A DNA stretch of 64,000 nucleotides from Octopus vulgaris (lineage: Eukaryota): positions 32,984,001 through 33,048,000 of the forward strand of contig OX597816.1 of assembly GCA_951406725.2 (NCBI GenBank), given 5' to 3'. The notes under the pieces were generated by a model. The model saw nothing but the letters and a program-made list of their open reading frames with translations, ran no database searches and was not told where the DNA came from. Position numbers and translations under genes: made by a program. Below, piece after piece: positions 1 to 64,000 of the stretch. How positions within the stretch are numbered: position 1 is the first letter of the stretch; the number at the start of each line of letters is the position of its first letter.

Positions 1-200
1 ATAAGAATGGTGGGTGTGGAAATTAAATGGAAAAGAGTTCCAAAGTCTGGCAGTTCGAGAGAAAGCACTAAGACATCCTTCTTTGGAGGAAGCACAACAG
101 TATTTGGATGAAGGTGCTGTGTGTTTCAAATCAGGCAAGATGGCAAATTCTGAATGCTTAAGCACAAGCCGAAATCGTGTAGACGACATTTTTGCCTAAA
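1..200 (-). mobile_element. CR1/L2/Jockey-group LINE 3' remnant
   Basis: Minus strand 28-63 reads FSRTARLWNSFP, resembling the C-terminal FxRTxxLWNxLP motif of CR1-group ORF2. Confidence 0.5.
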
Positions 201-324
201 AATCTTTTATCTTCAGTTGTCGTATTCACGATTATACATCCTAGCGCGCCTGAGGTTAATATTCTAAGTACAGACACGGCCCTTTGGAGCACCGCCTAAG
301 GTCCTGTAAGAGCCCCCGAGAGAG

Positions 325-430
325 AAAAAGTACTGGGCTTACAAAGAATAAGTCCCGGGGTCGATTTACTCGACTAAAGGCGGTGCTCCAGCATGGCCGC
401 AGTCAAATGACTGAAGCAAGTAAAAAAAAT
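325..430 (+). mobile_element. SINE 3' fragment (tail GGTGCTCCAGCATGGCCGCAGTCAAATGACTGAA...GTAAAA)
   Basis: The same tail recurs in reverse orientation at about 7305, 11950 and 28270. Confidence 0.7.
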
Positions 431-659
431 ACTTAAATATATATACACACACACATATACAGACATGCCCTCACTAACACCCATACATGCAACTTTATGT
501 ATAATCGTTACGTTTATATGATATATTTTTTTGCACAATTATATATTGTCACGATTTATGCTTTCACTATTTTTCATTTCAGAACTACATTACTTCGAAA
601 CATATTCCTCAGCTTCATATAAGAGGATGTACTGAATATTTCAATGAATGTGAGCAAAT

Positions 660-1181
660 GAGGTTTATTTTTAAACATATTTCTAGTTCTTCCATCGGTG
701 TTGCTGGTCTCTGATCCCATCGGTAAAGACGTTTCACTTCTCTTGGTCAAAAGTCATCAAAAGCAGATATGATGTTATCATCACAGCTAAAATGCATTCC
801 TACAAAGTCTTTCTTTGTGTCGGGGAACAGATGATAGTCAGATGGGGCCAAATCAACAGAATAGTGACAGTGAAAAGGGGAGACAGTCACGTACAGCGAC
901 TATTGAAACCAAGGACTTGTGTGCTGGTGCCTTGTCCTAATGAAAGAAAATCCCTTTCATCAGTTTTCCAGGGTGTTTCGTCTACATAGCCTTTCGTAAC
1001 TACCTAAGCAATTTCGCATAGTCCGCACCATTGAATAGGCGGCCCTTTTAAAGATGGTCAATAAAACCAATGCCTTATGAATCGCAAGACCTGAAACGAT
1101 CACCTTCCCCGGAGAGGAAACGACCTTGGCCTTCACATCTCTAGCGTCTCTCTTTTGTAGACAGCTTATGAACTTTTTCAT
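660..1181 (-). mobile_element. Degraded mariner transposase relic
   Basis: Minus strand gives KAKVVSSPGKVIVS, IFFH*DKAPAH and YSVDLAPSDYHLF (mariner YSPDLAPxD motif), with stops and frameshifts. Confidence 0.85.
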
Positions 1182-3507
1182 TCGAGCAGCGTTACAATAA
1201 TAAAATTTACTAGGTGATGCAAAATACTTTATCTATTGGAACTTCTAAGATTTCATTTGTATTTAGAAATCGGAATGTGTCGAAGAAACTTTAACCGATC
1301 AAAAGACTAATTAATATAATGTTCGGTTTTGTCGAAGGATTTAAATGTTACTCTTATCTTCAGTTTTAAGCTGGCTAAATCCGTTCATTCATCTTTGAGA
1401 TTTTCCACTGCAGACATGTGTTTAGCTTTCGTTTTGCTGTGACTAGCAAAATTCTGTGAATATGAACTTGCTTAAACAAAATTTCCAAGAAACACACCAA
1501 CTCTATTGATATCTGTTTAAATGTAAAACACGGAAAGCATTATTTCTTAGACTGATATGATAATTCTTTCATATTTTACCAAAACCATAGATGTTTTGAA
1601 GGAGTGGGTAGTCTATTACATCAAGTTCAGTGCTCAATTCGTACTTATTTTATCGACCTCGAAAGGCTGGCTGAAAAGCAAAATCGATTTTGTCAGATTT
1701 TGAAAGCAATATGTAACACGAACGAAATGTCTCAGACATGTTAACGATTTTTACAGCTCACCGCGTTTAACATGTAATAAAAAGTAGCAGATTAACATCA
1801 TTGGGATAAACTCATTCATAATGGTGATCTCGTAAAGACAGGAAGAAGTTGTGTATTATACAGTACCATCAGAAAATACATCAAACAACGTTCTAAAAAC
1901 TAGATACACATGATACACGACTATTGTGTGATACAGGCGGAAAAAGAAATATACGAGATGATACGAGAATATACGTTTCGATCCATCTTATGTTGTTCCC
2001 TTGCGGGTGGGATACAGTACAACTAGTTGTGATGCATTCATTACTGAAGAGGTGTCTTCTCAAGTATGTAACTTTTCTGTGCCGAAGGATGCACCACAAC
2101 TAGCAGCACAGTATTGCACCTACGTAGGATCGATATATATCTCGATATATCTAAATCATCCACCAAGAATATATTCAACATGAACCCTATTATAAAATTT
2201 CCTAATTTTTAGATGTTTTCGAATTTTGTCATTTATCCACATGGAAAAATACAGAGATTACGAATGTGGGAAATAGAATTAGTTTTTGAAAGTTGAATTT
2301 TTCTCAAAGAAATCCTGAATGTATTTTTCCCCCCCTCAGCCACCCATCAGCGTCCCGCTTTCTGACAAAATGCTAATCTCCTGTGTGACAAACAAGAATG
2401 TGAGTAGATTGAAGAAATAAATAAGTGTGTGTTACGCAAATGTCATCTCCAGAATGCAAGAAGCAACACGTAAAGGACGGTATTTTTTCGATGACATCCT
2501 TGTAAGTTTAAATGGCAGATCAGGTTTTGAAATACGCTCATTACAAACAGAAATGACAGAATATAATGAGATAATTTCCATACGATTTGAGCGGTATCTT
2601 ATCGCACAGCAAAAAATTAACATAATTCATACAGAACATAACATTCTTGATTCGAAAAGAAGGAAATGTAGTGAAGTTGTAATATATCCACAGCATAAAT
2701 TCTCTGTAAATTATAAGGACAAAATGAAAGAGAGGGATAATGCTTAAGTCTACGCACAACAGAAACATGGGACGAAAATGAGAATGACTTGAAAGTTGTG
2801 CGACCCGGTCTCGCTTTCCCCTGTCTTTCTGCTGGCTTTCTTCCACCTTCACCTAAAGTACATACATACAGTATCAACTTTCTGCCGGCTTTCTTTCAAT
2901 TTCAACTATTGAACATACATAGGGTATGAAACATCAGCATTTCTCTCTCATCCGCTATCCCTGTCTCTCATCTTCTCCAATAGAAACTTATTTTTTGTCT
3001 CTGTTTCTTTCTGCTGCCTCTGTATTTTTTCTCATTCTTTGCTTCTTTAGTTCATTCCGTAAACATTTATTTGTGCAAAGAAAAGAAACAGCGAAAAGGG
3101 AGAGAGAGATGAAAGTAAAGGAGTTGAGAAAATGAAAGGTGTACGTACGTGTATATGAAATGGAACTGTATGTGTGTATACGAGAGAGAAAGAGAGAAAG
3201 CGAGACAAAGAGAAATAGAAAGCGTGAGTGAGTGAAGTTGTGTATCCTGATGACGGATGCCTTTTAAGGAACACACTCATACAGAAAATGTTACGTTATC
3301 ATCGTATAAAATGCTGACGATAATGGAATTGTGGAATAGATTATAAATGTAAAATTTTTGAAATGTAAATGTGTGAGTGAATATAAAGTTTAGTTAGTTT
3401 GTGGAAATAGTACTGAATCTTTTCATACCCCATGCGTCAAAATCGCGGTAACTCGATTTTGGAATGCTTAGGGAACATACGCACAAACACTCACACAAGC
3501 AAGCATT

Positions 3508-3596
<89 letters not shown>

Positions 3597-3600
3597 GTAT

Positions 3601-3760
3601 AAAGGGAAAGTTTACGAAAATAAACAAAAGATGAAGGCAGGTGGTGTACAAAGAAACATGTATTTGTATAGCGCTCAGGAATAGAAAAAAGTATTTTACG
3701 TTTCGAGCCTACGCTCTTCTACAGAAAGGTACACAAAAAAAACAAGGAGAGAAAAAACAT
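3601..3760 (-). mobile_element. Penelope-like non-coding repeat (pLTR-like), copy 1, next to (TA)n
   Basis: Closely similar to 5036-5210; carries an HHR-like motif. Confidence 0.6.
3694..3727 (-). ncRNA. Minimal type I hammerhead-like motif, variant core CUGUAGA
   Basis: Minus: ttt-CTGTAGA-a-gagc-gtag-gctc-GAAAC-GTA-aaa; stem II gagc/gctc, palindromic ACGT stem III, GUA site. Confidence 0.55.
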
Positions 3761-4319
3761 GTGTGTGTGTGTGTGTGTGTCATTTAGAGATAGAAGTCCC
3801 TATGCAATTCATAAAATCCTAATATACATCACACCGTACCATAGAATTATATTTTAGTACTATTTCAGTTCTAAATTTCTCTTCTACACTTGTTTCATGA
3901 GGTGCGATTAACGTACCCAAGACTCTTAACTCTTAACTGCCACCCCAATCATCAGGACGCTTCATAACTTTATATAATTTTAAAACTATTCCTATATTTT
4001 ACTATTTTATCAGTAACGCATGTAACTAAGAAACAAATATGCGGGAGTGCAAATAAATTCGCCGAACCTTGGCATGCAAGTCATAATTTAATTAATTCAA
4101 AATAAAAAATTCAAAAACATTAATTCAAACGTGACTTAAGCCAAAAATCATACATATAAATTAATAATATATAGGAATGAAGAAAATTATAATATATCTA
4201 TAATATCTCTATCTCTAAGTGACATATATTTCCTTATCGAGAATAATTCAATTTATTTGAATCCCTGTGACGGCGGGATTTTTATTCCCTAATTAAAATA
4301 TAAATAATATATATATATA

Positions 4320-4379
<60 letters not shown>

Positions 4380-4513
4380 TTATTTATACACATATATATA
4401 TATGCATATATATATATGTATATATATATATATACATATATATATTTACATATATCTATATACATATATATATATATACAAATATATACATATATATATA
4501 TATATATATTTAC

Positions 4514-4550
<37 letters not shown>

Positions 4551-5035
4551 ATATATAAATATGGCTATGAATCAAATGTGGTCCATTCCTGACTACCTTT
4601 TTAGCACGATTTCATTTTCATGTTTCTTTCTCATATTTCCATGACATGAAGCTCTCATTTCTCAGATTTTGTTGACTTTAAATCGTAATTGTTGTTTCTG
4701 TAACATTGCTTTTACATTAGAATGTCAATGCTACTCAAATCAGTTTTAATTCTGGGAAAAAGTAAGTCCATATTATCCAAATCTCAATTCCTACACCTGC
4801 CCAGCATGATGTAACTACCTGATGCTTAGAGCCTTCTTGTTTCACTGGCATAGCTGTAAATATCAATGAGGTGCACAAACCACCACATCGCATCAAGAGT
4901 TGAACATTCCGCCGGATACATATACATGCATACACATATATACATATGTATACATATATTCATATATATGCATATATATACATATGTATACATATATACA
5001 TATATATGCATATATATACATTGGTGTGTATATAT

Positions 5036-5318
5036 AATGGGAAAGTTTACGAAAATATACAAAAAACGAAGGCAGGTGGTGTACAAACAAACAAATGTAT
5101 TAGTATAGCGCTCAGGAATAGAAAAAGTATTTTACGTTTCGAGCCTACGCTCTTCTACAGAAAGATACACAGAAAAAAATCAAGAAGAGAAACAAGGAGA
5201 GAAAAAATATGTGTAGTGGCTAACGATCTATCATGGCGTCTGACTCGGACAGAATGGTCAGTCGCGAGATGGACTGTAGGGGAGATAACAGGGTTAACTG
5301 ACTTCCTATAGGAAGGAG

Positions 5319-5320
<2 letters not shown>
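5036..5320 (-). mobile_element. Penelope-like non-coding repeat, copy 2, flanked by (TA)-rich tracts on both sides
   Basis: Same family as 3601-3760 but longer. Confidence 0.6.
5130..5163 (-). ncRNA. Minimal type I hammerhead-like motif, variant core CUGUAGA (copy 2)
   Basis: Identical to 3694-3727. Confidence 0.55.
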
Positions 5321-5401
<81 letters not shown>

Positions 5402-6129
5402 TATATGCGTATGTATGTTTACAGGTATTTATCTATCTATCTATGTTTAATACCAATACGCTCATTAGTCTTAATGAAAAATTATTTAGTCTATTACACA
5501 ATCCTTAGCGAGAATTAATACTTAATATTGCCAATTATGTTGCTAAATTAATATTAATGCTAACGAAAATTTCATATAGACTTTTTTTTTACCTATTTAT
5601 AGAAAAAAATATATTCTGCAAATCTCTATCATTGCATACTAAGACGTAATTATATTTCCTGGTCAACAAACAGCCATAACAACAGTGAATTGATTTGGAA
5701 ACTGAATAATTTTATGTCATAACCGGAATGATATATTTAGAGTTAACTTTTCAATGAAAAACAAGTGTGCTTTTTCAGATTTTTTCGTAAATTCACCCAA
5801 CTGTACCGTGTTTAAAATAAAATATTGATTATGTTTAAAGCTCTACGTACATTGATCCTATATTTCTGAGTTGAGAGAAATAAAAATTTATTACTTTTAT
5901 GCAATTCCCAAGGGCATTAACAGCAAAATGTTGTATAACGTTTTGTAACATTATAGAGATCTAAATTTTAATGAAAATGGATTTCTGAGGAACATGTCAT
6001 TAACCAGCAATTGCTGAGCAGGCGAAGTCACAATAAAATGTAGATATAAAAATAGATTCATAGGAACGTAGATAGAAAGATGGAGAGAGATACAGACAGA
6101 CAGAGGAAGAAAGAAAGAAAGAAAGAAAG

Positions 6130-6230
6130 ACAGATATATAGATAGACAGACAGATAGATAGATAGCTAGCTAGCTAGCTAGCTAGATAGATAGATAGATA
6201 GATAGATATATAGATAGATAGATAGATAGC

Positions 6231-6291
<61 letters not shown>

Positions 6292-6412
6292 GTTCGGTTG
6301 GATGGAAGGCTGGAGGGATAGATTGATAGATAGATGGATAGATGGGTAGAGAGATAGGAAGATAGATACGGAAGATAGACAGACAAACAATTGGATATAC
6401 AATATATATATG

Positions 6413-6447
<35 letters not shown>

Positions 6448-6448
6448 G

Positions 6449-6523
<75 letters not shown>

Positions 6524-6529
6524 GTATGC

Positions 6530-6555
<26 letters not shown>
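6130..6555. repeat. Compound (GATA)n/(TA)n microsatellite
   Basis: Read directly from the sequence. Confidence 0.95.
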
Positions 6556-6559
<4 letters not shown>

Positions 6560-6561
<2 letters not shown>

Positions 6562-6882
6562 TAAATATTAGGGAATAAATCCAAATTTACAGGGAAAAAA
6601 ATCAGATTTAGGATTAAATCCAATTTTATAGTAAAATATTATAAAATATTATTAGAGACAAAACCACTATTTTGCAAAACAAACAAGGAAAGACTTAATC
6701 AATACATAAAATTTTAATAAATAGTCAAAAAACCGCCACTACAATTGTTTCTTGTCTTGATCGACAATCTTCAGGTGGACTTCCAATCTAAAATATTTGA
6801 CTATTTATTAAAATTTTATGTATTGATTAAGTCTTTCCTTGTTTGTTTTGCAAAATAGTGGTTTTGTCTCTAATAATATTTT

Positions 6883-6890
<8 letters not shown>
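6560..6890 (-). mobile_element. Fold-back Penelope-like non-coding element (89-bp inverted arms 6641-6729 / 6796-6884) inside (TA)n
   Basis: The arms are reverse complements; the spacer contains an HHR. Confidence 0.75.
6736..6778 (-). ncRNA. Type I hammerhead ribozyme, intact core
   Basis: Minus: ccac-CTGAAGA-ttgtc-gatcaa-gacaa-GAAAC-aatt-GTA-gtgg; stem I ccac/gtgg, stem II ttgtc/gacaa, palindromic ACAATTGT stem III. Confidence 0.85.
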
Positions 6891-6927
<37 letters not shown>

Positions 6928-7304
6928 GATAGAGAAAGAGAGAGAGAGAGAGGGGGGAGAGACCGAGAGAGCGAGACACAGGGAGATATATAGATAGATA
7001 GATAGATACTGATATAACGATATGAAGAAAGATGACTATTTAGTTACGCTGAAAGTTATATACAAAGATAAATTTTATGTGATATACATAATGAGAAACA
7101 GATTAATAAATACTAGCGGGACACATGAAAATTGTAAGCATGCGCAAATTGTGTGCTAGTGCCATGAGAAATGTTACAGAATATAGAAAAATCGTGTAAA
7201 ACATATAAGTATATAATCCAACCTAAATATCTTAGTTATGCACACGTAAGTAGAATTAATATTTAGTCTTAAAATACATCGTTTTAGTAGTAGTGTTCTA
7301 GTAT

Positions 7305-7510
7305 TCTTTTACTTGTGTCAGCCATTTGACGGTGTCCATGCTGGAGCACCGGCTTTTACTCGAAGAAACCAACCCCTGGACTTATTCCCCGTAAGCCTGG
7401 TGCTTCTTCTATAATCTCTTCTGCTGAAGAGTCAAGTTACGGGGACACAAACACACCAGCATCGGTTGTCAAGTGATGTTGGTGTTGGGAACAATCGCAG
7501 ACACAAACAC
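7305..7510 (-). mobile_element. SINE 3' portion
   Basis: Reverse of the tail at 325-430; body shared with the copies at 11950 and 28270. Confidence 0.7.
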
Positions 7511-8376
7511 GGTTGTATCATTCGGATCCACAGCCCAAGAAGCTATCATTGAGTAGTTCTACAGACGTTCACCTCATCCCTGAAGACTCATGGAAATATT
7601 CTAGCTTCAGTGTTCTGAAGCAAAGGTGGAGTACTCGTCAAAAAATACCCGCCAAAACGCCCCACCATCAACGTAGATCACTGCGTGTCTCTCTTGGCCG
7701 AAAGGTGTGAAGCTTTGAAACAAAAATTCCGTGGATACACACTTGTATGTACACAAGATATACAGAACAAATCAAAGAGAGTTATAGTACTACGCCTCTG
7801 ATTGTAACAATGATTGGAAGTGTCATTGATGGGATCAAGATAGCGTGCAGGTGGCTACTACTACTTTAACGGTACTTTCCCTCCTTAAACGGTACTGTTT
7901 ACTGCTACTTTTCCTTCAGTCTGTCACACAGACCAGACGGATTCTTATTTTTCTCCTCTCGTATCTTCAGCATCCGCTACCTTATCTGGTCTGTCCGAAC
8001 GACCCTACATGTTTGTTTTTGTTTGGTTTGTAGTATGACTCCACTGTCCTGATTTTATTGCTGACATTGACCCTCCGAAAATTCCAAATTTCTGTTTTGC
8101 TTCGCGGGAGCAACATTTTCTTGCAACCTCATATTGTGGTTAATTGCTCGAAATGTGGAGTTAATGAACAGCCAACAACTGATGATGGGTAGTTCTTTAT
8201 GTTACTTGCCTTGTTTTGTATTGGTTACTCTCGTTGTTCCATACCCAATTTTGCCTTCGTATTTCATGATGTTGACGTTTTGTGACGTCATGTACTCATA
8301 TATGCGTAAACAAATACATATATATATGTGTACATATACGTATGTATATATGCACACCCACACACACACACACACA

Positions 8377-8434
<58 letters not shown>

Positions 8435-8526
8435 CATATATATATAATTTATATTAGTATATGATTGAACGCCACGCATCCATTTCTAAGTAAGTTTGTC
8501 TTATATACATATATACATATATGCAT

Positions 8527-8593
<67 letters not shown>

Positions 8594-8596
<3 letters not shown>

Positions 8597-8910
8597 GACA
8601 AGAACACAAAACATTCAGACAGCTAGATGATACAAAAAAGGCACAAGAAAAATCACTAATGAGTCATTCGAAGTTTTCTTTCTTCAGTTGAGTTCCATAT
8701 TATCTTTGCAATTTCGGCTGGTTATACTCGAGATTGCCCCAATCTGGCCAGCCCTAAGGAAAAATGAACTTAAGGCAACTAGATTCCTTGAAAGAAAGCA
8801 ACGAATGTATTAAAAAGAAGGACGGATAAAAGACGGAGAAATGCTACAGAAATACAAATGCGAATAACAGGACATAACAACAGGTATCTTTCGACTAAGG
8901 ACGAATGTCT
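8594..8910. mobile_element. Unclassified non-coding element flanked by TA-rich microsatellites, possibly Penelope-like
   Basis: Discrete block between microsatellites; minus strand has ggctgg...ccagcc-GAAA-ttgcaa (partial HHR-like motif). Confidence 0.35.
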
Positions 8911-10084
8911 GTCTATATGTATGTATTTATGTGTGTATACATACATGCATGCATACATATACGTGTGTGTGTTTGTGTCCATATAACCCTTATAACCCTA
9001 TATTGATATTCTTTATTTTCTCTTGTTTCTAATGCTAGGAAACCCTCCAGAAATCAGCGCCAGTCTGCCATATTCCATTCAGAAGTTGCACGAAAGACAT
9101 AATGTGGCTTGCTAAAGCCACAAGGTTATTGCGTATGAATATACAGGCGCTTATTAATTTCTCCCATAATATCTAGATTAAGAAATACACGGATTAAAGT
9201 CAGGATCACGTCAGGGACATCGATGACAGCGTCGTGTTCTAGCTCTGTAGTGATTTTTGTGGGATAATATGAGTAGGTTGTCTCTACCAAATTTGCCTTT
9301 GGGGACGTGCGTTCCACTGGGATAAGCATAGGCATATAATTCCTCCTGATATGTCAGGAATGCAAATCACTAAGAATTGTTTTCTGTCAAATGTCCTCAG
9401 ACGAAGACCTTAAAAAAAAAGTGCTCAGGCATGCCTGTAGTCCAATCATTGATGCAAGTAAAATTGGAAAGATCCGTATTGAAAAGACCGTTTGTTACAC
9501 ATGTAGCAATAAAATTCATCATAAAAGATATTTCTTTACAGAAGACTTAAATGTACAAAAATCAAATCCTGAACCATATTGATTCTAACACAGCAACAGA
9601 CACGAATGTTGCGTCCTCGTAAAGAAATTTGGCCAGTACTTATTAACCGGATACTATTTCTGCCGATTGAAGGTATCGGGTGGGGATTTATAGGAGCTTT
9701 TAAATTTAATAAATAAAGCTGAAGAAGGTAATGAATGACAAGGGGAGAAGTAAACATCCCGTGAAGAGACGCTATCCGCTGAAGGAGACCATTTCTCTTA
9801 TAAAGGGCGTACCATGTTCATCCTGAATGAAATAGTATGAAATTTACAGATCATCGAAAATTTAAGATAATCTAATGGAACAGCACTTTCCAAATGAAGT
9901 GCAGAGAAAATAGATTGAACCAGACTTCAAACACCACAGAAAGGGTAGAATATTATTTTAAATTTCACACGATAGTGTTCCAGGATGACCAGGGCCGCAT
10001 GGCTGAAACGAGTAAAAGAGTAAATACTGATTTCAAATTTTGCCACAAGAGATCAATATCGGAGGAGGGAATGATATCGAGGGA

Positions 10085-10250
10085 AGGGGGTTTATGCCTA
10101 TTCCCATGTTCAACTGGTGCTTATTTTGTCGATCTCGAAAGGATGATCGGTAAACAACCTCAGTACAATTTGAACTCAGAACGTAAAGAAGCACGAAATG
10201 CCATTAAACATTTTGCCGGGCGTGTTAACGAATCTGCAAGCTCGTCGCCC
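10085..10250 (-). mobile_element. Degraded SINE (family of 20722-20952)
   Basis: Reverse match to the GGCGAGCT...GAGTTCAAATT...CATCCTTTCG body. Confidence 0.65.
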
Positions 10251-11069
10251 AAATTTAGGCAAATATTACAAACAGTTAAATATCAAAGATCAACGTGTAG
10301 TGGGTCTCAATGTAACCTATGATATTCTACAGCTTACAGTTGTACGTGATGAACGAATTGTAATTTATTGGCCATAAAAAAACGCAAACTATGATATCTC
10401 ATCGGACCCCAGAATTTATTTTTATGTTACTGGTTTCGGCGGCCACCATCTTAGAAAACTCTTTCAAACATAGATTGAATCAACAACCACAAAGGTTTCT
10501 CTGAGGCATACATTATCGATCATCTACCGGATGGAATCTACAGATATATGACTGTTGTGAAATTGATAATCCCAGAATTCTACCCCTTATAATGATAGTT
10601 ACATTTCATTCATTCCTTCCCCATTTGTAGACGTAAGTGAATTGCATTTTTCCTCGTAAAATACATATACATGTCATCTTTTCTTTTTGTAAAACATTTT
10701 TATATACAATGTATGTTTTACAAATAATGCAGTTTCATTATTTTAGAATTATTTGATTTATTCTCATTTTATTTATATATTCATGTAATCCGTTCAAATT
10801 AAACGCCTATAGGAAATGAAGAATTTTGCTAGAAAAAAACTGTTAAAAAGGTCAACAAAATTACCTTACATTCAATTTTAAACACATATTTATATTCCAT
10901 TTTACAATAACATGTCAGTGAATTCTAAATAAGTTGTCAACCTAAGCGAACGTTCAGTTTGTCAGAGAGAAAGAGAGGAAGTGAGAGAGCAAGAGGAGAT
11001 GAAGCACTGTTTTTTTAACAAAATTCTCAACTAACACAGTGCTGCTAAATGTATGCGTACTTAATATAC

Positions 11070-11590
11070 AATGTGTCCGGGATATGTTTGAAGAGATTTT
11101 ATTTCTCACCTTTTTGGGAACCGTCTGTAGTTTAGCGGCGTTGGAGAGTATAAAGATAAAAACAGTAACTTAGAAAACTTTAGCTAACATGGAGTATTTG
11201 AAACCAGCTGTTTATTGGAAAAGAATTACCTGTATCAGGATGATTTGCTCCGGGTGTCAAAATACCGACAACATGTGTGGTACCCAAAGCTCAGTAATTA
11301 TTCTAAAGGTTACAAGGGAAACTACGGCGCCGTAGTAAGCAGGAGGTGGGACAGCAGGCGTTCTGACTTCGACTGCATGACAGAATTCACCCCGTAAAAT
11401 ATGGAAAAGGGCTCAATTCAGATGGTTCTGTAAAATAGTTGGAAATCGTTGTCAACTACCCTGGCTGGAAACAGTTGCTGCTTAAAGACCATATGTATAG
11501 AAGTAGGATTAGGTTCCGTGCTGTTTGCCAGATTCCGGAACACTCTTAATGTTGTGTTGGAAAATAAAGGCGGTTAATTGTAATAACCCA
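11070..11590 (+). mobile_element. Heavily deleted Tc1/maT-like DNA transposon relic
   Basis: GLNSDG...LEIVV...PWLETVAA*RPYV and RFRNTLNVVLENKGG-like remnants. Confidence 0.5.
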
Positions 11591-11949
11591 GTTAGTACTT
11601 TTTTGCTTTTGTCGTTTTGTAATACTTATATTTTTAGATGAGATATTTTTATTACTTTTCCTTTTATATGCAAACAGTTAAATATAGCCCGAACACTCTG
11701 TACCTATGTAAACGGATAAAAATTGCCCCACGCACAGATTTTTTACTGTATCTAATTATCACGATACCGGCGAATGTAATGGTATGTAAGTGAGTGAAAG
11801 AGGTGCATGTAATGTTCTTTTTCTTTCACAAGTAGTGAGGTACATTTATCTCACAACAGAATAAAAAGTTGATATTCAGATAAGTCATAGGTGAAAATCC
11901 TTCTCTGGAAATACTTGCATGAGTTTGTGCGTGGAAGTGCATGTATATA

Positions 11950-12150
11950 CTTTTACTTCTTTCAGTCATTTTGACTGCGACCTTGAAGGAGCACCGACTT
12001 AAACAGTTTTTAGTCGGAGACGTCGACCTCAGGACTTATTCTTTGTAAGCCTCGTACTTCATTTATCGGTCTCTTTTGCCAAAGGGGACGTAAACACACC
12101 AAAATCGGTTGTCAAGTGATGGTGGGGGAAATACATAGAAACAGACATAC
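11950..12150 (-). mobile_element. SINE 3' portion
   Basis: Same family as 7305-7510. Confidence 0.7.
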
Positions 12151-12189
12151 ACACACATACATATATATAAGATCCCAAAAAGTTAATTG

Positions 12190-12510
12190 GGACATTGGTG
12201 AGACTGATAGGTGTTGGTGTCACCACCATGAAGATGGCTCTGCATGAGGACCGTCGTTATAATTCGTACATGCTTAAATGGAACAGCTTGATGAAGGCAA
12301 AGAAGCTTCGTAAAAAACTGAGGCATCCTGCTGAACCGGGAATGATCTAGTTCTCCTCAGATAGAAAGAACTTTAGCAAGAATCCTTTGCAGAATAGCAA
12401 GAACAAAATTGCCTTATCTATAGCATAAGTGATGTCCTGTGTTTCATGAAAATCAAATTACCTCAAACCGTGTTTGTATTTGTGTGTGTCTCCAATGAGC
12501 GCGACTTCTC
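12190..12510 (+). mobile_element. Tc1/maT-like transposase fragment
   Basis: KAKKLRKKLRHPAEPGMI*FSSDRKNF...MKIKLPQTVFVFVCVSNE matches the FFSDEKxF...TKFPxTVMV region. Confidence 0.7.
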
Positions 12511-15311
12511 TTTTGAATAGAATGACAGCGGTTTGTCGTAATAGGTTTTACCATTGGCTATAATCCGGCTTGTCTGACTGACCAGTTAAGAGGTACGCTT
12601 TATACCAACGTATATCTGTGTTCGATGTTAGGTTAAATTATTTGATTTTCCTACTTCCGTGAAAATCTTCTGCGAAACTATTGATAAGAATGTCCGTATG
12701 TGTGTGCATAATGTATAGCTATGCGTATTTTCGCTTATTCATCGAGGCATATCGTGATTTAGGGACAGAATAACCGTAAAAAGAAATAGGGTTATTTTCC
12801 GCCGAGGAAATCTTTTGCGATATTAGTTCTGCACCAGATTATACCCGTTCCATTATATCTATTGCCATAAGGAACTTGGTTAACAATTGATTGGATGTAA
12901 CTTGTGATAAACATCGCTATTCTTTATGATTTTTTATATAAAAAAAAGGAACATGAAATAAAATATATTTTAGAGTACGATATAGAATGATTTATTAGTG
13001 TTCGGTTAGCTCATAAAGTAAAACACTTTCAAACTGAAATCAATTATATCTCCTCTTTCTTATACCGGAAATTGTTCTGATAAATACATAAATACATAAC
13101 TGTTATAACTTCCTACTTCCTAATTGTGTAAATTACCTGGAAATATGGGTTTGTTATTTTGTTGTTTATTTTTGTTGTTTTTTTTTAAGAAAAGTCAATA
13201 AATAACAAGAAAGATGTAGGATGATTATACATTCTGTAGTGTTGCGGTTGAAATGGAATTGTCAAATTTAAATTTGTCCTTCGCGATGTTAAATAATACC
13301 CTGTCCGTTATATATTTAGAAACCTACATGGTAACTTCAGAGAATTTAGTGCAGAGTAATGTAATATACTCTTTTTTTGTTGTTGCTGATGATGATGATC
13401 AGGAGGAGGAGGAGGAGGAAGCGGAGAGAGAGGAGCAGGATCACCGATACCATGACGAACATCACGATGATGCTGTAAAGGATGAAAATGAATGAAGAAC
13501 GATCTTACTGTTATCCAACCTGCATCAGGCATATTTGGGTATACATGAGCTCAGACGTATCAGCTACAAGAAACCGCAATTCTACTCACCCTTCTCTCTC
13601 TCTTTCTCTTTCTCTTTCTTTGACCAACTTTTCTCTCTCCTCTTTCTACCTCTTCTCTCTCTCACTCTCTCTCTGTCTTCTGGTTATCTGTTTGTTTCTT
13701 TCTCCGTCTTTACTCTCTCTGTTTCACTGTCTTCTTTTCACGATCCTTTTTCCTGCTCCCATCTGTTTTCTCTCTTTCGTTCCTTTCTGTAGATGAGCGT
13801 AGGCTTAACACGTCAAAGATTTCTTCCGTTTTAGCTGAGCGTCAGATTAATGAACCAAATTTGTTGTTCAGTCAAATGTCCTTGTCTTTGTTTCTTGATG
13901 TTATGTAAATTTGAACCATGTGTGTGAGTGAGTATTCATTTTTCTGAGTCTGTTTGTGCGTGTGTGTGTGCGTGCACGCGCATGTGTGTGTGTGCCTTTG
14001 TGTCAGTATTTGCCCTGCGGTACCGCTTGGAAACTGGTGTTCGTGTGTTTACATCCCTGTAATTTAGCTGGTCGGCAACGCATAGCAAAATAATAAATAT
14101 CAGGCTTTGAAAAATAAATACAGGTGTCGATACATTCAACCAAATATTTTTCATGCTGTGCCCCAGCATGGCCGCATTTCACTAACTGAAACAAATAAAA
14201 GATAAAGGATAAAACCTTTATGTATATTACAGACTCATGTGCAATCTATTATATTAAGATATTTTATGTGAAATGCGAGGCTTAGCAGTTAGGATGTTGT
14301 ATTCATAATCATAAGATTACGATTTTGATTCCTGAACCGAGACTTGCATTGTGTTCTTGAGAAAAACAAACTTCACTCTGTGTTTTATCTAATCCATTTA
14401 TCTGCCAAAGAATCCTGAATACCAGCCATAGGAACGAATGATGCGAGAAAAACATTTGATACTTTCTGGTATATTGCATTATAAATGTAGATACTCTTGT
14501 AATTAATTACAGGTGTATGTCAAAGATTGAATACATTTACCTTCGTATGTTATACTTCACTCCGTCATTTCCAACTTCCGTTTAATATTTCTTTATCTTC
14601 ACCACTGACACACGCAGCATATCCTGCACTTTAGTTAGAGTTTGGCAAGAAACATTTAAGACTTGTCAAATTCTTCACAATCTGGGGTTTACAGTAAATG
14701 CTATTCGGATTTTTAAAGAAATTCACTGATTACATAAAATTACGTGCGTGTAATTCTACTTATATTTATACATCCAAATGTGGCCGTCCTCTTTCTAACA
14801 ATTTCTTAAATAACTTCAAGTATTTACGGCAGTACGCTTCCACACCTTTATATGAAGTCACCACTTTAAAACTAATATATTCGTTATGACTGTCCTAAAA
14901 TACAGGAGTTATTCGTGTCTATTTTCCCAATAATTAGTGAAATTAACAGCAGTACTAATATTGTTCTATGGTTTCGGGAGAGAGGAAAGTGGCGTGCGGT
15001 ATCATTTTCAGGATCTAGAGTTCGGTGGTAGAAAGTAAGATAAAACCGATAATGGCCGAGCTTTTTAGTTCTCACCTAAGTGACCTGCATACTACAGAGT
15101 AGGTCTCAAAATAAAATAGGACTAGTATGTTAAATTTCCGAACATTCTCCATCGTCTCTAATGCACACACAAGGGTTGAATTAAAGGGAGTTTAAGTTAA
15201 AGATAATTATTGAATAAACCGGGATAGGACTTAGAGCCAGATGATCTTAATTAAAGTGTAATCGCTGTGTTTGACATGTCTATATGTTCAGTAATTTCGT
15301 GCATATATATA

Positions 15312-15697
15312 TCTCTCTATATATAAACGGCAGTTTGTCTGTGCGTGTTTCTTGTGTCTGTTTGCTTGTACCCTCACCCTGACCACGGCCTTCAACCGAT
15401 TCTGATAAAACTTGACACACACATAGCCCAATGTCATAATTCAAAACTAACGCAGCCAAAATTTTGAAAAGTTCCCGCAGTTCTGAAAAAAATCGATAAA
15501 TTCGACATGGGGTCGAGAATCAGAAACACGAACCACAAACTGTCTAGGGGACGCAACTCCATCCTTTTTTAACTCTAAAAAAAAAATATACCATCATTTT
15601 TTTCCATTTTTTTTGCTATTTTTTGGCTATAACTCTCTAAAAATGCTTTATAGTTATTTCCCTTACAAACCTGAGCAACGCCGGGCGATACTGCTAG
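15312..15697 (+). mobile_element. Non-autonomous Helitron
   Basis: 5' TC after A; 3' GC-rich hairpin CCTGAGCAACGCCGGG, then CTAG followed by T; no TSD. Confidence 0.85.
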
Positions 15698-16432
15698 TAT
15701 ATATATATATTTGAATATGATCCATTGGCTCTAAATCACTCGTGCAAAAACTAATTTGTGTCAGGTATAAAACTCGTTCTCTTCTCATTTTCTCTTCCCA
15801 TTTTCATCTCTACCTGTCTCATCATATTAATACATTTTGACATCTGGAAAGATAAATAATAGAAGGTTTCTCACAGTGAATTGACATAAATGACTGCCGA
15901 ACTTTAGCGGAGAAAATTACTCAAATCAGTTTGCTTGGTTATGTCGTATACATGGACAAGGGAATATATTTATTCTATTGAATTGTAAGCAATATTTTAC
16001 GCTTTCATACGCTATTGCCTCTTCAAGTGCAAACGTTAAAAACCATTCTATTGAGAGAGCAAATCAAACCTACATTTATTAAATCTCTTTCGTAAAATTC
16101 AATGAAATCCCCATATAATTCTCAAGATATAGAAGAAGAAAAGTATATTATGAATATTTCATAATTCAAATATTACATCACTATACTTTATTTCGTATCT
16201 ACTAAACTGTATCTAAAAAAATTCTTTGACAAAATCAGGTTACGATTCACGCGAAAATCCAAGGAGATATCATTACAACTTTGAAAACATACGTAAATGC
16301 ATTCAGTAAATGTAAAATATGCTATATCAGTGTAGATATTTATCTATATATCTATCTACATGTTTACCTACCTATCTATCCATCTATCATTCTGTCTATC
16401 TTTCTATGTGTGTATGTGTGTATGTTTGTATG

Positions 16433-16533
<101 letters not shown>

Positions 16534-18980
16534 GAATAAAATAGAATAGAAAAACTACAGATGATTTGTATTATATGGATTAAAAATATATTAAAATCGT
16601 CATGTTAGGAAAGTGATTTATAATTTTGTGTTTTATCACATTGTTTTGGGGGAAATAACCAGTTTCGCATTTTCTTTTCAAATTTCTCAAATTTCTTTAC
16701 CGATGTTGTGTCATCTATTCTTTATAGTGTAATGTAGAAGAGTTCGAAACAGGGGGAGGTAAGCAAGGATTTTTTTTGGTATAAGGAAGAAAATTTTTTT
16801 AAATGTTGGGAATGATTGGGTTTTGTTAATTTAACATGATTTGGTTTTGATAGAATAAAATGTTAGAAAATATTGGAAATAGTTAAGTCTTTGTTCATAT
16901 TTTTCAATGCACCGACAGCAGATTGCATTCCCAGAATACCGAATGATACGTCTTAGTGAACACATTGACATGCGGAAAACAACTGATTTGACTACGTGCC
17001 CTTCCAATACGTAGGAGAGCTATTACTGTTACAGGATCGATTATTCAGAAGCGCAAAATGTCTTAAATGTATGGATATTTCGAAACAAGGCTGGAATGTA
17101 ACTGTGGGTATATGTTACAATACTAAAGTTAACTCCTAATGGTTTACTGAATTTAAGAGCAACCATTAGCAGAGCACACTCACTCTGGTGGTGAAGGATA
17201 AGTTTTGAATTATGTCCAATGTACATATCCAGTGAAGAATTAGGTGTGTGCTGAAGTGGTAAGATTCATCGTTTCTTTATTATATCTTGAGAGGTGAAGT
17301 ACTCATGGTATATCAAAGGCAGGAGATATGCTGTGTTTTGAAGAAAGGTGCACCAGAAAACCGTAAATCTATTTATCCTGCAGTGTGCAGGTTTGTAGGT
17401 AAGATATGTTTTCTTTATTCTATGTTTTCTAGTAGCTACAAGATTAGATCTCTTGATCTGAGAGCCCTCTACGAACATAATTTATCTATTGTCTTCCCTT
17501 GATATGTTGCAATGTCTACACTTTCTGTAATATTTTGCATTAAGCCCTTCTCGTCGTGGATTACCCTTCTTAACGTTTGGCGCCAATGTATATACACTTA
17601 TATTACAAACAATTTATTTCACTTTTTTAATTCGATCCATACAGAGGCACAAGACACATGTACAAGGAGGCTCACAAACACTAACAGCATATGCATACAA
17701 CATTCCTAGTCCCATCTATAACTGTTTATATTTTAAAGTACGTTCTGCTTATTCGTTGATTAGACTATGTTGCACCAATTACTATACAATTATATTTAAG
17801 TTTTCTTATAATTCTGATAGGAAATTTTTATATAATTGAATATTAATTGGAGAAATATAGACTTACGGTCTCTAATATTAAAATATAAAAGGGAGAGAAT
17901 TCTGAAGTTTTAATTGTCGAAATTTGAATAGAGTCATGTGTGATGAAGTCACAATGACCTTCGCTAACTATAACGTAAGATCTAGGCGTGTCTCCGTTTC
18001 CTTGTAACTTCACAGCGAAGCATATTCAATGTCATGATAGCTATCAAAGATGAGATTTCCTCCTTCCCTTCGCATATCACTATTGAAAATTTAATCTATT
18101 GAAATTTTTGAACATCTTTCGTTTAACTCTTTCGAAATGAAATTTCCTTAATTCTATTTTGTTTGTTTGTTTGATATAATTCCAGAGGAATTGCTGCAAC
18201 AAACATTATCAAAAGCGAAGTATGTATCCAATATATCAAAGCTGCATATTGAAAGGAGTTTTGCGACGATGAAAAATAAACAAATGTATCATATTCAATA
18301 TAACAAATACATATATATATATATATAATATACATATTTACTGGCACGATGTCATAATGAACAGATGTATAATACCTAACTATATCAATTTACTCATGGT
18401 TAAATATTGTTGGTTTTATTCTTGTTTTGTTTTGTTATTTTTTTTTACAGTTTTCGCTTGCAAGATCTTGTGTTGTCCATGGGTAAATGAATTTTCCAAC
18501 ATCCCTTACAAAAATGTAAGGGGCGTATCTCTTTATATGTAAAGCTAATGGAAGGAAAAGTACCTGGATTATCCCCCATCTAGAAGCAGAAGATTAACAG
18601 CTTTAATATAACATACTTAATTTTAATTATGTAATATAAATGAGATTTGGATACCTAAGAACATCAAGGATTTGATGCCTAATAATATCAAGATCAACAT
18701 GCAGTTGAAGATCCACTATACTGGCCCTTCACCTACTTGTAATATCAAACAAATCGCTCTCAAAACGAGTCTTATCAACAAAACTTCTGCAGGTTTTGAC
18801 AACGTGGGACCAAATTAGTAGTCACTTAACACCCTGAAAGAAGCAGCTAAATATACCAGAGATCCTTCAATTTTGTCAGAAAATAAAAGGAAATATTGGA
18901 TAAGAAACGTTGATGAAAAAGTAATATAGGGCTAAAATGAAACATAAATACACTTTGTACAAATACACACAAATACACAA

Positions 18981-19353
18981 TTAGATGCCCGGGGCTGCAC
19001 GTGCGCTACACTGGAGGTATCACCGGGTGCGTCTTCCCTGATCCGAGAGGGTCGGGAAACGTCTGAGCCACTTCCTGTGATAGGGATCGGAGCCTGGGAC
19101 CAACTCTGTGAACGAGGAATTCCCGGTAGGTGACGGGTCATCAGTTCGCGTCGATCAGGTCCCTGCCCTTGGTACACACCGCCCGTCGCTATTACCGATG
19201 GAACGGTCCGGTGAGGTCCTCGGATCTGGCCGACGCATTCGCTTACGCGCGGCGGCATTCCACGCTGTCGTCGGCGCGTTCTCTGAGGGCCCGGAGAAGA
19301 CGACCGAACCCGATCGCTTAGGGGAAGTAAAACTTGTCACAAGTTGTAACAAG
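18981..19353 (+). pseudogene. 18S rRNA 3'-end fragment (helix 43-44/V9 region)
   Basis: TTAGATG..GGGCTGCACGTGCGCTACACTG, AACGAGGAATTCC, GTCCCTGCCCTTGGTACACACCGCCCGTCGCTA and GAAGTAAAA..GTCACAAG match universal SSU motifs with substitutions. Confidence 0.9.
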
Positions 19354-19423
19354 AAACAGAAATCAGTTTGTTGCTTAGATCGATATATAGGTTGGAAGGA
19401 GCTATGTATGCATATATCTGTAT

Positions 19424-19604
19424 GTGCTACACTGGAGGTATCTGCGGGCGCGTCTCCGCCGGCCCGAGATGGTCGGGAAACCTCTGAACCACCTCCCGTG
19501 ATAGGGATCGGGGCCTGGAATCAACCCCGTGAAGGAGGAATTCCCGGTAGGCGTAGGTCATCAGCCCGCATTTATCACGCTCCAGCCCTTTGTAAGCACC
19601 GCCC
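19424..19604 (+). pseudogene. Second, diverged 18S rRNA fragment
   Basis: GCTACACTG...GATAGGGATCGGGGC...GAGGAATTCC...GCCCTTTGTAAGCACCGCCC. Confidence 0.85.
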
Positions 19605-20229
19605 ATACAATAACAATCTAACCGATCGTCCTATTGAATGTTTTTCCAACCGTTAGTATACCCCACAACTTACAGTCGTATTTCGCATCCTCGACACCAC
19701 AAGTCTACGCTGTTAGTAATCATTTATATTGACACCACATCTCTCAAGCAATATACATCATGAGTTGTTATCTCTTTCTTAGATAACCGAAATATTTTGT
19801 TTCGGTGTTCAATGAACAATTGCTGGCAGTCTGTATCAATGCTGAGGGCGACTCCGAAACAATAAATCAAATGTATAAATGATTCAGCTCCAACTCTTCA
19901 CCGACACTTTGGTTCCAGTAAGAACTGCAAATCAGAGAAAATAGTTTGCATGGGAATACTCTTGCCTATTTACGGAAAACATATCCCACTATAGAGATTT
20001 CTATGTATCATATTTTATCTTCATAAATATATACACAATGATAAAAATAATTATATAATAACAACAAAAACAGCAACAGCAACAAATACAACAAGAACAG
20101 CAACAACAACGACAACAACAACAACAACAACAACAACAAATAATAATAATAATAATACCGATAATAATAATAATAAATAATGATGATAATAGAAAGCTTG
20201 ATTGCCAAAATCTACTAGGCTAACGATCT

Positions 20230-20395
20230 TCAAAACGGTTCTGACTCAAAATACAGATTTTGTGATACATTTGATAATACAATAGTCCATCTCTTTTGGG
20301 ATGACCTGTGCTGACACCAAACGTATACAACAATTGCCACAATAAGGTTGAACAGCATTTACATCGGAAAATATGTAAACACTACAAAATCAGTA
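20230..20395 (+). mobile_element. Degraded R4/Dong RLE fragment (zinc-knuckle region) downstream of (AAC/AAT)n
   Basis: RFCDTFDNTIVHL...HNKVEQHLHRKICKHYKI-like remnant. Confidence 0.55.
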
Positions 20396-20721
20396 CAAAT
20401 ATGAATATTTTTATGGAAGATTTTTATGGAATAGCATGAAATGCTGGAGAACGGAATTGACAGCAGGGAATCAAGTATTAGGAGATTTAAAAGTCAAGAG
20501 AGAAATCTTCCAGGGGCACGGTGTGTCCTCACTGATATTCGTGCTGGTAATTATGCCCTTGAGTGAAATACTAGAGAAAACAAGGTTGGCGTATGATCTG
20601 GGAAGAGGTAACGGAAACTGAGCCATTTGCTATTCATGGGCGGCATAAAGATATTCACTAAAATGGGAGCAGAACTGTGCAGCCTAGATCCGTCTGTGTG
20701 GATTATCTCCACTGATATTAA

Positions 20722-20952
20722 GGCGGCGAGCTGGTAGAAACGTTAGCATGCCGGGCGAAATGCTTTGCGGTATTTCATCTGCGTTACGTTGTGAGTTCAA
20801 ATTCCGCCGAGGTCGACTTTGCCTTTCATCCTTTCGGGGTCTATAAATTAAGTACCAGTTACGCACTGGGGTCAATGTAACCGACTTAATACCTATGTCT
20901 GTCCTTGTTTGTCCCCTCTGTGTTTAGCCTATTGTGGGTAATAAAGAAAGAA
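20722..20952 (+). mobile_element. Full-length SINE (Meta-domain-like core) with 7-bp TSD
   Basis: Head GGCGGCGAGCTGG, box-B-like GAGTTCAAATTCC, core GCCTTTCATCCTTTCGGGGTC; TSD ATATTAA at 20715-20721 and 20953-20959. Confidence 0.85.
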
Positions 20953-21292
20953 ATATTAAAATGGAGTTTGGACTCTCAAAACATGCTGCGATGGTGATGA
21001 GTCGAAGAAAGCTTCCCAGGACAGAAAGCATACGATTGTCAATTGGTAAAATGATGAAGGCAATTGAACCTGAATCCAGCTTAAAAAAAACCTGGGAATT
21101 TTTCAGGCAGATAGTATCAAATAGCACGACATGAACGAAAAAAAAACAAAAGGAGAGTACATACTTATGGTAACTGAGTAAAATATAAGCTTCAAAGCTG
21201 AATGCCAGAAATATGACTTCGGCAATAAACTCGCGTACAGTCGCAGTAGTACGGTATGCCCCTGGAATCCTAAATGGATAGTATAGAAGCTA

Positions 21293-21529
21293 TACAAGGC
21301 AGCGAGCTGGCAGAAACGTGAGCACACCGGGCGAAATGCGTAGCCGTATTTCGTCTGTCGTTACGTTCTGAGTTCAAATTCCGCCGAGGTAGACTTTGCC
21401 TTTCATCCTTTCGGGGTCGATTAAATAAGTGCCAGTTTCGCACTGGGGTCGATATAATCGACGTAATCTGTTTGTCTGTTCTTGTTTGCCCCCTCTGTGT
21501 TTAGCCCGTTGTGGGTAGTAAAGAAATGG
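21293..21529 (+). mobile_element. Full-length SINE (same family) with 17-bp TSD
   Basis: TSD GGATAGTATAGAAGCTA at 21276-21292 and 21530-21546. Confidence 0.9.
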
Positions 21530-22329
21530 GGATAGTATAGAAGCTAAAGGAGATTGACAGGAAGTAAAGACAGCTCCTTACGATGCATGGAATCCATCAC
21601 CCACGTAAAAAACTGATATTCTATACCTGAAAAACGCAAATGGAGGAAGGGGACTGATGTTTGGAACGTTGCGTGCGTATCGAAATTGAGAACTTATTGA
21701 TATATCTAACCTTAAGTAAGAAAACCTTACTAATGGCAGTTAGTACCGAGGGAGTAATGCGAGCAGAGAAAAAAGGGACATTAAAGGAAAAAGTACAAAA
21801 ATGTTATAAAGAACGATTACGAAAGAAGGGACTGCTCAATCAATTCCACGTATCCACAGCAGTAGTTGTTGGAAAGAATAGGAGGTATTCGGGAATGAAA
21901 GGAAACCTAAAAGAAGGGACCAAGAGTAATATACTGGAAGCCCAGGACCAAGCTTTGGCCACGAACAGGAGGGTGAACTTTAGGAATGAGCAAGTGTCAC
22001 TGCTGTGTTTCTACAAAAGAGTGAAGTAAACCATTGCCCATATCACGAACAAATTCCCTAGACTTGCCCAAAAACAGGTACAAGCTGTGGTGACTCGACC
22101 ACGTGGAAAAATTGCTACTTTGGAAAGTGTGCGAAAAGTGGGAGCTATATAGATAATAGACGTGGTATGAGCACAAATTGCAGAGTTGTGGGATCGGAGA
22201 CTAGCAAAATCCTTTGGGATTTCCCATACCAAACAGATCAGGTGCTAGAGCACCTAGTAGTGGTGGACAAGGTGCACCACATATGCTATATATTTCAAGC
22301 TGCATGCCATTCTGACCCACGAAGGAAAT

Positions 22330-22520
22330 CATAGACGGAAGATTTTATTTTGGCGGCGGAAGATCAAGACATGCTTGCCAAAAACTACCAGGATTACATT
22401 TTTCAAAATGGTTCGAAGTCTAAATGCAGAATATGCAACACATTTGACGAAATAATACACCATCTCGTTTCGGGATGTATTTTGCTGACACCAAAGCAAT
22501 ACAAAATTTGCCATGCTAGT
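22330..22520 (+). mobile_element. R4/Dong RLE fragment (AAxDQ, CCHC knuckle)
   Basis: FILAAEDQDMLAKNYQ...CRICNTFDEIIHHLVSGC. Confidence 0.8.
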
Positions 22521-22559
22521 CAAGGTCACTGTTCATATTAGTAAATCAGAGCTCTTGCT

Positions 22560-22775
22560 TACTGGTATCTTGTGATCTTGTGCCGTCTATATGAAACCAT
22601 CAGGTTCTGCTTTCGGTTCTGGGCATCTCGGCCACTAATGGTTTGCTTGATCTACATCAGCATTTCCGCGTTGAAGTATATGTTGCCCATGCAGGGTCTT
22701 CTAGCTCCATTGCAACTCAATTTGTTTTTGCTCGTGCTATTTTTCAGTCCCTTTGATCCGTTTTGCCACAATTAT
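22560..22775 (-). mobile_element. R4/Dong RLE fragment
   Basis: Minus: KTLHGQHI...NADVDQANH*W...KAEPDGFI*TAQD; abuts a (TAA)n tract on its sense strand. Confidence 0.65.
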
Positions 22776-22854
22776 TATCATTATTATTGTTGTTATTATT
22801 ATTATGTGGAAAACACATAAACACTACATTTCATCAGAGTGCATATATATATAA

Positions 22855-22885
<31 letters not shown>

Positions 22886-22951
22886 CAGCATATATATATA
22901 CAGCTTCCCTTTCACGCAGTTCGAAGTATCTGAGTGATGTATACATACATC

Positions 22952-22984
<33 letters not shown>

Positions 22985-23679
22985 CATATATATATAGCTT
23001 CCCTTTCACGCAACGAGTCTTCTTCTCAGTCAAACATTACCAACCATATTTCGAAAATTTCAGACGACATCTATTCTAGATGCAATTTGGTGCATCCTAC
23101 TCTATACTTTATCGTTTCACTCTATTGTTTATTAGCCATTTTGTGACCAAATTGTTGGCACTGTTTAATCTTTTCAAATCTCAGACATAACACAAATGAA
23201 TCGAGTTTGTAAGATTATTCACATCTAATGGCAATTCAACTTCACGAACTCTTGTACTTACTCACCTATTTATATTTTGTGTTTTAGGTACAGGCAAATT
23301 AATCACGACTAATTTGTATACACACTTAACTATAATGTGGATTTTCGCTGCCACGACATATTTCATTTATATCCAAAACAAAAGCTCACAAAACGTTATA
23401 ATCACCAGTATTATATTACTAGTGTACAAGTCATATGGATTTCTTGCTATATGACGAAGTAATTGGTCGCGGAATAAAGACAGCAGCTGATGTTAACACA
23501 AATTGAGAGAGAAAAGTAACACTTTTTATAATTCTACAAATGTTACACTATATTGACAGGCATCAACTGATGCTTATTATCATTATTGTTGTTGTTGTTG
23601 TTGTTGTAATTTTCATTATAATTTCTTCTTTAAATTATGATTTCATTATAATCTTCATTATAAATTCTTCTTTCATTTC

Positions 23680-24510
23680 TGTTTCCAATTCTTTCCGGTG
23701 GTCTTCTTGACACCTAGGGTAGAGAAACGTACTATCTACATTAGTAGACCATTAAAGTAATCACACTAGACTGTTTCTTTACATAATCATGTAAAAGAGA
23801 AAAAGGAAAAAATAAAAATAAAATCGTAAACAAATAAAATATAGGGGTGTAAAGAAAATTCACAGTGATAATGCTCTTCTCAATACGTGTGACGTAGCAG
23901 TTAAGACAATCTGTTTCCCTTCCTGCATGTTTGGGAAGCCAGGGATCATTCTTAAGTAAATTTTAGTTTCCCTTTGATGATTCCAAGTGCTCCTACAATC
24001 ACTGGCATTGTAACCGTCTTCAGATGCCACATTTTGCGATTTCATTTTGCAAATCTTTATATTTTCTGCACTTATCAAATTATTTTGACGAAATATTATG
24101 GTCACAGTGTAGGATTATCAATAAACAGACTTTATTGTTTTGGTCTTTCACAACAATATTTGGTTTGTTTTTCTTTGATTGTCCTGTCTGTACATATTGT
24201 GAAGTCCCGAAGAATAGTTACGTTTTCTCTCAAGTTAAAGCCGTATGGTGGTGCTTGTACCATTTGTCAGCGGTTTTGATTTTATAATGTCGCAACATTA
24301 TCCAATATAGATATTGGCAACTTCTGTCATGGCTTGATTTGTACTCTACAGGTGCTAAAATCATACATCCAGAGATTAGGCCGTCCACTATGTCTATCTT
24401 ACGTTACAGTATCGGCAATTTGGGTCTACACCATTTTGCAGGACGTTGGCTTGATAGTTCCGGGTCAATAAGCTCTGATCTTGGTCAGCCAAGGTAAAGC
24501 CTTCACTCTC
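23680..24510 (-). mobile_element. 5'-truncated R4/Dong element (family A, diverged copy) with 3' UTR
   Basis: Ends IPGFPNMQEGKQIVLTATSHVLRRALSL; 3' UTR resembles 50460-50620. Confidence 0.85.
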
Positions 24511-24610
24511 CTTTAGACAGGAAAATTTTATTTACTGGTATACATACACGTGCATATATTTCTATATATACAAACAAGTTATATATAACAAAAACAACAG
24601 CAATAACAAA

Positions 24611-24643
<33 letters not shown>

Positions 24644-24651
24644 TAATAATA

Positions 24652-24696
<45 letters not shown>

Positions 24697-24750
24697 GGTT
24701 TTGGTTTTGCTTCGATTTATACAAACTGCACCCAAGTCTCAACCAGAGTC
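24697..24750 (-). mobile_element. 3'-terminal stub of a family-C-like Dong element with (TAA)n tail
   Basis: Minus GAGACTTGGGTGCAGTTTGTATAAATCGAAGCAAAACCAAAACC(TAA)n resembles 58182-58229. Confidence 0.6.
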
Positions 24751-25641
24751 GTGAAAGTATATGAGGTTTTCTGCATCTGAAGTTGCTGACAGGTCTGGAT
24801 CCATGCAATGGAAAACACGGATATCTGTGGGAGATAATAATGCGGATTGATTAAGTTTACATTTAGATGGAGAAGCGCCTACGTATAATAACTATAGTAC
24901 ACGTAATTATGATATTTTGCAATCAATTTTGTCAAGGATTTGGGTTATTACTTCTTTGCCCCTCCAGATATTACAAGATCAGTGCTTGTATATGTAACAA
25001 TCCGATTATTTGTGGACACGAAAAATATTGAGGTGAACAGCGCTATTCGGAGGAACTACGAAGCAGTGGCAGGAACAAAAATTTAGTTAATGAGCCTGCA
25101 TCACAGTACCTGCAGTGGCAGGGCCATGCCACCCAAAAGCGTCGTGAGGCACTAGACGGACTGGCCGAGAAAATTGCTCGGGGTTTGGTTTGGTCCACAT
25201 CGAAACGTTGACAAGAATTATAAAGTGGAGATATACAGGGTTGATAGTCTCAATCAGATTGGGTGGCGAAAAAATATATTACAAATGCCCTCATTTAGCA
25301 AAAAGCTATTAATTCTATGTCCAGTTTTATAACATTGCAAGCTGCACGAAGACTACATACATTTTTGTGATACGTTCTAAGAAATTTGTACACAAATTCT
25401 AAAAGGCTGTGATTAGATAACATCAGATATTTTTCTGATATTCTATTTATTTTTCCAAACAACTACACTTAAGTACATATCTTTTGCAGCATTTTACGTT
25501 TGTTAAATTTTACTGAAATAGTAACAAATATTTATATTTTTCAGAACGATTAGCTTTTTCAATATATGCATGTGTATGTGTGTGTATACGTGTGTAATTA
25601 TGTGTATATGTATTTTTGTATGGTGTATGTATTTCTATATA

Positions 25642-25705
<64 letters not shown>

Positions 25706-26869
25706 TCTATATATATGTATGTGTGTCTATATATATGTATGTATTTATCCATTCAATGACAAAAGTTTCAAATTGTAAAGTAAATATCACAACCTGTTTA
25801 CAACTTATCCCATATAATACCAGTCGTGAAGAAAATATATTTAAATGTGTACCTTGTTGTTATTGTTTTTGTTGTTATTTGTAGTTATATAACATTACTT
25901 TATTCTTTATTTTGTTGCAGTTATTATTGTAAAAAAAATGAGTGTAAGATAGCATTAAAATACACAAAAAATACAAAATACATAAATTCCTGGTTGGCAC
26001 TATCATAGAAACATAATAAATGTTTGTCATTGATTTTTCTTGGAATAAACTATCAGATGAACCACGAATTTGGTGATGGCTCAAAGTATGAATTGAATTC
26101 TTCCTAATAAAGACGATATACAAAGCAAATACAAATAGAAATAATATAATTATTGCTTATTTCAAGTTGATGATAAATTGAAATGTATCGATGTTATTGA
26201 CTATTGTTTTATGACCCGACTAGCACTAACGGACTATAGTGTATTGAAGATAATAGAGTGCAATATATTGGTTAGTACCAGGTGACGGCATGCTGTTCAT
26301 GATAATGTAGAATGTACCAGAGTGGTTTGTACTGCTTACCAACAAGTGCTAGTAACGTATTGATGGTAGAGTAGAAAGTGGGTATTAGCAACAAATAATG
26401 ACGTGGTATTCATGATAGACTGGAATGAAATGTTTAGCAACTGCTTATGTTATGGTATAGATCATATATCGTTATATATTCATTAGCAACAAATGAATGT
26501 CCAGTATAGACGATAAAATAGAATGTGTTGATTGGTGACATGCGATGCCAAAGTAATTTCGTTTACTAATGGGAACAGGAAGATAATTGTTAACAATTGT
26601 TACTGAAGCTACGTACACATGAATTTTCGAGATCACTCAGCTTAATTTCTCTATGTGGATACCTGTATCAAATCAAGTGCAGGTCAGGGGGAGAATGAAT
26701 TGGGACTAGCAGTGATTTTAGAAGAAATGAAAAGAAATGGTGCTTTTGATGATCATCATCATTATCATTATCACGAGGAAGAGGAGGAAGTGAAGGATAA
26801 AGGGGAAGGACATGTCTATTTATTAGAATTCAAAGACTTTTGTAATATTATGATCAATTTTTTTATCAT

Positions 26870-27147
26870 ATAAGAAGAGGATAAAGAAGAAGAAGAAGGA
26901 GAAGAAGAAGAAGAAGAAGAAGAAGAAGAAGAAGAAGAAGAAGAAGAAGAAGAAGAGGAGGAGGAGGAGAATTTTGAAACATAACAGGATGACACCTATA
27001 AAGAAATGATGTAAAGAGAATGATGATGATGAATATAAAGATGATGATAAAGATAAAGATGATGAAAAAGAGGATGGAAGCTGGAGGTGGTGGTGGTGGT
27101 GGTGGTGGTTGGTGGTAGTAGTATTAGTAGTGGTGGTAGTGGTAGTG

Positions 27148-27180
<33 letters not shown>

Positions 27181-27239
27181 AGGGAAACGGTGGAGATGAT
27201 GATGATATGACGACGACGACGACGATGATGATGAGGATG

Positions 27240-27274
<35 letters not shown>

Positions 27275-27355
27275 AGCGATGATGCTGACGATGCTGCCGA
27301 TGTTGATGGGGATGATGATGACTATGATCACGGTGTTCATGATGCTGATGGAAAT
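26870..27355. repeat. Compound trinucleotide microsatellite (GAA, GGA, GAT, GGT, TAG, GAC)
   Basis: Read directly from the sequence. Confidence 0.95.
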
Positions 27356-28269
27356 GGCGACCCCGATTATCTAAACACGTTCGAAAATAATGTGGGTGCG
27401 CCTGTGTGTTACGTTGATATGCGAATTTAATCATGGAAATGAAGCAACTTGTAACAAGCTGCTTCTCGGAACCTGTTTTATCTGAAGTAGAAAACAGAAA
27501 GCAAGACAGTAATGAAAATATAGCCATATGATGATCAACATGTAGATATTTGGAATAAGAAAATTTTCAAAAAATTGAAGCAGTTGACGTCAAATCGAAT
27601 GCACAAATGGTAAATCACATACGTACACACACACAGAAACACACACATATACATATTCCATTGCGTACGCACACAGGAAACAAAGCAAACAGAATTGCAT
27701 AACCAAATTGCCGAAAGGAAGTTAATGAAGTATGGAGTTATTTAGAGACAGCCATTGTCTCTGGAGATAAAGCAAATACGAATGGTATTAGTGGACAAAT
27801 ATACAAATGGAAATTATCTCGCTGTAAAGGAGAAATACAATGGAAATAAGTTATAACGTGTAAGAAAGCAATGAAAGTTGACGTGAGCTGAGAGTATTGC
27901 AATGATCGGTAGATCGTTCAGCTGTATATTGTAAGAAAGACAATTTATTTCGAAAACTCTAGAGTATTTAAGCTATCAACGAATACAGAAACTTTGTTTC
28001 TAACTCTAAAGTGGATTATGATATAAAAATATGTATATTATACAATAAACTGCGGTTACTTCCTTGCAATATTAATGCGTTTTTATATTCTGTTTTCAGA
28101 TTCTACTTTGGTTAAGAGTAGCATTTCACCGTTCATTTTTCTGTTCATTCATAACATAAGTACATGTCAACTTCTACTGTCTGGTTTGTTTGACTACGCC
28201 TATTTCCTATATAAAGACACATATCCATTTCATAGAGAAATATACATGGATACATTTATATTCGTTTTC

Positions 28270-28655
28270 TTTTATTCTTTTACTTGTTTCAGTCACTTGA
28301 CTGCTGCTATGCTGGAGCACCACCTTTAATCGAAGAAATCGACTCCTGGATTTATTCTTTGTAAGTTAAGTACATATTCGATCGGTAACTTTTGGAGAAC
28401 CGCTAAGTTACTGGGACGTACATACACCAATATCGTTTGACAAGTGATGGTGTGAGGACAAACATAGCCACAGAAACATATACATTTGTACGATCGGCAT
28501 CTTTCAGTTTCCGACTACCACATCTACTAACAAGACTTTGGTCGGCCCGTGACTATACCAGAAGTCACTTGATCAAGATGCCACGGAGTAGGACTGAACC
28601 CAGAATTATGTGGTTGCGAAGAAAGCTTCTTACAACAAAACCACGTCTGCGCCTA
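28270..28655 (-). mobile_element. Near-complete tRNA-derived SINE
   Basis: Minus head GGCGCAGACGTGG...GGGTTCAGTCCTACT; tail shared with 325-430. Confidence 0.75.
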
Positions 28656-28687
28656 TATACATATAAACACACACACACACACATATA

Positions 28688-29075
28688 TTCTGTAAATAAT
28701 AGTAATTGTATTTTTATATACTTAAAGCTTATAGCGCTCACCGTGCAAATGACTAAAGAAAATTCTCTAATATTGGGGGATAGAAGCACTCGACAGAAAA
28801 AAAAAGTAGGCTTTCCCGTACGCGTGGGACTCAAACCTACATCCCTTTGTTAATGCGACTAAGAATGTTACGACATTTCCAATTCTGTAAATAATACTGA
28901 TGGTATTTTTATATTAGCTTAAAGCTTATCGCGATCACCGTGCAAATGACTAAGGAAAATGGTATTTTCTGTCGAGGGCTTATATACCCTATTATTAGAC
29001 TATTTTCTTAGTCAATTGCATGGTGTTCGCTAAAAGCTTTAAGCTCATAAAAAATACCGTTATTATTATTTACAA
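28688..29075. repeat. Direct-plus-inverted triplicated unit around a tRNA-like half
   Basis: Unit at 28688-28800, direct partial copy 28883-28960, inverted copy about 28965-29073; minus GTAGGTTTGAGTCCCAC at about 28825-28841. Confidence 0.7.
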
Positions 29076-29161
29076 CTCGATACCGCTTCACAAAACCATT
29101 TCGCACTGAACGTATTTATACATACATACATACATACATACATACATACATACATACATAC

Positions 29162-29229
<68 letters not shown>

Positions 29230-29231
<2 letters not shown>

Positions 29232-29545
29232 TAGTTGAATGAATTATCCTAGTATGGATAATTCGGTTAACCGATACCCGGGTAGCAAATTCACGTCAGA
29301 AAACACGGTTGAAGCTACATGCCAAGGGCAGAGATTACGTGCTTTCGTGTGGAAATTTGCGTGCTATTTTTACTATAATTAAATGAAAGAATGGAGTCGA
29401 ACGACGATTTAACAAATTTCCTTTATTCTCCACATATGTTTCGAAGACTGCATAATCCTAATTTCGAAGGATTAAGGGGTGCATTATTCCGCCTTCTCAT
29501 CAGGAAAGACAAGGGACTTATGTCAGCATCATGATGAACAAAAAC
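29230..29545 (-). mobile_element. Penelope-like non-coding element next to (TA)n
   Basis: Discrete block carrying an HHR motif. Confidence 0.6.
29427..29507 (-). ncRNA. Type I hammerhead motif with GUG at the cleavage triplet (probably inactive)
   Basis: Minus: tttc-CTGATGA-gaag...cttc-GAAAC-atat-GTG-gaga; palindromic ACATATGT. Confidence 0.7.
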
Positions 29546-30323
29546 TTTTAATTATGTATGTATGTATTCACATATACATATATATTTTTTTCTCTTCTCT
29601 TTTATCTATTATTGGTATAAGCAATTGGATGGGGCCATGCTGGAACACCGAATTTCAGTACGCGTGGGTATCCTTCCTGTACTGTTTTTGATGAAAAGGC
29701 GAGTTGGACAGAACCACCCAGTTTTTTTGCCCTGATGTGGTTTCATCTGGCATTCAGATAGATATTTTCCAGATGCTTTTTGAAGGTCTCCATATCTACA
29801 ACTCGTACGTCTCTGATGCACACACACACACCACAAATGTATATATATATATATATATTTACAGATTCTGATCAAATGTATGACCGTGTATCCAAATGAG
29901 AGATATTCACTCACACTCAAACATATGTTTTGTACTTTTATATTAGAATGGAGATATTCATCTGTTCATATATAGAATCGTGTACCAGAATATACGAAAT
30001 CGTTTACAAGCTATATATAAATATTAAATATGCCAATATTTCTATGAGACTATATCAACAGTAAATTGTTGGACCTTAAGGAATGGTTAGCGACCAAATT
30101 TATATACTACAGAGCATCTAAACATTTCAGTGTTCAACTACGAGTCAGCCACAGATAGTTCTTGATAAATTCGGGTGACAAGAGTTTTAAAAAAAGGCTC
30201 GTCATTCATAGTCGACTGCATCGTAAAACAGGAATTGCTGTAAGCTAATGAAGTTCTTGAAATAATCGTTTTTCCGTTCACATCTCTTATTAATATTATC
30301 GCTCGATACTTAGCTAACATTTC

Positions 30324-30783
30324 GGATCTTTTCGGATCTTTTCGGTTTTTAACATAATGTCTAGGTAAATAAAAAAATTTAAACTTCGTATACTGATAGA
30401 ATATGTTTATAAAACATCTTTTTCTCTTGGCTTTATTGAGAAAATTCTATACTTTGTAATATATTTGTTGTTTTTTCTTCAATTTCTGCAATTTCAACCA
30501 ATCAGTGACGTCTATTGAGTTCAAAAACATTCTGTATGAATATGTCCCTCGTTTAAGAAATAGATTAGGTTTATTTACATTTGTGAAGAAAAAAGATACC
30601 CTTCCACCACCCCAAACCCTAACCCTAACCCTAGCCCTAACCCTAAATAACCCTAACTAACCCTAACTAACCCTAACACTAAAAGAGATTGAAATCCAAT
30701 AGATCGATTCTAGGGTCATAATCAAGGGTGACAATTTCATATGATACCGCTAGAAAAAACTGCCGTTCAAACCGAAGTGATCC
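30324..30783. mobile_element. MITE with GG-starting TIRs, 8-bp TSD and internal (CCCTAA)n; Merlin-like
   Basis: Ends GGATCTTTTCGG / CCGAAGTGATCC; TSD AACATTTC / AAAATTTC; paralog at 48472-48891. Confidence 0.8.
30611..30682. repeat. Interstitial telomere-type repeat (CCCTAA)n with variants
   Basis: About 10 CCCTAA/CCCTAG/CCCTAACTAA units. Confidence 0.9.
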
Positions 30784-30859
30784 AAAATTTCATTCTGAGA
30801 AGTACCTATATTGAATTCGATAACCGGTTGTTAGTCTTGTAATACCTAATCGATATATA

Positions 30860-31025
30860 TACAACGAGCTTCTATGTATTTTCGTCCACTAAATTCACTC
30901 ACAAGACTTCGATCGGGCGGTGGCACGAGTAGAAGAAACTTGCCGAATTTGCCACGCAGTGAGATTGAACTCGAAATCTTGTAGCTGGGAAGCACACTTC
31001 ATGTCATGCAGTCATGTCTGTGCCT
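30860..31025 (-). mobile_element. SINE 5' (tRNA-like) portion
   Basis: Matches the head of 28270-28655; GAGTTCAATCTC box B. Confidence 0.6.
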
Positions 31026-32219
31026 AAAATAATAACTCAGTTTCAAACAGAATTCGTCAAATATAACATAGAAACGTATATCATAATATATATGTCAAAT
31101 TCATTTACTACTAATGTAAACTGAAACATTACGAAAAAATTTTAATATTTCAATGTGTTCAATGCAATAAGTCTGTATTGATTTGCTGTTATTGTTTCTT
31201 CGCCGATGGCCATTGACATCAGGCCTATAATGAAAACCTTTCTTACTTTGACCATCGCCACGTTTGTTGAAACATATTGGAACAACTTATTATCAAACCT
31301 TTATTAATATTCAAGACAAGATTTTTGCTGCTATTTCAAACAGAGGGATCAGCCACGCTTGCGCTTATTTTTGGTTAATGCTGTTGCTATGTTTTTTAAA
31401 CCAGCTAATTAAATAAGAATTTGAACCCGAACCGTAAATTCTGTAACTAAATAGACAAGCCATTTTGTTAGCAAGTCGAGCGTTACATCGAATCCAATGA
31501 ATAACATATAACAGTTTTCTCTTTATATTAAAGTCACATGTATATGTGATATTGGTTTGTTTCGAAAAGGCAAAAATACATTATATATTAGAAGTGTATG
31601 TAGAAGGAAAAAGGAATAGCAGGAGAGAGAAAGAGAGAATTAAGGGGAGAAACGCTGATGTTTATAGGAATGACATTAAGGGTAGAACGGTGTGAAATCT
31701 CTTTCAATGAATATTGAAACCACGTCACGGTCGATGGTTGCCGACAATATATTTTTTGTTCCGACAGACTCGCCACTGTATCAGAACAATATTAATATTT
31801 CTGTATGAAAATATGAACTAGCCAAGATATTACTAATTAGCAGAATATTAAAAGATAGACTTTATTAGAAACTCCGTTTCCCTTGCAATTCTAAGAAAAC
31901 TTCCTGCTACATTGAGGTCAAGGAAAAGGTAATATTAACGTAAATAGGTTCCTCAAATTCTTTCGTAAGCACTAAATTGTGGAAAATGTTATTCGATGCC
32001 TTTGCATCTATTGAAAATCTGATTTCAAATGCCACATTTGTAAACGCAGATTATTATTATTGTTGTTGTAGTTAGGCGAAATACTTAACAGTCGTTTTTA
32101 CATTCTGCGTTCAAATGCCTCCGATGGTAACTTTTTGCTTTCATCCCTTTGGGGTCGACAAAATAATCACCAGGCGTGCACTGGGAGCAACCTAATCGAC
32201 TATCCCTTTCCACAACAAT

Positions 32220-33230
32220 TCTGGCCCTTTGCTGTTGTTGCTGCTGTTGAGATTGTTGGCTTGTAGCTTTGGTTTCGAGATTACCTGCAGCTTTTTTCCG
32301 GCTTCTGAGTTCCGTGGTCACAAACAGTTGTGATTTAAGGATTACAGCTGTATTTTCATGCACTCTCCTTCTTTTCCTTTTTAAGGGTCGCTCGACGATC
32401 ACCCATTCAGGTGGATTCGTTTTGTCCGAAGTCCATTCTATATACAAGGAGTCAGTAGGATTTCAACTCTGATCCTCCTGTGTTTGACGTTGTGGTTATC
32501 GTTGCTTTCCACTTCAGGACTGTAACGAATTTAGTTTTAGGATTATTGGATTAGCGTTTGACAAATCTCCCGATTTCTCCCCAGTGGGGCGAAAATCATT
32601 TAAAGGATTGGTCTTGCCAAAGATGTAACATCTGCGTTCCTTATCCCCCACGACCACCTCTATCTGCTCGTTCTCTCCGAAAGAGAAAAAACCCGGATGG
32701 CATGGGCTTCTTCCGAAGCAACTAACATCTGTAACTCCTCTTACAATCCTGTTCTGCTTTGCTGGGGGCTTGATTTCATGCTTATTATCTCCCAGTAATC
32801 CACTAGCAAGGTCATTATTCTGGCCTGTTTCTATTGAGGAGATATGTTTGAGACCCTGGCCTTAGTCTCATGACATTCCATGTATAAGGGGAACATAGCG
32901 TACTAGTCAGAAGAGTTGTAGCCGTCTTGTGCGCTGCTACCTGGTTACTGCAGATAGCTACCACGATCCCATAGTGCTTTCCTCGACAGAAACGTGTAGC
33001 GTACAAAAGGCCACACTTCTTTTAGACATTTTCTGTTACAATTGGCGAAGCTTCCTCGCATTGCAATTAATGGACTTATTGTTTTCTTTTTGGTGGATAT
33101 CCATTCCTCTTCTGGGAGTGCCATGACACCGAATCGAATGATATTTTCCTCTTAGTTTTTAATTCTCTCTGCTTTTCCTTGCGAAGTAAACTTTTCCTTC
33201 TGGTGTTCTTTTTCTCGTTACAGCCTACGT
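32220..33230 (-). mobile_element. Degraded LINE ORF1 (gag-like), possibly L1/Tx1
   Basis: Minus remnants IEVVVGDKERRCYIFGK (decayed zinc knuckle), FPLYMECHETKARVSN and a basic/Q-rich tail. Confidence 0.4.
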
Positions 33231-33509
33231 AAAAAGTATTACTGTTGACATGGTAGTAGCAGTCAGCGCTATTGTTGATCTCATTACTGTTGTCATTATT
33301 GTTGTTGTGGGTGTTGTCAAGAGTAATACTGGCATTTGTGGTCTTGTTTTGGCATTTGGCATTCTTATTGTTCTTGTTGATCTTGGTATTGGTGGTGGTG
33401 GTGGTGGTGATGGTGGTGCTATTGCCTGTAGATTCTTTGCAAAAATCAAATTGAGTGGTGACCTCTACGCATGGTTGACTACTGCATGTGTGTATGTATG
33501 TATGTGTGC

Positions 33510-33542
<33 letters not shown>

Positions 33543-33744
33543 TGTATGTATGTATGTATAGTTTTCAAATATTGACACAAAACCAACAATTTCGGTGGAA
33601 GGCGCTAGTCGACTAAATCACCTCGGCAGAATTTAAACAATACAGAATGTGAAGAAAGACAGAATGTCTCTACGCATTTTGCCCGGAGTATTGCATCGCT
33701 TCTGCACCCGCACTATTCGCCATATTTAGTACCTACGGACTAAA

Positions 33745-33990
33745 CAAGTAAATGCAGCTCAAAGATCGCCGTTTTAACACCATTGTAGAGATCCAAAGTG
33801 AAATGCAGAAGGTCCTCGACACGCTTCCCGATAATTATTTCCAGGCCAGATTCCAAAAGTGGCAGGGATGCTGGGACCGGTGTATCGCTCCGCAAGCTGA
33901 ATATTTCCAAGATAATGTTGAAACTTAGGTAAAGCAGCTAGTTTTTATTAAACATAACTAATCCTGGAAATTTTTTATACCACATTGTAT
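33745..33990 (+). mobile_element. Mariner 3' end relic
   Basis: LKDRRFNTIVEIQSEMQKVL...FQKWQGCWDRCIAPQAEYFQD; ends at TA. Confidence 0.75.
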
Positions 33991-34057
33991 ATATATCTTA
34001 ACTATACTGTACTGGGTGTCAGTGCATATGTACTTATGCACGTTACAGTATACTTGA

Positions 34058-34097
<40 letters not shown>

Positions 34098-34100
<3 letters not shown>

Positions 34101-34113
34101 AAAAATCAGAAAA

Positions 34114-34151
<38 letters not shown>

Positions 34152-34241
34152 AAAAATCAGAAAATATCATATATATATATATATATATATACATATACAT
34201 ATGATAAAAATCAGAAAAATCATATATATATATATATATAT
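34098..34241. repeat. Three copies of GATAAAAATCAGAAAAATC separated by (AT)n
   Basis: Read directly from the sequence. Confidence 0.9.
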
Positions 34242-36741
34242 ATTACGTCGTTGTTGATTATATCTGACTTGCTAGTTCAAATCCCGTTCCCTGCATTCAC
34301 CAAGAAAAATACCTTCGAGTACGATACCTTCTGTAAACAAAAGTCTCATTTGTAGGGCACATCTTTTACATGAGGTTGTAACATTTCGAGATGCCAATTT
34401 TAATGTGACAGCTGTGTTTAGCTTATTATGAACGACCACATTCCTTTATATTACTTAATATATCCATGTGTAGAAGAGCTTCCTGTCACTAACTACATAT
34501 TTCCTCGAATAATGTTGGCAATGTATTCATGCATGTAAAATCGATTTAATACAAAATACTTTCTCCACAGGAATACAGTAATAAATAAATCGCCAAAACT
34601 GAAGTATGTGCTTGCTGTCCAGAAATAATACACATTATTGATATGCAAATATCTAAGTATAACTTTCAGCTGACTGAAAGTAAGTTTCACATCCAGAGTT
34701 AATGATGTGCATGATAGTCTTTCTAGCATTACGGCACAATAGAACTTAGCAATAGATGTTTATCAACGTCACAGAATAGTTTTACACAGGGATCACTCCA
34801 AAGTATCTCCCAGGAATTCAAAAATGTTTACTACATCTTCGAAACGAAAAGGAGTTTTTGGTGGCTCTAATCTATATGGAATTCAATGAATTGAAGGCTG
34901 TATATAAAAATAAAGCAGTATTGTGGGGGAATGAAAATAGAGCTCAGATCATATAAACTTTTAAAAGGGACAAAGAAGGATCTAAAAGCTTTAGGATACA
35001 AATAATTGATACAAATAATATGCACAGCTACGTACTTATTGACCGAAAAACAAAACTAGTTGTTGTTGGATATAGCATATAAAGAAAGGGAAGAAAAGTG
35101 CACAAATTAATTACCATTGCTATCCTTTGATATGGTTCACATAGCAAACATCTATCTATTTATGAAACCTCATACGTTTTTTTCTTCTTAAATTAAAAGC
35201 GATATACAGCATACACAGATAGTCTTAGACACGTTACCTCACGTTTGGAATGCTTCTGGTGATAGATTTCCATTTTCGGTGGGGATCTAGGCTTAAACAA
35301 CAACAACTATTGTTTAGACATGTCTAACATATTTCATGTTCACAATAACATGCATTCACAGCATAAATTTGACCAACTGGAAGTTGGATGACTATAGCCA
35401 CTATGTCATTTCTGTTCGTAAAACATCATTGGTTTCACGCTGTCAGAACTATCAAGTTCAAGATGTAGTATGGCAGGTTCAATCTACGTTATACACCCAT
35501 CGAATAATGATATCTCAACTGATCACCAAATTTGATACAATGCACATGCATTTCAACGGAATCAAGAGATTTGCTGGAATATAAAATTCACAGACAGCGA
35601 TAGATATTAGTGGTGGGAATACGCATTTTGTAACACAGAACACAATCAGAACGTACTGGGGTTCCACACAAACTGCCACTAATGAAACAGTATACTCTGA
35701 GATTCATATAAGGATGGATTGATAGAAATTGTGCAAAGTTAGGCAGACGAACAGAGTGAGAGTTACGTATTCCGAAGTGGATACAAACTTATATGCTATT
35801 GCATGGAATATTAGTGGTTCACCTCGTAGTTTGTATCGATTTATCTTCTTAAACCTATGCAGGTTAAGATAGCAGTTCCATACTCTAATTGAACCTATTG
35901 AAAATATAAATATTTTTGTGCAGTTGTGATAAGAATGACAGATAAGAAAGATCAAGGCTTGTCTATCTCCCATTTTTAATTTAGATATTTAATCTTAAAG
36001 AAACGAAAATCAGCTGCAATACATTAATTATTAGAAATCAATATTTCTTCTGAAGTTCGGTAAAAATAAGTATAAAAATATTTTATAAATGTGATAAAAA
36101 TTCATTTTATGCACTAATATGAAACGTCTCGGTATCATGAATATTTAATATAATAATTATCATTGCTATTATTCAATTAATATTCATTTATTTTATTTAT
36201 TTAAATATTTTAAGTGTGGGTTTTCTGCACGATTTTTATTTCTTAAATCTCAATCTAAATATAGATCTTGATTATACTGCCATTATTTTCACTTGCTTTT
36301 TTTTTTATATATATTTTTACTGTTATTTACTTTAATTTAGATTATAGTTTTTATAGCTTTGAATGATATTATTTCCTAATTTTTAGCAAATTCTACAGAA
36401 TTGCAACTTCTGAAATACTATTATAATATTATTCCCGTTTATAAAAGATTGATAATAGAATATTTTAATTATATTTAATTTTACTCCAAATGCGTAGTAT
36501 TTACTCTCCAGAAGGAAAGATAAATATTAAACGAATCTCAATTAGACTGAGTCGCAGACGTTACAATACAATTTCGATTCCAATTCGGTATTTACACCTC
36601 ATTTACGTACTCAGATTTATCGATGAAAAGACCAGAAAATTCTGTATATAAAATATTTTTCATTTAAGTGTACTCAACATGTACGGTATTTACTCTCGAA
36701 AGGGAAACAAACATTATATATATGTATTTGTTTTTTTTGTT

Positions 36742-37233
<492 letters not shown>

Positions 37234-37335
37234 TCGGGGTGAGTACTTGATAATTATAAGCACCTGTGTATACCGTTTGGTGGTGTAGGTGGTGGAGTAA
37301 ATTGATCAAAATAAAAACATGATGCGAAGAATTCA

Positions 37336-37413
37336 GCGGTACATATGTTTCGGGCCTTTATTAGACAGATTTATAACAATGCATAATGTATGTCTGTGGC
37401 CTTCTTCAGCCGC
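37336..37413 (-). ncRNA. Type I hammerhead ribozyme, intact core
   Basis: Minus: gcgg-CTGAAGA-aggcc...ggccc-GAAAC-atat-GTA-ccgc; stem I gcgg/ccgc, palindromic ACATATGT. Confidence 0.8.
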
Positions 37414-39189
37414 GCACAACAGCATCCACAAGGACATGTATTACATCAAAAATTCTTGGTTGGGGATGCAAATCCTCTCAATCGCGTACGACATAATGCG
37501 GCAGCAGCATAGAATTGAAGCGTCCATCTCTTACATTCACATTTCTAACTCGGATGTTGAACGCACACCGCCAAACTCCACTTCCCACCCTTCCAATTTT
37601 CAGTTCCCCCGCCCGCCCCTACGTGGGCACCTTTAACACACACCTCTAACTTTCAACCACCTTCATCTCATGTTAAACTTTACCAAATTATATTTTTATT
37701 TTATCTTATTTTATTGTCATTTTTACTTTTATTTTTACTTTTATTCTACTTCGATTTATTCTCATTTTTATTTTCATCCCTTACCTTAACTCTTATAATT
37801 TTTATAATTTTTATATTTCATTTCTAACTTTTACATTGTATTTCTTATTTTATACTGTATTTCTTACTTTTATTTCTAATTTTTACCCTTACCCTCATTC
37901 TTACCCCTAACTTATCGCTTTATATCTCTATATATGTCTATTTTTTTTGCTTATCCCTTATTTACTTACCTATGGATCCACTTTATGATTATACGAGCGT
38001 CCGTGTACGTATGTATACGTATACATATATGTACATATGTACGAGTAAACATCTACGTCTGGATGTACATACCCCGTATTTCTTTTTTTACATGTTTTCT
38101 TATATTCATATGTTTACACCTATTTGTATACATCCTTTAATATCTTATAGCTATACCCATATGCGCGTATGTCTCTGTGTGTGTATGTAAGTGTATATGT
38201 GCACGCACATATGGACACACAGCCGTGTGTGCGTGCACGTGTAGACGTGAGTGCGTGATTCTTTACATACGTTCTTATATACATCCTTTAATATCTTATA
38301 TCTAAACCTGGAAGCGTGGGCATATGCGTATGTGTATGTAGGGATGGGCGCACGTATGTACATATGGGTGTGTACACGTATAATGTCCGTGTATACATGC
38401 GGATATTCTGTTGTATGTATGTATATGTACGCGCGTGCGTGTGGGTGTGTGTGTTTATGTACATGTTTACACGCGAGTGCGTGTGTATGCTTATAGGCTT
38501 GGAGGCGTATATGTACGCGTGTATATGGGTGTATGTATCCATGATGGTATGTATGTACTAGATGACCAATTAATTCAAAGAACCAGATTAAACGCTCAAC
38601 AGCTCTGATTTACAACACATTAGGTCCCCAGACGAAACTGTTGATTTATTGACACCCAAAACTTCTACAACTAAATTTTATCAATCTCCTGACCACCATG
38701 TTTGGTCCGTTACCTCTATACATCCCTTATCTTTATATTTTTTTTACATTTTTATCATGTTTATTCATAATTTTATTTTTTTACTTTTTACTTTTATTTC
38801 TATTTCTATTTTTACTTTATAACCTTATACCTTTACATTTATTTATATTTCTTTATATTTCTTTATATTCTTTATACCCCCTTTACATCTCCTTATATCC
38901 CTTTATAACTTTATACTCTACATTTTTATATTTTTCTATACTTACACTTTTTATACATTTTTTATCCCTCGTCCTGAATTCTCGCCCCTCCATCTTCACG
39001 TCTATTTGTGTATTTATTTATTTACATTACTTCAACATCTAAATTTCCTCATTCTACATTGAGAGAAGAAAGAGATGGACGCTTCAATTCTATGCTGCTG
39101 CCGCATTATGTCGTACGCGATTGAGGAGGATTTGTATCCCCAACCAAGAATTTTTGATGTAACACATGTCCTTGTGGATGGTGTTGTGC

Positions 39190-39318
39190 GCGGCTGAAGA
39201 AGGCCACAGATATACATTATGTATTGTATTGTCTAATAAAGGCCCGAAACATATTATTCTTCGCATCATGTTTTTATTTTGATCAATCTATAATAAAGGC
39301 CCGAAACATATGTACCGC
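39190..39318 (+). ncRNA. Type I hammerhead split over a tandem duplication
   Basis: gcgg-CTGAAGA-aggcc at 39190-39205; the first GAAACATAT lacks GTACCGC, and the duplicate at 39291-39345 supplies ggccc-GAAACATAT-GTA-ccgc. Confidence 0.6.
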
Positions 39319-39344
39319 TGAATTCTTCGCATCATGTTTTTATT

Positions 39345-39675
<331 letters not shown>

Positions 39676-42600
39676 CACAGTATCGTAGCATTTATAATGC
39701 AACAGTAATTCATTGCATCTCATTTACGTTTATTGTTCCTTGTTTTTCAGTGAAATGTACGGAAAATTACATTTGCACCATTACCAAGTAACAGAATCTT
39801 TGTGTTTACTGAAATGACGTTAATGGTGTTGTGACACATAAATATAGTAGTAATAAGACCTATGTTTCCTTTAAGACGTGTATAAATGCTGCAACTTGCA
39901 TCAGCTTCGAGGACAAATACAAAACATTATGTCTAACTTCCAAATTTGAATCGCACGAAACGCTTTTGTATTTTGAAAACGCCGTTGACTATGGGATTAA
40001 TAAAATTAAGAATAAGCTGTGCTCGTAAACGTCAACATTATGCATACAGTCAAGTTATATTACAACTTGGTACATTTTGTATATATATATACATATATTT
40101 ATTTATATTTATACCAATTTTACTTTGTTATATTGCAAAGACGAATCAGACATTTGGTCAGTTGAGTTCCGGCTACACGTGTTCAGATATAAAACTCAAA
40201 TATTTCAGTTCTCATCGTTCCCCATGTTTATCTTGTATATTTGCTACAAAATCCATCAGTTACGACAACAATCAAATGTAACAACGAATATATCTGTAGA
40301 CGATTGACTTCTAAATAATAACTTGCACTTTTTCTGAGAGTGTACTTACAATATTATGTTTATTAGGCAGTAGAGTGTAATTTTCAGCGGAATTTATGTA
40401 TTATTTCTATCGGAAGATTCAACAAGAAGAGGACCCTTTTTCTGGCATAACCCTGACATTGCCTTTTATATCACTCCATCCTCAAAACAAAGATAGGTAA
40501 TATTTATCTCCTGTTGCTTCTCCATAAATATGTCATTTTCCAAATATTGATATTTATAGCACACATCTAAAAATCATGTTTTGTGGGATTTTGCTTAAAA
40601 CATAGTTGAAAACTTCCTGTTGGATGACTCTCTCCGAGGGTTATTTATAGGTGTTTGTATAGCAAGTCTTTGATATATCGGCTATCTTTGTCCTGGAGAA
40701 ATATTGGGGTTATTCTGATGTCGCTGCTGGTGGTTGTGCATAAAATAATTAATATTCTACGCACGGTAGCGTGCTCCATGAAATACTTACAGGTGATGTT
40801 CATTGGAAATGTGTCTCGAACAGGTAGAGGTTTACTAGAAATAACAACTATATCTCCTTCATATCACATGATGAGGAAACACGTGAGATAAGGTCCACCA
40901 TGTGATATTAAGCCAAAAACTAATGAGATGAATCGCTCACAAAATGAATTACTTTGATTATAAATTCATTAGATCGGAGCTTGTAACAACAACAACAATT
41001 AGTGTACAGGGAGACTGTAACTCTTAAGTTCATCCCATGACATTCACATGATACCGGCCGCCATGACAATATGCAAATATATTACAATAGATTCGATACC
41101 TAACTCCATAAATTACTCACAAGAGGGGCAACGATGTGTTATTATCTCCAATTTCGTCTCTTGTAAGTTATAAGGATTTATATTTGTTCTTTAAATAAAC
41201 TAATAATTCGTATGTTCCTTTGGTTTCCTGAAAAGGCCACTGTAATCACAGATCAGCATTCAAACGTTTTAAGATTTATGATCTTTCGTGAAAAATATGG
41301 AACAGCAGCTTACTATTATATTCACACGATTTCGTTACGGCTTACTTCCCTAGTCACCTACTTTTCTGCGTTTAGCATTAAGGCACGAGACGTATCAAGC
41401 ACTTTAGTAAAGGAATAAGTCTGGAAATCATGCTGCCCTAACACACTAGTGGGACATTTTTCACTCGAGTGTCCTAACTTCCTTAATCACATGAGCATCT
41501 GCTGTTATTTGACCCATAACTTGGCTCTGAATACCTATTTGCATACCAAGCCAGCGTGAAACTGTGATAGGTGGTTATTATGGTGCCATTCTATATTCCT
41601 CCAAACCCCTAAGCTCCTGACTGCAGTTTAAGAGTTTTATGTATTATCTAGGACAATTTAGTCTGAATTTGATTTACAAAATTGTTAATGACATTAAAAA
41701 TTTATCTGCTGTTGTTTTTGTTGTTTAAAAGTAGGATCTAAAGAACTAGGCTCAGAAATTTACCAGACTTTTCCTCTTATCCTTCTCGAAATCAGAGACT
41801 TCAGGATAATTTACTCAGTTCTAGTATGTCGATCAATGGCCATCAAAGTTCTCACTAATAGGATTGTCAATCTCAATACAAGAATATCAATAGAACATTC
41901 ATGCAATTTTTTAATGAATTACGCAAGTATTTCTTTTTGCACTAGGTGGGAGCACTGAAATCCCTGTTCGAAAATATAAGGACACAGATATTGTGTTGTA
42001 CAGCCAGCTACTAACGATGTTTCTTGGGGCTAAAACAATAACATCGTCCCTTACAGGCAGCCATATTAAGTTGTCAAACAGCCTTTACTTTAAAGAACTG
42101 TTACTGAATAACTCTGTTTGAGAGAGTTAGAAACAATAATATTTCTATATTTGTATATTATTACGAACATAGACAGTCTATCGATATATTTGATGGGGAT
42201 GTTTAGAAAATTATAAACAGAGTAGTGTTTCAGTGGTTCTTTGTGTCATAGGCTTCTAAAATATACAAATGCACATTTATTTCGGTAGGCATTTGAATAC
42301 AAAACTAAAAAAGGCTGCAACAAATATTGCAAGTCGTATTCACAGACACTCTGAAGATTCGGTTAAACCAACACCGATAAAATAGTAATATTGACGGTTA
42401 TAAATTTTCAAAGTAGGGCAGGATTTTCGGGGAATTTAAATTATAAACAATAATTATAGACAGCAAATTATACACAAAGTATTGTAATAACGAGTTAGGT
42501 ACATATTTTAAAGCGAGATGAGCGAAAATTCCCTATGTGCGTAAAGGAAATCACACAATCATGATCAAGGTTTATCCTGTTATTCATATGGCATCATTTT

Positions 42601-44082
42601 TCGCTCGTACTGTATCTTGATTACATTCGTCAGCATCAGCTTCCCCTGAAGAGACGGTGAATTATGATTTGAGGAAAATTTTGCTGACATTTCTAGGAAG
42701 TCGAGTGAATACATGGAGAGAACCCTTCGTTGACTTGTCAGAATCTTATAAACAATTCGCCGACAACGAGTGATACATAGATGTGAGTAATAGGTCTAAC
42801 AATGGAATGTCAAATCTATAACATTATTATGTATTAATTATGGTTTATTTTTATGCAGCTAACCTAAGCTTTTGATAAGATAACCACCGGCCAAAAGTAA
42901 GTAAAGGGTTCGACAAGAACGATAACACCCATGATAACGATGCTCCGGCATCAGCCCATTCGAATAAAAAAGATGAACAGAAAAAGATGAACAGCAAAAG
43001 ATGAAAGAAAATGTTTGGATTCTTAACAGTGCAGTCATAATATTATAATAAAAGGTGAGAATGACGCCAGTATTTACTTCTCTTGCTTTAATGAATATTT
43101 TAAAGTTAAGCGATTCTAGTCTCTGTATTTCATGGGTGTTATCGATAAATATACAGTGCCCTCAATTACTGCTTCATCATCTGGTTCCTGCCGTTGGAAA
43201 CTGGTTTAGGATCCACATCCAGGATTATGTTTCCTCAACTGGGGTAATTAAGCTCAGTCTCTGATGTGATCAGAGATAGAGAGGGAATCCTCAAATAAAT
43301 TCAAAGATTGTTTTTAGAACTTTCAAACTCAACATTCCTACAGCAGCTCTTATACACACACATAAGCCTAACATTTCTGCATCTTACTGGATCATACAAG
43401 CGAGGTTGAGAGAAGGTTTCTGGTGTCTGACTTGTAACACACTTAATACATGAAAGAAGATAGATGCAAGGTGTACCAGTTACGTACTGAGGTTCATGTC
43501 AATTATTTGTCTTTTTGTGTTTTATTGCAAGGAATCATATAACAGGATAACATTGTCGAACGGATGTTTGGCTTGTTGTCATCATATGTCCATAACATTT
43601 TGACAAGTCTAACTACAGAGTCATGTTAAAACCAATGACTGTTGGACAGCAAACAAAAAGAAATCCCAAATGTCAGAAAATTATTTTCTTATGATATTTT
43701 TCAGTGAATTAGAAATAAAAGAAAAATACATTACACAATATATTAAAATATATATAATATACAAAATACAAAAATACATTAAAAATAGCTCATCTATCAA
43801 TGTTCGTTTCGTATACGACATCTTCACAATTGGTTTCGGCTGTTAGGCTGACATTTGATGCTCTTTGGAAAAACGCTAGCGAACTCTGGATGAATGAAAA
43901 TAATTTTGATTTTGACAGCATACCAATTTGTCTTTTTTTACTTTTTATTCTCAGATTTTTTTTTTTCTTGTTCTCTTTGATTCTTGACTAAGTTTGTTAG
44001 TAATGAATTAAAGATAAAATTATATAGGAAAGCAAATCAAAACAGAAACTTCAAAATGTATTTTGAATGACAAATATATCTT

Positions 44083-44116
<34 letters not shown>

Positions 44117-44423
44117 GCACACACACATGCACACACACACAAACACACACACACAAACACACACACACACACACACTTGTTGGTTCATGAATGTTAACTA
44201 AAGGTTGGTTATCAAGATCATCGAATTAATACAAGCACAGCAAGCAAAAGCCTACAAGCAAATCAAGTCTAAGTTAAAGTACACATTCACATCGTATACA
44301 TACATGCATGCATACATACATACATACATACATACACAAATACATATATACATACATACATACATACATACATACATACATACATACATACATACATACA
44401 TACATACATACATACATACATCG

Positions 44424-44802
44424 TAGCAGTCTGTCGGTTACGGCGACGAGGGTTCCAGTTGATTCAATCACCAGACCAGCCTGCTCGTGAAATTAACGTG
44501 CAAGTGGCTGAGCACTCCACAGACAAGTGTAACCTTAAAGTAGATCTTGGGGAGATTCAGCGTGACGTAGAGTGCGACAAGGCTGGCCCCTTGAAATACA
44601 GGTACAACAGACACAGAAAGAAAGACTGAGAAACAGTTGTGGCGAAAGAGCACAGCAGCGTTCGCCACCACCCCCTGTCGGAGCCACATGAAGCTTTTTG
44701 GCCTGTTTTCTCAATAAACAATCAAAACGCCTGGCCTGGGGATCGAAACCGCGATCCTACGACTGCGAGTCCGCTGCCCTATCCAGTGAGCCAATGCTCC
44801 TC
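44424..44802 (-). mobile_element. tRNA-derived SINE, possibly a composite of two
   Basis: Minus head TGGCTCACTGGATAGGGCAGCGG...GGTTTCGATCCC; 44424-44610 resembles a cephalopod SINE body. Confidence 0.7.
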
Positions 44803-44899
44803 CATTCATACATACATACGTACGTGCATATCGACACGCCCGAAAACACATACACGCAAACACATAGTATACCTATATATATATTTATACATATTTATA

Positions 44900-45262
44900 T
44901 AACAGAAATGTTTCTTAGTTTAATATAATTATTTACATTTTACTGATATTTAATGTAAATGATGTACACAATTCCTCATCTCTTAAATATAGAAACGTAT
45001 TATCTAATCGGTACGAAGGCGACATTAGACTTCAATGAAGATATATAGAGAAACTTTATCATAAACTAGCTCGTCTTTCAAACCATCTAACTTTCCTGTG
45101 TAGATGTAGAGAATAACATCGAAAAATACTTTAGGAATGGGAACCCAGGATCGAAACTTCCCCAAGACATCTAATGAAGGCTGGAGGGTATATCAGCCGA
45201 AACGTTGTGTTGACAACAAACGAGATGTGAAGAAGTATTCGTCAAATGTAAATAATGTAAAG
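44900..45262 (+). mobile_element. Degraded Penelope-like non-coding element with short inverted ends
   Basis: ATTATTTACATTT (44928-44940) is inverted at 45244-45256; contains an HHR motif. Confidence 0.55.
45166..45210 (+). ncRNA. Minimal type I hammerhead with G5A change (CUAAUGA)
   Basis: acat-CTAATGA-a-ggctg-gagggtatat-cagcc-GAAAC-GTT-gtgt. Confidence 0.65.
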
Positions 45263-46027
45263 AAAGCCGACGAAGTTTTGAATCTTTCCTTTTCCAGTGG
45301 TTTTAATTGTAAAGTATAGTAATATCCATTCCATACGTAGCAATTTGCTTATAACTTTGTTTAGACAGAGTACACAATTTATAACCCAAATTCATTTTAT
45401 TATCGTCACACATTTATTTCGTTTTCCAGTTATAGTGTAAAAAGACGACGTTATAAAACGCAGTTTCCTTTATTCTCAAAGGATATCGATCGATTTTGTT
45501 GCTATTATTGGCAGGTCGATTGACGACGCGGATATATTTGCCTCTGCTCCTTATGACCAGAAATATATTCTAAATTTTGCTGAAGGTAACCACCGATACA
45601 GCACAGCAATGGTTAAATCCAATTTTAGGCTTAACATTTCCTCCTATATTATATATACTTTCAGATGTACCCGGTAATTCCGGGGAAATCGAGGCTTATC
45701 CTTTGGTTCCATTCTCATAATTATTTCGTTATTCGAATAACAACAATACGAAGTATGTTGCCCTAAAAATAGTCTTTGGGCATTTACAGAGAATACCACA
45801 CTGTCTTACACAGGATCATGTTTTTAGAAATTCCCAGTAAGTTATGAACTCCCAAATTGTTTAGTTAGTTATGTAATAACCTGTAGTTTGTTATCTGATA
45901 GTGCGGATTCAAAAAAGTAACCTCGAAAAGGGTTGTAATGCGTTCGTAGAGTATAAAAACTTAGGAGGAAGTAGTAATAAGGTAGGCTAAAATTGTGAAG
46001 TATGTTACGTAAGAACAAGCAAGTCAG

Positions 46028-46995
46028 AATTTCTCACATATGTAGTAGATCTGCATATATAGACTATCAACGATTACATTATCCCGTGTTCTTCTTTTTT
46101 CTGTGGTAGCATAACTGTAACATATTTCTGTTTTGCCCACAAGGGGCTAAACGTAGAGGAGACAATCAAGGACAGATAAAGGGTTAAAATCGATTACATC
46201 GACCCCAGTGCGTAACTAGTACTTAATTTATCGACCTCGAATAGATAAAAGTCAGATATGAGATAATAACAATTCAAAGTAGATAACTCTTAAAAAGCCT
46301 TTTGTGCGTTCCCAGAGAATATAACCCTCAACGGCGCTAATGTTGGTATATTCGTGAATAAGTCACTAACCGAAATAAGTGGATCTATTGTTTAGGAATA
46401 TACTAGTTACATTTTAAGGTTGCACTGGATAAATTGCGAACATAACTTTAATAGTTCGAAGAATAACACATAAGCATACTCAATTTCATTTATACTAAAT
46501 AATTTAGGAATTTAAATGGGTTATTTCCCTTGGCTATATATAATGATTTCTTTCCGGGGTGAGTAGGTTATTTCCATTGAATGTTTAAATAAAATATATT
46601 AGTTATATATAAGGATCCCTTCCAGAGGCACTATTATCGAATTTTTTTCAACAGTCTGTATATGCCATGAGGTTTCGATACACGAGGTCTACTCAGGTGT
46701 CAAGTTTCATCAAAATCGATAAGACGATGTAGGAGGAGTTAGCTAACAACTCCATAAAACACCCACAGACAAAATTTCCTACATATTTAGTAGATTTGCA
46801 TATATAGACTATCAGAGACTACATGATCCTGTGCTCTTTCTTTTCTCTGGCAGCATAACTGTAACATATTTCTTTATTGCCCACAAGGGGCTAAACGTAG
46901 AGGAAACAAACTAGGACAGATAAAGGGATTAAGTCGATTACATCGACCCCAGTGCGTATCTGGTACTTAATTTATCGACCCCGAAAAGATGAAAA
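46028..46995 (+). repeat. Local direct duplication (about 46028-46250 / 46772-46995) including a SINE end
   Basis: AGTAGAT.TGCATATATAGACTATCA...GCATAACTGTAACATATTTCT...GCCCACAAGGGGCTAAACGTAGAGG is shared. Confidence 0.8.
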
Positions 46996-47203
46996 GCCCA
47001 GATGAAAAAATACCTCGGCGGAATTTGAACTCAGAACGTAGCGGCAGACGAAACACTTACTTCATTACTACCCACAAGTGGCTAAACACAGTGGGGAAAA
47101 ACAAGGACAGAAAAACCGATTAAGTCGATAATATATAACTGCAGACGAAACACTGCCAAGCATTTCGCCCGGCGTGCTAACGTTTCTGCCAGCTCGCCGC
47201 CTT
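46868..47203 (-). mobile_element. SINE (family of 20722) with a nested partial copy
   Basis: Reverse match from head AAGGCGGCGAGCTGG at 47203 to the tail. Confidence 0.8.
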
Positions 47204-47391
47204 ACCATAACTGTACCATAAGGGAGATCTGTCTATATCAGATAATCTATAGATAGGTTTTACAAGGAACGAGGCATGAATACTGTTACATTGTACATGT
47301 ACAAACGCACAAATACGCTCACACATAAATATATACATAGTATACACGTGCACACACGCACGCACACTCTCACACACATACACACACATAC

Positions 47392-47943
47392 ACAAAGACA
47401 AAAAGATCGAAGCAATAAATTTCCTTTGATTCGAACCCCTGTATTCTTTATATATTACTAGCGGAATATCTTTTAAATTTATAAAGCCAAATCGGTCAGC
47501 CAAATACATATTCCCTTCTTAACTTTATGAAAAGATATATATGACATTCTGTTTTATCTTAGAATATTCTAGAAAATAATAGTTCTTACCGGTGATATAT
47601 TGATGGCTAAAACATGATTAGATACATACACCGAGAGTGTGTATCTGTTTTATTGTTCTCTTCCTTCACAAAATATTAAATGCGATGCTAAATTATTTGT
47701 ATAATATACGTTGTCATAGTTTAAAAGAAACGAGAAACATATAAGGCTTCGGTCATGTGAGTGTACAGGAACAACATCAATCATATTATATGTCTATATA
47801 GATGAAACTGTTGGTCCGGTTTACTCTGTTAGATATATTTATGTATAGCCATCAGATATATCCGCGTCATGGGTTTTCTCATTTTTTTTTTATTTCCACG
47901 CTATACTCAGTAATAAAATGTAAGCTCCGTGAATATACCAATG

Positions 47944-47983
<40 letters not shown>

Positions 47984-49425
47984 ACAGCACTAGCTGTTGT
48001 AACCACAGCAATATTTTTATGTGCTTCAAAGGTGCCTTTCATATCTACTATAGAAAATATAACGTAAGCATAGTTCTTAGAGATGTGAAGACAAATGCAG
48101 AAATACAGAGAAAAACAAAGAGGGGATAAAGACGTTACACGTTCAATCAATAACTGGATATTTACAAATATAAGTGTGATGTAAATTAAACGAGGAATAA
48201 ATAGATAATTATATAAAAAATACTGAATGAAAAAGGGTAATAACGAGAATATTGCTGGAGTTATGCACACACAGGCTGATGAAAACTCACCTGTTAAGCT
48301 GGTCTAGAGCGCTGTCACATTAGCCTACCACTTCTAATGTAACCGAGTATGATTGTGAAGACTTTTGGGACAGACCATACCACAAAACCTACACAAAATA
48401 CTAATGCAGTTTTTCACTTGCAGAAACTCCCAATGCTTTTGATGTCCTCCACTTCCTCGATTACTTTATTCGGATCTTCTCGGTTTGAACGGCTGTTTTT
48501 AACATAATTTCTAGATAGCTAAAAAAATTTCAAACTTCGTATACTGGTAGAATGTGTTCATAAAACATATTTTTCTCTTGGCTTTATTGAGAAAATTCTA
48601 TAGTTTGTAAGATATTTGCTGTTTTTTTTCTGCAATTTCTGCAATTTCAACCAATTAGTGACGTCCATTGAGGTAAAAAACATTCTGTGCCATATGAATA
48701 TGTCCCTCGTTTAAGAAACAGATTGGATTTATTTACATTTGTGAAGAAAAAAAAAGATACCCTTCCTCCCACCCCTAACCCTAACCCTAAAACAGATTGA
48801 AATGCAATAGATCGATACTAGAGTCATAATTATGGGTGACAATTTCATATGACACCGCTAGAAAAAACTGCCGTTCAAACCGAAAAGATACCTTTATTCC
48901 AGCTCTCTTGCTCTTCTTTCACTTCCCCCAGTTGTTCAATTTGTTATTTGCTGTGGGAAGATCTTTTAACATCAGCGTGGTATGCTCCTCTTATTTTTGC
49001 ATAACGTCTCTGCAACAAAAGAACATTTGGGAGTTTGGTTGTGGTGAGGCTTTACATATTATTTAGGAAGGCTAGACGTACCTTATATTTCATAATTTTC
49101 ATAAAACAGATTGAGATAATTTCATTACACCCTGCCTAAAAATGTGATACTTTGTGCAATCGGGAAAAACAAGGCCTCTGGAAGCGGTCCGTCAACATCG
49201 GTATTAGTTTGGTAAAATTTGTTACCTTCTTACATCTCTGGAGCGTTTATGACACTTGCAGTAATTCCAAAACGTTTTACTCTGGTCGCTCACCACAAAT
49301 CCTTCACATTTCAAAACAAGTGAAAAGTACTGTAATTAATGGGTAGGTGAAATATTTTCTAGCTTCTGAGAGAACAAGTGAGATTTAAAACCCGTCTTAT
49401 TGTCGTTGGTTATGATGTGTTCATG

Positions 49426-49492
<67 letters not shown>

Positions 49493-49682
49493 CTCTCATT
49501 TCCCCCTCTCATTCTCTCTGCCTTTCTGCTTCTTGAGACCAGAAAACCTTCAAGTACATCCTACTGACATCCTACTGACCGATTTGGCTTTATAAATTTA
49601 AAAGATATTCCGCTAGTAATATATAAAGAATACATGAGTTCGAATCACGGGAAATGTATTGACTCGATCTTCTTGTCTTTGT
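47392..49682. repeat. Dispersed inverted repeat pair, about 108 bp (47392-47499 / 49575-49682)
   Basis: CTGACCGATTTGGCTTTATAAATTTAAAAGATATTCCGCTAGTAATATATAAAGAATACA is present in opposite orientations. Confidence 0.85.
48472..48891. mobile_element. MITE (second copy) with perfect 8-bp TSD CTTTATTC and three CCCTAA units
   Basis: TIR GGATCTTCTCGGTTTGAACGGCTGTTTTT vs AAAAACTGCCGTTCAAACCGAAAAGATAC; TSD at 48464-48471 and 48892-48899. Confidence 0.9.
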
Positions 49683-50359
49683 ATAAGTGTATAAGTCGGT
49701 TTGCTTTCTCAGTACCTTCCACATCATCGCTCTTGTTTCTATATGTAGCACGTGTCACTATTCAGCACTAGTCCTATGAATTCCAGGACCTGTTCGAAGT
49801 CCTAAAATTGGTAGTTTCTGCATTTACACACTCTCGGTATTATACTACAAACAGGACTATAAACAAAACATCAATATAATTAACAATACCGTTAATTGTC
49901 GGCCCAGCATCGCAATAGCACACGCATTGGAATATTAGGCTGTGCACTCGCAACTATATATGTTTGTTGATTCACCACACCGTCCGTCTGGAACATGATT
50001 GAGGTGCCAACATGCGATTTTCCTTCCTGATAAATAAGTCATATGCTATTCAACTGCTCCTTTGAGTTCCCAACGGAAAACTTAATCTCACTCTTGGCAA
50101 GGCATATATAATCCATTTCTGTCCTTTCCTGTAACTGGAAATATTCCTCAAGCTTGTAGAAATCACCTGTTGTGAATGACAACTCCGATGTATTATTATT
50201 ATTATTGTTGTTGTTGTTGTTGTTGTTATTATTAATATTATTATTATTATTATTGTTATTGTTGTTGTTATTATTATTATTATTATCGTTATTGTTATTG
50301 TTATTATTATTATTACTATTATTGTTATTCTCATTATTATTATTACTATTATTATTATT

Positions 50360-50427
50360 GAGTGAGAGAGCAGTGCATGCCATCAAAGTGACACTGGGGT
50401 AAAATATACGCGAAGCCCAATATACCC
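50360..50427 (-). mobile_element. About 70-bp stub between (TAA)n tracts, probably the 3' end of another Dong family
   Basis: Unique block bracketed by TAA repeats on the same strand as the neighbouring RLE element. Confidence 0.45.
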
Positions 50428-50448
50428 ATTATTATTATTATTATTATT

Positions 50449-51342
50449 ACTTTTTTTTTTCTTCTTTCAAATTTTCTTCCATTTCTTGCAGAGTGTCTTC
50501 CCGACTCCTAGGGCAAAGAAACTCATAGTATACATTGGTAGGCCATTAAACCAAACTCAATAGTTCGTTCATTTTCTTTTTTTTTTTTAAGTTAAATTAA
50601 AATACATGAGCAGCAACAGTTCTCACATCGACAATGCTCTTCTCAATACGTGTGATGTACCAGTTAAGACAATCTTTTGCACTTCTTGCAGGGATGGTAA
50701 GCCAGGGATCATTCTCATATAATTTTCGGTTCCCTTCTTGATCATTCCTAGTGCTCCTACGATCACTGGTATTGTAACCGCCTTGAGATGCCACATTTTC
50801 TCAATTTCAATGAGTAGGTCTTTATATTTTCTGAGCTTGTCAAACTCTTTCGCCGAGATATTATGATCACAGGGGATGCTCATGTCGATCAATAAGCAAA
50901 CTTTATTGTTTTGGTCTTTCACAACAATATCTGGTTTATTGGCCTTGATGGTTCGGTCTGTATGTATTGGAAAGTCCCACAGAATGGTTACATTTTCTCC
51001 TTCAGTTACAGCCTCAGGGTGGTGATTATACCACTTGTCGGCAGTTTTGATATTGTAATGCCGACTTATTAGCCAGTGTAGATATTGGCCAACTCTGTCA
51101 TGTCTTAATTTATACTCCACTGGAGCTAAGACTTTACATCCAGAGATTAGGTGGTCCACTGTTTCAATCATGTTGTTGCAGAATCGGCATTTTGGGTCTG
51201 CTCCATTTTTCATCACATTGGCCTGGTAGTTCCGGGTTAATAGGCTTTGATCTTGAGCAGCCAGGATGAAACCTTCGCTCTCTGCTTTTAGCCCTGAGCT
51301 TCGTAGCCACTGATGGGTTTGCTTCTGGTCAACATCAGCTTG
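50449..51342 (-). mobile_element. 5'-truncated R4/Dong element (family A) with intact RLE domain
   Basis: ORF 50623-51216: CRFCNNMIETVDHLISGC, RHD, ANKPDIVV...IDMSIP...KYKDL; (TAA)n on both sides. Confidence 0.95.
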
Positions 51343-52220
51343 TTATCATTATTATTGTTATTATTATTATTATTGTTATTATTATTATTATTGTTGTTAT
51401 TATTATTGTTGTTATTATTATTGTTGTTGTTGTTATTATTACTATTATTATTATTGTTGTTATTGTTATTATTATTATTATTATTATCATTATTATTGTT
51501 ATTATTATTATTACTATTATTATTGTTATTATTGTTGTTGTTGTTGTTGTTGTTGTCGTTGTTGTTGTTATCTGTTGCATATTATATATCTCCAGAAAGT
51601 GTTCTTGAACAATAAATGTTCGTAAAAGTGATTAAAAAAAAAACAATTATATTTATTCTCGACAAAATCTGTTGTAAGCATTGTTGTTATTTTAGTTGTA
51701 ATTGTTGTAAATGCGGTTAGTGCTGCTGCTGCTGCTGCTGCGATTGTTTGTGTGTGGGGGGGAGGATGCTGTTTGCTGTGAATGCACAAATCAATTTTGT
51801 GACCGTCCTTTGTAACGTTAGTTTTTGCCTCCGTATGTGTCTGTTTGTTCTGGATTGTTAGGTTTATTATTTATTTCTATTAATTTCTTTTTCTAATTTT
51901 GCAAGAAAATATTTTGTGTAGAAATTTGTTTACGTTGACGCATCAACAGCAATGGCGAAGACTGCTTCCCGCTAACTCAAAAACAAATAAACACGGTGAA
52001 AAAATAGCTAACCGAAAAAAAAAATTATAAAAATATTTTCGAAAAATATGTATTCTGCCTAAAGAGAACAGAAAAGAAATTGAAAACAAACAACTCACCG
52101 CTCTTTGTGATAATTCCGAGTATTACGAGGCAGAAATAATCAACCAATTTTAGAAACAATGAACAAAATAGAAAGAAAAAGCAGGAACACACACAGTATG
52201 GGGTACGCAGGATGATATCA

Positions 52221-52277
<57 letters not shown>

Positions 52278-52278
<1 letters not shown>

Positions 52279-52939
52279 TATGTGGAGATGGACAAGAAAC
52301 CTTAAATCATATTATCTCTAGCTGCCCAGTCCTGGCTAAGAAGGAATATATTCACAGACATGACAGAGTTGGAACCTACATACATTGGAAGCTATGCCAA
52401 CATCATGGAATAACAACAGAAAAAAGATGGTATAGGCACACACCAGAAAAGGTCACAGAAAACGAGAAAGCAACCATACTCTGGGATATGCCGATACACA
52501 CAGATAGAGAAATTAAGGCCAACAGACCAGATATAGTTGTCAGAGACCATGAAGAAAAAAATGCTTTCTAATTGATGTATCAATACCGGCAGATGACAAC
52601 GTGTCTCTAAAAGAAATGGAGAAACTCTCAAAATACAAAGACCTGGAAATAGAGGTAACTAGAATGTGGAATCTGAAAACAGAAACAATTCCTATCATAG
52701 TAGGTGCATTAGGCATGATAAAAAAATATTCAGACAAATACATAACAAAAAACACCAGGACTTACAAACACATATAACATACAGAAAATTGCACTGCTAG
52801 GCACTGCACACATCCTACGCAGAACACTTTCCATACAATAACAATCAGAGCATCACAACAGATCACAGCACATACCCAAGGCACACAGAGCTGCGCTCGG
52901 TAGTGAAGTGAAAGCACGCTCTATAAATAAAACTACTGA
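52278..52939 (+). mobile_element. 5'-truncated R4/Dong element (family B, copy 1, frameshifted)
   Basis: Near-identical to 53490-54156; TAA flanks. Confidence 0.95.
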
Positions 52940-52970
52940 ATAATAATGATAATAATAATAATAATATCAG

Positions 52971-53065
<95 letters not shown>

Positions 53066-53163
53066 GTGATGATAATAATAATAATAATAATACTATCAGT
53101 AATAATAATAATTATAATAATAATAATAATAATAATATCAGTAATAATAATAATAATAATAAT

Positions 53164-54152
53164 AACAAGAAATCATACCACCTAATAAACATGAAGAAGA
53201 AGAAGAAGATGAAGAAACAACAAAAGCTATTAAAAAAATGAAATCCAAACTAAAAATAGAACAGCAACGAACCATGATAAAACGATGGCAAGAAAAGCCC
53301 TTCATGGTAAATACTGCACTAAACTAAACGCAAAAGAAATAGACAAAGAAAAATCCCAGCAATGGTTGAGAAGCTCAGGACTCAAAGCAGAAACAGAGGG
53401 ATTTTTAATTGCAGCACAAGACCAAAGCCTCCCCACCAGAAATTACCAAAGACATGTAATGAAAAGAAATATTACAAGTAACTGCAGAATATGTGGAGAT
53501 GGACAAGAAACAATAAATCATATTATCTCTAGCTGCCCAGTCCTGGCTAAGAAGGAATATATTCACAGACATGACAGAGTGGGAACTTACATACATTGGA
53601 AGCTATGCCAACATTATGGAATAACAACAGAAAAAAGATGGTATAGGCACACACTAGAAAAGGTCACAGAAAACGAGAAAGCAACCATACTCTGGGATAT
53701 GCCGATACACACAGATAGAGAAATTAAGGCCAACAGACCAGATATAGTTGTCAGAGACAATGAAGAAAAAAAATGCATTCTAATTGATGTATCAATACCG
53801 GCAGATGACAACGTGTCTCTAAAAGAAATGGAGAAACTCTCAAAATACAAAGACCTGGAAATAGAGGTAACTACAATGTGGAACCTGAAAACAGAAACAA
53901 TTCCTATCATAGTAGGTGCATTAGGCATGATAAAAAAATATTCAGACAAATACATAACAAAAACACCAGGACTTACAAACACATATAACATACAGAAAAT
54001 TGCACTACTAGGCACTGCACACATCCTACGCAGAACACTTTCCATACAATAACCATCAGAGCATCACAACAAATCACAGCACATACCCAAGGCACACAGA
54101 GCTGCGCTCGGTAGTGAAGTGAAAGCACGCTATAAAAATAAAAATAAAACTA

Positions 54153-54156
<4 letters not shown>
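53164..54156 (+). mobile_element. 5'-truncated R4/Dong element (family B, copy 2)
   Basis: ORF 53285-54052: WLRSSGLKAETEG, AAQDQ, CRIC..H....C, RHD, NRPDIV, KYKDL. Confidence 0.95.
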
Positions 54157-54193
<37 letters not shown>

Positions 54194-54228
54194 TAATAAT
54201 AATACTATTAATAATAGTATTAATAATA

Positions 54229-54259
<31 letters not shown>

Positions 54260-54280
54260 TATTAATAATAATAATAATAA

Positions 54281-57200
54281 TGAGCAATACTTACATGTAG
54301 TGAACCCTAAACTGACAGATCCATCTCCTAATATAAGAATGGATGCTCGTCATGCTTCAAGGTCAACAAATCAAACAATAAACCGCATTGGTCATTGCGC
54401 GGATTACAAAAGACCACGTACCCGAAAATTGAACCAAATCCTGATTGAAAAATCAGTTACTGGATCAAATCTTCCCAACACACAGGAGCTGGACGAACCC
54501 CACAACCGGAATATTCCAACAGATGGCCATCCATGCTCATCACCAAATAATCAAAAGAAAAAGAAGGAAAAATGGTCTAGGGAAGATAATAAAGAAGTTC
54601 TTGAGGCCTTCTACCATGCCATATATTTCCCCACAGATAAGTCTAGCACTGTACAAGCATACTTAAACTGGAGACAGAAACACCCTGAAGTAAGACCCTA
54701 CATAGACAGTAACAAGCTTGCCAATGTTAGAAGAAACATTATAAAAAAGAAATTACTGACTGAAGTAGAGATTGATCAGGTTAGACAAGCAATATCGGAT
54801 AAAATGAACGAAGCTGCAGCTAGAGAAGATAATACAGAGGAAATGATTATAGACCAGCCCAGGGCGGATAAAAACGAAGAGAGGTTTGAAAGAGTTAGTA
54901 AAAGTGATAGGCAAAGTGAAATACGCCCTGAACCAATCATAAACACTAAGACAGATGAGCATCAAATAGATAAAGAAAGACACACAAATATTGACCCAAC
55001 AGAACTACATGAGCTAAAAAATCAAATCATGATTGAATGGCTGAAAATTAAAGAAACCAGCATGGATGAGCGTGATACACTTCCTAAAATCCGCAACTCT
55101 AACCAAAACATGAAAATAATTGGTAAAATCCGGCTTGCACTTAAGGATATAATTTCAGTTAATGATGTTGATATCACAAACCTCAACCACCTATACTATG
55201 CATCCGCGAAAATCTCAACGATCCTATGAGGTGTAAAGATTAGAAAACGGCAACAGTCCCACAAAAAGCCTTCTTGGCAAGAGCGTCTGCAACAACAAAT
55301 TAAAATATTTATATCTGACATTGAATATTTGAAAAACCTTAAGGCTCACAAGACTACCAAACCTACAAAAACCCAAAAATTACTGAAAAAATACAATATG
55401 AAAACTATACTTGATATTGATGCCACCATAGAAACCATCAAACAAAAGGTATCTGCCAAAGCTGCCCGCATAGCGAGGTATGAAAAGCGTGTTAGATTTT
55501 TCAAGGACAACAACATGTTCAAAAATAACACCAAGAATTTTTACAGGAAGATAGGAAAAACAGCGTTTACTGCAGGGTCTGTACCATCAAAAGAAGAAGT
55601 GCAGAGATTTTGGAATAAAATCTGGGCAGAAGAAAAAACACACAACGAACAGGCCCCCTGGATTGACAGAATATCTACAGAACTGGACCCCTTAGAAGAG
55701 CAAAAGTGGGAGGGTGTCAAGGTAGAAGATATAAGATCTGCTCTCAGGATGTCAAGCAAATGGAAGTCTCCAGGAAAGGATAAAATTCCTAACTTCTGGC
55801 TGAATGCCTTCCCAGAGAGCCATGAACTGCTAACAGAACTGTACAATGATGTTTTGCAACACCCTAGTAGGATGCCTCCTTGGCTAGTTAATGGGTTAAC
55901 ATTCCGGCTTCCAAAAAGTGAAGAAACAAATGAACCAAAAAACTATAGACCCATAACCTGCTTAACAACTATGTACAAAACACTAACATCTGTCCTGACG
56001 GAATATACCTATAGTTTTTTAACAGACAGCAGCATATTCCCTAATGAACAGAAAGGATGTAAACGTGGATCCTACGGCTGTAAAGGCCAACTACTCATCA
56101 ATAAGATGATCTTAGAAGATTGTCACAAACGACACAAAAACTTATCAATAGCCTGGATAGACTATAAAAAGGCTTTTGATAGCCTACCACATAGCTGGAT
56201 TAGGAAATGCCTTGAAATGTATAAGATAGCACCAACTCTGCGAAACTTCTTGACTGTAAGTATGAGATCATGGAGAACCACACTAACTCTGAACAGTGAC
56301 AGTGAATCCCTAAATGCTGGTGATGTAAACATTTTCGTGTGGCATTTTCCAGGGTGACTCACTGTCACCACTCCTCTTTTGTTTATCCTTAATACCTCTC
56401 ACAAAGCTGCTCAATGACGCGCAGTACGGGTATAAAATGTTTGATAAAAATATAAATCATCTCGTTTACATGGATGATTTAAAGCTTTTTGCAAAAAATG
56501 ATCAACAACTCAAGGGCTTACTAGCGATAGTCAAACAATTCAGTGACGACATCAGAATGCAATTCGGCCTCGATAAATGTGCAAAGGCTACCTTTATCAA
56601 AAGAAAAATGACAGAAACATCTAACGTTAACCTTGACCAACAGAATGTCATAAAAGAACTAGACCCCAGCGGAGAGCTACAAGTACCTAGGGGTAATTGA
56701 AGGGAACGGAATAAGGCATTCAGAGATAAAGGAAAGGATCAGGAGAGAATACTATCGAAGAGTGAGAGCAATACTCAAGACAGAGCTGAATGCAAGAAAC
56801 AGGATCGAAGCAATCACTGCATTAGCTATACCAGTCGTGACTTACAGTTTCAATATTGTTAACTGGTCAATTACTGAAATATGTCCGCTCGACAGAAAAA
56901 TAAGGAAATTGTTGACAATGCATAGAATGCACCACCCTAAGGCAGATACAGAACGACTCTATCTGCCAAGAAAAGAGGGAGGCCGTGGTCTTTTGCAACT
57001 GGCAATAACAATGAAGATTGCTACAATTGGCCTAGACACCTACCTGAAAAACTCTGAGGACTGGATGTTAAAACTTGTCTCAAAACATGAAAACAAGAAA
57101 GCATCATACTCAGTCACAAAACAGGCAAAGGAATATCTAAGTGAATTCCGAATACAACCAATTTCGGAATTAGAGATAGATATACAAGAAACAAGCACAG

Positions 57201-58228
57201 AAAAAGCTAGGCGCATGAAAACCCGTGCCAAAACTCCGGCCTTAGATAGTCTGAATAATAAATGGCAAGAAAAACCTCTCTATGGCAAATACCCAAAGAG
57301 AGCGAATAATGCAGATATCGATAAAGCCCTGACCCATCAATGGCTAATGGCCTCTGGCTTAAAATCTGAAACAGAGGGGTTTATCATAGCAGCTCAAGAT
57401 CAATGCCTACCAACAAGAAACTACCAGGCCAACATATTAAAGATCAGAAGCAGTCCAACGTGTCGTGTATGCAAGCAACAAAATGAAACCATTGACCATG
57501 TGGTCCCCAAGTGCAGTCTTCTAGCGCCTACAGAGTATCTCAACAGGCACGATAGAGCTGCACAATATATTCACTGGGTAATCTGTAAAAACCTGGATTT
57601 GCCCCATGTAAAAAACTGGTGGGAACACAAACCACCCCCAGTGCTTGAAAATGACCACATCTCACTCCTCTGGAACTTCACCATTCAAACTGACAGGAAG
57701 ATAGATGCAAATAGGCCAGACATCATATTGAAAGACTTCAAACAAAGAACATGCCTCCTCATTGATATGACTGTCCCAATCGATATAAACGTATCTGTCA
57801 AGACCTACCAAAAACTGAGCAAATATAAAGATCTTGAAATAGAAATCAGCAAAATGTGGAAGCTGAAGACTAAAACAATACCTGTTGTCATAGGTGCCCT
57901 GGGAATGATAGCAAAAGGGGCTGATAGCTACCTAACTCAGATACCAGGAAACCCCAAAATGGCAGAAGTTCAAAAGATAGTGCTCATGGGAACTGCTCAT
58001 ATCCTACGCAAAATACTCTCTATGTAATCTCAAGGTTTAAAACAAACATAATTTTCGGTTTAAAAAAAAAAAAAAAAACAACTTTTTTTTAGACATTCAT
58101 TAGTACAACATCCCCACCCCCAAATATAGGCATAACAACAACATGAACTTCCAACCCTGTTGTCTCTTGAGGTCTCTGGGTGAGACTTGGAACCAACTTG
58201 TACAAATATAAAGCAAAAGTCAAACATA

Positions 58229-58229
<1 letters not shown>
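54281..58229 (+). mobile_element. Near-full-length R4/Dong-clade non-LTR retrotransposon (family C), single ORF with RT, CCHC and RLE, disrupted
   Basis: KSPGKDKI, NYRPITCL, WIDYKKAFDS, GIFQGDSLSP, YMDDLKLF, CRVC..H....C, RHD, NRPDII..D..KYKDL; premature TGA at 55227 and frameshifts near 56335 and 56668; (TAA)n on both sides. Confidence 0.95.
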
Positions 58230-58309
<80 letters not shown>

Positions 58310-58311
<2 letters not shown>

Positions 58312-59030
58312 GCAGCAGGGCAGGTAGGACTGGTTGAAGAAGAGAACGTTAAGAAAAGTGACTGATCGTACTCTACTGGCTCCGCATGGCCAAGTATAGA
58401 CCACAAATTGGAAAGTCAATCTTAGGAATGATTGATTGTCTCCCCTGTTACTAATCTGTAATAGAGTTGAGGAAATCATTGTCCATATTATGAAAATGTG
58501 CCCTCGATTTACCCAAAACCAATACAACTTGTGGTGTCTCGATTAGGTAGCGAATGTCCTACATTAAAAATAATGCGAATGGTGGAAGCTAGAATGATGC
58601 CAGACTTCGCATGAGCACAAACTACGGAGAGAAACCTAGAAAATCCGGCGAGATTTTCCAATCCATACACATCTTGTACTTGAGCACAACAAGCCGGATC
58701 TATTGGTGGTGGTCAAGGTGAAACATGAGTGCTCTATAACTGATGATGAGTGCCCATTTAACCCATGAATAGTCAAGAAGAAAGGCGAAAAAATATACAA
58801 GGTAGCTCGACTATGGAATATCAAGAAGGCGGAATTGGTTGGGTCCTAAGGAATACTACCACTAGGCATCAAGAGGAATATAAACACTAATGTGTCAAGT
58901 AGAAATGTCAACAGAAAGTTTTCCTCATCAGCACAGCCAGGAGCAATGGTAAAGTATTGACTAGTGGAGACGAACATATTGCATGGAACCGTAGGCTGCA
59001 GGCAGCACACCCGATATTCATGCAAGAATT
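58310..59030 (+). mobile_element. Old degraded R4/Dong 3' region, related to 21900-22325
   Basis: KKVTDRTLLAPHGQV*TTNWKVN, DFPIHTHLVLEHNKPDLLVV. Confidence 0.7.
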
Positions 59031-59056
59031 CATGATATATCAATCATTTTACATGC

Positions 59057-59184
59057 CTATATCGATGAAAATGTTGGTCCGGTTTACGCTATATTAGATA
59101 TATTCACGTATAGCCATTCGATATATCACCGTTATGCGTTTGTTATACTATACTCAGCAATAATATATAAGCTCCATGAAAATG

Positions 59185-59280
<96 letters not shown>

Positions 59281-59287
59281 TACTACA

Positions 59288-59354
<67 letters not shown>

Positions 59355-59540
59355 TAATTTTTTATCCTCTACGAAGGTGTCTTTCATACTTACATAGTTC
59401 TTACAAAGGTGCATAGCTATAGGCATAGTTCGAAAAGGTACGAAGACAAATGCAGAAATATAGAGAAAAGCAAAAAGGGGATAAAGACTTCATACGTCTG
59501 AACATTAAGTGGATATTTAGAAAAGGATAATGTAAATGAC
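59057..59540 (+). repeat. Diverged direct copy of 47795-48190 with expanded (CTA)n
   Basis: Shared GATGAAA.TGTTGGTCCGGTTT, TATACTCAG, (CTA)n, GAAGACAAATGCAGAAATA and GGGGATAAAGAC. Confidence 0.8.
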
Positions 59541-59679
59541 TGTTAATAATAAGCAAATTTTGTACACCGATAGACATCGCACTCCCAACTGAAAGACAAC
59601 ATTCAGCAGAAGGTTATGGAGAGACTGTTTGAATATAAGAAGCATGGAATTGAAATATTCAAGATATGAGGATGAAAAT

Positions 59680-60240
59680 ATAAGGCCATCCCATAAGTTC
59701 TGTCCGAGTTTACCATTTTTGAAATTGAATGTAATTTAATAATATTTTAGAATGTGTAATGGAATTTAACCAAGCTTTGAAGAGAAAAACATCCGCTTTA
59801 TTGAATCGAAAGGAGTAATGTTTCATCAGGACAATGCGTAACTCGACACTGTAAAGATGACATCACAGAAGAACGAAGACCTTGGTTGGGAAAACATTCC
59901 TCGTCCACCTTATTCTCCCAACTTTGCTTCTTCACCACCATTTGATTCTTCTGTGATGTGATTTTGCAGTGTGGGGTCGTGCATTGTCCTGATGAAACAA
60001 ATTGTTGTCTGAAGGAGCATGGTCGGGAGAATCAGGTGGTTGGGAAAAAAATTCCTCATCCACCAGATTCTCCTGGCCTTGCTCCTTCAGACTATCATTT
60101 ACAGAATCATATGGGGGACATAGCTTTCGCAAGGCAGGAGGACAAAACTGACATTTCAGAGTTCTTCACTTTGAAAACAAAATTATTTTACATTGATGGG
60201 ATTAAATGCTTGTAAATAGATGGAAGGAAGCCATAGATAA
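59680..60240 (+). mobile_element. Rearranged mariner relic with internal inverted segments
   Basis: FHQDNA and PPYSP/PPDSPGLAPSDYHL motifs occur on both strands. Confidence 0.85.
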
Positions 60241-60765
60241 TCATCAGAAAGTCCTCAAGAAGCTTGAAAATCCTGAAACTTGAAGTTGTAATATATGCCA
60301 ATATGCATGATGTAGAACCACTTTATAAACTCTTGAATACAATCCAAAATTCAAATTGTCGACTATGTATGTAATAAAAGAAATCAGGCAAGAACTCAAG
60401 CCAGATATCACTGAGTTAAACGAAATTATTTACGCAGCTGCTAAGACAATTGAAACTAGTTGTATGCGTCCGAAAAAAAAAAACACCAAGAAATAAAAAC
60501 CTGGGAGGAATTCCAAACTGTAATTGAAAAAGAGATCGAAATAGATATTGAAATAACGAGAGGTGAACTTACAATATTGAATTAATCTTTGGAAACGATG
60601 TAAAATCCAGAAAAGAAGAAAGTTGAAGTTAAGATATAGTTTCTCACCAAGAGAACTGCTTTCAACCAAAACAACGCTGAAACAAAAATTCCAATCAAAG
60701 TTCAAAGAATACGAACGTTTGAGAAGAGAAACAAGCTTTACAATCACAATAAGCTGTTCATATTC
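60240..60765 (+). mobile_element. Degraded R4/Dong pre-RT region
   Basis: DITELNEIIYAAAKTI; TLKQK...QRIRTFEKRNKLYNHNKLF. Confidence 0.7.
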
Positions 60766-61199
60766 AAATTTATGGAACAGACTAGCTTAAAGTGACAGGC
60801 TCTACGCGCGGATAAGGGTGTGGTTGTTACTTTCTGTTGCTTCCTTGCTGTTTCTTATCAACACAGTCTCCCTCTTTGTTTCTCTCTCCTTTCTCTCTAA
60901 CTTTCCAATTCTCTCACCCTTCCTTTCTCTCGGACTCTCTTTCACTTTCTCTCACACTCTATCTTTCTCTATGTATCTCTCCCCCATTTATAAAGAACAA
61001 AAGATCTTGAGTAATTTGAGAAAGGCAATATTTTGAAAGATCAATCCTAAATATCAGGCAGTGACAACGGAAAGGTCTACTTCAAGGCGGACAGTAAAAC
61101 ACTAAAATTTAAAAGGGACAGGCGAGCTGAATAAAAATGAAAAAAATATTGGAAACTAAAGTTTGAAGGGAAAGAATCTGAGGATAGTAGACTCACCAT

Positions 61200-62050
61200 G
61201 GCTGGCATTCAAAACTTCTTAACGACGGACAGCAACGTACTGGCAGTTTAAAGGCTGGCGCAAAATTTTGAACTTGATGTAAAAGAAAATTCCTAAACAA
61301 GCAAGCGTCCAGAACACACAGCGTAGACGAAACAAACAAATCAATGCTGTGGTCATTGAGCGTTACTACTTGAGCAACACCGTAGAGGAAAATGGTTATT
61401 CATCTTAGAGGATACCGATAACGTATGTATGATCAATGGAGAGAAAGAGGATTCTGTCAACTCAGAGATTATGTGAGCAGAGCTAGAGCAATAAGAAAAA
61501 ATCGTTGGTTCACAGAAGTAGGGCTCAAGGGTATCAAAAGACCGGTATTGGAAAACGGCAGCAGAGAAAACGATGGAAATACAGTTCCTACTGATAAAAG
61601 TAATCTCATTGCAGAAAGCAGAGGTGAAACAGCAAATAAACCTCAGGAAAGGAACAGTGATAGCTTACTCGATGAGAGACATATAGATGGTTTCGAAGAA
61701 GACAATAAAACTAATGGTGACATGACAAATGGGCAAAGAGCAATCTACGACCAATTAAAGGTAAGGCTACAGGAGAAAGATAGCGATGGAAGCAGTATCA
61801 TGGAAAGAAGAATGTGAATGAAATTCTGAAATACACCAGAACAAAAAAAAAACATCACAGGAACAAATAATTTGAGTAGAGCAACAAGTATTGTTGTGGC
61901 AGAAAATATGGGTGCTGATGTCAAGAAAAGGAAATATAATGCGAGTGACAAAAGACAATTAGGAGCTTAAAAGTGAACAAAAATATAGGGCACTAAACAC
62001 GAAGTATAATATGAAAAGGGCTTGAAAGTAGTAATGGAGGAATTGAAAAT
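61200..62050 (+). mobile_element. Degraded R4/Dong N-terminal region
   Basis: VVIERYYLS...YR*RMYDQWRERG...RARAIRKNRWFTEVGLKGIKR. Confidence 0.75.
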
Positions 62051-62069
62051 GAATGTATATTTATATATA

Positions 62070-63444
62070 CAAGCGGAGCTACCCGGCGTTGTTGCTCGGT
62101 ATTAAAATAACATAGTTTGTATATAATATATTACAGTTATGTTGAAACAGTAGATATGGGAAAGTGCAGCATTAACAACAAGAAATTTGTTGAGTAAATG
62201 ATGGTCAAATTCGACTAAGCAACATACTATGCGTCCGTCTAGAGTATTTCAAGCCGTAACCTGTCATGGAAAATTGGGAGTAGGGGATATGCGATATTTG
62301 TACGCACTGAAAAGCTGTCAGTGGTTATACTCACTCTTGCAGCAGTCGGTGCTGTGTCTAACACAACCCCTCATCTGAAATGTTTGCCCCTCCTTCATGT
62401 TTGTTGTCCTACATCACTCATAAATTAAATTTGGAGGAACTGTGGTTGCTCATTTATGGGTAACAAAGAGCCAATGGGGTGATAGACTTGCCCATGAACT
62501 TTGACGTCGGATTAAATTCTTGTTTATTTATCTACTCAAAAGCATCAAACGATGTCATTTGAAATGCAGAGTTGTATTGTCTGATATTGTTCAGAAAATC
62601 TTTTGACTGGAAGATGTGCCTTCTAGCAGATTGTGAAGACGCTGGTAGTGCTGGCAATGTTACCTAACCGTCTGAGCAGAACTTACCATTTGTTGAATTT
62701 TGAAGCTCTACAGAAACGACAATTTGTGTTTAGCACACCAATTTGGACAGACTTACCATTTTTATAACAATGGGATGGATCATATCTGTAAACAGCTTCA
62801 GGAGTTGTGAAGAACGAAATTGTACGTAGTCTGTTTCTGAGAGCTATTCTAGGGGACCTCTGTCTAATCATTATAACATTGATTTAATGATCCAGCATTA
62901 AGTGTTGCAGCATGCAATTGCTGATCTTGGGAAAGTCCCACCTCTCTTCTCTATTGAGACTTCGTCTGACGTGTTGCAGCATACCTTTGCCGATCTGGAG
63001 AAAATCTCATCTCGCTTCTCCCTTCAGACACTCGCCTTTGGTTTTCTACACTCCTCCTCGCTTTATACTTGCTTCTGTAGAGATTACGTTTATCTTTAGT
63101 GGCATATTTTTTCAATAATTTAAACAAAAAAAAAATGAACATAGAAAGAAATTATACATTAATCTCTATTTTTACAAGCAGTTTTAAGTATGTAGAATGT
63201 TTTTACTTTTGTATGCAGTATAAATAAACCAAATAGAAGCACATGTATGAACTGTTAATTTAACGGTAAATTCTGAAATAGTGTAAAAGATAAGAGATTG
63301 TTTGAGCTCGCATTAGGCAAGAAGTTGAATTTTTGGGACCATGACACTCATGGACCCTAAGTAAGGCATGTGTAAAACATGAATGAAATCGGTTTTATAG
63401 TTCTCGAGTTTTAGGGATTCACACTGACAGCCTGACAGTCACAT

Positions 63445-63491
<47 letters not shown>
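62070..63491 (-). mobile_element. Internally deleted Helitron with RepHel N-terminal remnant
   Basis: Minus 5' TC(TA)n; FLNNIRQYNSAFQMTSF at 62547-62597; CRFCRASKF; 3' hairpin CCGAGCAAC..GCCGGG then CTTG (decayed CTAG). Confidence 0.85.
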
Positions 63492-63525
<34 letters not shown>

Positions 63526-63589
63526 TACACACACATGTATATGTGTATGTATGTATGCATGTATGTATATATATATATATATATATATA

Positions 63590-64000
63590 TAATACTACAA
63601 AATTAGAGAATGGAGAAACATACTTAAATCAGTAAAACATCAACTATCCGATGATACTCAATCCATACTTTAATACACCATTACATATGAGTAAAGGCAA
63701 TATATAAAATGAAATGAGATATACAGTAATAGTAAAAGTAAAAAGATAAAGAGATATAAGTAAAAAATTTCAAATATAATATGCAAATAAATCAAAACTG
63801 ACAGCTGTTTCGGCAGTGAGGACAGTCATACCTCATTTAACCTATAAGCCATAAAGGCAGGTATAAATGAGGCATTAACAAGGATGCCCCACGGCCTCTT
63901 CAGAGAATTAAATTAAATTTGTTATAATAGTGAAAAATATTATATAATCATATACATATAAATATAAAAATATAAAAATGTAAAATATAAAAACTTATAT
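63590..64000 (-). mobile_element. Penelope-like non-coding element next to (TA)n; may run past the window edge
   Basis: Contains an HHR. Confidence 0.6.
63798..63905 (-). ncRNA. Type I hammerhead ribozyme with long structured stem II
   Basis: Minus: ct-CTGAAGA-ggccgtg...cactgcc-GAAAC-agct-GTC-ag; palindromic ACAGCTGT; GUC site. Confidence 0.75.

Follow-up and report, generated by a model that had tools for sequence, protein, structure and literature searches.

The 64,000-nt stretch of Octopus vulgaris DNA analysed here (the window) carries at 6556-6922 a hairpin locus that is probably a short, promoter-less insertion of a young Penelope-like element (PLE) of the Hydra clade, with a hairpin shape stemming from integration primed on both target strands and not from a selected RNA structure, and with a ribozyme that is probably weak. 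Each arm is a sense copy truncated at its 5' end; the two are joined head to head, and their outer ends are the two fixed termini of the family, set in (TA)n (Table 1). As the first-pass annotation had reported, the arms are exact reverse complements (6641-6729 and 6796-6884, 89 of 89 bp) around a spacer of 66 bp. Among the 11 perfect inverted matches listed (at least 20 bp, simple repeats excluded), this one was the longest and the only one with an arm distance below 1.5 kb, and its minus-strand fold had a z-score of -22 against 100 shuffles. The window also contains two imperfect palindromes, one of about 190 bp at 28886-29074 and one of about 100 bp at 59999-60100, which are possibly small inverted-repeat elements. 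Inverted repeats about 2 kb apart were present at 37071-39500 (about 460 bp, 85%) and 47384-49690 (about 116 bp, 91%), and a dispersed short repeat occurred in four copies that were 75-84% alike (323-433, 7300-7410, 11951-12059, 28275-28379).

Table 1. Features of the hairpin locus (positions in the window; the hammerhead and the helix I extension are predictions from sequence).
Feature	Position	Strand	Basis or remark
Long arm: pseudo-LTR end in sense copy, truncated at 5', up to the long terminus of the family	6556-6795	-	Sequence
Final 8 nt of the 1,816-nt parent intron, including the AG acceptor	6788-6795	-	Splice-site mapping on L032
Minimal type I hammerhead	6736-6778	-	Sequence; predicted cut between 6740 and 6739
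Predicted helix I extension, AUUG (6787-6784) with CGGU (6735-6732)	6732-6787	-	U.G/C-G variation
Short arm, inverted: the other sense copy; begins 10-11 nt beyond the predicted cut and runs up to the short terminus of the family	6796-6884	+	
"Tail" of about 83 nt, on the long arm only	6556-6640	-	
(TA)n target flank, right side	6885-6922	.	Sequence; left flank about 6400-6555

The long arm was 99.6% identical to other genomic copies over 242 nt with 1 gap. With the 241-nt segment 6800-6560 as query, matches of 99-100% were obtained at 40 scored of 944 candidate places. The outer end was common to all 30 fetched loci, mostly with TA repeats next to it; in a few loci the sequence continued into a next unit. 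The short terminus was common to most sampled arms. TA flanks were present in most loci of the family as well as at the hairpin locus, where no target duplication was readable within the (TA)n flanks. In tandem copies the unit measured about 6 kb, and an open reading frame (ORF) of 838 aa began about 55 nt beyond the outer end. This single ORF combines a reverse transcriptase (RT) with a C-terminal GIY-YIG endonuclease (YRDD; VVY...VYIG). It also contains RIKWK, SDKT, CTCRDKSNC (CxCx5C), CYLC (CxxC) and CRH (CxH) and lacks CCHH, which is the motif set of the Hydra clade (RWK, DKT, CxCx5C linker, CxxC, CxH, no CCHH). The ORF had 40 homologs at E<=1e-20, Argonauta proteins among them, and a Pfam scan of it gave no relevant match. 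An asparagine-rich insert between RT and endonuclease (P0001 residues ~500-600) was missing in most homologs. Pseudo-LTR tandems, an inverted 5'-truncated copy and a tail at one end, all typical of PLEs, were present too. Judged by its motifs, the parent falls in the Hydra clade. The earlier view of a young, truncated PLE-type insertion with an inverted end was thus borne out by the near-identical copies, the 838-aa RT/GIY-YIG parent and the two family termini. No Hydra-type ORF was found within the 64-kb window. Open frames of 239-454 aa at 50600-58030, with a direct repeat of 795 bp at 52278-54282, may be pieces of a non-LTR retrotransposon.

The first-pass annotation had also raised the question whether other copies share the fold-back, and they do. 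A 37-mer of the arm had 2,863 exact matches in the genome. In the 109 arms around the first 100 of these matches, 76 lay head-to-head within 10 kb, a partner beyond the fetched stretch being counted as unpaired, and tail-to-tail neighbours numbered 2. The anchor for mapping lay 12 nt upstream of the 37-mer pattern, and arms ending inside it were dropped (e.g., L107, L119). Of 38 pairs, 35 had a long family end on one arm and a short one on the other, the short end lying about 83 nt earlier; one "short+short" pair in the sample is a cut-off locus. A genome search returned 88 sites with a layout similar to the hairpin locus. At 22 of the 30 that were fetched, the hairpin locus included, one arm ended on the 3' side of the cut and its partner ran past the ribozyme, and at 6 of these 22 loci with the ribozyme in the loop the short arm extended further 5' than the long arm. 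In 230 hairpins both arms ended in a zone just 3' of the ribozyme. Solo short arms were also present, and at three loci (L046, L091, L104) the long arm barely or not at all overlapped the short arm. The head-to-head fold-back is the usual insertion shape of the family, with a junction specific to each locus; the junction of the 6556-6884 copy occurred only once in the genome. Tandem units with a hammerhead each, as in retrozymes, were not seen at this single insertion. Two loci had other arrangements. At L065:1740-2350 a hairpin had two long ends and the flanking host DNA was also inverted and duplicated, and at L094:950-1660 a TA tract and then a third arm, long and spliced, came after a short+short hairpin.

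The parent intron is of the GT-AG type (donor after L032:5105, acceptor ending at L032:6921) and ends 9 nt before helix I. In intron-less copies, the donor exon was joined directly to the L032 acceptor. As judged from copy ends, the presumed RNA start is a TCACT that resembles an initiator and lies 23 nt upstream of the donor. Classification by splice form gave 45 intron-less and 27 unspliced arms, and 37 of the 109 were too short for it. In a lineage with a mutated first donor GT, copies had their junction at the following GT, four bases further along, and variants typical of a lineage were found in spliced as well as unspliced form. Since many palindromes are precisely spliced and obey the GT rule, they were copied from sense RNA. 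The splice form was the same in both arms of all 19 classifiable pairs (12 spliced, 7 unspliced; p ~6e-6 if independent), and a loop III variant was shared by both arms in each of 26 pairs. Such concordance suggests that the two arms derive from a single RNA or from a single source locus. The 8-9 nt of retained intron at the hairpin locus suggest that unspliced RNA was the likely template of its long arm. A separate non-autonomous subfamily or a master palindrome was considered for the sequence upstream of many hairpins and was ruled out, as this sequence is exon 1 of the parent. Penelope transcripts are mostly spliced, and selection against intron-less elements was suggested (PMC2377424); the accessible part of that paper does not report intron-less genomic copies. 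Nor were intron-less PLE palindromes found in the literature searched (freely accessible papers without their supplements).

The loop had been annotated as an intact hammerhead, and this was confirmed in sequence for the core and for helices I-III. The order on the minus strand is CCAC, CUGAAGA, UUGUC-GAUCAA-GACAA, GAAA, CAAUUG, UA and GUGG, with helix I formed by CCAC/GUGG, the core by CUGAAGA and GAAA, together with helix II and a palindromic loop III. This corresponds to a type I hammerhead (core CUGANGA, GAAA, NUH, helices I-III). The pair closing the core (10.1-11.1), the Rfam comparison and the predicted fold qualify the word intact. A G-C pair at 10.1-11.1 is highly conserved according to Cervera and de la Pena (2014; PMC4209133, available in part); the pair here is U-A (6736-6778), and among 15 family variants it was U-A in 5, A-U in 5 and unpaired in 5. 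Rfam gave no match to a hammerhead model in the whole window, nor in 6700-6820 at E up to 10. Degenerate fragments of eukaryotic small-subunit rRNA, partly duplicated, were recognized by Rfam at 18921-19604 (+). The hammerhead pairs were retained in 96.9% of cells across the 15 variants, and covariation in these variants, which are too close to one another, was not above that of shuffles. The minimum-energy fold of the loop was not the hammerhead, which was predicted to be about 5 kcal/mol costlier in the hairpin copy and in both parent contexts. A loop III dimer folded with hammerhead helices in silico. At about 29440-29515 (-), CUGAUGA and GAAA motifs were seen that are not connected as in a usual hammerhead.

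The 43-nt ribozyme had 492 exact copies in the genome, and nothing in the sequence marks the hairpin copy as more active-looking than the other 491. Its proposed rank as the best candidate in the window for a still active ribozyme is unsupported in view of these copies, the lost promoter, the fold predicted to be disfavoured and the long arm that was copied through the uncut site. According to the available text of PMC4209133, minimal PLE hammerheads showed no cleavage as monomers and low cleavage as dimers, and the PLE hammerhead from anole needed the protein of the element for cleavage (PMC11167929, in the part available). The octopus ribozyme is probably weak, dimer- or protein-assisted and inherited from the parent, without special activity at the hairpin locus.

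The 5' ends of the arms accumulated beside the ribozyme. They were 6.5-fold denser at +5 to +27 from the predicted cut than at -41 to +4 (24 versus 6 of 109 arms; the bins were set after the data were seen). Genome-wide, retention of the next upstream 17-mer was 0.75 before the ribozyme, 0.48 across this hot zone and 0.71 inside the ribozyme, where 0.69-0.78 was expected from mismatches alone. For finer mapping, 80 ends were taken from 40 loci among the first 50 of the 230 hairpins, chosen by spacer length. At +7/+8 we found 27 of the 80 ends, and T-rich chance matches may pull ends to +7, not beyond; only 4 of 80 were at +6 or closer, compared to about 40% expected under an even spread up to the cut. 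The short arm of the hairpin locus ends at +10/+11, within the zone, and the long arm spans the uncut site. Position +7/+8 is the 3' foot of the predicted helix I extension, with 96.7% pairing and U.G/C-G variation there; covariation of this extension was not beyond shuffles (15 variants). An alternative predicted fold has its end at the same position. Insertions of at least 5 nt were found in 13 of 22 pairs reaching +7/+8 and in 2 of 14 pairs ending further out (p = 0.009), and the inserted sequences were mostly reiterated A/T-rich units similar to the template at +7/+8. Stalling with slippage fits these insertions. Templated insertions are produced by polymerase-theta repair, which fits them too. 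AT-richness is unlikely as the sole cause of the hot zone, since only 5 of about 27 unspliced arms were mapped with an end in the upstream AT-rich part of the intron (180 bases), and these include some reference artefacts. In the literature searched, again freely accessible papers without supplements, we did not find a stop boundary next to a PLE ribozyme.

We suggest that the endonuclease of the element would nick both strands of a TA tract and that each nicked strand would prime its own cDNA, which would start from the short terminus on one strand and from the long terminus on the other. Both cDNAs would be templated by the same sense RNA, or by sibling RNAs from one locus, and their ends would then be joined. 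At the hairpin locus, the long-arm cDNA would have passed the uncut ribozyme and stopped 8-9 nt into the intron, and the short-arm cDNA would have stopped in the hot zone on the 3' side of the ribozyme, probably where the RNA is base-paired. The hammerhead would thus sit in the loop because one cDNA passed it and the other did not reach it. The in vitro data in the available part of PMC11167929 are in line with this: both target strands were cleaved and extended, two starts flanked the tail, and uncut RNA was the main template. Identical arms with concordant splice form and variants would, however, also be predicted if one cDNA had folded back, primed itself and copied back to the short terminus, with a later central deletion or spacer inversion giving the asymmetry. 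Junction insertions are typical of repair, and self-priming was proposed before (PMC3846280, as far as available). Solo short arms, long arms that hardly or not at all overlap their partner and short arms that reach further 5' than the long arm argue against this course, and its antisense-template version is contradicted by the precisely spliced copies. We therefore favour independent priming at both termini and regard fold-back as unlikely.

It is similarly doubtful, in our view, that the short arm ends where the hammerhead cut its template and that the hot zone records cleavage in vivo. The density of ends, the drop of 17-mer retention across the zone relative to its two sides and the 230 hairpins with both ends in it would be expected from cleaved templates. 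The scarcity of ends at +6 or closer speaks against it and leaves run-off from a cleaved RNA end unsupported as the main cause of the zone. By contrast, automatic mapping, in which some ends are inflated, placed about 24 of 52 spliced-type ends no more than 6 nt from the presumed start of the RNA. In addition, the partner arm at the hairpin locus spans the uncut site, and RNA ends at the cut were not found in PMC11167929, as far as its accessible text goes. A transcribed hairpin with a functional self-cleaving loop, serving as a source of small RNA or as an editing substrate, could draw on the 89-bp stem that read-through RNA would form and on a ribozyme core without mutations. Such a function is very unlikely: the hammerhead fold is disfavoured by about 5 kcal/mol, the hairpin is one among many independent by-products, and the copy has no promoter. 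The presumed start site, 1.8 kb further upstream, is missing from it, so that hairpin RNA would need host read-through. The least probable account is an assembly fold-back artefact, which the first-pass annotation had named as what would refute its finding and to which arms of 100% identity and microsatellites on the flanks might point. It appears hardly credible from the sequence, as the arm halts at the short terminus of the family rather than mirroring flanking DNA, and as the same architecture recurs at many loci with differing junctions, its own being unique. The hairpin locus is a real, ordinary insertion. Returning to priming on both target strands, a more specific version is conceivable, which we put forward only tentatively: the thousands of copies would record a Penelope cycle in which a complex of two enzymes copies a single sense RNA, in spliced or unspliced form, with a separate start for each target strand. 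Helix I of the hammerhead would act as a template boundary for this telomerase-related enzyme, giving a telomerase-like stop and short reiterated repeats as an effect of the ribozyme other than cleavage.

The family touches three questions in PLE biology, namely the origin of head-to-head repeats, intron retention and the role of the hammerhead. The spliced palindromes count against an antisense template. A simple account of intron retention would be that RNA from the start site yields short, promoter-less copies and that activity persists only in read-through copies that carry the intron. From the sharp stop and the stuttering beside the ribozyme, an exact prediction follows for the in vitro system already established. 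The signal of the family (spliced palindromes, one start per arm, a stop with stutter) was not found in the literature searched, with the same scope of freely accessible papers without supplements.

Several features are shared with known systems, compared here on the basis of the accessible parts of the respective papers. Like the Hydra-clade PLEs of Craig et al. (2021; PMC8557442), the octopus family has a C-terminal GIY-YIG domain, an RWK-type motif, DKT, the CxCx5C linker, CxxC and CxH flanking E and N, no CCHH, a hammerhead, a (TA)n target, an inverted 5'-truncated copy and an optional tail. It differs in unit size (about 6 kb with a 1.8-kb intron versus <3 kb) and tail length (about 83 versus 30-40 nt), and the octopus family also has an Asn-rich ORF insert and abundant intron-less hairpin copies. 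With the minimal PLE hammerheads (PMC4209133), the octopus ribozyme shares type I, a 4-bp helix I, a short palindromic helix III and an intron end adjoining helix I, but the G10.1-C11.1 pair is absent and helix II has only 4-5 bp. Pairs of hammerheads on opposite strands, 100-700 bp apart, are already known from Schistosoma (PMC4209133).

The Poseidon element PAc studied in vitro by Frangieh et al. (2024; PMC11167929) likewise has two RT starts bounding the tail, an AT-rich target, extension of both target strands and uncut RNA as template, as in our reading of the octopus copies. The octopus starts lie upstream of the ORF and both resemble the TA target, whereas those of the anole element are non-homologous; one start per arm and stops beside the ribozyme are not described for PAc in the available text. 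The head-to-head pLTR palindromes of Adineta Penelope elements (Arkhipova et al. 2013; PMC3846280) share the inverted pLTR, the one-sided tail, palindromic junctions, a TCACT initiator-like motif and Asn-rich ORF inserts. For Adineta, self-priming on an antisense template was proposed to account for intron retention, while the octopus palindromes are often precisely spliced and indicate a sense RNA template. Animal non-LTR retrozymes (bioRxiv 10.64898/2026.07.22.740005) are likewise short, non-coding, hammerhead-bearing PLE derivatives. The octopus hairpins differ from them by the lack of tandem units and by their locus-specific junctions, and given these junctions they look like dead-end insertions rather than a replicating unit.
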